Part shown: positions 1 to 64,000 of the stretch, piece after piece
Layout of the letters: each line of letters opens with the position of its first letter
Position numbering within the stretch: the stretch's first letter is position 1
NCBI GenBank assembly: GCA_038496445.1
Contig: JALMLS010000420.1
Location: 310,001-374,000 of the forward strand
DNA from: Trichosphaerium sp. ATCC 40318
Lineage: Eukaryota > Protista > Tubulinea
Direction of reading: 5' to 3'
DNA length: 64,000 nucleotides
The notes under the pieces: generated by a model
What the model was told of the DNA's origin: nothing
Database searches by the model: none
What the model saw: only the letters and a program-made list of their open reading frames with translations
Program-made: the position numbers and the translations under genes

Positions 1-3000
1 CGCTTTTCTCGTCTTTTCTTAACACGATCACGCTCTTCATCCTCAGTAACACCAGGACTAATAAGAAAGTAAGTATACGCAAGCAATAAACACAAAAAAA
101 CTGAAAGAAAAAAAATCAAAAAGCAAAAAGAAAGAACTTACCGCCATCGTCTTGCACGATGCTTATTCTGCTTATGAATGATACGTTTAATCTCATCAGG
201 ATCCTTGATAATCTCATGAACCTCTCTTTCAGTACCATCCCGACCAATCTCCTTTCTGACTCTCTTAAGTACACGTCTACCACTCTGAATACCCTTCAAA
301 AAGTCGTCCAAGTTCTTATCAGTTAATTCATTAAGAGCAGAAATATCTTGGTTTTTGAACTTTGGCCTTGACCCTGGCCTTCCAGAAGGTCCATCTTCCA
401 TCATTGTAAGCTGTAGTAAGTCATCCATATGCTTCTTCTCGGAATCAGCATCAATCTCATCACCATCGTCACCTCCAAGAACATTCTTTAAACGTCTTGG
501 TGCTCGTTTCTTTTTTGATTTTTTGGCTAAAGCTGAGGTAACCTCATCGAGGAACTGACTGTAATCCTCATCTTCTTCATCTTCTTCTTCAGAAGAGAAC
601 ATAGGATCAGTCTCACTCAAAGCACGTATTTGATTATCAAAGATTGCTTGACAAGTATCATTGTATTGTTGCTGATGCATTGCAACACTTTTACGTTTAT
701 GACGTGCGAATTTGAGCACATCTTCACGCTCTTCACCGGCTTCTTTGGCGCGGTTAGATAGGATCCTAACCATGGCAATACGATCCCAACGACCAAGTTT
801 TGCGATAGCTGCATCTCTCATACCAAGTTCCAGCAGTACGTTACGAGCATGTTCAAGAGATAATTTACGTAAATCAGCTGATGTTCCAGTAACATTTGTC
901 TTGGTCTTTGGTTCTTTTGTTGCACCTGTAGATGCCGTAGAGGCTTTTTGGGCCATACGGACATAACTAAAGGCTTCGCCACGCTGACCTGAAGGGTCAC
1001 CAAAACCGGTTAATTGAAGTAGACCTTTTCCACTCACAGCAGTCAAGAAATTGCTAGAAATCAACTTTGTTAGCTTCAAGTTTTTTTTCAGAAACATTAA
1101 CAAAGTACCTTGTGAGATTCCAAGGTGTGAGTTGCAGTGTCTTTAATATATACTCAGCTGATTCTTTAGAAGTGCCAGGTTTTATATCACGTTCAAAATT
1201 TTGTACACAAGTGATAAGAGCAGGTGTAACATTGTTCAAACGTTCCTATAATTAAAAAACAATTAAAACGAAGAATTGTAATAACAGACCGGTTGTAAAT
1301 CTCTATACATACCACACCAGCTTCATGAACACGCTGTATTCCCGCAGCCATAGCTTCGTATTGACATACCATCTCAGGTGATACCATACCTTGAATATCT
1401 TCCTCGGAAGGTATCTGAAAACCGGCTTTTAAAACCCAACTTCCGCTCTCATCACCACCACGTTGAAAGGTTGAACAGTACTAAAACAAATCATAAGCAA
1501 TCAGAGGAGAAGTACACGTTTTGAACTCACCTTCAGCCGTTTACGAATTGAGTTATCAGAGTTACCAGGAAAACTTTTTGAAATATCGCTAATTTTCACA
1601 GCAGGTAATGCTTTGAACTTTTGTCTGCTTTTCTTTGCTCTGAATTCGCGATAAACTCGAGCTTGAAGTCTCATTTTGATATAATCATTAGAACTACGAG
1701 AATTTGGTGCCCAGACCTACACGAGAAAAAGAGTGTAAGCAAGGAACAAAGAAAGAAAAGACACCATGAAACAGAAAAGAAAATACGTACCTCAGTGCAT
1801 GGTTGGCATTGACCAACACAGTAGACGGCTGGTATCTCTCTTATGATTATACGATCACCACTACGAACCAACAAGAAGTCTGTTTCTCTTGGTGTATGAG
1901 CAAACATTGGCGCTTTGTAAAGATTATTCTCAAGACTTTGAAGCGCAGTTCCAGGTCTTATATCACCAACAAAAGGAGACCTAACCTCAGGCTCTAAAAA
2001 TACATCCTTGCCGTCCTTGAACTAACAAACAACAGTCAAAAAAACCTGCTAACAAATAGCCAAAGAAAAGTACAAGACACGCACATCTAACTCCTTCACT
2101 TCACCTTTATGTTGTTTTCTGTAGTAGTTCTGGATACGACTACCCATACCAACAATCCCAAGAATTGGTGGATGTTCTTCAACATACTCACATAAAATAA
2201 CACGTCCTTCACGTGCTGATAGATCCTTACGTTTCTTCATAACTAAAACATAAATCAAAACAATACAAATCAGAGCAAAAAAAAAGCAAGTGTCTACAAC
2301 TCAAATGCGTGTGGACGTACCAGCTACGCTTGAGACAATACGTCTACGTTTCGTCTTGGCTCCAAGACGAACTTTATGAGTACCACGCCTCAAGTGGAGC
2401 CTTGGACGGTTATAGTAGTGTAGTTCTTCCTGAGTTTGGAACGTTTTTGCTGTGAGAAGTCGCAATGCAGGTTGTGAGTGAGCTACACCTGCTTGTTGCA
2501 AAGGTTTTACATCCTTTGTTGTTCTCAAGGCGTAATATGCGTCATTTGATAGGTTGAAAGGATCAACATCTTTCAAGTCTTCTTGGACTTGTTGCAAAGC
2601 ATCGTGGTTGTTTAGAGTACCTAGCAAGTTGATGAGTAATGAGGAAATACTGTGGTTTAGAATAGAGTCATTTTAGACGAACCTGGCATTTGAAGTAGAC
2701 GTCTTTTTGGTCTCTTCTTCTTTTTTTCTGGTTGACCTTTGTTTTGGACTTTGACAGGCTTGGTTTCTACTTTCTTCGCGTGAGGAAGGTGAAAGACCAT
2801 ATTTTCGTCGTTTAGATCTAATAAACAGTAAGTAAATATCAATAGGATAGTGAGTGTGATGAGAGTAATAAATAAAACCATAATTTCTTTAATCCCAAAC
2901 AAACTATCGCTTTGTGTTTGCTTCTTCGAGCGTACCAAGAATCAAATTAGTATTTACAGGTTTCTCAGGTTCTTTATCATTATCCCAAATAACAGACTTT

Positions 3001-4680
3001 GTCCAGTCACCACTCTCCAACTCAGAATTCAATGGAGAAAAAATTGAATACTTCATTTCTTTCAAAGCATCTATTTTCTTTGCGGGCATTTGAGGTGCCA
3101 TTGGTTGTTGTGTTGGCTCTGGACGATATCCAGGCATACCAACAACATTAGTATGAGCAGGTGTCTAAACAACAAGTCATTTAAATACAAGACAACGAAA
3201 AAAGGGAGGGTACCTGCTGAGCACGAGGTGTTTGTTGTACGAACTGTTGTTGTGCTTTTTTCTTTGTACGGTCTTGCATCTGTTGTTTGCGTACTTGCTG
3301 TTTACGCTGTATACGCGCAGGGCCCCAAGCTTCTGTTGACACATCACATTTGATAGATGGTAATCTAGACTGTAAAACAATGTTAAAGTGGTGACAAGTT
3401 AAAATTGAGGAAGGACCAAAAAAAAATGGTTTTGTGTGACATACGGTGTCGTTTTCTTCTATGTCAAACATCATTATTTCCTCTGAATCACTCTCTTCGC
3501 CATCATACTCTTTAGTATATTCCTCTAGGTCATAACTGTCCAATGTTTTCATGCTACAAATCGTAAGAATCAAGCAAAACAAATCAGAAGGCAAAAAAAC
3601 GGCAAAAAAAAACAAAAAAAGTAAATCGTACTCCGCTGCTGAAGAATCCCTCCATAAAATCTCATCTTCAAATGGCCATACATGCAGTGCATGTTGTATA
3701 GATTCAATCGTAGGAGAAAATACCCCTCTTGCTCCAAATAAAGATGAAACTCCATTCTCTGGTACAACAGATCCAACAGGAAGCCCTTCAACGGCTTGGT
3801 GTTGAACAACGATATTATCGCTAATACAATGACCAATGACACCATCATCTCGCTTTCTCTCTTTTTTATTCTTGCCATCTTGAATATTATCCATTTGCCT
3901 TGCAATAGACTCAAAAGTGATGACAGATGCGCTGTTAGTAGCAAATACAGCTTTTTCATCCGTTGCTTTATAAACTATTGGCGCATCGACTGTTTCAAAA
4001 TAAAAAGTTAAAAAAGAGCTGCTTCAAACAAGACGTTTGGACGCACTTGTCAAAGGCTTCTTTTTTAATTTCTTTTCTTCAAATAACTCCTTTGATATGT
4101 CATTGTCCACCTGAAACAGCTCGGTATACGCCAATATTACGCCGTCATCATCGTTTGCAATGGTAACTACATCATCTATGACTGGTACAGCGCCAACAAG
4201 TTTGACCTCGTCTTTCTCTAAATCATAGCGCTACAGAGGCATCAACACGCGAAACAAAGCTCAAATAGAAGCGCTATCAATCAGTTCAATTTACGCACAG
4301 TTGATCGCTGCCTGGAACTGTTACTCAAAGCGTCACCACCGCGAGCAGCCTGTCTAACGTTTATTTCTGTAACAAGGACAATTGTACTGTACCTTATCGT
4401 TTTCGGAATTGCTGGCGTTGGAAAGCTCACCAATGTCAACTTCTGAGTGGTATGAGGCATGTACGAACAGAATAAACAAAAATATTACCTGTTGAATTAC
4501 GTATGTCACCAACTTCGTCAGTGGCAGTCTCTATGGTCTTATGCGCTATCTGTGCCACATTACATTATGGTCAAGGCGGGATTTTTTGTTTACCGTAGTT
4601 TTTTGCGCCGGTTGTTGTGCTCCGTAAGCCGTGAGATCATACTCGCGTGAAGAACCATCCCCAGTTGCCATAAATAAGTT
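1..4680 (-). CDS. TAF1: TFIID subunit 1 (TAF1), multi-exon; 3' end runs off the window, 5' start uncertain
   Basis: Exon translations carry TAF1 central-domain motifs: LSAREGRVILCEYVEEHPPILGIVGMGSRIQNYYRK, ETDFLLVRS, LQLTPWNLTSNF, LLQLTGFGDPSGQRGEAFSY, GTSADLRKLSL, LGRWDRIAMVR. Many GT-AG introns. Confidence 0.95.
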
Positions 4681-6329
4681 CTATCAACACTTTTCGTCAG
4701 TTTTTTTTAACTACATACTCCTGCGCAATAGAGGGAAGCAAAATATGAACACAAACAGTAAAACGATCGCGAAGGGAAAAAATAGCTCTGGAAACGAGCG
4801 AAACTCAAAAAAACGCATAGCATACGTGGTATTAAATTTTTAAGGGTTCTTTGGAGTGGATTATTCTTGGCTTTGTTCTGAAGAGCTTGAAATGGCTTAA
4901 TAATCTGGACTTAATCAACACCAATTTGACGACAACTTTACTGATGTCGCAACGCAACAATTTTTTTGTGGTTTTTGTATTTTCGTCGTCTGAGTTCGCT
5001 GTAGCTTTATTAAACCTTTTCCACAAATACGCACTTTAACTGCCTAATCGTCTTTGAGACTTACAGAGCGTATTTGTAGCGACTAATTGTGTACCTACTT
5101 CTCCATTGGTGTTTCGGCGCACAAAAACGAGGCACCCGCTCTAGTTCTACCCATTTGGTACCCGTTGGTCGCGTATGCGCATAGTCTTTGTTTTAAATTG
5201 AAATCAAGGCTTCACATAGTAGAAAGGACAGCCACATAACCAAAATACCGACAACGTTTAAAAAATAATTGTACAATAACTTTACTTACACAAATTTGCT
5301 ACTCTTTTTTTTTCCCAAAACCTAGCCATACATACAAGTTCATTGCAAATTCCACTCGACGAGACACTCTCTTATAGTAGTGCCTTAGTCTCACGGATGC
5401 CAACTTCGAAGAAGCACTCTGTGATCACCAAAAAAAGTTTAGAAAGTGCAAAAGAAAAAACCGAACAACAAGTTGTTGGCTTTTCTCATTTTTCTATTTT
5501 TCCTTTTTTTTGTTGTGGCAATAATCAACGCCAATAGGACGTTTCTACCATCGGAGAATCCCCACCACCGAACCCAAAGCCATTCTCAAAGGGAGTGACC
5601 TGAAGGTTGACATTGAGGAGATTGCAACGATAGTGTATATTATGTATTGCGATTTACGCAATTGGTAAGTACATTGTCCCCATTCGGCTTCTTTGATTGC
5701 GCCTTTCGCTTTCGCTAAAGGGCAATACATTCCAAAGAAGCCAAGCGGACGCCCACAAACGAAAAAAAAAACCCGCAAAGTCCAATTTACCTTCATCAAA
5801 TAAAAGCTTTTACAAAGGCGAAGGTTTACAAAAAACAAAGAGGACATAAAAAAAAAAGGTTAAAAAAAGGCGTCCTAGGGGATTATTAATAAAGATGGCA
5901 ATACTTACCTGGTTCGTGCAGTTACGGGCTTCGTACTGCAGGTTTGGGATTCTTCTTTCTTTGGTCCATCCAAAGCGGTAAAATCATTCCTAATGGCGCC
6001 GGCGGCGCTCACGTGCTTGTTTCTTAATGCTGGATCGTGCATCGATTGTATTTAAACAAACGACGCGATCGGCTTTAAGGTGATGCCACATCGTGATCAG
6101 CAGGTGTTGTTTGCTTGTAGTTAAAGAAATAGATCAGGGCGTTTATGATTGGGTAAAAATGGTGTTCTGAGGACTTGGAGAATTGGCGAAGCGTTTTCTG
6201 ATCGCAAACACGTACAGCTGACTAACACAGCATTGTGTAGGGGCACGTTAACTTGCTGGTTGAAATCAGGGCTGTACAGCGAGTGCCTAACAAAAAAAAC
6301 AAAGCCGAGAAAAAGAATAAAAAAAAACT

Positions 6330-7771
6330 TATCGAACCTGCCAGAGAAGAGGAAAAAAAATTTGTGTAGGAGGATACTCTAATAGGTGCGAATAACCGCG
6401 GGCGTTTGTGAATATGTGTGGTGTCTGGTGAGTTTTCGATAGCTCGTTTTCTTCTTGCAAGTAGAACAGAGCGCATAGCTGGTTTACCTTCATTAGCGAA
6501 AGCCCATTTTAAGACACCTCGGCGTAGAAGAGAAAGGACCTCTGTAGATAATTCCTGCTGGGCGCGTTTGAATACTTTGGCGAGTATAGGTTTGCGTAAA
6601 GTAAGAAAAGCAGAATCATCAATGATGTTTCCGAGGTGAAGTATAAAATAAGTCTCACAGATGTTAGAGAACTCTGAGTTGGGAAAAGCTGAGGTAACTG
6701 CATTCCAAACTTTCGGGAGGTTACTTGGAGTCAAAGTATTCACAATGTGGTCCTTTACGAGCTGAGCAAGCCTCGGTAGACAAAAGTATACCGCAACCTT
6801 TGTACCACAAATTAATAAGAAAATTATGCTTATATGTTGTTAGCTCACCCGACAAAGCTCCCATAACGGCCAATCTTGTACGCGTTTAAACGCATCCAAA
6901 TCAGGAAAACTCTGTATCTGATCTGTGTAAAGAAACTCAACGACAAAGCGAAAGATGGAAGGGTCAACGTCAGGTAAAGTTATACGTGATTCATCGGACT
7001 CTTGCATGCCGTTTAAAAGTAGCGACTGAAAGTAATCTGAGCGCGCAACTAAGATAGTTTTATGCAAGTGGAATTCTTTGTGTGGCAAGCCAACAACAAA
7101 CGTGACGTCGGACAATCGGCTATCATCGAGCAAACCTTGCATGTCATGGGAAAGAGGAGTTTGTAGTTGTTGTGGAGTTTCAGGGTCTTGTTGCTCGATT
7201 TTTGGAACGACAGCTTCGACTGGTGGTGTGATAGGTCGCGGAGAACCAATTTTTAAAGGGTAATGTACAATGGACTCAAAACTGTTGAGCGTAACGATTC
7301 TAGTACAGATAAGTGGTTTGGCACGTATGGAATTTGGTATACAAGTTTTGCGAAAAAGATCTGTCTCAACCGCGCAATTTGATCAAATAGCCAAACTGCA
7401 ATTCGCAAACGAAAAGGATAAACAGTTACGACGCACCTCTGGTTATTAAAGCGCGATAAAGTGTGTATTGCGTAATCAGTTAGTTTTACAATGTCCATAG
7501 CTTGCATCTGTGCAATTTTAGAGTTCAGAGACGGCCAAGCAAGGGCTTTAAGTGAATGTTTAGAATCAGACAGTGTAACAGCATAGCGCTCCTTTGGAGC
7601 GCCGTTATTACGCCAATTGGTGTCCAGTTTCTTGATTTGAACAACTTGTAAAATAGGTTTAGTCTGTTTCTCTTTGTGTAAACTAGCTGGGTCGTTTGCA
7701 GCTGAAACTTCGGATGTGGTTGAAGAGATGGTCTCTATCCACCCTTCAGAAAGGGACAAGGTGAAAGCCAT
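6330..7771 (-). CDS. RPA70 N-terminal OB-fold + BTB/POZ domain protein (3-4 exons)
   Basis: Exon 7437-7771 (LSEGWI...KPILQVVQIK...ERYAVTLSDS) resembles RPA1-N. A phase-2 intron at 7300-7436 joins it in frame to IVTLNSFE...KIGSP, then a BTB domain (SDVTFVVG...FHLHKTILVARSDYFQSLL...MQES). Intron 6798-6848 follows. 3' end ambiguous (6330 or 6222). Confidence 0.85.
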
Positions 7772-7997
7772 TAGTTGTTGTAGAAAGCGCGAAGAGAAGT
7801 TTGAAATGTGACTTAAAACAGCTACAAGTTTAAGTACACACTTTAGGCGTACGTGGGTTAGACATACGTTTTCGTACACCGGACTGCCTAATGGGTTCGT
7901 TGAAAGAGGGAGCAGCAATGGATTTTGCCAAAATTTCGTCAAAAAAAATGTAAAAATTCTGAATAATTCTTGTCGTACATAACATAACGCAGACGCA

Positions 7998-10387
7998 ATG
8001 GCTCTTAAACTAATTAACCGTCCCCAAGAGCTTTTAAAAGAAGGTTCCCAACACCTTTCTGGCCTTGAAGAGGCAATTTTGAAAAACATCAAAGCCGTGC
8101 GTGAATTAACCGCCATGACGCGTACATGTTTCGGACCAAACGGTAAGGCGCCGGTTTCTCACTTTTGGGTGGCTGATCAGTTGTTGTGAAGGGATGAACA
8201 AGATGATCATCAATAAGATCCAAAAACTGCTTGTTACGAGCGATGCCGCTACTGTGGTAAAAGAGGTCGATATTATTCACCCTGCTGCCAAGTTATGCGT
8301 TATGGCAGCTGAGATGCAGGAAAAAGAGGTAACGCGCTTTAATTAGTAATATGTAGTACGCTGACAGCGTATTATGATAGATTGGCGATGCGACTAATCT
8401 CGTGTTGGTTTTTGCTGGCCAATTGTTACAAACCGCTCAAGAATTGATCTTGTCCGCCGGATTACACCCTACAGATATTATTTCGGGATACGAAAAGGCT
8501 TTTGCGCTAACAGAAAAGATCGTTGAGTGTACGCTTTATAACTTTTCTTCCTTTTTGACATCTGACGTCCTCCAAAGCACTTGTCGCTACCCAAGTCAAA
8601 GACATCCGCAATAACAAAGAAGTTGGTACAGTACTCCGTGCTTCAATTGCCTCAAAGCAATACGGCTTCCAAGACACCCTTGTTCCTCTTATCGCACAAG
8701 CTTGCACTCAAATATGCCCTAAAAACTCAAAAATGTTCAATGTTGACAATGTCAGAGTTGTTAAAATGTTGGGTGGTGCTGTATCTGACAGTCAAGTATT
8801 CAAAGGAATGGTTTTCGATAGACCAGTCGAAGGTACGCAAAAATTTTATTTTTTCAAAGCTTGTTCGTTAATGATTCTCGCAGGAACTGTTCGCGTAGCA
8901 AACAAGGCTAAAATCTGCATTTTTGCCATGGGTATTGATGCTTCTAAGACAGAATCTACTGGTGTATACCGTATTACAACCAAAGCAGGTTTACTCAACG
9001 CTAACAAAGGCGAAGAGCAATCCATTGAGACTGTACGTGCTTTTGAAAACCAGATCACAATATTTTTTCTTTTTGTCTCTACGCGTTTACCGTTCAAACA
9101 AAATGGTAAAAAAATACTACGTAACTGTTTGCTCTAAAGGGTAGAGGTGTAATCTTGTGTTTTTCTTGTTTGGCTATTTATTTACGTTTTTTCTTTTTGT
9201 AGTTGGTTAAAGAGATCGCCTCCGCTGGTGTTAACGTAGTTGTTGCTGGTGGTACTATTTCAGAGATGGCGATGCATTTCTTTGAGAAACACAAGCTCTT
9301 GGTTTTCAAAATCAATTCGAAGTTCCAATTGCGCCGTTTGTGCCGTGCAGTAAAAGCTGTACCTCTTGTCCGATTGGTACGTTAAAAAAAAACTAGAAAA
9401 AGTGCATATCTCTAACAGCCTTCATTTTAGGGTAAACCAACCCCAGAAGAAATTGGCGAATGCGATAAAGTGTACCAGACCGAAATTGCATCACGAAAGT
9501 GTGTTGTATTTGCACAAGACAACGTTAGTACAATTTTTTGATAAAAATTCAACAATTGGTTAATATTAACGATCTCGCGTGTAGGAATCTTCTCGTGTAT
9601 CTACTCTCCTCATTCGTGCTGCCACACGTAATGTACTTGATGACATTGAGCGTGCTATCGGTACGACTAACTACAAAAATTAAAAAATACTAATACATCA
9701 TAGATGATGGCGTAAACGTTTACAAAGCACTTTGCGGTGACCAACGCTTTGTTGCTGGTGCTGGCGCAACTGAAGTTGAGCTTGCTATGCTAATTAAACA
9801 AGAGGCCGACAAGACTCCATCAACTGAACAAGGAGCTATTAAGGGCTTCGGAACATCTCTAGAGATTGTTCCTGTAACATTGGCCGAAAATGCCGGTTAC
9901 AAGGCCATTCACTTGCTCTCTGAGTTGTATGCTGCTCATGCTAAGGAAGACGGTAAGCACGTCGGATTAGATGTCGAGAACGGTTCTGTAGCAGACGCCA
10001 AAAAACTCGAAGTTTTTGATCATTTGGCATCCAAACTTCAGGTTCGTTATTTTTCTTCTTTTCTCCGTCCTCTCCAAAACTTTTTCTTTTTTTGACAATA
10101 TTCCATGATGATATCTATCATTCTAAGCTTATTACTGAATTACTGATGCTTGAGTTCCGCACTGACGAAATTATTTTAATTTACTTTACCTTGTTGAGCT
10201 TTAATTTGTTCATTTTGTTAAATTATACGCTTAGGCACTTCGTCTTGCTACCAACACCGCTGTGACTGTCTTGCGGATAGATCAAATTATTATGGCTCGT
10301 CCAGCAACCGGACCACCAGTACCAGGTCAAAACGGACCTCCACCAGGCATGGCTGGTATGATGGGCCCTGGAATGGACCCTTATTAA
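7998..10387 (+). CDS. CCT8: Chaperonin CCT subunit theta, multi-exon
   Basis: GLEEAILKNIKAVREL...RTCFGPNGMNKMIIN, ASKQYG, FNVDNVRVVK, SKFQLRRLCRAV, VLRIDQIIMARPA; canonical introns. Confidence 0.97.
10101..10170 (+). ncRNA. Intronic box C/D snoRNA in the last CCT8 intron
   Basis: Box C ATGATGA 10105-10111, D' CTGA 10135-10138, C'-like TGATGC 10144-10149, D CTGA 10162-10165, short TTC/GAA terminal stem. It lies in a 193-nt intron (10042-10234), much longer than its neighbours, about 70 nt from the 3' splice site. Confidence 0.75.
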
Positions 10388-10793
10388 AATAATAAACCCT
10401 TTCAATAAAACTTGTATAGCAGACATAGCTATGTGTTTTTTGTTTTACTCTAGGTCCTCAAAGGTAGCAAAAAAGTTGCTACAAGAAGATGAGTGTGTTG
10501 CAGCGTCCAGTTTTGTGATTCAAAGTACAGAATATCTGCACAAAAAAGGAACTAAGTCGAAAAGACGAAATTTCAAAAACTGTTTTTACAGCCGTAAAAA
10601 GGATGATATAAAGTCTGTAAGTGCACTGAAGTACTACCAAGCAACGTAATATCTTGCAATTAATACCTGATTTCGTAAAACGTAGAGCACAGGAGGTCCA
10701 AAAATGAATCAAAAAATGACTTAATAAAAAAAGAAGATTGTCCGTGAAACTAAAGAGTTTTGAGGGATACAGACGTTCGGTACATCTTCTTAG

Positions 10794-12877
10794 ATGAAAG
10801 TAGTCAGTATACTTTGCTTTTTAGTTGTGTACTTGGTATGTGTCTGTACAAAACCTACAAATAATATAGTGGTTTCTTTCCCTGCGCCTATAACGCGACA
10901 ATGTACGCGATCTTTTTGAGTAGTTGCTTTAAAGTTGAAACTCATTAGTATCTTTCCATGGACCCCAACTACTATTCAATGACGTTATTCGCATGCCAGG
11001 AAACGATACACAATGCGAAATGGTATGCACAAACAAAGTCAGAATGCCAACGGGGTTACAGATCTAAGGCTGCACCGTAATATATCTAGCGATAGTTTTA
11101 CGTGTGAAGCGCCTCTTTTTGCACAGAAGCCTTTTTTGCAAGTTCTTTCTAAATTTCCCTCTAATCGAGCTAAAAGGTTGATGATTCATACGAAGGTAAC
11201 GTTACTGGCTTAGTTGTATTCGCCAAGTTCGATTTTGTACCATTGGACAAACTGCTACGCGAAACTTTGGAAAAGATGGTAGGCACCCCCGCAGCCTTTC
11301 TCATAGGCACTTCAGACCAGTAAGTGTTATTTTTGGAAATAGCGTCAAAGAAATGCCGCCTTCAATCTTTCTTTTTTTTTTTTGCTAACTCCAATCCTAG
11401 TACGCCAGGTAGAGGTTTATTCCTCACAGATAAGCAATGGAAAGAACCAATACCTGTTTTTGAGATTGGTTTAGTCGCCTGTGTTGAAGTACAGAAAGAG
11501 TTACGAGACTACAAAAAACTAAACATATCCATATCCGGACAAGGTACAGAATAACATTATCCAGAGCAACTTTCTTTGTTTTTCCATTTTTGGATTTTAT
11601 GGATTTCTTAACATGAATAATGGAGAAATAGGTGAAAATGAGTTTGATGAATGGCGTAAGCATCCTGCTTCTTATGCTATCCAATATGGACTTGTTGTGT
11701 TTCCATGTAGTGCCGTACTTTTATACGTCTTGTATTTTGTATACATGTTCATCGTAAACAGAGAACGCTCCACCATACCATGGTTGGTGGTAACGTTTCA
11801 TATACTGGCTTTAGCACGTACGTGATCCTTTCAATTTCTCACGACTTTGTTCAACGTTCAGACTTGTTTCTACTAACAACTATGTATTTTTAGACTAATT
11901 AACCTGATTCTGTTTAGCTTGTGTCTTTCTGGGTGCAGATAATTTTATACGTGGATTATACCCAGCAACATTTTCAACTGCTCTAGTTGATAGCATGGTT
12001 CCACCTACAATCGTCAGCACCATTTTGATATCTTTGTATTGGTAACTAAATCGTGCTTGGTACTAACTAACTTTTTTGATAGGTATGAAAGTCTTACTGT
12101 AGCAGGGGTTAAGATTAATACTTTCTTAACAAAACATAAACTAGTATTCTACATAGCTTGTTGTGTACTTATACTACTATGGACTTCATTTGTATTCATT
12201 CGGATACTATGGCAAGTAATGTATGTTGACATTGTTTATGGTATAATGTATATCATTTTCGGCTTTGGTACGTAAAGTGTGAAGTGTTTGCAGAGTAGCT
12301 CGCTAACGGTTGATTTTAGCTATTGTCGTATTTTATGTTGTGACGTCAATTCGTATTCGATTTCGTTTGAGCCAAAACTCTAGCCCTAGTAGCAAAGTTA
12401 TTGTAAACAGAGTGCGTTAAATATTTAAGAGATTTTGCTTCATTTGCATTTTTCTCATTTTTTTATTACTACAAGATAACATTTGTTTGCTTTAGTTATT
12501 TTACCGTATCCTCGTCATAATCGCCGGCTACTTGTTTTACTTTATTGGATTTACTATTATCATAAGTGGTTATGGTAGTACACCACTAGGTACGGATAGT
12601 TTAAGTCATTCACATAGCGCTGATGTTGGTATTAGGGTATTCAACTGTTTCTTTATTGATATACAATTTTGCAGCTATAGTAGCAGTAGCACAAGTAATG
12701 GGATTTCATGGTAGGGTTCCGAACAAAACGTTCTCAAAAACGAGACAACAATCCGGAAGCTCTGGATTTATTGGTGGAGCTATGACTCCATGCAGAGCTA
12801 CAAATATCAGTAGTAGTCAAGAAAGCAGGGAGACCAATACTTCAGGAGGTATAGAGACTACCCGAAATGGTCTATAG
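10794..12877 (+). CDS. Signal peptide + extracellular (PA-like) domain + multi-pass 7TM-like protein, multi-exon
   Basis: Hydrophobic start MKVVSILCFLVVYL; WKEPIPVFEIG; several hydrophobic exons at 11680-12710; Ser/Thr-rich tail. Same layout as 51621-53680. Confidence 0.65.
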
Positions 12878-14116
12878 CTCACTTCATGGAAGCATCATCT
12901 CTACATCGATAGTTCTTACTGTATAATAAACACATAGCCACGTAGAAGATCCACAGACGCAAAGTCTTCATTTTTCTATGAATTTTCATTCTTTCCATAA
13001 GACATCTATCACGCTTAGGTTGACGATAAAGTGCCTCACTTTGGATCAACACTCGGACTCAGTATTGGTTAGATTTGCAAATGTCAATGTGTTTACGTGT
13101 GAAAAACCACTTTGAGAATGTGAACAGAGAATACGTAGCCTCAGAGACCAACAGAAGGGCCTTTTTAATTTAATTGGAAATTCTCTCTCATGGATTAGTT
13201 ATATCTATGCTGGGTACAGAATGCCTGTGACACAGTTTTTTGTAAGCTTATAGTGCTATTATAGGAATCGATTTTAGAGAACCCTTACATTTATAACTAA
13301 GTCTAGCTTACAGCTATGCTGAAAGGTGGGTCTCTATTTCTGGTGCCAAAATGAGGAAGAAGTAAGGGAAAAGATATGTATAAAAGGTCTGTAGAAAGCA
13401 CATCTTCAACAAAACTTGTGTTGTCATTGAAAGTTAAGTTGTCTAGTACATTGTGAGATCTACAGCATTGCTAATAATAACTGAACAGTGTCCATGTTTC
13501 TTAGTGATTTGGAACGTCAATGAAGACGAGACAAAGAAGTTGAAGAAAGCAGAAAGGGACTTCAGCAAAGAACCTGGCAAGCGTTTTCCTATAACATCTT
13601 GAAGATAGTAGAGAACTTTGAGACAACTTCAATAGTTGAACAATAAATACTCTTTTTTAACCCGTTCTTCGTTCATTTTCCTACTTTTAACAAAGTGCGA
13701 ACATTATTATTTTGGAAGCACTTAAGACCTTTGAAGTTCTGTTTACCTAGTGATAAGTATTGTTTATGTCGGTGCTCAGTCAGTTTAAAAAAACAGCTAG
13801 TGTCAGTTAACAGTAGTACACTGCTTTATCACTGAATCACAGTTGTACAACGGAATGTAAAAGTAGCTGCAGGTGTGTAACCTACCATTTTGATTGATAC
13901 ATCTACATAATCAAACCAATCAGCAGTGAAAGGTAGTTTTTGGCAAACCAAAAACCTACAGCGGACTTTGGCCAACGCTCAAAGAGATGCTACACTTGCA
14001 CTTGTAGAAAAATTGCAAAAAGCAATGTGATTGCGTTTTGGGCCTTTGTTGACTCGACAATAGCGTTTATTAGTAGCACTTAACTGAAATAAATAACTGT
14101 CACTAGTGAACTTGCT

Positions 14117-15620
14117 CTACTTTACTATTATATTGCAGCAGCATGGATTTTCGCATTCTTCTGTAGGATAAAATAGTATAGTTTCTTGTTGGTCAAACTG
14201 TACTTTGAAGTGGAACACTTCTTTGCTTGTATATCTTGTCACATCTAACTATATGGTTAACAGATTTCGCTATTTCTGAGTGCAGCACGTGCTCTCAAGT
14301 TTTTTCTACGCTTGCTAACACCCAATTTGACAGCAAGTGTATGAAATATATAAAAGAGTGTTCACTTTCAGACGAAACGAACCAAGTTAAAAAAACCTTG
14401 ATTTCTCAGAAATTTCTTTTTTTTCAAGAGAGAAAATAACATTTCACGTGCCATCACCAGCATCTCTCGAAAAGTATTTGAATTCGTTTAGTTTTAAATC
14501 AAAGTCAAAGCCACCTTTGAATACGTTTGAAATACGCCATGTGCCTAGTGCACGTTGTTAATCAACTATTGAAGATATCACTGTGTTCACCTGTACTGAG
14601 TGCACTGAAGCGCATGAAACCGCTGTCCCCACTACTTCTTGCTTTGTACACACTATCCTCTAAAAATTCAAGACAAGTGTATTTGTAGTCATCATTATCA
14701 CTCGTGAATTTGTCATTCAGTTTTATTTTTCTGTATGCCAGTGCATGGCGTTGAATGTCATACCATAAAGTAAGTCCCTAAAATAATTATTTTTTAATCA
14801 AAATAGAAAATCACGTGCACAACAACGACAATAAGGCGAAAGTAGATAAGCGTTATAATAATAGGTTGTTAAATCGAACGCTGTCGAGAACACCAGAAAA
14901 TTCAAAAGAGAAAGTTTAGAAAAAGGTTGTACGTTGCGTCTCTCAAGTTTAGTGTCCCACAAATCCCCGATATGCTTGAGAATAAATTCATCACCAACGA
15001 CTGCACAGTGTGCCTTGTTGGTTGACTTGAAACGAAGAATATCAACTAGTACAATAAGACTTTCGAGAAAAAAAAGCGAATTTGATAACATCCGAGGTAC
15101 ATTGGTTTTTTGCTGTTAACGTACTCATGTCAGTTTTGGATAGAATACACCATATAACCTCAGGTGGAAGAATGTCCATTTGATTTACAGAACGATGAAG
15201 GCCTATACGATCACATAGGTGGATGGGTTGTCTCATTTTGAGTGGTAAACAAATCTGTCTTCTTTTAAGCTCTATTTTGAGCTTTTCGAGGACGTGATGT
15301 GCGTTATGTTGCTCAAAGCTTGTTTTCAGTTGTTTTGAAGTGGTTTTAAAGTGGATTATCGCTTCAGTTGCGTTAAAGTTGTCTTTACATTTTTTTTGTC
15401 GTTTTATTGCCCTTCTGAGCTTCTTGACTTCTTTTAGATGTACCGCACAGTCTGATTCTTTTTTTGATACATTTCCAACATGCCATGGTGATTTAGTATC
15501 TTGAGGAGCTTTAGTACTTGCGTTTGGTGTGTTTGAGAGCGCTCCGATCAAGTTTTCTTCAGATTGTTTGTCGTTCTGCATGTCGTTGTCAGTGGAACTA
15601 GTCTCATCATTTTCAGACAT
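14117..15620 (-). CDS. F-box protein, multi-exon
   Basis: Spliced MDILPPEVIWCILSKTDMIDILRFKSTNKAHCAVV fits the F-box pattern. Further open exons run down to ~14120; 3' end uncertain. Confidence 0.6.
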
Positions 15621-16308
15621 GAAGAGCTTGTAAGTACGCGCGTTTTATGTAAAGAGTTGTGTTTTTTGGTTCACTTAAACCATTTTATTCGTTGTTTTGT
15701 CTTTAACGTCTATAAATAAAAATCCATGCGAAACGCGATTGAAATGATACTCCCGTACTTGACGTGTTCTTGGATACACTTTCTTATTTAGGAGACACTG
15801 CAGGTACATCTTTCTGTCTAATAGCTGTTAGATAATTTTTGATGAATTGTTCGTGTTCCTTTTCATGTGATTTCGGACTTAGGTTATGTTCTTGGTTTGT
15901 TCGTTAATGATTAGCGTCTGAAGATGGTAGTGGTGAATGTTTTAACTACACAACCCATCCATGCTTACACAATCACGTGAGTACTATTGGCGTTACTTGC
16001 CACTCTGGAAGTACGCATTAGGAGCTAGGTATTCTTAGTTTGGCTAACAATTGTTTAGCAACAGGATTGCTAATGCATAAAAGTACCCTTCTAAAAAACC
16101 TACACAGTACTGCCTCTTTGAGGTATCAGGTAACATACTAAGTTAGCGTCAGAAGCTCTATGTACCAATAAAAACCTTTAGTTAACAATTTTACTTCCAA
16201 TCTACACCAGACTAAAACTACTAAAAAAACACAATCTTCGTACAGGGTGCAATAGAACGCAACTTGTTGGTTTATTCAAATTTATTTTTTGCACAGTAGT
16301 TAGAATTG

Positions 16309-17084
16309 TTAAGGGTGACCAATATTGGATGCACCCTTTAGCGCTTTCATACCTTCATCAGTTACTGAAGTTTCAAAGAGGAATATAGTGTCTACTCCAG
16401 CAAGTGCTTTAACACCTGAAGTGTAATTGATGTTGATCCAATGAACTCCAGCAAGCGCTTTTATTCCTTCATCTGTCACATTCTTACATAGAGTAAGGTC
16501 TATCTTACGAACCCTTTTTAGAGCTTTAATACCTTCATCTGCTACTGCGGTATTACTGAGGTCTATTGTATGCACTCCAGCAAGCGCTTTAACACCTTCG
16601 TCTGTCACATTCACAATTGGATAGGTCTATGTTATGAACACCTTTCAGCGCTTTGATACCTTCTTCAGGTACTGAAGTGCCACGGAGATCAATTGTATGG
16701 ACTCCAGCAAGCGCTTTAATACCTTCATCTGTTTTTGAAGTGTTGTACATTTCAGTAGTATGTACTCCGGCAAGTGCTTTAATACCTTGATCAGTTACTG
16801 GAGAGTTGTTGAGGATAATGGTATGAACTCCTGCAATGCCTAGATGGATTTATTCAAATTGACAATGATTATTCGATAGTGCTGGCAAACTCAAAGAAAG
16901 CTTTGTGTGCTTCTTTGTACAGGATCTTACTTGCCTCTTTTGAACAAAGAAGCAATCTTTTTAGGAAGAGCTTCCTTGTATCCAGTACCAATAGCTTGAG
17001 CGAGAGAAACACAAATTGTATAATCAGCCATGGATACAGAGTATCCGACCAATAAACGTGAGTTCTTGAAATAGTTCTTTTCAT
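16309..17084 (-). pseudogene. Frameshifted LRR (AGVHTIDLSxTxVTDEGIKAL) copy of the 46663 family
   Basis: About 8 repeats at 16320-16845 with one frameshift near 16614; N-terminal part degraded and interrupted by stops. Confidence 0.8.
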
Positions 17085-17609
17085 AGAATGCTAGCTAAAC
17101 AGACGGTAAGAAAGAAAAGGAAACGCAAAACAAGTTTGTTAAAAATATACCTCGGCTTGTAGTTTATCAGTGATCTCTTTCTCATTTCAGGTGTTGAAGA
17201 TATCACTACGAATAGAGTCGTATGCAGAGCCGAGCAAAAAAAAAAAACTGCTTTTGTTGTGGTTTCACAAAACGTTTGAAACGAATACTGTTGCAAAACA
17301 CGTGGTGACAACCGATGACCTTTTACCAAGAAGTAAACAAAGAGACTATTCCTAGAAAATTCTGGTTAGACAGTTAAAAACTAAACAGTACATCAGAATA
17401 TCACGTGACACCAAAGCACCAAGTTTGTTTATTTTCAACCAAAAGTGGTATTACCTATCCTAGGAGTAGTACAATCCATCTTTCAAAAATCCAAGACTTT
17501 TAAAAGGTTCAGCAGTACAAGGCTTTCATGAAGAATAGTGCTATATCACTTCACAAAATTGATAGCCATTCCTTGTTTCGGCATTGTCTGCGTGCCGCAA
17601 TGTTAAGGC

Positions 17610-17875
17610 AATGGTGTCCAACATATTAATATGAGAAACCGTTGGCAGAGTACATAGTATGGATGTTCAGATATGACCAATGGAGGTATAAAGGCATTGA
17701 ATGGTATTCACTGTATTTACCTTAGCGGCTGCACACATGGATGATATTGGCAAAGCCCTGAGTGTTCACAGTATAACCTTTGCTTATTGTCCCATAAATG
17801 AAGGAATTATAGCGCTTGAAGGTGTTTATAGTATTTATCTTGAGGCGTTGCTATCACAGATGAGGGAGAAGGCGT
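17610..17875 (+). pseudogene. Decayed LRR fragment of the same family
   Basis: Reads TNGGIKALNGIHCIYLSGC...NEGIIALEGVYSIYL...ITDEG, with indels and stops. Confidence 0.65.
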
Positions 17876-18228
17876 AAAGGTAGTTGAGAATCTTTGAGAC
17901 GTTAAACGAAAGTGAAACGTTAAAAGGCACTAAATATGAGAATACGTGTAAGAGACGTCTGGCCTTAGTTGTACGAAAATAGCGTTAGTACTTTCAGAGA
18001 AATACACAATACAAAAAATACATTTGTGTATTTCGTCAAAGTTCGCTGTGAATATCTTCGTGGAAATACTTGGAAAGCATGTATACTGAATTGGTAATGT
18101 TACACATTACAGAAAGTCGAATGTAGTACGAGTTTTGCTACAAAAGACAAGCACCTTTGCTTAAGACATTCCTTAACCACTCTGTAGAAAGTGACAGACT
18201 ACGCCTGTAAAGCACAAAAAGCCTTGTA

Positions 18229-19302
18229 ATGAGTAAAAAACAGATGACTATAGCGCTTGGCGCTGCCGATGAACACAGTCACGTAGTTTTGAAGATGGTG
18301 CTGTACCAAGCATCCCCCGAAGTCCTTTTATGTGCTAGACGCGTAAACAACTATTTTTGTAGAACAATAGACACATGTAACGCTTTTTGGCAAACGTCGA
18401 CTGAAAATCGGGCTAGGAAGCTAAATATGACTCTGAACGCCGTAGGAGATTCGACAAAAGCTGATGCCAAACTCCTGGGAGCAAATAAGAAGTGGTGTTC
18501 ATGGAAAATGAGATACATAACCTTGGAAACTATTATTCGAAATATGGAAAAAGGTGTTTATGGAGATATGTCTTGTCCTGGGTGCTTTACGCTTCTATAC
18601 TCCATTACAGGTGATAAAAAAGCTGTTTGTTCTCAAGAAGAATGCGACGATAAAGTAAACATCACGTGCAACACGTGCAAAAGCAGTTTCGGGCCATTTA
18701 TTAAAACCAAGTATTCCACCGAACTAGCAGTAAAATGTGGTAGATGCGGTGAACCTACGGAAGCCTCTATAAGCTCTCACCTTAGTATGTACGAAGACAG
18801 GAAAACATATTCTTGTGATATAGTTTCTCTCTGCTGGCTATGTATAGGAAGAATAAAGAACAGCCATATCAACTATGGGAAAGAAGAACAAGAGTTCTAC
18901 ATTGATGAAAAGCCATATAAACTTATTGTTGTCGAAGTAGGAGAAGGGTACTACAGCTGGGGTAGTGTTACACTTTGTACAAATGTATCAACTAGAACTG
19001 ACAGGAAACACTCAATACTACCAATGCAGCATATACCTCAACCGATGCCCTTAAAGTTACCCTTGGAGGAACCTGAAAGTAACAAGACAGGTTCTTTTTC
19101 TTATCGGGTACCTAAATTGGACACGAGTTGCGTTAAGCCAGGGTGTCTAAATCCAGATGCAGTATTGACGTACAGAGGAAAACTAGGTCAAGGTGCTTGC
19201 CCACCAACAACAGGTCAGTATGGTACCCTTGTAGACGCTGATCATGAAGTGTATTGTCCAAAATGTAAGTGGTATTCGTATCGCTATGGTAACAGCTGGT
19301 AG
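18229..19302 (+). CDS. Intronless F-box-like protein with multiple CxxC zinc-binding motifs
   Basis: 357-aa ORF. N-terminal HVVLKMVLYQASPEVLLCARRVNNYFCRTI...FW is F-box-like; CPGC, CNTC, CGRC, CWLC and CPKC pairs follow. Confidence 0.7.
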   Translation: MSKKQMTIALGAADEHSHVVLKMVLYQASPEVLLCARRVNNYFCRTIDTCNAFWQTSTENRARKLNMTLNAVGDSTKADAKLLGANKKWCSWKMRYITLETIIRNMEKGVYGDMSCPGCFTLLYSITGDKKAVCSQEECDDKVNITCNTCKSSFGPFIKTKYSTELAVKCGRCGEPTEASISSHLSMYEDRKTYSCDIVSLCWLCIGRIKNSHINYGKEEQEFYIDEKPYKLIVVEVGEGYYSWGSVTLCTNVSTRTDRKHSILPMQHIPQPMPLKLPLEEPESNKTGSFSYRVPKLDTSCVKPGCLNPDAVLTYRGKLGQGACPPTTGQYGTLVDADHEVYCPKCKWYSYRYGNSW

Positions 19303-19527
19303 TCGAAATGTATCACAATGTTAGGCAAAATAAAATAAATAATTTTTAAAGTTGAATCTAGTCATCAAGACATTGAAGTGCTTATGTGCTATATTAAGTG
19401 ATGTATATACAACCAAGTACAGCGATTTAATGATACCATTGCTGCATAGCTGGCGAGTAAAGAGAGCATTGTGTGATTCTTTGTATAGGGTCATTTAATC
19501 AACAATACAACAGTAGTTAAGGATGCT

Positions 19528-20415
19528 TTATTTAGATTTTGCGAGTGTCTCTTCTGTAAAAGCACTTACAAGAACAGGATACAGCTCTTTGTCATTCCAC
19601 CATGCTACCTCATGCTCAGTCATTAGCTCTAGTACTTCTAGCACTTGTCTATGCATCCCAGTACCAGTAGAGTACATAACATAATTTTCTTCCTTGTGCC
19701 AATACAACATTGCTTCCTTTACCATATTATAGATATCTTTATCTTTGTAATCAAGCCACAATAATGCGTTCATAAAAGCATCTTGACCATCATCATAATG
19801 ATGAAGTCTAAAGACCGTTTCGAAGCATTTTATCATGTCTTTTTTATTATCGAGAAAGACCAATAAACCAAAGTATCCTAAGTACTTGTATCGCTCTGTA
19901 AAACTACCGAATGGAACGTAACCTCTGACTAGTTTGCTATGGTCTACATCTAGGAGTGCGGTTTTTACCGTTTGAAGATCTTTTTTGACTTCTTGAATAA
20001 CATCCCACATGTCGCATTGTGGTGACGTCTCAGGCCGTTTTACGCTTGAATACTTTTTCCAGTACCTGCGTATGGCTAGTCTAACGTAATCGGCGTTGTA
20101 TTTGTACTTGGCACTGGTTTTGAAGCCAGATTTCAAAAATTTCGCTGCTAGCATCTCCGAGAAGTTCTTTGTTGCGTCATAATGGTCCAATTGCGCGAGG
20201 GTTGATACTTTGCCGGGTCGATCAGCACTCTAAAAGCGCAAATTTAGATAAATTGTAAAGCAACCTCTAAACTAGTATCTTACACGACATTCTTCACAGT
20301 AGTAGTAGCAAAGGCGCTCAAAGCTACTTTCTATAGTGTAGTACCGTAAAACTTGCTCAAAATCGTCTCTCTTGTCTAGAGCATAGAATTCTGCATCAGT
20401 TAGTGCTATTGCCAT
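19528..20415 (-). CDS. Hypothetical helical protein, 2 exons
   Basis: Exon 20284-20415 (44 codons) splices in phase 0 to the long ORF ending at 19528. Confidence 0.65.
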
Positions 20416-20884
20416 TGTCGACCAGTGTAATACGCTTAAACACTCCACGCTGACTTAAAATAACTCTACTTCCTGTCTTGCGCAATGAAGAGTAACCTAC
20501 GTTACGAATGAAAAATACCCCAAAGATAACGGTGGCCTCTAACGGAAAAAGAGCCTCGATTCAACAGTAACAGTCCGCTAGAAGCCTATTGGGCGTTCTG
20601 ATCAACTGGAAGTATTAGCAAAATGGATTGATAGATTTCACTTTGAATTATCACGTGATCGTCAATTCTAGTAGACGAAGGGAAGGTGTCGTATTAACGA
20701 CTTGACGTAACATGAATTAACGTCAAATACATGGAACTGAGAAATATGTAAGAGTTCACGAGCATGACTGGAATTAAGTCAATACTTGCATAAGGTTAAT
20801 AAATCAGATTTCTCATAGTTTACTTTCGTTCACATACCTTCAGAATGCACTGCAGGCTATTCATAACACTAGTAGCACTAAAGT

Positions 20885-21275
20885 GATATTGAATATGTAG
20901 AGATTTTATCAAGTATTTTACAACACAATTGCAGCTTGCAAACTGTAATTTGTATTTGAAATTATTGGATACTGTCGTATCACATTAACAACGATTGAAT
21001 AAACCAAGAAAGTTGTGAAACACCATGGCATTATGAAAAACACAAGGATTGGGTTGGTTGGTAATAATTGTGGTACTGAAACAGAGTTTCATTTTGATGG
21101 TGAAGTGGACTTTCCTCCGTTTTACCGTGACGAATTTGGTATCTATGACGATATGTAGTTGGAGTGTTTCCAACAAAACCGTAATAGTGCTAGCAGGAGC
21201 TCACACGATTTCCTTCAAGATAGCTCAGCAACAGATAAAGGTGTTAGAGCTCTGGCTGGAGTACAAACTCAGCAC
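20885..21275 (+). pseudogene. Decayed F-box/LRR copy
   Basis: VEILSSILQH (F-box remnant) and ATDKGVRALAGV. DNA is clearly similar to 32903-33099. Confidence 0.65.
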
Positions 21276-21426
21276 TTTTACAGCCTTTCAAACGAAGATT
21301 TTACAATGGTTTTCACTACTTATTTTTGTGAAGCACTTTTCTGCGCACTGTTGCGTTGTTATTAAAGTGGTAGAAGAATTTGGCAAGTCCATAATATTAA
21401 TTGCAGGTGAATTGATCTAAACAGTT

Positions 21427-22209
21427 TTAGTTTGTTAAACAAAATAAGTGTTGGGTACTCTGTTGTAGCCATCTGATTCCCCACCAAAGAAGCAACAACA
21501 GTATACTAATAACATCACAAAAGTAATAACAAAAATTATACCCAGGACTATACCCACAATAGCGCCAGTACTTAGAGATTTGGCTAACAAAAGTTAAACT
21601 GATAATCACTTTCCATAAATTGTGAAAGCAAGCGTACATGTAGGTGCTGTAGTAGGCGGATATACAGGCAATTGGCGGTTGAACTGTTGGAGCAATTGGC
21701 AATGATGGAGTAGTTGGCTCTGTTGGAGCAACTGGTTGTATTGGAGCGATGGGTTCAGCTGGTACTTCTGTAGGTGTTGTTGGAGCAATTGGTGATTGTG
21801 TTGGAGCAATTGGCAATGTTGGAGTAGTTGGTTCGACTGGTGTTTCTGTTGGAGCAGTTGGTTGAGCAGGCACTGATGTTGGAGACACCGGTGATAGGTT
21901 CAAGTGGAGTTGGAGAGGCTGGTATACATGATGGCGAAGTTGGTGTGGATGGAGAGACTGGAGCAATAGGAGAGGTGCTCGGAGCAGTTGGATATATTGT
22001 GTTGTTAGAACCTAGAAGACAGTTAACTAAATGATAGACCTAAAAGAAGCATACCACCACACCAAAATTCTGGGTTTGGAATGCAAAACCTACAAATATC
22101 CACGCCTAATTGATTACAATCTGTGTGTTCTACGCAAGGGTATCCGCACTCGAGGCCTGAAGGTACAATTAGTTCGGAGAAACGTAATTAAAGCTAAATT
22201 ATGGCGCAT
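21427..22209 (-). pseudogene. Pro/Thr-rich mucin-like secreted protein with PIAPT repeats, apparently frameshifted
   Basis: Imperfect repeats of ttggagcaa encode P(I/T)APT. The reading frame changes near 21895; short Cys-rich tail. Confidence 0.55.
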
Positions 22210-22574
22210 AGAGCACGTGATTTTGTACCGAGAGAGCAAACATTTTCAAAGCACCTGCTGCACTTTAAGTCTTCACAAGCACCATTATTTTGACACTGGC
22301 CTCTTTTAGACGTTAGGCGTTAGTGTTGAGAACGCAGTTCGAGGTTTAGGTATTTAAAGAAAACTATTGGGAGCGTACCCACATCCAGATTTGACCTAGG
22401 TGTTATAAACCAGGCCTAGGGCGAGAAAAACAAGTATTGATGCTGATCTTATTGCAATTTTCTTGGCACTACAATCTCAAATCTGTCATCGTTTTTAACC
22501 CATTCTTCTACTTTTTTTGCGAGTTGAAATGTTGATGCCTAACCGACTTATCACTAACTTAAAACAACTTCTGT

Positions 22575-24497
22575 TTATTCAACACTTAAAACACCATAGT
22601 CATACACCACATCTTGTATTACCTGCCCTTCTTTTGTCCATGCAATAGCTCTTCCATGTAATACATTACAATTCTTTTCAAATTTACGGTTCATCTGTCC
22701 ATTTGTATGCCAAGTAGTGACACTGACTGTTTGTCCATCATCACTATGTATTACTGATTTCTTTAGTTGTCCGCTCTCATACCACTTCCTGCAATCTCCT
22801 CGCGGTTTTCCTTCAACATAAGTTGAATGACTCTTTAGTTTACCATTCTCATGCCACTCTTTAAATTCCCCGTCCAGTTCACCATGTATAAAATTACACT
22901 CATTTTCTAATTGTCCATTTTTATACCAACACTTGTGCACTCCTTCACATGTATCATTGACAAAATTAAACTTTTCTTTCAATTGACTATTTTCATACCA
23001 AGAATTAAACTCTCCTTGTCGTATACCATCAATAAAATTCAGATTCCTAGCCATTGTACCATTTTTATGCCAAAAAGAACATTCTCCATGTTTTTTGTTG
23101 CTAACAAAAAAACATTTCTGCTCAAGTTGTCCGTTTTCATACCATGATAAATACTCTCCTTCTTGTTTCCCATTGATGTAATTACATTGTTTAGATATTT
23201 GTCCATTTTCGTACCACCTCTTTACTAATCCTTCAGTCTCATGGTTTTCATTATAAAACTCAACACACTCTTGTCTTCCATTCGCATGGAAACTTTTGAA
23301 GAATCCATTAGGTCTATTACAATGAACTCTAAGGTGACCATTCTCATCCCAACATTTCTTTTCACCACACTCCTTACTATCTTTCATCATCATTTCAAGC
23401 TTCTTATTTCCATTCTCAAACCACTCTGTATGTAAACCGTTCATCAAATCGTTTTGTAGTGTACCGTGCCACCTGAGATTACCATTATCATGCCACTTCC
23501 ACATTTCTCCTTCTGTCTTTCCATTCACAACATTAGACTTGATATGCATTTGACCGTTTCTAAACCATTGTAGTAGCTGCCCATTATCCACATCATCTGT
23601 TATGTTTATACTAAGTTTAATTTGTCCATTGTCATACCACTCTTCATGTAATCCGTTCTCTTTGTTGTCTTTATAATAACAACGTAATAGTAGTTTACCA
23701 TTAGGATGATACTTCAAACACTCACCTTGTGCTTCACCGTTCTTATAAAACGCTTCCAAGGAAACCTGACCACAATCATACCGTTTTATGATCTTTCCAT
23801 GCTTCTTGCCGTTAACAAAGTGAGAGTGTTCAACAACTTGTCCGTTCTTAGTAAAATACTTGAACTCACCATGTCTGACGTTATTGACAATAAAACACTG
23901 TTCCGCCAGTTCGCCAGTTTGGTAGTATGTCTTAACTTCTCCTGTAATTAATCCATCAACACAGTTTTGTTCTTTGACCAAGACTCCAGTATTATTGTTA
24001 TAAACAAGAAGCGGTCCTTGTCTTATATTCTTTACAAACGTTGTATGAACACGAATAACATCTTGCTTCCATTCTTTCTTAACACCGTCCAATAAACCAT
24101 CAACAAACTGTTCCTCACTTATTGGTTTACCATATTTTGTCCACGTGCTAGTTGTTCCGTGTAATATACCATATTTATAAGCGCGCGAGCATGTTTTTAC
24201 TCCATTTGTATCCCAAGTAATCAATTCTCCATGTAGTTTACCTTCGGCCATAGGTCGCTTTTCATGTAGAACACCATTTGGGTGCCACTCTTCGAATAAT
24301 ATTACTTGACCATTATCGAACGTTAATTGCTGCTTTTTGCCATCCTTACAGGTTTTAGACCATTTTCCGATCCTGTTTAAAGCGCTGTTGTAGTGTGTTG
24401 ATGTGGCAGAGGTTTTACAGAGCAAATGCCATTTAAAAAATGCGTGTGGCGCTAAGGAACAGATATATTGTTGAATTTCGCGTGGTAGAGAAAGCAT
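22575..24497 (-). CDS. Intronless F-box + more than 20 MORN-variant (YwqK-like) repeats
   Basis: MLSLPREIQQYIC F-box start, then tandem ~24-aa G..hG.y..WyeNGql repeats over 640 aa. Confidence 0.9.
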   Translation of the reverse strand: MLSLPREIQQYICSLAPHAFFKWHLLCKTSATSTHYNSALNRIGKWSKTCKDGKKQQLTFDNGQVILFEEWHPNGVLHEKRPMAEGKLHGELITWDTNGVKTCSRAYKYGILHGTTSTWTKYGKPISEEQFVDGLLDGVKKEWKQDVIRVHTTFVKNIRQGPLLVYNNNTGVLVKEQNCVDGLITGEVKTYYQTGELAEQCFIVNNVRHGEFKYFTKNGQVVEHSHFVNGKKHGKIIKRYDCGQVSLEAFYKNGEAQGECLKYHPNGKLLLRCYYKDNKENGLHEEWYDNGQIKLSINITDDVDNGQLLQWFRNGQMHIKSNVVNGKTEGEMWKWHDNGNLRWHGTLQNDLMNGLHTEWFENGNKKLEMMMKDSKECGEKKCWDENGHLRVHCNRPNGFFKSFHANGRQECVEFYNENHETEGLVKRWYENGQISKQCNYINGKQEGEYLSWYENGQLEQKCFFVSNKKHGECSFWHKNGTMARNLNFIDGIRQGEFNSWYENSQLKEKFNFVNDTCEGVHKCWYKNGQLENECNFIHGELDGEFKEWHENGKLKSHSTYVEGKPRGDCRKWYESGQLKKSVIHSDDGQTVSVTTWHTNGQMNRKFEKNCNVLHGRAIAWTKEGQVIQDVVYDYGVLSVE

Positions 24498-24855
24498 TGA
24501 AGTTTCGTCGTTGTTTGATGCTAAACGGCTAACAGCACAGTTATATCTAGTTGATTTATACTGATAGCATACCTTTGTTTGTGGTTAGACATGCTTTCAG
24601 TTACGAAGTGCGGTAGTCTTCGTAGAAATACCGTTTGCTAAGTTTTATTGTTGACTTAAGTTGCGTGCCAATAAAGTTGTTTGGCGTTCGGTTTTTTGTT
24701 ATAATTTTAACCAGCAGACAGTTTTACACATAAACACGCAACTAACTGGCGCAGGATATCTGAGATTCAACTGTAAGATGTAATATTTGCTAGAGAATCG
24801 GATCTCGAACTACTTTATTCATTGTACATCTCAGAGTGTTTGTAAAATAACAGTT

Positions 24856-25315
24856 TTACTTTTTGATTGTTGTTATGCAGATTCCATCAGCTTTGAAGTA
24901 CTTGTACTCTCCATGTAGCTCTCCTTTATAGTACTTTGCCTCTATATTTATCTTACCATTGAACCGATATAACTTATAAAGACCTGAAGCGGTAAGCTTG
25001 GCAAAAAGAAAACTAAATTTCATGGGTAAAGCACTTGCCTTGTCTCTTATCCATTATGTAGTAACACTCCATTTTTTTAACTTTGCCTCCTGGGTACCAC
25101 ATTGTGCAAGGCCCATGACGTTGTCCATTTAGAAACATACACTTATATTTTATGGTGTTTGTTTTGTAAAAACTCGTCCAAAGGCCATGTTTTTCCATTT
25201 TTTCGTTGAAGTAAAACGAAGCAGTGTGGCGGCATAAAACCCTGTAGTTTTTGTTTACAACGCTGTCTACACTGCAAATAATATGGAGAAGTTCAGGTGG
25301 TAGATCCAATAGCAT
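24856..25315 (-). CDS. Short F-box + MORN-variant protein with a GC-AG intron
   Basis: MLLDLPPELLHIIC F-box. Intron 24984-25038 (AG|GCAAGT...TTCAG) restores KRQGLYKLYRFNGK in repeat register; stop at 24856. Confidence 0.75.
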
Positions 25316-25674
25316 ACTGAGAAGGTGTTAAACATAAATAAACGCATAATGTTGGGGAGTAAACACAAGGCTTCCTGTGCTTTCAAGAAGTAACTTCTGT
25401 AAAAAATAATACCTATGCAGTTGGAAGTGTCGCATTTTCAGTACGTTGACCTCTTGAGTGTCGTTTGAAACAACAACAATGTCAAAGTGGTCAATGGTTT
25501 TTTTTTCCGATGTTTTCTGCTGGACGAGGAAAAGGTGTATTAGTTGTACATTCCGTAATTGTCGTGTAAGGTTCCAATTCACTCCTGCGGGAGTGTGTTA
25601 ATTACGCTTTACGACCAACCACCCTTTTTTAAAATGTAATCAAGAAGGAATTTGTAGGTTACTACGTTCTTAAT

Positions 25675-27084
25675 TTATTTGAAGTTAAATCTTGACATAA
25701 TACAAACATGATCAGAAGGAAATCCGTTTGCAGGTAGACCTTTTTTTGAAAAATTGTGTTAGACAGAATAACACGTGATATTAAAGTACCTTTACCAATA
25801 GAATCACGTAGTTGTGGTAGTGTTGGTATATCCAATACACTTTGTACTGACATTTCATTACTGTTATAGAATATATGATCAACAACGTCTTGAGTTTGTC
25901 GAATATAAATTGTGCAATGATCTGTAATATTTATGGTCTCTCCAGGTTTCTCTTGACGTCTTTGTTGTAGCGCATTTATCATAAAATTATCATAAGCACT
26001 GACTATAGTATCACCAAGTGGATTAAGATGTTTTGGTATTTGATTTTTAAGAAACGCTGTAACCTTTCAGAAGGGAATTAGTTTTTATTTCTAAAAATGA
26101 TAAAGTTGTTGAATGAATACCTTGCTATTCACGCCATCATTAAAATCACCACATAAAACTACCTTTGCTTCTTTGAATTTATATTTACACCTACGCATTA
26201 ATAAAGCGTTAGACAGGCTTGAATTGCTCTTATCTGAACAATTATGAGCGTACAGTTTTGCCATTTGCATAGCCAAATACGCAATTTGTCTTGCGCGTAT
26301 TTTAGCGCCATGTGGCTGCCAAAATAAGTGACATGTACTGTAGTGTAAAATCAATAACAATGCACCATACAAAGAACCATGAAACGTACGCTACCATTAA
26401 GGTATGTGACTCATCAACAGATTTTAAAATTACAATAAGTCCATTATTTCCTGTTCTATAATCTTTACCACCTTTTTTGGCAAGGTCGTTAAAATCAACC
26501 TCCTGGCTCTAGATGACGTTACAACACGTGACTCTAATTTTGTTGTTTTTTACGCACGTGTGCAACGTAATATTTATCTGTGTTGTAGAAAATAGCCACA
26601 CCGTGACCTTTGGATGCACTCATAGCATTTACACCAAGTAAGTTATTCTTGGCAAGTTCAGGGCTGTACCACTCTAAAAAGACTGTCAGGAGCAACGCGG
26701 ATGTATTGAATGATACCTGAGTAATGGTCTACCTCTTGCAGACATCTTAGTATGTTAGTTAGAGTGAGAAAGAAACATGAAGTTTGCTGAAAACTGGTTC
26801 GATGGTATTATTGGCGTACACGATATCCGGCTTATATTCAAGTATGCGTTTCACCACTTGTATTTTACGCGAATGGAAGCGTAAATGTTCGTCTGCACAA
26901 TAGGGGTAGTATTTTTTGGTAGAGGATGCGTAACTACGCTAGTTATTGATCTGATAGGGTTGGTACTTACGTACCATAGTATATTATACGATAAAACGGT
27001 TAGGTCTGCGTCAACGTCTTAAAGGTGCTTAGAAGGCGATGGTTAACTCTTAGTACCATTGTATGTCGTAATATGCCTGTCCAT
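25675..27084 (-). CDS. Angel/CCR4/nocturnin-family EEP phosphatase/nuclease, multi-exon
   Basis: LTVLSYNIL, PDIVCLQEVD, GVAIFY, TCHLFW, VVLCGDFND, VDHIFY, GLP...FPSDH catalytic motifs. Confidence 0.9.
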
Positions 27085-27211
27085 GAGTTCTGTTGTAAAA
27101 AGTAAACGCAAATGTCAATTCTACACAAGTCAAATTATTGTGACAGGCCTGTATACGCCGTTGTATGAGTCGACAACGTTGTTTCACCAGATTATGCAGA
27201 TAATGTAGCAA

Positions 27212-29647
27212 ATGGTTCCAAGAGTGCGGTTGAGACCTTTGCTGTATCCACCAGCGCGGTGGATTCCAGATAGATTGCGTAGACCACACCGCAAGTTTAT
27301 AGTAAAAAAGATATTTAAACGGGAGCAATCGCGTAAAATGGATACTATAGCGAAGAGGTTGTCTATTTTCTTGTTTAGCGACTGGCTGAAAGTAGAATCA
27401 AAGTCTATGTACAAAGTACAAGGTGGTGATGAATTAATGCGTTGGTGCGTAGTATCTCCGTTTGAAGTCATTTATTGAATGTATGTCAGCAATAACAATA
27501 ACTTGTACCAAATATTAAAAGAAACGTACCCAAACGCGCCTACAGATCACAGGTACGCTAAAAACAATACCTTTTGTTCAAGAAAAAAATACCAAACCGA
27601 TTCTGGATACAAACTCACTGAAAACAAGGCGTATAGCCTCAATAGGCTTCTGGGATAGTATGAATAACATTCATCATCGATTTTCAGAGATCGCCGAAGA
27701 TTTAGGCGTGAAGATGCTCTCTGATTGGTATGACATTTCCAAAAAGCGCTTATTTCAAGAATCTGTTAGAGGGATAACGGCAAGGTACACTTTTTCACTC
27801 TGTTTATTCAGTGACTAACTGACATTATTTTTTGGATTAGATTCTACAGTGAGATGCTTTCTGAAGTCTTCAAAGGAATATATCCCAATTATCCTTGGAA
27901 ACCATGGAAGTTTAGGTATGATATCTAATCTATTGCAATAACAGTTGCATTGTCAAAACGTTTGTTCTGTTTTTTTGAAATCACGTGTTGGCTGAAGACA
28001 TTTTTCTACAAATATTAAAAGATCTTGTTGTTCAAATTGATGGATGTGGTCATGTGTTACTACTACTGTCGCAGTTGCTTACGGAACTGTTATTTTGTAG
28101 GAACTCTCCTGGAGGTTATTGGTTAAGTTTAGAGAACGTATATCTTGCAATTAATGATTTGGCAAAAAGCCTTGATGTAAAGGACGTATCAGGATGTTAT
28201 GGTATAACATTCCGAGAATTTCATGATTTTGGGCTCGGGGGATTAGTTAATAGGTACGCGCATATCACTCAGACATAGTTCGGAAGACTACACCTTTTTG
28301 TTTTTGTTTTATTCTCTCAAGTATTAACTTTGAAAAAAGGTACAAAAACTCAGTGGCTGGTTTATTTTTAGCAGTTTTTCCTCATTATGAATGGAAAAAA
28401 CATCTCTTCACGTACGCCAAACAAACAAATTCAGTCATTTGCTGTTGGAGTTTTAAATGCCTTGTTTTTTTGATTTACAATGAAACATTTTCAAGTGTTG
28501 AACTTTTCCTTGATTGTTTTATTTTAGGCAGGCACCAAGAAGAGTTGATGCATATCCTTCAGGGTATTGGCACAAGATTGAAAATCAACGTAATTTTTTA
28601 TTAAAGGCTCAACAGCGCCTTGGTATTCGTTCTCCAGAAATGTGGTACGTTCCTGATTTTACTGCTAGTTTTCTTCATTCTTTTCTCAATTCCTCAAGGT
28701 ATCGTGTATCTAGAGAACAACTATGCGGTGATTTCCTTTGTGGTATGACAACTTACTTCCCATATGCGTTACAGCATGTGTACCCTGATATAAAGTGGAA
28801 TTGGCGGCGCTTTTCGATTGATTTGAAGCGTGCAAGGCAAAGGTACATGCTCAATTTTGAACGTCTTGCCTGTTTGTACTGATTAGAGATCCTCTAGAGA
28901 GTTAAGAATGTTGGTACAGAAAATTTTTCCTAATTTGAAGGTTACAGAGGAGCATCGCGGATCTGATAGTGGTGATCATTCTATCACATTAGATGTTTTT
29001 ATAAGCGATATAATGCTTGCTTTTGAATACCAAGGTATGTAATATTTAGGAAATTTTCCTGATGCAATTTTTTATCGTCACGTGACATTACGCGTGATTT
29101 TTTTTATTGCAAAAATAAGGGTTTTTTCTTGTAGGTCAGCATCACTACACAGACGCATACAAGTATGCTGTACCTTCGGATATGTACAAGGCAAAGGATG
29201 TTTTGAAAACACACCGTTGCATGAAAATGGGTGAGTCTTTTTTTTGTTTTTGAAGTTGTTGTTCAAAAATAGAACTCTACGAGTTTGCTTTGTCTCCTAT
29301 GACTTCGAAACTATTTGAATTTACATACTATGTATTCAGTCATGGTTAATGGGTATTTTAAGGCGTAACAGTGGTACCTGTACCGTATTGGTGGAAAGGT
29401 GATAGAAAGACAATACTTCAGTTGATTAATTATTACGCACCACACATTAATCTAAAAGAGCGTGTTATGTTACCAAAAATTCCAATATCAGAGTTAAAAC
29501 CAGACGTGTATGGCGATGGTACGTACCTTTTAGTCCGGACGGAAGACAAAAGTTGCCTGTTTTTTTTGTTCCATGCTTTTTACTTACTTTTTCAATTTAG
29601 AGGATGATATAATTATGTCACCTGCTCCAGTAAATATTACTGCTTAG
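27212..29647 (+). CDS. Tandem-repeat protein with C-terminal PD-(D/E)XK (RAP/DUF559-like) nuclease domain, multi-exon
   Basis: About four repeats of GxW...N....L...Lxi....DWY...P.Y.W...F; C-terminal LDVFISDIMLAFEYQG-QHHY...VPVPYWW; Arg-rich N-terminus. Confidence 0.75.
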
Positions 29648-29912
29648 TGATGCGACATATTTTTCCGTGCGCCGATCATTTTTTGTGCTTGTGTAGGAAA
29701 CTTCAAGGTGATTTTTTTCTGACGCAATAAATAAACCCAATGTACTTTTACAAACATATTGTTGACGATCGTACGCCAATTAAATTTAAAGTTGAACTAG
29801 AAGTAACAATAAGCCTTTTTTGAATACGAAACTCCGTCGGAGATGATGACGCTCGCGACACTTTCTATTTTACTCCCGACATAAACACCAATTACACTTT
29901 ATTGATTAAATT

Positions 29913-31404
29913 ATGACTGAGATAATTGGAAATAGTACTGGAGCGAATATTACAGCCCTAGAAGATAATGGTGAGGGATTATCAAGTACTCAAGTAACAG
30001 TTCTTGATACTCTTATCATCATACTTGCTATTACTTCAATGTTTGCTCAACTATTCATCATAACAAATTATGCTTTTTTCCCGCGATTACGCGGCGCTGT
30101 AGGTCGCTTAGTAGTCGCTATGGCCGCTAGTAATTTTTGTTTAGCGATTACCTTGGTACGCCAATACTTCTTATCACGTGACAACCTTTTTATGGATTCC
30201 TTTAGCTTGTTGGTTTACCCTCATTTAAAAACAGTATTCTTACTTCTGAACCACTTTGTACTGCGCAAGTAAGTGGCTTGTTCCCCGTAATCGCTTTCAT
30301 AACTTCTAAATCATTGTAGGGAACCTTTAATCAATTTTTTTCGGTCCAAGGCGGAGTGTGGCCACCGTTTATTTCGATTGCACTTTATCTCTTTGTTACA
30401 AAGTAAGTTCTTTAGTTCGTTCTTCGAACTGATGGTTTTCAGAGGAAAAGAGGCGGGTGTCATGGCTTCAAACGTTCTGTTGGTAATAGGATATACTCTT
30501 GCAGCATTCAATACTGCTATACCTCTAATCTTAAAGGTATATGGAACAGCTGGACAATGGTGCGTTGTTTTTTAAGCATAGTATCATTTCATCTTTATTA
30601 AAACGCAAAAGGTGTTGGATAAGTGGTGAGAAACTTGGTGGAAACTATAGAATGATATTCTACTACGCTCAAATATGGATTTTGTGGATTGTTTGTGTTA
30701 CAATGTGAGCCTATAAATGTACTATAACGAAATGTTAATTAATGTTGTTAGGTATGTGATGACATGGTCATTTTATCGGAATGTTGTTGTTACAACTGAA
30801 CAAGGAACACATACTTTCAAAGTAAAGACAAAAGCTGTACGTAAATTCAGTTTCAGAATAGTGGAGACGTTCTAACCTAACAATTATTTCTAGATCAAAA
30901 AATTCATATACTATCCACTTGTGTTCATTATTATTTTTATTGGACCCTCATTATTCCGAGTGTGGACACTCATTGAACCACATCCAGCACAAACGCGATT
31001 ATTTATATTAATACTATTCCATCATGTATGTTTTACTGGTATGGGTATCATAAATGCCGTCAGTACGTTCTGAATAGCAAAAACTGCAAAGAGCTTATAT
31101 GCTAATCTGCCTTTTTTTACTAGTTTACGGCATCAATGAGAGTGTGGTGAAGGAATGGAAAAAGATACTAGGAACACAACGTGAAAACTCTACTATTGTT
31201 CTAGAAGCTACCAAAGTAGAGGGAGCGGCGAGAACAGTATCACAAATAGAAGATGAATCAAGTGAAGGTGGAACAAAGCGTAAAACTGGGGAATCATCTG
31301 AAAGCAAAGAAGGCAACTCAATAGCCTCTAGTATTTCAGATTCATCTTCTAGTAATAGCATAGGGATGTCTGACGCACTAACAGATACTTCTACCTCTGA
31401 ATAA
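29913..31404 (+). CDS. cAMP-receptor-like (cAR/Crl) 7TM GPCR, multi-exon
   Basis: TM1 then RLRGAVGRLVVAMAASN; YGTAGQWCWI; IYYPLVFII; INA-VYG; Ser/Glu-rich tail. Confidence 0.85.
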
Positions 31405-31496
31405 AATTGTACAAAAAATAAACAAAAAATATTTAATCTTGGTTTACGGACGAACATAAATACTTATTAAGATAATTCTTTGTCTTGTGTAAAAGC

Positions 31497-32737
31497 CTAA
31501 TTTCTTACTGGGACAATAATTGAATCCTTGCCGCATTTGCCTCTGGTGTAATCTAAATATAAATTAAGTAAAATAAAAAAGTAAAAATAGAAACATTGCA
31601 TACTGCATTGGCACATTGCATAGGAAAACCAACATAGAAAAAAGGTGTAGGTATGACAGGTATAGGGAAAAGGGGGGTACTAATCTGTGTTCTACCTTAA
31701 TAAAAGTCTCAAAAAAGAATGTAGAACCAATAAACATAATAAGAAGGACTTTAAACCATAAAATAATACTATACCTGTAGCCCTATTAAGCGTACGTGCT
31801 ATCAGCATGCCTCCGTCATTCTGTGATAGCAATAAATTGGAATCATCTAGTCTGTTAAGCAGATGTACACCTCGTATTGCGTTTCCAAGTTGTGGAAGTA
31901 ATGATAAATCAATAACGCAACGGTCTGTCAGCGTAGATGTTTCTAATTCCAAAACAGTTGTACTAAAACTGGAACTTGTGAACCTAGCTAAATATGTTGT
32001 ATCACCTTCAATCCGCACTAAAACAATAAGTGTTGTTGATGAGACATATATATAAACTCATCCATGTTCATTTTTGGAAAGAATCAAAATGACAACGGAA
32101 TAGAAAAAGAAGGCGAGAACAAAATTGTTTTCGCGTACTTCCCATAATACTCTCTGTCAATGCACAAGTTGATAATGGACCAGATATACAATCGTTGGGG
32201 TTTGTGATATCCAAGCTGTATCTACTTACAACAAGAGGACCCCTAGCTCCAGCCCAAAAGTTTGTTTCATCAATGAATTGACCAAAGTCTATCTCTTCAG
32301 GTACAGTATCAAAGCAAATCTCAGTATTATCTAATCTTCTGACAGATATTTGTGTAGAAAATCCCCTTAACTTGTAGACAATAGCGATAAACTGGCCATC
32401 TAGCGAAGGTACTAAACAGGTAACTCAACAAAAATCCGTAAGTCAAAAAAAACCAACGAAGCGTACTAACTGAGATGGACCCAACAACATTAGGGACAAA
32501 AAAAAACTGAGCAGTCACACCTGTAGATGTCAAACCTAAAATCACGTGAACAAACAAAAGTAGGTCGCGAACGCATTCACCATTAAACTCCGAGTCTGTT
32601 GAGAATATTTCTGTATCAATAGTGTTTGTGTTTTCATTAAACCCAATAAATAAGAACCTAGAATCTGCTTGGCAGATACAAGTCGATACAAGCGCTGAGA
32701 TTGTTATTATTGCGGTAATTAAAAGGCTGTTGTGCAT
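31497..32737 (-). CDS. Hypothetical secreted protein, multi-exon
   Basis: Signal-like MHNSLLITAIITISALVSTCICQA and several open exons with splice signals; 3' end approximate. Confidence 0.55.
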
Positions 32738-32883
32738 CGAGAGATAAAGCTTTTTGGAAATCAGTCAACAAGGTTCTATTAAATGTTGAGAACCTTAAAT
32801 GCATTCAATGAATCCAATCCTCGAGACTTCTCATCTAACTTATCGTTACAGTTTGGGCGTTCTAATCACACTGGTAGCTAACG

Positions 32884-33385
32884 CTTGTTGGATATGCCGG
32901 TTGAGATTTTATCACGTATTTTACAACAAGCTTCGAAAATACAATGTCATCTTTTTTCTTCTATCACTCACGACATTATTGGACACTGTCGTGTCACATT
33001 AACAACGATTGAACAACCCAAAGAAATTGTGCAACAGCATGGCATTATGAAGCACAAGGATTAGGTTGGCTTACACATTATGAAGAGTTTCAGTTTGATT
33101 ATCTTCTGGAACAATTTAAAGATTCATACAATCATGCTTTGTGACTCTCAGGTGAGCACAATCGCGATCTACAATGGTGAACATTTACGACTGTGGAATC
33201 AAAGCATTTACCAATGTCAAATACCTACATCTTGTTTGTTGCATGAGCATGACAACGGACTCAAGTTTGAAGACATTGGTTAGTCAACCTCGAACAACTT
33301 GAACTGACTAGGTGTCCTATGAAACATGTTGTAGTATGTTGTTGTCCCCAGGTCACAGAAGGGGCTTTAAAGTCATTGGTATTAA
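32884..33385 (+). pseudogene. Decayed F-box/LRR copy
   Basis: LLDMPVEILSRILQQ...HDIIGHCRV aligns to the N-terminus of 46663. Later LRR remnants (CCPQVTEGALKSL) contain stops and frameshifts. Confidence 0.65.
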
Positions 33386-33617
33386 ATTTTATTGTACGAA
33401 AGAAAAACAACAATGCTGTTAAGTTTGACGCTTTAAGCTGCAGTCTTGCACGTGATTAGAAGCTGTAACAACTCCTTCATGACATAAGGAATAGACACCA
33501 TTATTAATTTGCTTTTAACTGACCTTCGGCTGGATAAGTCCAAGACATTCTGACATTTATTGTCTGTTTGTTGAAATCTTGTCCCATCGTGGCTGTTAAT
33601 GTTAATTGATCACCACT

Positions 33618-36600
33618 ATGGATGACGAGTTGAACGAAGCTAAATCTAGGGTAATAGTAAACTAATTGGTTAGAAAGCCAATTTCGCTTATTTTGTCAGG
33701 GCCCTGCGAGCGCTAAAGCGAATACAATCAATCTTTCTGGGTTTAGAGCGCTGCAAAATGGTATAGTACAAATTTGTTAAAATAGAGCTCACCGCGCATA
33801 GACGAAGCTGTTGAATTCGCATCGACAAGTTCAATGGATTCTACGCAATCAATGCGTTTAGATTATACGAAGAACTCGTCGTACGCACCAATCGTCATTA
33901 CTACGCCCAAATAACTATTTTATTATATTAGAAGCGTATCTAAACGCCAGAAAAAATCAACAGTACGCAAACGCCAACTAACTGCCTCTTTTATCATTAA
34001 CGTGAAGTAGTCTAAACTGAGACGTACTTACAGCGAAACTGAGAGAAAAATCAGGAGCAAACTCCGATCAAAGTAACTAAAACGTCACAAACGTCATAAA
34101 ACTAATCATTGTAGACACTCTACTACGCGTGGAACCTTTGTTGATGTTGACATAACACGCGTGGACAGAACAGAAGGCAACTCTTCAACATCTCCAAGAT
34201 CGCCTCGATCACGTCTTTCTCCACGGTCTCCATCGTCTAGCAATGATTCTAAGGAATCAAAGAAATCTTTAAAACGAACACTTTCAAAAGCGCGATTGAT
34301 GCGTCTCATACGCCCTACAGGCTCAACACGCAACCGTCAAGGTGATACTTAAAGTAGAAGTTGCTTGTTCTGACCTTTCAAAGCACGTGTAGAAAAAAAA
34401 CTTCAGAGGACTCATATCATCGAAGAAATCATTGAAACGGAACGTAGCTATGTTAAATCTCTCCAAATAGTTCTCAAGTTATTCTATAAACCATTACAAA
34501 CTTCTTCAAGCTCGGTACGCCTTCAGTAGTCTTAAAGTTAGTGAGTCTAACTAAATTCGCTGATCTTTATTCTTCCAAAAAAGGAAACCCCTCTTATGGC
34601 TGCTGATAAAGTTAAATATGTATTCTCTGAGCTTCATTCTATTTTGAAGCTCAACGTAGAATTCCTTGGTGATTTAGAAGTACAACTACAAAAAAAGAAC
34701 GGAACAATAGGTGATGCTTTTGAACGCTTTGTTAGAAAGGTATCAATTCACTTGTCATCATTTGTTTACTTTTTTTCAACACGTGGTTTCTGTGAAATAT
34801 AACTTGTATTTAGGCAGCACATATGCGTGTATATTCACAGTATATAAACAAGTTTGATGAAATAGTTGATGTACTTAAACGCGAGGAATCAGCTAGCGAA
34901 TCTTTTGCATTTTTTTTAAGAGTATGTTTTATTTATAAATATTCATGCTCCTCGAATAATATTATTAGAGAGCCAGTAAGCATCCTGATGCTGATTATAG
35001 AGACATATCAGATTTTTTAATAATGCCAGTTCAACGTATGTTGTGTTTTTTGTTGTACAACGTTAGACTCACAACGTCGTTCATAGGTATTCCACGGTAT
35101 GAGATGCTCTTAAAGGTATTAGCTTTATTCACTTTCATTCAAGTTGACATGTTCTTTAAAGGAATTGGTGAAGAGTACGCCTTCACATCATTCGGATAGA
35201 TCTAGCCTTACCAATGCGCTTGCAATGATAAGTGCTACTGCTATGAGGATAAATCAGAACAAGAACGAAAATGTAAGTTCTATAGCCAATTGTCTGCTTT
35301 TGCTTAAAATTTTAGGTTGCATCTGAAAAAGTGATAAAGTTGCAACTCTTGATTGGAGATAAAATGAGTATTATTCAACCACACAGGCATAATGAGTTGT
35401 TTAATGTTTAGATACTTATATTAGTCCTTTAGACGGCTTATACTACAAGCTGAAATTGTTGTACATACAGAAGTACCTTCGTGGAAAGTAAAACAAAGGC
35501 TTACTTGCATATTTCTATTTAACGATGCATTAATGTTCACACAACGCAAAGGCATTAAAGACTCTAAAACAGGGATATCAAACAACCCATTAAACTCTTT
35601 AACGTGAGTATATAACATCAAGTTAAAAAGCAAAAAAGCCATTACCCAACTAACTCTCATTTGTTAAAGTGCGTTGGATGTTCTGGAATTCTTTCCTCTG
35701 ACAGAACTTTTCGATCTTACTATTTTACGGGATACGTTGGAAGGTATGATTCTTTGATACTACCTGTACCTGTATGCTGATCGATTTAGTTCCCTGTGGG
35801 CTACTACTGGGGTTTTTTGATGTTGAATTTCGATTGTTTTTTTCAAGCGAGAAACAAGTCATTCAATGGCGTGATAATATCTTAGACTGCTTAAATACCA
35901 ATGTTGTTCGTGCTAATATGTTCAATAAGAACAAGTACTATAGAGATAAGATACGTGAATACAAAGAGGAACAAGCTGCTGAAGCACGTGATGCTGCAAG
36001 AAAGTCAAAGGGAAGATTATCACGCCGTTTTTCGTAAGTCAACAAAACTAGCTTGAACTCAACAAACTAAAACAAACCTTTTAGCTTGAGCAGTTCTAAA
36101 AGTGAAAAGAAACGATCTCCATCTTCTCCACCTATTTCACCTACTCTACAACTGAAGCGTAGAAACCAATCTAGTACGTTATCTCGACCTTCTTTCGATG
36201 CCTTACCGCCACCTTCTAGCGGCAGCGGGACATAGTATAAGTGGATGGAAATTACCAAATCTAAAGGACTTAATACAAGCTGATACTGCTCTTGGCGAGT
36301 GCTTAACAGCAAGTTACGAAGCTGCAGGAAATGCTATATTATACTGGTCAACAATTAACAGTATACCATGTACTATGGTGCAGAAGAAGATAACACCAAG
36401 AAAGCGCATTGCCAAGAACCTTCCAATGCTTAAACGATCTCAGACTTTTGAACCATCTACAACACCTCCTCGCTCAAACAAGAAAAAGAGGATTAGTTTT
36501 ACAAAGAATATAGGCTCTCTTACTAGGAGTAAGTCAATGGAGCCTTTTAGGTCCCTTTGGGGACCAAAGGAAAGAAGTACTAGTAAAGGTACAGCAAATA

Positions 36601-36935
36601 AGAAAAAACAAGGATCACAGTCAGCAAGACTATCAACTCTCAAGTATTCTTCACCACTTCCTTTAATTAAGGAAAAGAAGAAGGAAAACGACTTGAGCAA
36701 TATTCACGATGAGCACATGCTTTCACGAAAGTACTACTTCAGTAAACAGGTATGAAACAATAACAATTATCTCTTCATCCGTTTGTCTTTTCTCATATTT
36801 TTCTAACTTTAGGAGCATGCTCGTGTGGATTTTACTATTGTTTCTTTTCGTGACAAGTTAAGGAGATGTCCTCCACCTTCACCTGCTGTAAGAGATAGAG
36901 CATTATCAGTATTAGTTAAAGAAGGAATACTCTGA
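33618..36935 (+). CDS. DH-PH RhoGEF, multi-exon
   Basis: IIEEIIETERSYVKSLQIV, IMPVQRIPRYEMLLKELVKSTP, IFLFNDALMF; basic Ser-rich C-terminus. Confidence 0.92.
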
Positions 36936-37148
36936 TAATAAAACGCAAATTGTACTTTACCATTATGGAGCATTTAGTAACATTGAACCACCCAATTTAG
37001 TAAGCTGTTGCATAACTAAATTGCATCAAAACATAGCTTAGTACTACTTCCTAAAAGATTCACGACAACAACAGACAAAGTTTATTCGAAGAATCTCAAT
37101 TGTGCGCCACAATTAACTTAGTTTGCACTTCTGTTACCCTTCAACATC

Positions 37149-38113
37149 ATGGCACGAACAAAGATAACACGGAGAGGGAAAAACAAACTACCAACTAAAT
37201 CATCTGGAGATAACACAACTAAAAGATCTCTATCAACTCTTGATACTTCAGCGAGCCTTTCAACAGCGCCAAAAGCTGTGTGGATAGCTTTATTTTACAA
37301 GTGTAGTACAATAACACTTGCCAGACTTGTATGCGTCAATAAAACGTTTAAACGTATTTTACACACTCATGAGGATCTTTCTGAGAGTATTAGTACAGGT
37401 TCGTTGTTTAAACAAGTACTGGAAGCCCTAAAACCATAAAACTAGGAACCTCTGGTACTGTGTTTTCCTGGCAGTTCATCATTAACGTAATGAATGAGGT
37501 TGAGGAAGCGCCAGAACAGACTTTTTTCAAAACAACCGACAATAAGCCTCAACCGTGGCTAAACAATGAATCAATCAAGGATAAATATCCTAACCTACTC
37601 TCCAAGTACATGTCATTGATTCAAAATGCAGGAAATGACACGTGGGAAGTAAAGAAAGGTTCCCAAATGAACAACCCTCCAAAACCGGGAGACAGTCCCA
37701 GTGAGGTTATATGGCCTTGCATTCAAAATAGAAAGCCTTGGAAGCGAGCGTTGACAATTCATTGGGTATCTAACAGTGGACATAACTTGTATATGTCACT
37801 TTGTGATAACGAAGGTGCACTTGGTTTTAACACAAAAAAAAAAGATGGAATTGTTATTGGGCTAGCAAATGGTTTACCTTATGTGTACAGCAGTGATGTA
37901 TGCTATATCAATGGAAGTGGGTGTATGCGGCTTTGGAATAGTATAGATTTTTGCTATGATAAGATGCCTACTGTTAAATATGCATTATCTGAGTTTGAAA
38001 GAAGTATTTTGAGATTCTTTTCTAATGATAACGGTCCATTACCATGTGATAAGATGCTCTCCAAGCACCTATTAAAAGAAATAAAGATAAAGAAAGGTGA
38101 TAAACTGGCTTAG
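37149..38113 (+). CDS. F-box-like protein, intronless, split by a 1-nt frameshift at ~37431
   Basis: TAPKAVWIALFYKCSTITLARLVCVNKTFKRIL is F-box-like. One extra A in CTAAAACC joins ORF 37149 to TIKLGTSGTVFSWQ of ORF 37460. Confidence 0.6.
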
Positions 38114-38724
38114 ACATGTCATGCTTTTAAACACTTGCACAGCTGGGTGTACTACTGACACTAATGACAATTTTTGTGTTAGTCAGATACAACTTACTTG
38201 AAGTACAGTAGTTTCAAAAATAAACTACCATGTTGCTCTAGCATGCCTGTGTAGTTAATCTGCCATTGTTTAAATAACCTTGTAGCAAATTAGCACTGTG
38301 AGAAATACAAAAACAAACAAGAGTCATCGAAGTGAGAATAGATTTACAAAACCTAAAGTGCTACTAACAGAACGTAAAAAATCGAGACACTGCATATATA
38401 TACGAAATATTTATTTATAGAATTAAACTGTCATTGTACATCGCACTTGTCAAATTGGGGCAGCAACGAGTAGCATCCTGGTCGCTCATATTTTACATTT
38501 AATTTCAAAAAGTCAACTGGCAGTCAATTCAAAGTGAAAACTCGAAACTTTTTATTTCATTTTCATAAACTCGACGAAGCTATAAAAAAAATACCTTGTA
38601 CTCGTATATGGATAGCAATAAGAAGTGCGGAAAAATAAACCTCCCAGAATTTACAATGGACTGTCGATGGATGAAATTTACCCCCGCGCTCGCTTAATAG
38701 TATAATCATATAAACACACTCAAC

Positions 38725-39548
38725 ATGTACGCAGTAACAACAACCAGAAGCTGTTTAGTAGCAATAAACCAAAACAAAACTACACGCTATCTAAAGGCTG
38801 TCCCAACGCACAAAAGGCACTATAGTACAGGTACGTTCATTAATAAGCAGTTAAAAGAATTATTCATACCAAGTTTCTAAAAACCGTTTAGAAACGAGCA
38901 AATACGACGAAAAGGAAACAAAAGATATTGTAGACAACGTTCTTCGCGTTTATAACTGTGACATCACTCCTGCTTCTTTCGCAAACTACGCGGATACTAT
39001 GGTGTTCGAAGACCCTGTAATACGCACAGTTGGTACTACTTTCCCATTTAAAACGGTTTAAGCCTAAAACTAAATCCTAGGCGCAAGGAGGTTCCAATCC
39101 GCAATGTTCTTTATGCCACTATGCTTCAAGGAGCCTCAACTTGACGTAACGAACATTGAGAGTAACACAAGCGACAAACGTACGCTACAACCGGAGAAAT
39201 CTGTTTGTTTTTTTCTGACTTTTGTGTGAAGGTACAATCGACGCTCTTCCAACTACAGACCAAGTAGTATCGTTTAACTTGAAGATGTCGTATAGACTAA
39301 GAGGTATTGGCCTCCGTCTATCACTACCAACAAAGATTTTTCTCGAACTCCAAAACGGCCAAATTGTAAGACATCACGATTGTTGGTTTGGTAGAAGAAT
39401 TTTTGGCATGTCAAGATTGAACCCTCTGTTCTATGTACGCAGCTTCGAGGGTTGGTTTTGTGGGTTCCTATTCAGCAGTAAGCGGGATAGAGTGTGGGAA
39501 CAGCAACAACAACAGAGCGGTGTTGACGCTGCTGCACCTTCAGTGTAG
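38725..39548 (+). CDS. NTF2/SnoaL-like fold protein with possible mitochondrial presequence, multi-exon
   Basis: YADTMVFEDPVIRTVG and GQIVRHHDCW are typical SnoaL-like motifs; basic/hydroxyl-rich N-terminus. Confidence 0.7.
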
Positions 39549-39850
39549 TCAATTTGGTTTCTGTTAACAAAGTATTTGTTACGCCAACAGAGAACATTTT
39601 GTTTGGCAAGATGAACTCTAACATTTGTAAATAATTCAATAAAGATAGCAACCAACTTTTATCGGATACACTTGATTCTTATGAGCAGACCTTGTTTTTG
39701 ACTAGACTCAGGCGCTAGATCGTGGTGATCGCTCTTGCTGATCTTTAAACTACTTATGTTGTGCATTAGTAGCTACCAACTTAGGCTCAAATTATCGTAA
39801 TTCAACAAGGCGACTTTGTCTAAGCTTACATTTATTCGATTTTTTTATTA

Positions 39851-42734
39851 TTATTGGTCACTGTCATCCAGTGGACCCATAGCTGTTGTAGCAAGTGCTC
39901 CTTTGCCTGCTTTTTGTGTTTTGGTTTTTGTACGTTTGCGTGGCGTACCACTCTTCTTCTTACGACTCTTTGAGTTATCAGGGGAGCTACCAGGCACAAC
40001 AGTTGTATAAAATCTATACAACATTCTTTCCTCTTTAACCTGAATTTCATCATCTTTTTCGGTAAGTTTATCAACTTTTGCTTTCTGTTTAGTTGTTATA
40101 GACTTGGCTGTTAGTATAATATCAATCTTATCTTTTTCACCAACAACACTATTTTCCAAAAAAAGAGGGTTAGTGGAGGTCAAGAGGATAGATTTTTTAA
40201 ACTCGTTTGGCAAAAAAAAGTTTGACGACTTTTTGAGCGTCAGGACGGACTGCGTCAAGAAATAATAATAAATGCCAATGAGCTCTTGAACGGGTTTCAT
40301 ATTGATCTTTAAAGGATATACGTACAGACCACCTTGACGTCCAAGAATGTCTTCAATTTCTTTATCATCACGTTTGAATTTCCCAATAATAAAAATGTGT
40401 TTGCCGTAAAACACATTCTCACGTAACTTTCTTCCTTTTTCTTTCATGTTGTGTTCAGGGGCATGATCAAACTCATAGTCAAGATGTCTTAGTAGAAATA
40501 TAAGTCTAAAAATAACCAAAAGAACGGAGCACAAGTTTCAACCAAAAAAAAGAAAATTGTAAGAATAAAGTTTGCGTTTTGGCCCATCTTCTGCGAGTGA
40601 TAAATAATATGATTGTACATACACAAAACAACGTTCAACTTCTTCCATGAGTTCTATCTTATCTTGTAGAGTCTGTCCAATATCGTGTGCATCTTTTAAC
40701 TTCATATCTCTGCTTAACACAATATCCATTTCTACTTGGTATTGTGAAGAGATAAAATACGCTCTAATATTCCAATTGTTAAATTCTTTACTAGGTCATT
40801 GTGTTTTTTAAACAAATGGTTCAAAAACGAAGATACACATACTGAACGAAACGAAAAGAAACTCAAAACTTCAATCTTTTTTTTTTTAGCGTTTTGGTCT
40901 TTCGAAGAGACTTAACAAGGGTACATACCTGACTGTGTCTATAGCTTGTATTCTGGGATCATGTTGGGCCGCTATTAGTAAATCGTTATCACAATGCAAG
41001 GAGATAAATAGATAAAAAACTAGCACTTTTTTCAGCAAAATGTTTTTGTACCTATCCACGTGAGTTTAGAAATGAATTCAGGTTTGGCGGCTTTTCCTAC
41101 AAGCCAAGGATACTGTTCTACAACAGAGGGTAAGATGGCTTTAATTTACCATAAATGAGGAGCACCTGAGCCTTCTTCTAGCCATGAATACATGATATAT
41201 AAAGATGTAACAATACCGCCAATAGGATCAACCCATACCTGCCAATAAAACCCAACTAGTAGCGTCGTAAGACCCACCAAATTGGATATAACATCATTTC
41301 TATGATCTATAACAAAAAAAGTGAGAAAAAGCGCTTACCCGACAAAAACCCAAAAAGTACGTTTATCGGGCGGTTTTTTTATTGGCGTACCTTGTGCTAG
41401 CGCTCTAACGCTCTCGCTTTCATTTCTAAGCAAGAAACAAAATACCCACAGTCCTGCCTTTAGTACTATAACAAGAACTAGAGCTGAAATCGTAATTGGA
41501 GTCACCTAAGAAATTGTCAAAAAAAGAAAAAATGACAAACACGTGGAAAAGTTATTTGAAAATAAAAAAAACTGTTTGCTTGCCTTTAATGACTTCTTAA
41601 ACTCCTCCAGGTCTGTGAGTGTGCGTACGCCTTCAACTACAACTTGGAAAGTTGCTGTAAACATACAAGCGGCGAATACAATAATACCAACTGGTTCAAC
41701 ACGACTCTTGCCTAAACACGATAAAAATGAGAACCTTGAGTTAAAAAAACCACAAAAACCGCCACACATACCTGCAGGGTATTTATAAAAATTACTCTTA
41801 GACTTGGTTATATAGTACGTAAGGAATATTGTTAGACCTGATAGGATATCTAGAGCCGAGTCTATGACTATTTGAGGTAAAAAAAGTTAACGTTGTAATA
41901 ATAAAGAGAAGGTTGTCAAGAGTACCTGAAGCCAGAACAGAGATGGATTTAGAAAGAACTAATACGCCAATTTTAACAAAAAACAACAAAATGTTAACAC
42001 AAAACGAAAGCCATACAGCTATCTTAACACGAGTCTCTAAGATGTTATAAGACAGAAGAAAAGATCAAAAAACCAGATTCAAATCACAAATTGTGACGTT
42101 TATGTACGCACTGTGTTTTTCCTCGTCTTGCATGTATTTTGTAAAGTAAGCTGGTTGTGTGGCTTCTTCAAGGTCATCTATGAGTTGCTGCTGTTTTTTG
42201 TAATATTTCTTCACTTTTCCTTTAGTATGCTTTGGTATGTCGATCTTGTGCGTAAAATTAGCCAACAACGGCGGTAAAACATGATTTTAAAAAAAAAGCG
42301 GAAAATTGCCAATCAAACTAACCTTCAAGTCTGGAAATGATGACAAAGGCACTGCCTTTACTCGCGCTGGGCCTGGATCTACTTTCTCCATGTTTAATGT
42401 AAATGGCAAGTTAGAATAGCATTCGTAACACGTCTGGCGTGGTGGTTACGTTCACAATAGAATGTAGAGTGTACCAGAACCTTTTTCTGACAATCTAAAA
42501 GCTTTTGCGAGAAAAAAACGGCCGTTAAGACCAGATTTAGTACGTGTGCTTTACATCGCTTTAATTTGATATTAACATACGCCACCGGATAAACCATAAA
42601 GAATGAACGTATTACCCCTCAATATACTGGTTTTCCAATTCTCCGTGACTCTGTAGCTTATCTTTACTTACTTAAGTACCAGGTAAACTTTATGCGCGAA
42701 GTGTGCAGTACTTACCTGAAATATTTGTAGCCAT
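39851..42734 (-). CDS. Mn-type cation diffusion facilitator (MTP8-11-like) with C-terminal BRCT-like domain, multi-exon
   Basis: DSALD and DHRND metal sites, YPAGKSRVEPVGIIVFA, AHDIGQTLQDKIE...ERCFVHLDYEFDHAPEH. It continues without a stop into VFYGKHIFIIGKF...ILGRQGG. Confidence 0.9.
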
Positions 42735-44590
42735 GCCGCAAAGGCAGAAATTAGCCTTCTTGTTTTTTTCTACTTTACACAAGGTCCCTAGCCGTGAGCT
42801 TGACGAAACGAGTACATTGACATAAACCACTGCTTAGTATAAACAATATAAGGTCTTTAGAATGATATACAGCAAATTGTTAGACAAATACATTCTTGCA
42901 ACAACCCCTGATGACACCAAACAGACACTGTGTGATAATCTGAAATTTCGTGTTTTGTGTTTTACCTAATCCTATGTTCATTGCAACCTGCAAGTACATA
43001 CGCACCTTCTTCTGGTGCTATCACCTTGTTAGTACATATTGCACAATTTGCATTCAAACACAAACCAAACAAAATGCAACATCTAAATCAATTCGAAAAG
43101 TCTAGTTTGCGATGTATCAACAATGAGGATGCAAAGCCAAAGAAAACCAGGTTTAAACAAAGAAGCCAGCTCTTGTAAAAGGCGTCGCATACCATGCAAT
43201 ATTTCAAACTTACTTGCGTGATGTAACGGAAATATGCATGTCAAATGGCATGTCGTGTGGTGGACGTAAAAAGGAAATAATTTGAAGTATAAAAATTCCG
43301 TTGCCTAGTATCTCCACAGGACAAATACTGGTAGTAAACAATAAGCCGAGGTTGAGGGGTCTTGAAAGTCGATTAGCTAAATTACCGTAACCTCATAGAG
43401 CTGTTACAATGATAGTTGAAGATATGTACGAATACTTTGCATCTCTGAGACCTCTTGGTGATGGTTCAAGGACTGTAGGTATTTTCCTTCATGTACACCT
43501 AAATGTCTTGAAAGTGTAAGGTAATCCCAATAAACAGTGAACTACCTCCAGAGCCATTGTTTTTTTGATTTTCGCTGGTTTTTTTTTTGCGTGTCTCCGC
43601 TATTTTATTCAAAACTTCGCGCACCTCAAATGCCAGAATCATATGTCATAAAAAACAAATGTTAATGTGTTGATAGACTCATTCGCACTCGCTTTAATGG
43701 TGCTAACACTGTGATGCTACTTCCGGAGTTACATAAGTACATAGGTCCTGTACTGGAACAGTTTGACTTGTACTGAAAATAAACGGAGTTTCCACAACAT
43801 TTGGATATTCCATACAAGTGAAAAAACTGCAGTCACTGGGTGAAGCTTAGAACCTTCCCAAAGTCATCAATCGAAAAATTATCCGTAACGAGTTGTGAGA
43901 GGAACAATTGCAATTGGATAAAATGGAAACAAAACCTAGAACAATCACGTGATTTACTGAGCTATTAGTTTGTACTGGTACAGGAGTTACGAACAGAATT
44001 AAATGTGCAAGCCAGTGACACGTTTTCTGGAGGTCTTTTTGTGTTATCATAACCGTTACAGTAATAAAATACAGCTGTACTAGTACAACTTTCATAACAG
44101 TGAAGTTGCGGCAGCGCTGCAGAAATTTTAGTGGCCAACATAAATGCTTGTTACTCGTATACTAGTGACGTTGCCAACGAAGTTCTTCTATGACTTCCAA
44201 ACTTTGCTACAACTACGAGTAATAATAGCGATTGAGGCGTGCAGCTATTGATTTACACAAGTACAAACCTGTTGGGAGGTAATAGGGGGTACCCATGGCA
44301 AGAAGATTGTTGAAAATTTGTTGGTAATATTCGTATTGTTTTTACTACAACCAGCTTCGCTCTCTCCCAAGCAATAAAGCATTGCAATAAGGCAAGAAAA
44401 TAGCTTTTACGGCAAGTAGCGTATCACTTGCGTCTCTTTCTAACTTACTGCTACAGGCAGTGGAGGTATCATCCTTACGGAGATACCTTTTTCAAGATAT
44501 AATGCTGCAATGCTTAGTATACGGCTTCTAATTTCATGTTTTACTTCACCAACGCACATCGACGTCTCTGACGCTATACAACACAACAAA

Positions 44591-45908
44591 ATGCTTCATT
44601 TTCGGAGCTTCCGACTCGCAGCAACCGCGTAAATTAACACCCCTTCGTTAAACATTACAGGCACGTGATTTTTATTATTTTTCACGTTACAAACCCCAAA
44701 AAGAAATCACCTCTGAGATAAAATACTGTGATAAAATACTCATCATTTACCTTTTCTAGACGCGACTACAAAGTTAATACCTCCATTACCGCTTCGTTAC
44801 GTACGAATAGTTTCAAAACACAAAGAAATCAGCCGCGACGCTAGCTTAGAGGAAAAAAGCGAGTTTGAGCGTCTTTTTTAGCTTTCTCGTAACATGGTAC
44901 ACCAGTCGAAGCATCCCATTTCGCTTTAATGGTAAAGCGTGTCATAACATTTTGACACTCGTTCTGAAATCACATTGTCGTACTCAATCATTGGCATTCC
45001 ACCCTCTTCGCCAACTGTAAAGTATTCACAACCACGTTCACCATGATGCCAACTACAAACAGAAGCCCTCAGTATTGTACCGTACTAAACACAAGTAATA
45101 TGGGCGTCCCTACATACAGCGAGGTGAGCTTGGCGGCGAATGGCAATAAAGATGGTAATGGCACTAAAGACAATGAGAGTGCAGTACGTTGTTTTAAAAA
45201 GCGGGCAAAACATTATCCAAAAAATCTCTTGTAGTAATTTTTTATTCTTTGTAGCTAATTTTTTACAAAAGGATCCCTTCTCCCTCTTCTCCTTGGACTA
45301 TGACCCAATGCTTCAGAAGTTCTTCGGCAAAAATACAAGGCCTGTATTATACGCATTGGCTATGACAATATTGCTGAGGCTAGGCGTTGTACCTGTTGAG
45401 GGTCAGGAGGGAAGATATTATAACGTGGTGTACGTTTTTTTTAACACTTCAATTGAATACAATTGCGGAGCGTTTGGTTTAACTTATCCATACTAGTAAT
45501 CACGACTCGTTTATGCTCTCCATCGCAATTTTCTGCTCAGAGAAGAGTAAGAGACCTATTAACGCGTATAGCACGTACAGATCAATATCTAGGTAAGCAT
45601 GTAATTTAAAAAAAGGAAGGAACAGTATGGTTAAACTTCACCAAAAAAATGTGTAACTGTTTAACTCTATTTGCAGGTGGGTTAACATGCTTGATACGCG
45701 GAAAAAAGGTAGGTCTTGGCGATTTACAATGAAAAAAACGGAAGCTGCGCGTTGGTGTGAAGTAAAACTTGAAATAAGCAGCATTATAAATGAAAGCCTT
45801 GCTATCACGTGGGTATGGAAATGCAATAATAGTTCATCATACATGGAGCTTCGCTCTTTCGACTTTGCTGTAAATATTGATGCGGTAGCATGGGCTTGTT
45901 CGTTGTAG
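44591..45908 (+). CDS. Hypothetical multi-exon protein
   Basis: Several open segments bounded by GT/AG (e.g. ISRDASLEEKSEFERLFSFLVTWY; DPFSLFSLDYDPMLQKFFG). No family recognised; structure uncertain. Confidence 0.4.
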
Positions 45909-46662
45909 CAATATAATAAACAAAATTAGCTTACGGCTGTAATTAAATTCGTTTATTTAAAAAATTGTGTACGTAGGAGTTTTCTTACTATTCGTAGTTT
46001 TTATTGTTCTATTTCGGAAAGTATGCCCAACGTTTGTCGGAAAATAAATACCTCTTGTAAACTTGTGCAAACGCTAACATACCGGTTTTGGCTAAGACGT
46101 CAAAAAAGAAACTGGAAATGCCAAAACAACCAACTTCAATAAAACATGAGAAATCATTGTTTTTTCTTTTCAACCTTCCATGGCTCGTAAAATATCTATT
46201 TCGCATTCTTGCTTACAGTGACATACACCAATGTATCGCTGTTCTCTTACTTTTTACCTTTCCAAACTTTAAACAAAGTCTAGGCTCTGAAATCACGTGT
46301 AAGCCCAAAATACTTCCAACAAAGTAGGGAAAAACAAGATAATTCAAAGAATGACGTGAACTTCGTATTTCTCAGGACGTACGACACATGCAATATTTGT
46401 TTTTTCAGATAATTGCATGAACGTTTGGTTTCAGAGTCTATCACGTGATATTATTAAAAGGGAAAAAACAGCTAAAAGAGATGTTTGGATCTAAGATAAA
46501 CGGACTTCATATGGTACAGAGTGGTATAGTATACAAAGGTTCAAATCACTAAATAATCTAGAGTATCGCTAGTCAACAGTGGTAATGGACGAAATAAGCT
46601 TCAGATTCATCCTACAATACACAACAAAAGCTTGAAGCGTTTAAAGCGTCTATTGGTGCAAA

Positions 46663-47739
46663 ATGGATGAAAAAAAGGTTTACCAGAGCAGTAGTGATCT
46701 TGTCGAGCTCCCTGTAGAATTGATAGTTCATATTCTAAAACAAGGCGTTTTTACACTTTATTCCGCACAAACTTGCCGTTTCTTGCGGGATATTGTCCAT
46801 AACCACGTCGGATATGATCGGATTAATGTCAAAAGCACTACCGATGTGATGATGCTTTCGGGGAGTCCTTTGTTGAAGAATACGCCCATTTGTCTTTATG
46901 GAAATATAAACGACAATCAGTTGAGTTTACTAGCAGGAGTGCATACAATCAGTTTGTATCGTTGTATGTCAATAACAGATAAAGGCATCAAGGTGCTAGC
47001 AGGTGTACATGACATTGATTTATCATATACACATATTACAGATGAAGGTTTGAAGGCATTGAAAGGTGTACACTCTATCAGCTTACATAGATGTAACTCA
47101 ATAACAGATGAGGGCATCAAGACGTTGGCTGGTGTACACACTATTGAGCTCGAATGTGTACACATTACAGATGAAGGAGTGAAAGCATTGGCAGGTGTAC
47201 AACAGATTGATCTAAAATGGACACAAGTGACAGATGAAGGTTTGAAGGCGCTGGTAGGTGTACACACTATCTACCTGTATGGATGTGACTTAATAACAGA
47301 TGAGGGCATCAAAGTATTGGCTGGTGTATGCAAGATTGATTTATCATATACAAAAGTGACAGATAAAGGTTTGAAGGCATTGAAAGGTGTACACTCTATC
47401 AGCTTACATAGATGTTACTCAATAACAGATGAGGGCATCAAGGCGCTAGCAGGTGTACATGAGATTGATTTATCATGTACAAAGGTAACAGATAAAGGTT
47501 TGAAAGCATTGGCAGGCGTACACAAAATACAGTTAACTTGGTGCGATATAACAGATGAGGGCATTAAAGCATTGGCAGGTGTACATCAAATTAATCTACA
47601 ATCGACAAAAGTGACAGATGAAGGTTTGAAGGCGCTAGTAGGTGTACACAATATCACCGTGTATGATTGCTTTTTAATTTCAAGAGAGGGTATCCAGGCA
47701 TTAGGTGCGGAGATAGTAAATTCAGACTTCTGTGAATAG
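46663..47739 (+). CDS. Intronless F-box + ~12-13 LRR protein
   Basis: LVELPVELIVHIL F-box; tandem 21-22-aa xGVHxIxLxx(C)xxITDEGxKAL repeats. Confidence 0.92.
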   Translation: MDEKKVYQSSSDLVELPVELIVHILKQGVFTLYSAQTCRFLRDIVHNHVGYDRINVKSTTDVMMLSGSPLLKNTPICLYGNINDNQLSLLAGVHTISLYRCMSITDKGIKVLAGVHDIDLSYTHITDEGLKALKGVHSISLHRCNSITDEGIKTLAGVHTIELECVHITDEGVKALAGVQQIDLKWTQVTDEGLKALVGVHTIYLYGCDLITDEGIKVLAGVCKIDLSYTKVTDKGLKALKGVHSISLHRCYSITDEGIKALAGVHEIDLSCTKVTDKGLKALAGVHKIQLTWCDITDEGIKALAGVHQINLQSTKVTDEGLKALVGVHNITVYDCFLISREGIQALGAEIVNSDFCE

Positions 47740-48108
47740 CAGTACCGACAGTTTATCCAGCAATTATTTTATAGCATGTTGTATAATAAATGAAAAAATA
47801 TTAGCGATGTTTGTGCTTCTTGCACGTGGTACATACCAAATAAAACAACGAGAAATCGATTTGTTCTTGCACCGTGAAAGCCGAACAGTTATTTTTTTTT
47901 TGAAATCTCGCGGAATTCTTTCACACTTTGCTCCTTTCACCGAAACGTAACTTCTTGTCAACAAACAACAATTCTATTTACAATGTTCTGTTGTTCTTGT
48001 TGTCCGTCTATCCTACAAACAGGTAAACGTAGTGACATTTACTGCGTACCTAAGTCAAGAAGTCAAACTAAATCTTGCTTAAAAAAAAACTGCGTTTTAA
48101 CAGCTAAT

Positions 48109-50621
48109 ATGGCAGAAGGAGTATCTAAAACCTTGGATAATCTTTTTTTTGATGATTCCGACCCCGAAGAAGAGTCTTCCAGTGAAGACGTGGAAAACGG
48201 GCAGCTTTGTTCAGAAGAAGACCTAGACACTTGTATACGGGTAAATTACGCGTATTTAACAACTAATCTAACGCTTTAAGGTACTAAGAGCGTTACAAGC
48301 TAACCCAGACGAATTCTGGGGGCCATCGTATCACACTGTGCGCTCTCTTGCGTCTAGGTACCTCTAATATAACAAAAAGCACATTTCAGTTAAACTGTGC
48401 TAGTATTTTTACACAACAGATATCACGCCGCACAGGAGCTACAGTGCTTCATGGAGATATTATAGACTCTACTGTAAAGGCGCAGTTTCGCTCCAGAATG
48501 CGTAAGGAAGATCTAATGAAGAGGAGAAAAACAGGCCTTCGCAGAGAAAAGCGTGAAATGCAAACAAAGGGAAATTCTCAGTTACATCCGCGTATACTCC
48601 CTTCAAAGTGACGTCATCTACTTGGGCGGAATTCTTTTTTAATTGGGCGTAGAGACTACGATGAAGTAATTATTGAAGATGCAAAAAACAGTGAGGAAGA
48701 CGAAGAAGATGACATTTGTGCGTTCTTATAAATTTCTCAAAATAGCGATTTTGAGTATTATGTTTTCTAACTTTGGGTACTCTAGATATGACAATGGGCA
48801 CCAAGTGTTATGTTTGTCTACAAAAATTCTTTAAGTTGCATCATTTTTACGGTATGGTGACAACAAATACGAAATTTTTTTCGGATTTCTAACAAACTGT
48901 TTCAGACAAATTGTGTCCTTCGTGTGCATCAAGTAATTTCTCCAAGAGAACACAAAGTACAAATTTAAAGGGTCGTATAGCGCTCATTACTGGTGCTAGA
49001 ATTAAGATAGGGTGAGATAACTAATTAGTTCGCAATTAATATCAAACTGACTAAAGCGATACAATAGATTTTTTACTGCTCTGAAATTACTTCGCGCAGG
49101 TGCTACTGTCATTGCAACCACAAGATTCGTACATGATGCTGCAAAACGATACTCAGAAGTACTTTACCTTCACTACAATTGGAGATTACTCACACTTTAA
49201 TAAAGGAAGAAGACTTTAAAGTATGGAAAGATAGACTACATATTTTTGGCATAGATTTTAGGTTCTTATCAGCTGTTGAGTCATTTTGTGATATGCTCGA
49301 TTCAACATTTCCACACCTTGATATACTCATCAATAATGCAGCACAAACAATTAGAAGGTATATTTTCGGAATAAAAATATCCATATCACGTGACAACCTT
49401 TTTATCTAGACCACCGCAGTATTATAAACGACTTTTACCTTTTGAATCAACACCATACAAAGAACTTCCTCCGAACTTGCAACCTCTTGTGAAAGCACAG
49501 CATGGTTATAATTTTTATTCAAATACACAAAAGAGCAATACACTACTAACTGGTGCATTTCAAAAGCAACTTGAAAGCTTTGATTCATGCACAGCTTTAG
49601 TAAAAGATAATTCAAAACCAACTAATGTCACACCCAGTACGATTAGTCCAAACAATTGCTACTCCTCGGATTTTATTGACTTTTTGCCCATTAAAGTGCT
49701 CACTCAGATTCCACTTACTAAGGATGACATGGAAGCCAAGGATAGTGAATTTCCTTTAGGAAAGCTTGATGAATATGGAGAGCAATTAGATGTTCGTACT
49801 ACTAATACTTGGACTAAACAGTTAGGTAACTAGAATCCTGGTGTGGTGTTTGAGCTTTTTGGCTTATCTGCTTTTTGTAGAGGACGTTGATACTTGTGAG
49901 TTACTAGAAGACATGGTCATTAATTCATGTGCGCCATATGTCATTATTAAAAAAACAAAGAAGATGATGGAAAGAAGTCCTTTCGTAAGCTTTTGTTTTG
50001 TCTGACTTTTCACTCTCTAAAAAACATGCAAGGTTGATAGGTTCATTATAAACGTAACTTCAGTAGAGGGTAAATTTTCAGGTAACAAGGTTACCCTACA
50101 CCCACATACAAATATGTCAAAGGTATTTATATAACTGTACAGACTATTAATTGACTGTAAACCAGGCGAGTCTGAATATGATCACAAGAACAACCGCAGC
50201 TTATTTTGCAAAGAGTAACATATGGATGAACTGTGCGGACCCAGGATGGTAAGGAATACATTTTAATCATAATCGCCTCATAGTATTCAAAGGGTATCTG
50301 AACTGACGCCTGTGGGCAGAGCACAAAAATTAGCAGCTCAACAAGGTACTACTTTACATTGTTTGGATTTTTTTCTGTGGTCTATTTCTGATTTCTGTAA
50401 ATAGGAACGGCTTCAAGACCGCCATTAGATGAAATCGATGGAGCAGCACGTATCCTAGACCCGGTATAGATATTTGCAAATAATAGGTAACTGACTCGTT
50501 GTAGATATGCATGGCACTCAATAATGGCACAAAGTACTACGGTGCTTTCTTAAAGGACTACCACATTGGTAACTGCACTCTTTAAAAAACCTTTGGCTAA
50601 TCTTACTTAGTACAATGGTAA
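48109..50621 (+). CDS. Short-chain dehydrogenase/reductase with N-terminal CxxC zinc motif, multi-exon
   Basis: CYVC...LCPSC, ALITGARIKIG, LDILINNAAQTIRRP, HPHTNMSKASLNMITRT, DPGW, PPLDEIDGAARILDP. Confidence 0.92.
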
Positions 50622-51081
50622 TTGTATAGATTTATCACAAACCGAAGGAAAGGTGAGGAGCATGATTAATTAAAATCGTTTCAATTCATCGTGATGTTAT
50701 CAAAATAAAAAGTTGTCTTTGTTCGTCGGTAGTTGGATACTCGGTTACACTGTACATTACTGCTCTAGAAAATGTGCCGCACCGCTAACAGGGCTTATGG
50801 CTTATGTCTTTACTAAAACAGTGGACTATCCGGCTTCTCTTTTCTACAATAGCGCCTCAAGGTGGTGATATTCCATTTCGGAGTATGTACTATAGAGGTT
50901 ACTCCTTAACGAACTAAAGCGGTGTTTAGTTGACTGCAGCTTCGGTCCAAAGAGCAAACTGGGAACATTATTCTAAATCACGTGACTGAACACCTTTTAT
51001 AACCACTGGGTTTCAAAAGTTGCTGTTTTTTGCGAAGAAACTCATTGATTTTTTCACAGGTGCAAACAACTTCATTCTTAA

Positions 51082-51468
51082 ATGGCGGCTCCCCTTCGCT
51101 ATGCTGTTAAGAATCTATACAAACAGGTTGCTGCCGTATTTTGAGTTGTTTTAGTAAAATAAATATTGTAGTTTATTCATGTAGGCGGAGATTACCCTGG
51201 TGGTATTGAATACGCGCGTCCTCGTATTAGAAAGGCGTTTTTAGCCAATAAGTACGCGAAACGTTTTTTACGCCGTTTAAACTTGTGCCAGAGAAGAATC
51301 TGATCCAGAGAAGATACAACAAATGATAGACAGAGGCAATTATGTTTTGAAAGAAATGGAGGCAGTAATATCACTAAAGTACTCATAAACGATGTATATA
51401 CGCCGTTTAACTGTTATTTAAGGCAATATCGCACGTTGAAAAGGCGCTATTACAAAGATTTAGAATAA
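51082..51468 (+). CDS. ETFRF1: LYR-motif protein ETFRF1/LYRM5, 4 exons
   Basis: Spliced MAAPLRYAVKNLYKQFIHVGGDYPGG...DPEKIQQMIDRGNYVLKEMEAVISLKQYRTLKRRYY matches the LYRM5 pattern. Confidence 0.88.
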
Positions 51469-51620
51469 TAAGCATTTTAATGCAGTAAAACAACAATTGC
51501 AAGGCGTTGACGTTGTGGAGAACGCGACTAAGTCAGTGCATAACTTAAAAAATCATTTTCGTTAAAAATAAACAATACACCAGCGCTCTTGCGTTTATGA
51601 ATAACCAACACGTCAAATAA

Positions 51621-53680
51621 ATGAGAAAGGAATTGGTATATAGAATTTATTCGGTTTTAAACGCAATAATAGCTCTAACAGTGTACAGATATACATAAGT
51701 GTAATCATTACGCTCGCAAGCACATCTAATGCCCTGATAATACATTCTAACCACAGTATCGCCGGTATGAATATTATCCCACTAAAAACGGTTGTAACTC
51801 ACTTTTTGAGCCCTAGGATGGTATAATTCGCCTGAAATATCATGGACAAGACCTAGTTCGAGCGTTTGGCAAGATATAACAGGTAGTCACGTGAAAAGTC
51901 GAAAATCTAATTTCTTCAAAGGAGAAATGGTTTGGTTTAAATCAGGGCTCAACTTTACTGGAAAGATAGTGTTTTTAGGCAAAGAGCAGCCTTGGGAAAA
52001 GAACGTACAAAAAATCTACGAGGGTCATGGTATAGCTGCTGTGCTATTTAGGAAACACTTGAGTACGCGTCAAACGGTTCCTAGATGGAAGTATTTGTTT
52101 GTTAACTGAAAAAATAACGAGATTTTCTATTAGAAACTGCTGGGTTCCTTAACTACTTTAAAAGCAACCACCAGCTTGCTATGTCACTACAATCAGTAGA
52201 ATTAGGAAAATATGACGGATACAAAATCACAGATTTTTTTAAAGAAAATGGTAACACAACTCTGAATGTCACTCTATCGTCAGGTACCGTGTACTAGTTT
52301 TGTGTATTTAATAGTTAGCGCTCATTTAATGTTTCGCGTAGACAAAAACCCGTGGAGGGCTCAAAAAGAAGTTGGATCTATTTTCTGGTCTATCATCATG
52401 TCAGGGTTGTCATTACTGTGCATAATGTACGCTAGTTACAAACTCTACGTGCGTACACGCTTATTTTTTTGTTTTGGAAGTTTTTTTGTAGACTGATTAT
52501 GGTTGTTGTAGTTTTCACTTAGATTCATGGCAATATGGTCTCTGATGAACTGGTGCCTGGCATTAGAAATATTTAGTAATTTCGGTACAGTTTTTATTAC
52601 TCTACAAAAGTTGGTTTTTTTTCTAACAAGATGCGTCAAAGTGCGCTTCTGGTATGTTGTTATTGATCCTTTATACTCGAGACGTATTTTCATAAACGGC
52701 ATTCAAGAACTATTTATCTCCGGATTACCTTCTTTCACACTAGGTATGAAACAACTACTGCCAGTAACTGTTAAAACAAGTGTTTGTTTAAATTAATAAT
52801 TTGTAGCTACGACGATTCTGATTGCATTCTACTGGCTTGAGCTAATGGACAACTCAAAGCGTTGTAGGAACGTTATGTCACCTACCTTGAAGAAGTTCAT
52901 GATCCCTGCTTTTGTTACGATTTCTATATTCGTTGTACTTGATATACTCGGTAGTGGGCTACGAGGCTTTACTGATGTATCTGTACTCTTTATGGTATTC
53001 GTAATAGGATTTATTATTGGTATCTTGGCGCTTGTTGTATTCTTCTTGTACAGCGGCACAAAAATCTTGATTATGCTTCGAGATACGCCAGCACCTACAA
53101 AATCTACTGACAGGATGTTTAATGTAAGTACACTTACTTAACTCTGATTGAACAAAACTTAAGTCAACCGCTCTTTTTTTTTCTGCTTTTCCTTGACGTG
53201 CTCATGATATTTAATCGTACAACTTGCGTTGTATTGTATAGTAAGCGTCACAAAAAAAATAGGAGAATGAGCTTCCCATTCTCTTTTTTTCGTTTCAGTT
53301 CTTTTCTCTTTTTTTTCTGATTTTGACTTTTTTTTTGTTTATTCTAGGCTACCTTGCGTATTGTTATTAGTGGATGCCTAGGATTTTTAATTGTTATACC
53401 TGTATGTCTACTTCTATCTGATTGGTACAGTACACCAACTGGATATATATTTACATGGACGTGGTATTACTGTTCTTTGTATGCAATCTCTTTGCTTAAG
53501 ATATCTGCTTTTACACCAAAGAAGAGTAGTAGTTCTAGTATAGGTTCTATACAAAGTACTGCAAGGTTAACACTTGGAAGAGATACAAATACTTCAACAT
53601 CAACGAATAAGAGTTTTATACCAGAATTATCTTCAATGGAAATAAGTGAGACGAGCGAAACACTGTTGGTTAAACAATAA
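51621..53680 (+). CDS. Signal peptide + PA-like domain + 7TM-like protein, multi-exon
   Basis: NFTGKIVFLG...GIAAVLF (PA-like); multiple TM exons with VIDP and YWLEL; Ser-rich tail. Confidence 0.7.
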
Positions 53681-53921
53681 AATGTTCGTACACATCCTCT
53701 CGTTTTATTTATAATTTTAGACAGCTTGAAGGACTTTATCCAAGCTAGACTGTTACGTAAGCTGTCAGTGATATGAATCAACCTTAACAAATAGAAAGGC
53801 TGGGTAAAGTGTGTTGTGTTTGATAAATTATTTTATTTTGATATTAACATGAGGTTTTGTTACACTTTGATTTTAGTTTGTGGAGGTTGTATTGTGAAAT
53901 AAAATGGCTTGGCCACTGATT

Positions 53922-56900
53922 TTAATCAAGTATAGGTCTTGGTGTAATATCAGGAGCTCTAGCTGTGAATTTCTCAGCTATACTATTAAAAGACAAACGA
54001 TCCTTTGGATCAAACCTCCAACATGCTTGCATAATTGTTTTTAGCCATGGTGGCGTTCTCTTTGGGATATCAGGATGATATCCATTATCTCTGATATCTA
54101 ATAGAACAGATAGTACATCTGTTGCTTCTTCATGAGGCTCCATACCTGACTATTGACAAAAATGATTAGGTGACTGCGATCTGATTTACAGTATTACTTA
54201 ACATACCATAAGTTCGTAACATACACAGCCAAACATCCAAACATCCGTCTCAGTAGAGTAAGTTTTATCACTTAAAGACTCTGGAGCCATCCATCTAAAC
54301 AACAATTAAGTCTCAATTGAACAACAACTTCAAGTTTTGCGCTTTTGATTTTTCCCGGTGAAAGCAAAAATCTAACCTGACAGGTCCGGTTGTGGCTTTT
54401 GTTTGACCTCTTTTATCTATACGAACTGTCCTAGACAATCCAAAATCCGATACTTTTGGTACAGGATTATCACCACCAGATAAGAGAATATTTCTACAAG
54501 CTAAATCACGATGCACTATATTTTCCATATGTATGTGCATTACGCCTCTAGCAATCCCTTTTAAAAGTTCTGTACATTGTGAAATGCTTATGAGAGGGTT
54601 TTTGAATGCTATAGTATCTAGAGAGCCTCCTGGACAGAACCTAAAAAACAACTATAAGCAAGGAAAAAAGACAACTTGCAAATTTCTTTTTTTTTGAAAA
54701 ACCGGTGATGTTGTTTACAGAAAATGACTTGACACACGTGGGTTTTGTGGTGATAAATCACCAGTAAGACAATAAAATTTTATATCCAGTGACGTACTCC
54801 ATAACTATACCACGAGTTTTTTCATCTATTATAGCGCCATACATAAGTACAACATTAGGATGAGGTCTCATAATATGCATAAGGTTAATCTCAGATACAA
54901 ACTCAGCTAGAGCATCTTCCTTAACCTGAAGACCTATTTTAACAGCAACGTCTGTTGCACGCCATTTACTATACATAAATAAGTAACTAACCATTTAAAA
55001 AACAAAGGAAAACGTAAATACTGAAATGAGTTAGAAAATTAGAAATTTGGGTTGTTGTTTCTTACGCTTGGTATACTGCGCCATAGTTGCCTCTACCTAG
55101 TTCCCTTATCATATTAAATTCATCTACAGGAATTTGAAGCTTTTCAAGTAAATTTGCAGGCTTAGTGTCAGTTGAAAGTTCAGATGAAACAGTTCCTAAT
55201 GTTCTTTCAGGTACCACTAAAAATACAATTAATTGCTACATTCATCAAGAGAAAAGATCATCACAAGACGTACTTATTTCAGGTTGACGATCCTTTGCAA
55301 GAAAGAAAACTCCAATAATACTGGAAACTACCACAACTAGCACAACTAGTACTAATGTTCCAACAATTATGGCTACAAATAAATTAGGATCAAAAAACAG
55401 TTAACTGTATTTACGCACGTATACTAAGTTTCTGTTGGCCATCTTCAGCGTCTGTGTTGTTAGTATTTGGTGTTGTCACCCTTGAAGATACTACGAAAAT
55501 ATCAGGGACTAAACCATCACGACTTCGAACAAACGAAATAAATTAAAAAAACCAGAAAATAGTAAGAATCATACAATCCCACTCTTGAATGTGACAACCC
55601 ATACTATTTTGCCCCTCAATTTGTTCATAAGCAATAAGTATTTTATCTGTAGACAGGAATAGACCAGATCCAACATCTAAAGTATTAAAAACAAAGAAAG
55701 AAATAAGAGAAAAACGTAACGTACAACCCCTATACATATCTGTATCTGTTCCGCTCGTTAAGAATGTAGATCCACCAGTTTGAAACAAAATATTGTACGA
55801 GCCATCTTTCACAACTATGGTCGTAGGCTCATACGTTCTGGAACTCATTTGTGTCTCAAATCCAACGCCAAAAGCATATGTGTTGCTATCGGGGTTTGGA
55901 TCTGTCCAGTAAGGACCTTCACCGTTAATAAACATTCTAATATACGGTAGATTAAACAATCGAATAGGTGCAATAGATTGGGTAAGGTTTTCTGCATGTA
56001 ATGTGTATATGAGCGCTAAAGACGTTAGATTAAATATGCTGACATATAAAAAAATTGTACCTCTTGGTTCAGTTACGTTAACAACTAGTTGCTCTTCAAG
56101 TGTAAGTGGTTTTTGTGGAGGAGTAGATACAACTACAAGAACAAGATTTAGTAATAGCCAAAAGTTAAAGCAATGGTAATATTATTGCAATGAACGTACC
56201 CAAAACTAAGGTTGTCTTATTATATACAGTGTTTGGAAAAAAATGTGTGAGGTATTTAAAATATGGTTCTACGCCTTGTGTGATATTTATAGGGTTTGAA
56301 ATAGATATAAAATTAAGTGATGTATCCATTGTTTGTAAGTAGACTGTTTCATCCTCTACCCATCCAAGCAAAACTCGATCTTTAACAAATGAAACTTTAG
56401 GTGATTTCATTGTGTTATCACGTGATACATTTAAAGTTTTAACCAAGACTCCACCTCGTACTTCAAAAAGCATTACATCCTCTGTTACAATACTAGGAAA
56501 GCTTACTACTACATCGTCAACACCGCCTATTCTCGTTACAGAGACACGGTCTCGAAAGAACTGTGGAACACTAGTAAAACAAAAACAAGTTAAAAAAAAA
56601 AGATACAAAGCAAATAGATAACTACTTTTTGAAACGTACATCAATGTTAACTCTGAATGTATGGCTATATCACTCCTTGTTCCATTAATATTAAACGTAC
56701 TAAGTAGTAACGTTTCGCGACGGGCTTGTGACGGCATTAACTGAGAAGTCTTGTCACTTTCTCCAACAACACAAAAAATTGATTGATCACCACCAATAAA
56801 ATCGCAGTACTGCAAAAGTTGGACGTCAACTTGATAGCATGGCTCTCCAATAGTACTTGAACAACGTAGTGGAGAGCACCAATGTGTTATTGGTACTAGA

Positions 56901-57194
56901 GTATTGTTTGACAGCTTTTGGAGCATGAGACAGAGTTTTTGTGCTGTACTATCGCGTGTCTCTATTACGTTAACGTATGAGAATAAATAAATATCTCCAG
57001 AAGGCGCTGTTAGAAGCAGCGGGTTTACAGTATTGTCTATTTCTACGCAGTGTGAATAAAGAAGGTTACTTTTGTTCATTTAACTAACCAAAGCCATCCA
57101 GAGGAGATTTGGCGCTTATTGTCGCTATTGGGACTTGGCCAAGTGAGTACGCAACCAATATGGACAAAAGTAGCCAAAACAATGTATCACGCAT
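53922..57194 (-). CDS. Single-pass receptor kinase with tyrosine-kinase-type motifs, multi-exon
   Basis: Signal [19 protein letters not shown]; TM ~55290-55375; [45 protein letters not shown]. Confidence 0.92.
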
Positions 57195-57926
57195 TTTATG
57201 TGCGTAAGCGAGCGTAATGACGCTCTTTTACCACAATACGTATTTTTGTTCAAATAAATAGTCCTTGGCGTTTAATTGTTTCCCTGGGCATTTTTATTGG
57301 ATTATAAGGTTGTACAAGTGTCACATACCTACAAAATATCTAAAAATATTCACTGTGGCTGTATTTCCGTTTTCAGTCTAGAGCCGAGCAGTATTTAGAT
57401 GTTTCGGCAAATCGATAACCTTCCTGTACAAATTCTGAATATTTCTTCTCTTTACTACGGTTTGACTGGTTAGAACTAGATGCTTTTACGGAAAAACCCA
57501 CGGCGTTTGCATTTTCATGTTAGTTTAATCAAGAGATTCTAGATGCATCAATCCACAGGTTTTTTTAAACTCCATCAGCAGCGATCTAAATACCAGCTTA
57601 GCTAACTCCACGCGTAGAAATAGCTTGGAGAGTTATTTCCAGTTATTTTGATGGCTGACACTGTTCGCAATCAGTCAACATCGTTCAGTTGTTGGTAAAC
57701 AAGTTTATGTGAACTTGCACGTAATGGCACGTGCGAATAGTAGTCACCAGCATTCTGATGGGTGAAATATTAAGCCATATAATAAATTTAATAAATTGGC
57801 GATCAATCAAGATAAACATTTATTCAAAGTATACACATGCATCACAACACTTCTCCACCTTAACGACGTCCACAATCAATCAAAAGCTCTTTGCCTGACA
57901 ACACATCAGCATAACATCACCAAAGA

Positions 57927-60155
57927 TGAAAAAACCTTGCTTGCTATCTGTACTATGCTTACTCACCTTTTGTACGTCTTATCCAAGCTCATGATAAGCA
58001 AATCAATCTCTTATTTTTTGTAGTTTTGTGTTCGCTCAGCGAACTGGCGAAGCCGAAACTTCACGCCACAGTTATTAGCCGGCCGGAAGATGGAGTTGGG
58101 ACATCCCTCTTGGCTAGCAATGACGTTTGTTCGCTAAGGGAATTGCAGCTTTGGCATTGTGCCAATGAGCGCAAACGTATACATCTGTCATGAAAGGTTG
58201 TGGCAAGAAATCATTCACGATTTACAACCATTGGACTACTACAGTACGTTTATACAGTTAAACGTACAACAAGGCACTTGCTAAAAGCGTGTAGGAACGA
58301 ACAATGAAATAATTCTGATGTATAAGTTGTCCATTGCTGTGCCACTGTTTGCTCTCTCCGTTTTCTTTACCGTTTTCATATTTGGGCTACTACCGTTCAG
58401 TTTTGATGTGGGCATGTATGTTACATCAAGCACACAAGTTGGACACACTGAGACAAGCTTTTTTCTTGTACTCACTGACAATAATCGTGCGTTGGGATTG
58501 GTTAATCTTAGATAGTCTTACTGTTGTTTTAGAGACAATGAAGTGATGGAAGTTCCAATTATTTAAACGCTCCAATTGAATTATTTGAGATATACAATGA
58601 CGTGTGTCCTCAAGAACAAGTCCACGTGACATCAGGGAAATTAGACGGTGACATTTACAATGGCCTTGTGTTCGCTTGCAATAGTGAAATTTTGCGTTTA
58701 AGTGGAAGTGAACTCGCTGGCGTAGAGCAAGGAGCGAAATTGAAAATGTCTGAACTCAACATTGTGAAGCAAGCAGTAGAATACTGGTATACAATCAGCT
58801 GATGTCGATAAAGATGGTATAGATGAAGTGAGAGCACGCAGTCTGCATTAATGCAGGCATGTGGGCTTACAACATGGGTACGAGCAACAAATTGCTACGA
58901 TTGTGCTAACCTTAAACTTATAGGAACGCTCGGGGAACCAGTTTATACCGTAGAAGTAGTTAACTCCAACGATGAGGTAATGAGTATCAGTACATTCGAT
59001 AGACGTCAGAAAAGATTTTTGCGAGTAACACTTAACGATATGAGGTAAACGTTTTTGTTGACACATTGCTTAAACAGTTCCTCACATAATTATTACAGAA
59101 ATAGTGACATCAACATCATTGATGTCAGTGTCAAAGGTGTCACTGTAGAGTATATGGAAACTACTCAAACAATCGATGAGGTAGTAGTAGTGAGGGTAGA
59201 ATATGCGCGCGATACAAATGATAGTGTTGAAAACGTTGCCATTATGTTGAATCGCTCAGAACACCCGTTCATTGCAAAGCAATTTAACATTAGTGGAACC
59301 ATCAATATAACTTCTGTGATGCCAAAAGCATCTGTTCCAGTCGCTTTGTCTCCATCAAACCCGGTAACAATTCCGTCAAAGTCCATAAAAAGCGCCTCTT
59401 CAAAGTACGAAAGTAATTGATCCGAAAACTGAAGAGTGTGACAATACAATTGGATGTGGTAATGATTGTCTGTGTGAAACTGCTTACTTGGGTAATGGAT
59501 CTTGCGTACCTCCTCCAACAATGTCACTAACAACAGACGCACCTACTAATACAGTACCTACAATGATATCAATTGTGGCTCCAGACAGAAGAAACCAACT
59601 ACTGAGCAACCAACAGCGATTACTACAACTATGGTATGGTAGAGATGCACCCGAGCCGTACATGTACCATTTCACAAAACCATACACCATAAATACACCA
59701 AACGCGGAAGGGTGTAGAAAGATCAGCGAGCTCTAGAGCTGTACCCCCAAAGAGCTAGGATGGAGTTACCCTAAACTCACAATAACTGGTACAGAATGTA
59801 CACCCAGAAAACAGTTAGGGAGCGGAGCGATCTTCTGTCTATCACGGTGGACGTTAAGAAAAAGAAAGTGTCAGTTAAAATCTTTCAAATCAAGTACACT
59901 ACATGGCTGCACATGAGGAGAATGATACTCAAACACCTGAATGAGTTAGATATAGATGGCATACCAACGTTTGTACGTATACCTTTTTTTGTTGGCTCAG
60001 GCTTCGGAGCTCCACAGAGAGATACCATTAGCGGAATCAAGAGCTTTGGATCATTCCAACAGTTTCAAAGTTGGATTTTTTTCATTTTGTACTGGTCTTT
60101 AATTTTGTTGCATCTGCTTGCAGTGTATGCGTCGACTGTTGTCTGCCTTCCTTAG
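57927..60155 (+). pseudogene. Disrupted secreted/membrane protein gene with Cys-rich module
   Basis: Signal-like MKKPCLLSVLCLL. Coding-like segments are broken by stops (e.g. 58189, 59734) and frameshifts. IDPKTEECDNTIGCGNDCLC resembles a Myxococcus-type Cys-rich repeat. Confidence 0.5.
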
Positions 60156-60602
60156 AAATTCTGTTATTATTAGTCTGTTTTCTTTGTAGCCCTCAGAGTT
60201 TGTTTCTAAAACAAAAATCTCTATCACAAGCCACTTTATACGCAATAGCTACCTACTTGAAGCAGTCAATTATTACAATAACTGCACTACCTAATACTTT
60301 AACAACCTGATTGAAGCACTCACTACAGAAATACGACAAAAAAAAACAATCACGTGATGAGTACCAAAAGTGCAACCAGAAGTGATCATTGTAAAACTGT
60401 TCACCTATGCACTACCCATCAACAATTACGAGTCCGAATCTGCACATTATCATTCCATTCTTACTTGCTAACTTAACATAACATTAAAATGTCGAACATT
60501 GTTCGTAGCAAATAAAAGCTCCACGTGCTCAGGTCACATAAACTTTTCTGTCTCAAATTTCTTGTCTAGAGGGTCAGTCAGAGAAAACCGTTTAACATTT
60601 GT

Positions 60603-61469
60603 ATGTTGAAAAGAAAATCTTCAACGAATTCGAAACGATTTTCCGCAAAAAAAACAAAGGAAGTTCTGACTTGCCTCTACCATAATTACAAACACACAAC
60701 AGTCATGACAACAACCACAGACATAACTGTTGAAGCTTTGAACGAATTCGTAGGACAGTTTAACGTACCAAATGACGAACCGGAGAAAGAACCAGTGAAA
60801 GTCGCTGTAAATGATTGGATTGGTATAGGAGAGGAAGGTTTTGATGTTAAGAGCGTCAAAATGCGCGAACTTGAAGGCGGACTCAACGGCTACGGTATTA
60901 TTCTGGAAAACGTTCTGACGCGCAAAGAGTGCCAAAATATCATCGCTGCCACTGAAAAAGTAGGCTACGGGTGCCTTGGAAAAGGTAAAACGGGTGCAGC
61001 TTACAGGGGTAACAGAAGGCTTCAAATACACGACACAGATCTCTCTATGGGCAAGGAACTTTGGAGACGCATCTCTAAATTCGTACCAAAAATAGAGACT
61101 CTACCAGACGAAGAAGGATCATTTGAGTTCAGTAAAATGAACGAGCGTTATAGATTCGCCAAGTACTACGCCAAACAAGGTTTTTCAATCCATGTTGACA
61201 AGCCAACAATATTCGAGCCTACAACATGCAGCATCTACACTGTTAATATCTACCTCAATGATTTAGCACCAGAACAAGCAGGAAGAACAAGGTTTTTCAC
61301 TAAAATCTTCAATGGTAAATTAGTCGCAAGTGCAGGCGGTTTAGCTGGAAGTGTTGTTATCTTTAAGCAAGCTGTAGTACCTTATAGTCCTTTCCATGAT
61401 GGAGAGCAACTAGCATCTGGTTTGAAGTATCTAATGCGCACTGATGTAGTGTACAACAACGTCAAATAA
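60603..61469 (+). CDS. 2OG-Fe(II) oxygenase (prolyl-4-hydroxylase-like), intronless; start may be 60705
   Basis: NVLTRKECQNII, NERYRFAKY, HVD, IYLND, HDG...KYLMRTDV (HxD...H...R). Confidence 0.9.
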   Translation: MLKRKSSTNSKRFSAKKTKEVLTCLYHNYKHTTVMTTTTDITVEALNEFVGQFNVPNDEPEKEPVKVAVNDWIGIGEEGFDVKSVKMRELEGGLNGYGIILENVLTRKECQNIIAATEKVGYGCLGKGKTGAAYRGNRRLQIHDTDLSMGKELWRRISKFVPKIETLPDEEGSFEFSKMNERYRFAKYYAKQGFSIHVDKPTIFEPTTCSIYTVNIYLNDLAPEQAGRTRFFTKIFNGKLVASAGGLAGSVVIFKQAVVPYSPFHDGEQLASGLKYLMRTDVVYNNVK

Positions 61470-61812
61470 ATCTGAGGCTCTGACCTTTTTTTTTTGTATT
61501 GTGTTGAGTTTTTTTCTGGATACAGTGGGACAAAACAAGATAATATTACGCGCTTGCGCAATGCAGTAAGCAGACATTTTCAGTAAAATGTGTCACGTAG
61601 TTGACACTTACTTTTCATTGAAGAAGAAATGTAATGTAAGTTAAATAAGTTGGCATTTTATAGGATCCCCTTAGTAACATACTCGTTTTCTGATCGCTGC
61701 TTAAATTGGATTCTTTTGGGTGAAACTGTGCTTGAGTCTCCTGAAGTCTCCATGTATTTATAAAAAGGCCCAACACATAAGCATACCATAAAAATCGCAG
61801 TACTGTTTACCC

Positions 61813-64000
61813 ATGGGCGCTTTTACGACATTTACAGTAAGTATCCGTTAACTTTCGTCATAACTAATTTCTGCAGGTATTAATATCACTGTACGCTATT
61901 GCGATAGCAGTACCATACGAAAAGGATGTTAAATCAGTTGTTACTATGGTAAGCCAAAACGCCTCCACTAAAATACCGCCAAACAAGCCAAAACTGTGGT
62001 TCTTACATATTTATTTGTAAACAACGCGCCCGATACTGATATCTGTCTGTTAGCACACAAAATGGATGCGGACGCCTTCAGTCGCGTATAACATACATGG
62101 CAATAAAGGAGCCGTTGTTACAGTTGGTAGTCACAGTGGTCACAATTTTATTGCAATGGAATTCATTAACGCAAATGGGGATAATCTAACATACAAAAAC
62201 AAGATTATAGAAGCACCTAGCGTAGATTGCCCAGCAGTTGCGTATAATCCGTCTTCCGATAATTTCTTAGTTACGTATACTGCTAAGAATATAAGTTTGA
62301 TCGATTTCTCCGTGAGGTATGCTCTTATTTTTAAAGTTATTTATTTTTTTCACCTTTTTGGTTTTTTTTTTATCGTTGAGCTTCTCTGGTAAACCCCTTT
62401 TGATGACGCTTGTTAATACTAAGTGTTTTTATAGCACATCTATTTATGGCGTGTTTGTTGATAACTCAGGAAACATTATGGGTGATCATTTTTCAGTAAG
62501 CACAACTCCACCGCAACAGAGTGGTATGTCACAATGGCCACCATGTCCTTCTGTAGCTTTCAGCACGGCAGATCAACAATTTTTTGTAACGTGGCATCAA
62601 AGAAGGCCTAAAGAGCCTGGATTCGAAATTGTCGGGTGCCTTGTTAATAGACAGACTGGAGGTATTGTAAGTGTAACACAGTCCAAACACCTAGCGTAAG
62701 TGTTCTTTATTTATACGTTACATTAAGTTACCTTTCTTAACCTTTAAGTTAGATACAATGGATTAAATCCGAAGAGTGTTTTCTCAGCTACAAAAGCGTT
62801 TACTGCATACCAATCTGTTGATTTAGCAACATCTAGACATGAAGCTTTCATTGTAGTCTCTCACCCTCTCCAAGACGATAAAAACACATTCCATAAGCAT
62901 ACACGTATAGATGTACGTTATTAAGAGTATACAGCACGCATAGCAACTAGAATTAATGTTGTTTAGAATCACAAAACAAGCAGTTTTGACGTTGGTGTTA
63001 ATACGCCACCAGATATAGTTTTTAATAGCGCTGTTGATAGAGTTATTACTGTGTGGTCTGCAGAGATTGTCACTGGAGAATCTGGTGCGTGTTATAGTTT
63101 ATAGCCTGATATCTGACGTATTTAGACATATACATACGCTCTGCTATTCAGACAGGAGGGTTTGATAGCAAGCCAATAAGAATCTCCTTCGCAAAGGATG
63201 CTTATGCTCCACGCATCGCTGTAGACCTTGTTCATGTAAGGACGATAATGTTTTAACTCGAAGCATCTCTAATATGTTTCTTTTAGAGACAATATCTTGT
63301 CATTTGGAATAAGAGAAGTGGTGGCGTTATGGGACAGTTTTTAAATGAAAGTTTTGAGTGGATAGGACTTAGCTTTGAGATTACAAGCGATAAGTCAGGT
63401 AAATCTATTACTGACCCTGCTACATCTCCTATTGTACAATATATTCCTAATTCCGATCGCTACATTGTACTATGGCCTGGTGCCAATGCGCAGACAATAC
63501 AAGGTGTATTCTTAGGTACATTGCTTAGCCAGTCTTCATTCTTACTTGTAACTTCAATAACCTCCAAATAGGTCCTCCAGATGTTAGTGTGGACATAATT
63601 GTCCCTGGTCAGACGTATACATATGCGCCTACCTCTGTACCAACAGAAGATGCGCCTACATTTGTACCAACAGAAGCTACTAAAGCGCCAGTACCAGCTC
63701 CAACACTTGAACCTACAACCGTACTTCCTCCAATATTTAGCCCAACTCCATTACCACCACTTCCGTCACCTGCTGACGATTTACCTACAATACAACCTAC
63801 ACCGCCTCCACCTGTAATGACACATACAGAATATGTGGAGAATCAGGGTAAATCAAGATCCACTGCCATTGCTTTTGCTAGTACGTCGACTACAATAGAA
63901 TTCTAAATGCTAACCACTTTTTTTAGTTCTTGTTCCAGCTTGCGCTTTCATTGTTATTGGCGTTGGTATTGCTGCATACAAGTGGATAAAGAGTCGTAAA
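61813..64000 (+). CDS. Single-pass surface protein (beta-rich repeats, Pro/Thr stalk, TM), truncated by the right edge
   Basis: Repeated P.VAyn....flV.W modules, PTEAPT stalk at 63620-63815, TM FIVIGVGIAAYKW at the window end. Confidence 0.75.

Follow-up and report, generated by a model that had tools for sequence, protein, structure and literature searches.

The locus studied here raises the question of whether an OB fold of the kind found at the N-terminus of RPA70 (RPA70N) has been joined to a BTB domain in a single expressed gene, and of what such a protein might do. RPA70N is a hub that brings ATRIP, RAD9, MRE11, BLM, WRN, ETAA1 and other proteins to single-stranded DNA (ssDNA). An earlier note, made from the letters of a 64,000-nucleotide stretch of DNA (hereafter the window), had described an RPA1-N-like domain fused to a BTB domain and a helical tail, and had read the product as a CRL3 adaptor that copies the docking surface of RPA and captures RPA70N clients of host or viral origin.

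Both domains lie on one spliced transcript

The gene runs on the minus strand from 7771 to 6075 and has four exons, whose spliced translation is a protein of 414 residues and about 47 kDa (Table 1). No upstream ATG is present within the 32 bases preceding the start codon. Four public sequencing runs (X1-X4) contain this stretch, and their contigs were aligned over 6100-7900. None of the runs is recorded as RNA; X1 and X2 carry the label 'RNA?' by guess, and X3 and X4 the label '?'.

A contig of 1238 bases from X1 matches the gene with zero mismatches in three blocks (7803-7437, 7299-6849 and 6797-6378), with introns 1 and 2 absent. The lack of GT..AG introns in a contig has to stem from spliced RNA, or from a processed copy of it. 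Since the contig skips intron 1 exactly, both domains are carried on one mRNA, and the 7299/7437 junction that the earlier note had predicted from its 7300-7436 intron is thereby observed. Read depth shows the same pattern. The gene has a depth of 57 in the X1 contigs, the bin 7320-7380 inside intron 1 has zero depth in all four runs, and the bin 7381-7441, which holds the intron edge and five bases of exon 1, is low (4.67 in X1, 0.5 in X2). Depth is also zero in the intergenic stretch past 7808. The Rep-A_N and BTB exons thus share one expressed, spliced transcript.

Intron 2 contains an in-frame stop, and its 51-base skip is also present in X3 and X4, which are filed under another organism label. 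A third intron is defined by loose ends of X1 and X3 contigs at 6378, which read bases 6084-6113, and X1 also has a junction contig; the direct junction of exon 4 to exon 3 is observed for 6084-6113 only. Because this intron exists, the coding sequence stops at the TAA of 6075-6077 and not at 6330. The stop at 6330, where the earlier note had ended the gene after overlooking introns 2 and 3, lies in another frame inside intron 3 and was rejected. A separate X1 contig crosses 6100-6407 unspliced, so intron 3 is sometimes retained or the run contains pre-mRNA or DNA. With the intron retained, a hydrophobic tail of 51 residues would stand in place of the last 12 residues, and the rest of the protein would be unchanged.

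Three coding positions are not the same in the window and the other runs: codons 247 and 342 carry synonymous changes, and the substitution T388A falls in the tail past the predicted helices. Although too few for a test, these differences are in keeping with constraint on the gene. The gene is present at 99-100% identity in runs filed under two organism labels (X1 versus X2-X4); this reflects either one species under two names or a mixed sample.

Table 1 Features of the RPA70N-BTB gene (positions in the window) and cleft positions of its product aligned with human RPA70N.
Feature	Position	Strand	Description
5' untranslated stretch	7772..7803	-	X1 cDNA-type contig begins at 7803
Exon 1	7437..7771	-	Begins with the ATG (7769-7771); codons 1-111 and two bases of codon 112; bulk of the RPA70N-like OB fold (Rep-A_N)
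Intron 1	7300..7436	-	137 bases, GT..AG; skipped exactly in the X1 contig
Exon 2	6849..7299	-	Residues 112-262
Exon 2, first part	to ~7239	-	Last OB strand and KIGSP motif
Exon 2, remainder		-	Acidic Pro-rich linker, then BTB up to helix four or five
Phi-X-E Cul3-contact motif	6999..7007	-	M210-Q211-E212; aligns with SPOP M233-E234-E235
Intron 2	6798..6848	-	51 bases, GT..AG, within the BTB; skipped in X1, X3 and X4
Exon 3	6378..6797	-	Residues 263-402; spanned by the X1 spliced contig
Exon 3, content		-	End of BTB; predicted all-helical, possibly BACK-like tail (~6489-6728); bipartite NLS-like stretch (6396-6455)
Intron 3	6114..6377	-	264 bases, GT..AG; spliced in one contig path, retained in another
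Exon 4, coding part	6075..6113	-	Last 12 residues and TAA stop (6075-6077)
Human R31			K47 in the protist protein
Human R41			R62 in the protist protein; Arg kept
Human R43			A64 in the protist protein; lost
Human K88			S106 in the protist protein
Human R91			N110 or Q111 in the protist protein; lost

The N-terminal domain is a divergent RPA70N-type OB fold

Pfam scans, AlphaFold2 (AF2) modelling and database searches were run exon by exon, the introns cutting both domains. Exon 1 (7439-7771) matches Rep-A_N (PF04057) at E = 1.4e-12 and 48 bits against a gathering score of 26.7; this was its sole Pfam match, and MATH was not found in it. Exon 2 (6849-7298) matches BTB (PF00651) over 6909-7133 at E = 5.9e-20 and 71.9 bits against a gathering score of 20.5. 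Scores so far above the curated cut-offs mean that the resemblance of either domain is not due to chance, and with both families above threshold on a single transcript the fusion first read from the letters is borne out.

Intron 1 interrupts the OB fold ahead of its last strand, and after splicing residues 1-135 can be aligned with full-length Rep-A_N domains as far as the IG.P motif (KIGSP here). The motifs LSEG, PILQV, RY.V.LSD and KIGSP, on which the OB-fold assignment had originally rested, are all present on the minus strand. A profile combining exon 1 with the three Rep-A_N proteins of the phmmer search described below matched human RPA70N (E = 4e-16) and, less strongly, yeast Rfa1-N (E = 2e-6). 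The AF2 model of exon 1, which is without the last strand (encoded by exon 2), is of moderate quality (pLDDT 64). When it was compared with solved structures by Foldseek, RPA70N or Rfa1 N-OB chains made up 22 of the 23 best rows, with probabilities of 0.97-1.00 and TM scores of about 0.43-0.53, and a shape search of the ESM Atlas returned Rep-A_N clusters at TM 0.64-0.66. Identity to human RPA70N chains is about 25%. The domain carries about 13 to 19 additional residues ahead of its first strand, depending on the alignment, and is basic (pI 9.6). We conclude that the N-terminal domain is a divergent RPA70N-type OB fold.

The ssDNA-binding OB families of RPA (tRNA_anti-codon, REPA_OB_2 and Rep_fac-A_C) gave no Pfam match at E up to 1 in a scan covering exon 2, exon 3 and the intron-3 read-through, that is, everything downstream of exon 1 apart from the 12-residue exon 4. 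DBD-A, DBD-B and DBD-C were thus not detected in the parts scanned, in agreement with the earlier description.

The BTB domain is closest to that of SPOP

Among solved structures, the nine best relatives of the BTB domain are all SPOP (E = 3.7e-11 to 1.6e-10), followed by BTB-ZF and Kelch proteins, with BCL6 and ZBTB17 included. The motif through which such domains contact Cul3 is kept (Table 1). In this phi-X-(D/E) motif, which lies in the alpha3-beta4 loop of the BTB, the hydrophobic residue is buried in Cul3, and the SPOP substitution M233E abolishes Cul3 binding (PMC6484134). The SPOP-like relatives and the retained motif support a BTB domain of the Cul3-adaptor kind, as judged from sequence. 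The proposal of a CRL3 adaptor accordingly holds at the level of the BTB's relatives and its phi-X-E motif, while Cul3 binding itself is inferred from them.

Between the OB fold and the BTB lies a short, flexible linker that is Pro-rich and acidic (pI 4.2). The tail encoded by exon 3 gave no Pfam match to BACK or BACK_BPM_SPOP at E up to 1, and no relative was found for it among solved structures. AF2 run on the tail without an alignment placed seven helices in a model of unreliable quality (pLDDT 49). An ESM Atlas feature search returned BACK and BACK_BPM_SPOP clusters at 0.86-0.88, a weak signal that we take only as a lead towards a BACK-like tail. The tail is strongly basic (pI 10.3), and by inspection its C-terminal clusters RRKR (377) and KRPR (393) form a bipartite NLS-like pattern.

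A Cul3-independent role would suit some of these features. Many BTB families, such as the BTB-ZF proteins, do not bind Cul3, BCL6 and ZBTB17 are among the solved matches, and the tail has no significant BACK match; the BTB might then merely dimerise, and the protein would act as a bivalent competitor, sequestering partners of the RPA N-domain or holding them in the nucleus, with no ubiquitination involved. However, the best BTB matches are to SPOP and not to BTB-ZF proteins, the phi-X-E motif is intact, and a helical tail stands at the 3-box position of Cul3 adaptors, with feature hits that lean to BACK_BPM_SPOP. We therefore regard a dimeric decoy of this kind as unlikely.

A putative nuclear Cul3-type substrate adaptor

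In the SPOP/MATH-BTB layout, an N-terminal substrate-binding domain is followed by a linker, the BTB, a helical 3-box/BACK region and a C-terminal basic NLS. Since the protist protein has a SPOP-type layout in which the RPA70N-type OB fold replaces MATH, we take it for a nuclear substrate adaptor of the Cul3 type whose OB cleft would grip a short acidic or amphipathic target segment, and we give this reading a probability of about 0.55. The BTB would dimerise, and the phi-X-E loop together with the following helices would contact a Cul3-type cullin at its N-terminus. A nuclear protein with a short acidic or amphipathic stretch gripped in the RPA70N-like cleft would then be ubiquitinated. Cul3 binding, nuclear location, the kind of ligand and ubiquitination are all predictions from the sequence features described above.

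If the adaptor used its copy of the RPA docking domain as a receptor for the same partners, it could ubiquitinate checkpoint or repair factors competed away from RPA, or phosphorylated RPA32. We put this forward only tentatively, as a possibility with the odds against it. If true, it would link the RPA interaction hub directly to a cullin ligase, a connection not known before; to our knowledge, none of the known ligases that act on RPA (RFWD3, PRP19) uses an RPA-like domain. An adaptor of this kind would also offer a handle on the control of replication-stress factors in a little-studied protist.

The docking cleft is partly conserved

In human RPA70N the conserved residues R31, R41, R43 and R91 are each required to bind HelB, BLM, RMI1 and WRN, and binding of MRE11 requires R41, R43 and R91 (PMC10479964). 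In the alignment with the protist protein (Table 1), one of these four arginines is kept, one is conservatively replaced and two are lost, so that the conserved basic cleft of RPA70N is not reproduced. The alignment at R91 is uncertain because the loop there has two extra residues. Other basic residues in the cleft region are K48, R107 and R112. The position of human R41 corresponds to that of yeast K45.

The claim that the protein copies the docking surface of RPA is therefore weakened: R62 at R41 and K47 at R31 speak for it, and the loss of R43 and R91 against it. Since only part of the basic cleft is kept, the protein probably serves a lineage-specific subset of clients or a different set, and probably not the full clientele of RPA itself. 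With two of the four key arginines gone, we rate as rather doubtful the claim that the protein captures RPA70N's own clients, which is weaker than that of a CRL3-type adaptor. The viral clients proposed in the earlier note found no support.

RPA itself, or ssDNA coated with it, might instead be the target. In human cells, phosphorylated RPA32 is a ligand of RPA70N (PMC7939470), and RPA70N also binds ssDNA directly (PMC3561959); the protist N-domain is basic (pI 9.6). Its cleft could accept the acidic N-terminus of RPA32 in phosphorylated form or have a weak affinity for ssDNA, and with the avidity of a BTB oligomer it would bring a Cul3 ligase to stressed forks, where RPA would be ubiquitinated. 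Yet the arginines with which the cleft meets acidic ligands are only half conserved, no DBD-A/B/C-type OB for ssDNA binding was detected alongside the domain, and nothing separates RPA32 or ssDNA from other ligands. We consider RPA an improbable target, less likely still than the decoy role, and retain the adaptor with a nuclear protein as its client.

Relatives and novelty of the architecture

When 1.84 billion cluster representatives were searched by phmmer with exon 1, five sequences matched at E up to 0.001, none of them with a BTB domain, and the product of the gene itself is absent from these representatives. The three best hits (P0001-P0003, E = 5e-6 to 8e-5) are Rep-A_N-only proteins; two bacterial repeat proteins among the hits were taken for chance. 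In a word index, stop-free ORFs were used as queries so that full-length fusions fall within the length window. No relative of the N-domain was found among entries of 158-502 residues (query ORF 7256-8116, region 116-226), and the same approach found none for the tail (query ORF 6225-6839, region 15-154). A metagenome contig scan with exon 1 gave no match. Among the ESM Atlas clusters nearest by features or shape (clusters of at least 50 members), none combines Rep-A_N with BTB, and no paper retrieved from the literature had a title or abstract about an RPA70N/Rep-A_N plus BTB architecture. As far as searched, in the representatives, word index, metagenome contigs and literature, the architecture was not found outside this gene, and its description in the earlier note as unrecognised stands within the same bounds; single-sequence searches of this kind are blind to an independent Rep-A_N-BTB fusion from different parents.

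No paralogue of the gene was found within the window by tblastn of the model. A PILQVL-coding stretch at 6170-6186 in intron 3 was considered as a remnant of a second Rep-A_N domain and rejected; with neither a tblastn nor a Pfam match there, it is treated as chance.

The lack of an orthologue in the representatives, word index or metagenome contigs would suit a young product of domain shuffling that is expressed but near-neutral, with little or no specific function. The gene, however, keeps an intact frame across four exons and is spliced and expressed (depth 57 in the X1 contigs), its key fold residues and Cul3-contact residues are kept, and at about 25% identity to human RPA70N its N-domain is far from any RPA1, which speaks against a recent copy. 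This is to us the least probable of the readings considered, and a substrate adaptor remains the preferred one.

Other genes in the window

A multi-exon TCP-1/CCT chaperonin gene lies at 7998-9140 on the plus strand (Pfam Cpn60_TCP1, E = 2e-13 and 2.5e-10 in two exons). Its start and the 5' end of the RPA70N-BTB mRNA are 195 bases apart on opposite strands, so the two genes probably share 7804-7997 as a bidirectional promoter region. On the other side, a short ATG-started ORF at 5905-6042 (minus strand), about 30 bases downstream of the RPA70N-BTB stop, ends at a GTAAGT-like site and has no Pfam match. This ORF may open the next gene on the minus strand as its first exon, in which case the 3' UTR of RPA70N-BTB would be very short.

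Further along the window, an uninterrupted ORF of 640 residues at 22575-24497 (minus strand) consists of MORN_2 repeats (Pfam E = 2.6e-56) and is unusually long for one exon of an intron-rich stretch. A 358-residue ORF at 46663-47739 (plus strand) has RNI-type leucine-rich repeats (LRR_6, E = 3.2e-39). An ORF at 138-1103 (minus strand) matches the end of DUF3591 (E = 2.2e-16), the central conserved domain in TAF1, and probably represents a single exon of a larger TAF1-like gene extending beyond the window.

Comparison with known systems

The N-terminal domain of RPA70/Rfa1 (DBD-F) belongs to the same Pfam family as the protist domain and has the same fold, with the core motifs PILQV, RY..LSD and IG.P kept; unlike in RPA1, the protist domain is not trailed by DBD-A, DBD-B and DBD-C. 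Rep-A_N is likewise detached from the remainder of RPA1 in the stand-alone or repeated Rep-A_N proteins P0001-P0003, which have one to three copies of the domain but, unlike the protist protein, no BTB. Rep-A_N clusters are most frequent in Streptophyta. A BTB adaptor that uses the RPA70N fold would be a natural experiment in which the OB domain serves as a portable peptide-recognition module outside RPA.

The SPOP/MATH-BTB adaptors of Cul3 (BPM, HIB) have the same domain order as the protist protein, in which the BACK region and the NLS are putative. In contrast to SPOP, the protist protein is without MATH, whose position is occupied by the RPA70N-type OB fold, and its tail has diverged too far to match the Pfam BACK and BACK_BPM_SPOP profiles. 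RhoBTB likewise places a signalling or docking domain ahead of the BTB, presumably as bait for a Cul3 ligase, although the bait domain differs. The protist gene would thus bear on how Cul3 adaptors acquire new specificities by exchanging the substrate-binding domain.

Follow-up and report, generated by a model that had tools for sequence, protein, structure and literature searches.

A Mn-type CDF transporter gene of Trichosphaerium sp. ATCC 40318 with an in-frame C-terminal extension resembling a BRCT domain

CDF transporters work as homodimers and their C-termini face the cytosol, as is known for YiiP and the ZnT-type CDFs. The plant proteins MTP8-MTP11 of group 8/9 and their protist, fungal and invertebrate relatives have the whole transporter core in common with the protein described here, namely the Cation_efflux and ZT_dimer domains, the motif DSxLD in TM2, the motif DHRND in TM5 and a terminal stretch of the form FVHLDYE.DH.PEH. 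Mn-CDFs are recognized in the literature by a DxxxD motif in each of TM2 and TM5, and the four aspartates form the Mn site (PMC4995437). The MTP8-MTP11 relatives end a median of 5 residues past the PEH, whereas the protein described here continues for 140 extra residues which include a folded-looking domain.

BRCT domains are, to our knowledge, almost wholly confined to nuclear proteins of the DNA-damage response, replication and the cell cycle. The BRCTs which bind phosphopeptides (BRCA1/MDC1/TopBP1 type) carry Ser/Thr-Gly at the turn between strand 1 and helix 1 and a lysine in helix 2, and they usually occur as a tandem pair. For the BRCT of PARP1 the reported roles are protein-protein contacts, for example with XRCC1, the recognition of PAR and the binding of intact DNA (PMC13507078).

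Gene model and transcripts

The gene was found within a window of 64,000 nucleotides, that is the whole stretch of DNA which was analyzed; all positions are counted from its first letter. The gene lies on the minus strand and has 12 exons, with the ATG at 42391 and the stop codon at 39853-39851; the reading of the strand as well as the splice sites and phases were checked. Ten of the 11 introns follow the GT-AG rule and one (41583-41506) is a GC-AG intron. The spliced coding sequence has 1503 nt, corresponding to 500 codons and a single terminal stop, and the exon model is identical to the database protein P0001. Homology searches were done exon by exon and later with the natural database records P0001 (protein) and L001 (mRNA). 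The features are the following:

39817..42455, minus strand: whole transcribed unit, 12 exons; L001 matches each exon at 99-100%, same joints in the X1, X2, X6 and X4 contigs
64 nt, minus strand: 5'UTR, with in-frame TGA and TAA ahead of the ATG in L001
42389..42391, minus strand: start codon, first ATG, in-frame stops upstream
42391-42323, minus strand: exon 1
42244-42112, minus strand: exon 2
42036-41926, minus strand: exon 3
41867-41772, minus strand: exon 4
41711-41584, minus strand: exon 5
41505-41391, minus strand: exon 6
41306-41166, minus strand: exon 7
41117-41052, minus strand: exon 8
40971-40929, minus strand: exon 9
40763-40623, minus strand: exon 10
40623..42391, minus strand: exons 1-10 together, coding for the N-terminal cytosolic segment, the six-TM Cation_efflux domain and ZT_dimer, by exon-by-exon Pfam matches
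40487-40326, minus strand: exon 11, end of the CDF core, basic linker and first half of the BRCT-like domain, to GG-L
40487-40451, minus strand: final 13 residues of the CDF core (V-HLDYEFDHAPEH), within exon 11, by translation
40447-40445, minus strand: internal ATG (Met362), in the basic linker of exon 11
40325..40149, minus strand: intron 11, 177 nt, GT..AG, skipped in the X1, X6 and X2 contigs and in L001
40148-39851, minus strand: exon 12, remainder of the BRCT-like domain, tail and stop
40414-40326 and 40148-39995 (span 39995..40414), minus strand: BRCT-like domain, residues ~373-453, by Pfam, PDB phmmer and Atlas neighbours
39854..39994, minus strand: C-terminal tail, probably disordered, residues 454-500, by translation, composition and AF2 pLDDT <55
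39851..39853, minus strand: stop codon TAA; AATAAA hexamers come after it at 39849-39844 and 39837-39832
~34 nt, minus strand: 3'UTR; contigs end at 39817-39848

The transcript data are contigs of the public runs X1, X2, X4 and X6, which stem from four studies; contigs of this kind lose rare forms. When the four studies are taken together, all eleven introns including 40149-40325 are removed in the contigs. Run X6 holds one record of 1599 nt with a span of 39817-42453, X1 has records over 39840-41277 and 41391-42455, X2 a spliced record over 39848-40765, and X4, recorded as an RNA library, contains the joint of exons 10 and 11 and part of exon 12. The splice between exons 10 and 11 (40487/40623) is present in X1, X2, X6 and X4 and the one between exons 11 and 12 in X1, X2 and X6. 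L001 is the same 1599-nt contig, recovered from a JGI sample; it contains the entire coding region from the 5'UTR to the 3'UTR with 99-100% identity in 12 of 12 exons and ends ~34 nt past the stop, adjoining the AATAAA hexamers. The fusion therefore exists as a real mRNA: a single contig, L001 (protein P0001), extends over all of the coding sequence, and one transcript with one ORF encodes one polypeptide. The tail is carried unchanged by transcripts labelled as three organisms (A, B and D).

A preliminary description of this DNA, made from the sequence alone, had stated that the usual MTP end has no stop and that the transporter and the tail are joined in one frame. Both statements hold. Exon 11 reads V-HLDYEFDHAPEH-NMKEKGRKLRENVFYGKHIFIIGKFKRDDKEIEDILGRQGG without a stop, so that a single exon contains both the end of the CDF and the beginning of the tail, and in the absence of a stop after PEH every CDF mRNA which reaches exon 11 encodes the tail. 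Exon 12 was likewise described correctly: its translation and the spliced contigs give VVGEKDKIDIILT...IQVKEERML, followed by the basic, NLS-like tail and TAA. That transporter and tail belong to one mRNA and one ORF is confirmed by contigs crossing 40487/40623 in four runs and by L001, which spans all 12 exons. On the minus strand, 227 codons can be read without interruption in the ORF 40534..39851, the putative intron included.

Transporter core and C-terminal extension

The profile of PF01545 (Cation_efflux) matches residues 75-267 of P0001 with 106.9 bits (cut-off 26.6, E 1.5e-30), PF16916 (ZT_dimer) matches residues 277-351 with 29.7 bits (cut-off 26.7), and P0001 scores 108.5 bits against TIGR01297 (cut-off 82.35). 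The DxxxD motifs are DSALD at 107-111 (TM2) and DHRND at 218-222 (TM5), in alignment with proteins named MTP7, MTP9 and MTP11, and the identity to Mn-CDF relatives is 36-50% among the matches listed. Judged by its sequence, the core (residues 1-360) is an Mn-CDF antiporter of the MTP8-11 type, predicted to have six TM, a DxxxD/DxxxD site and a ferredoxin-like cytosolic dimerisation domain. With all three profiles above their cut-offs and both motifs in place, the earlier designation as an Mn-CDF transporter can be retained.

The tail after PEH (residue 360) comprises 140 aa (residues 361-500). It starts with a basic linker of 11 residues (361-371), to which the BRCT-like domain is attached, and it ends with 47 residues (454-500) which are rich in S/T/P/G, contain 12 K/R (SKSRKKKSGTPRKRTKTKTQK, NLS-like; clusters RKKK and PRKRTK) and run out in the acidic sequence LDDSDQ; this last part is probably disordered. 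In the relatives in which the PEH motif could be located the sequence behind it has a median length of 5 residues. The closest CDF among the matches listed (50% identity) stops 2 residues past the motif, coverage of the query is at most 72% for the 119 listed CDFs, and the few relatives with long tails (P0006, P0008 and P0012) have tails which appear of low complexity by eye. The continuation of 140 aa is therefore unusual.

The preliminary description had called the tail BRCT-like and had proposed a profile search with the spliced C-terminal part. In this search BRCT comes out on top: PF00533 matches within residues 365-460 with 20.7 bits (E 5e-4, profile positions 3-59 of 78), just below the cut-off of 21.3. 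Weaker scores were obtained with exon 11 alone (E 0.087), with residues 355-500 (E 0.0014) and with the whole protein (15.8 bits), and in the Pfam ranking of the tail BRCT is first and BRCT_2 second. When residues 361-460 were compared by phmmer to all PDB sequences, four entries had E <10, and all four are BRCTs: three of PARP1 (2cok, 7scy and 2le0) and one of XRCC1 (1cdz); the tail had no PDB sequence match besides these. The E-values are weak (0.022-0.46, the best being 0.022 for the PARP1 BRCT 2cok). BRCT chains make up a small fraction of the PDB, and a list consisting of BRCTs alone is thus unlikely to arise by chance despite these E-values. The alignment with PARP1 extends over strand 1, the GG turn, strands 2 and 3, helix 2 and strand 4, and the core signature of the BRCT domain is present, as HIFIIG, ILGRQGG and IDIILT align with KILTLG, MIEKLGG and SLCIST of the PARP1 BRCT. 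The language-model neighbours of the tail in the Atlas, which we regard as a lead, are also BRCT clusters (0.85-0.87), with the BRCT clan in 8 of 10 and 10 of 10 family-bearing neighbours. The last 19 profile positions (60-78; strand 4 and helix 3) are unmatched in the Pfam alignment, and the tryptophan of the C-terminal helix 3 was not found, as residues 361-500 contain no Trp; a candidate for this helix is EERMLYRFY. Taken together, BRCT is the best and only family assignment found for the tail, sequence-based and borderline but consistent, and we consider homology of the tail domain to BRCT quite probable.

For the structure of the tail two AlphaFold2 runs were done in single-sequence mode, with residues 355-500 and 366-458, since phmmer found P0001 alone for the tail and an alignment could not be made. 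The models are of low confidence (pLDDT 58 and 63) and show a ferredoxin-like sandwich, and the five models of each run disagree (mean pLDDT 38-63). With these low-confidence models Foldseek against the PDB and VIA-align wide gave weak matches to generic alpha/beta proteins (RRM, PII and UreE-type) and no BRCT fold. BRCT and ferredoxin-like folds have the same order of strands and helices. Given this identical order and the poor models, the two folds cannot be separated here; we take the structural results as uninformative and do not count them against BRCT, and the domain is called BRCT-like by sequence only. Of the original description as BRCT-like, the leading Pfam family and the uniform PDB and Atlas matches speak in favor; the Pfam score lies just below the cut-off, and the low-confidence models gave no match to the BRCT fold. 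The possibility that the tail is a duplicate of the CDF cytosolic domain was rejected, as hhalign gave a probability of 0.1% against a profile of 31 CDF sequences and BLASTP found no alignment to residues 270-360.

It had also been suggested that the module senses phosphorylation. At the turn after strand 1 the tail reads IIGKF and PARP1 reads TLGKL (PDB phmmer alignment); Ile occupies the Ser/Thr position of the pocket. The tail and the PARP1 BRCT are alike in this respect, as both carry a hydrophobic residue (Ile and Leu, respectively) before the conserved Gly in place of the phosphate-binding Ser/Thr. The tail thus does not match the phosphopeptide-binding class, as Ile-Gly replaces Ser/Thr-Gly and only one BRCT-like domain is found, and for a single domain devoid of the pocket Ser/Thr phospho-sensing is unlikely.

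The tail appears to be confined to this protein. An exhaustive phmmer search of 1.84 billion representative proteins returned P0001 alone, neither the unspliced 227-aa ORF nor the spliced domain gave a match in word-index searches, NCBIfam has nothing on the tail, and a second copy of the tail was not found within the 64-kb window. A full-protein search detected a BRCT Pfam domain in 0 of the 119 other CDFs among the matches listed, and in the paper library searched we found no report of a CDF transporter and a BRCT in one protein. By sequence, the combination of a CDF with a BRCT-like tail is a lineage-specific new domain architecture made from known parts. As no homologue of the tail was found, its conservation cannot support a function. 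The transcripts of other runs have five nucleotide differences, all synonymous and at third positions, in codons 158, 191, 198 and 333 of the CDF and in codon 401 of the tail. These exclusively synonymous differences fit purifying selection on the gene, and the one change in the tail says little about the tail itself.

Proposed role of the tail and rival readings

With modest confidence we lean to the following reading: in the protein, which consists of an Mn-CDF core, a basic linker, one divergent domain of BRCT-like sequence and a tail of basic character, the BRCT-like part would be a docking or localisation module in the cytosol which acts independently of phosphorylation and which probably arose in this lineage. 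Because CDF C-termini face the cytosol, the module would be displayed at the cytosolic side of the endomembrane, whichever it is, in which the transporter resides, and because CDFs act as homodimers two BRCT-like copies would be placed side by side. As the module resembles the single BRCTs of PARP1 and XRCC1 and is devoid of the pocket Ser/Thr, it would most likely dock a partner protein in a phosphorylation-independent manner, with nucleic acid or poly(ADP-ribose) as a possible alternative ligand. Together with the polybasic tail it might determine where the transporter resides, whether it clusters or how it is regulated, and would not take part in metal transport itself. Concerning the origin, an ancestral stop codon a few codons after PEH was probably lost, by which a downstream BRCT-coding sequence would have been captured.

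It could be argued that the tail, as an extension specific to the lineage and structured at least in part, adopts another fold, for example that of a regulatory or metal-binding domain of the ferredoxin-like type (beta-alpha-beta-beta-alpha-beta) beside the CDF's ferredoxin-like cytosolic domain, and that its likeness to BRCT is due to chance or composition. Both AlphaFold2 models are indeed ferredoxin-like, the metal-binding UreE and the PII-like sensors are among the best structural neighbours, and the Pfam score is under the cut-off. Nevertheless, the models are of low confidence, differ within each run and cannot discriminate between two folds with the same order of secondary structure elements, whereas three sequence-based methods point to BRCT alone and the tail resembles neither the CDF profile nor the protein's own cytosolic domain. 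We therefore regard a fold other than BRCT as rather unlikely. A small chance only is also given to a recent and neutral read-through, in which, after loss of the stop, the CDF ran on into downstream sequence left by a BRCT gene in decay, and in which the tail would be functionless. The 140 codons kept open across an intron with correct phase and efficient splicing, the poly(A) signals immediately after the stop, the intact core motifs of the domain and the unchanged tail in the transcripts labelled as organisms A, B and D speak against it, although the solitary position of P0001 among 1.84 billion representative proteins, the end of the closest listed CDF 2 residues past the motif and the single polymorphism of the tail, which does not demonstrate constraint there, would be in agreement with it.

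Other readings concern the form in which the tail is made. Beside the fusion, a free BRCT-plus-NLS nuclear protein of 139 residues could be produced via an internal promoter or initiation at Met362 and could be the functional form of the tail. The ATG is two codons past PEH and the product, a compact BRCT with an NLS-like end, would be a plausible small nuclear protein. However, this ATG is located inside an exon, just 40 nt from the acceptor; no contig begins at 40447 and all contigs reaching this position run on into exon 10, although contigs cannot show transcript starts. We judge this second product very unlikely. As regards intron 11, the preliminary description had given a length of 177 nt, a multiple of 3, and a frame without stops for 40149-40325, all of which proved correct, with GT..AG borders. 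This intron interrupts the coding sequence of the BRCT-like domain after helix 1 (..GRQGG) with the GG turn and before strand 2, and no other long intron of the gene is both a multiple of 3 and stop-free. If it were a regulated in-frame retained intron, as suggested in that description, 59 residues would be inserted into the domain, switching it off or on. Against this stands that retention was not seen: each of the four runs has a depth of 0 over 40188-40298 and the contigs are spliced without exception, though contigs lose rare forms. In addition, 9 of the 11 introns of the gene have a length which is a multiple of 3, and composition-preserving shuffles of intron 11 are stop-free in 3.5% of cases, so that an open frame like this one is infrequent without being exceptional. 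Translation of the intron yields a hydrophobic sequence of low complexity with no family match, and Rfam lists no RNA family in intron 11 or in the rest of the gene. A switch by retention thus appears extremely improbable.

A link to the nucleus can be conceived in two forms. In the first, the NLS-like tail might bring the transporter to the inner nuclear membrane; tethered to chromatin there by its PARP1-like BRCT, it would pump Mn2+ out of the nucleoplasm. In the second, a BRCT-NLS piece of ~15 kDa might be cut off and carry a signal of the metal status into the nucleus in the way of membrane-tethered transcription regulators. We consider such a link quite unlikely and prefer the cytosolic docking module described above.

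Comparison with known systems

If the assignment is true, a BRCT on an integral-membrane metal exporter would be a new context for this domain and a new regulatory or targeting appendage at the C-terminus of a CDF. The weight of this is limited, as the gene is an orphan of a single lineage, BRCT was assigned from the sequence and the function is deduced; the expressed and compact fusion of 500 residues is nonetheless a tractable case for a role of BRCT outside DNA repair. In comparison with PARP1 and XRCC1, the tail protein has no WGR, PARP or other DNA-repair domain, the BRCT-like domain is located on an integral membrane transporter, and helix 3 is unaligned and without the usual aromatic Trp.

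Within the CDFs, ZnT9/SLC30A9 (HUEL, GAC63) has been reported to have homology to the DNA-binding domain of a DNA-repair protein, nuclear localisation and coactivator activity, and it is now seen mainly as a mitochondrial zinc transporter (PMC9231024). ZnT9 differs from the protein described here in that it belongs to the Zn-type CDF subgroup and has no BRCT. By description, both proteins are nevertheless alike as CDFs with extra non-transporter sequence, and ZnT9, a CDF linked to nuclear functions, is the nearest conceptual precedent for the fusion.

Introns of the CDF gene

The gene of the 500-residue Mn-type CDF protein P0001 (minus strand, 39851–42391 of the window) has 11 introns, nine of which have a length divisible by three.

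Introns of the CDF gene
Length a multiple of three: 78, 75, 60, 78, 84, 48, 165, 135 and 177 nt
Length not a multiple of three: 58 and 80 nt
41506–41583, minus strand: intron 5, GC-AG type (donor gcaagc, acceptor ttag)

Compared with an expectation of one third, this proportion has a binomial probability of ∼0.001, computed by hand and for this one gene. Seven of the nine contain in-frame stops; intron 4 (41771–41712) and intron 11 are free of stops in frame. The GC-AG intron 5 is precisely spliced out in contigs assembled from the public sequencing runs X1, X2, and X6.

A 119-nt contig of run X2 (40736–40862) is unspliced, exon 10 being continuous with intron 9, and derives from either pre-mRNA or DNA in this run. 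Relative to the window, two of its bases are substituted and 8 nt are deleted at 40841, the latter an indel polymorphism within intron 9.

An apparent convergent neighbor

On the plus strand, within 39222–39556, an open reading frame of 108 amino acids with a glutamine run at its end appears to be a convergent neighbor of the CDF gene and lies <300 nt from its 3′ end. The X2 contig covering 39396–39556 has one additional CAG at 39500 relative to the window, apparently reflecting a polymorphic glutamine repeat.

C-terminal extensions of protist Mn-CDF proteins

Several Mn-CDF proteins of other protists, among them the CDF relatives P0006, P0008, and P0012, carry C-terminal extensions of 50–145 residues, which appear to be of low complexity and rich in K, S, N, and E. 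Judged from these sequences, lengthening of the Mn-CDF C-terminus seems to have been tolerated repeatedly. In contrast to P0006, P0008, and P0012, however, only P0001 has a domain-like insert in its extension.
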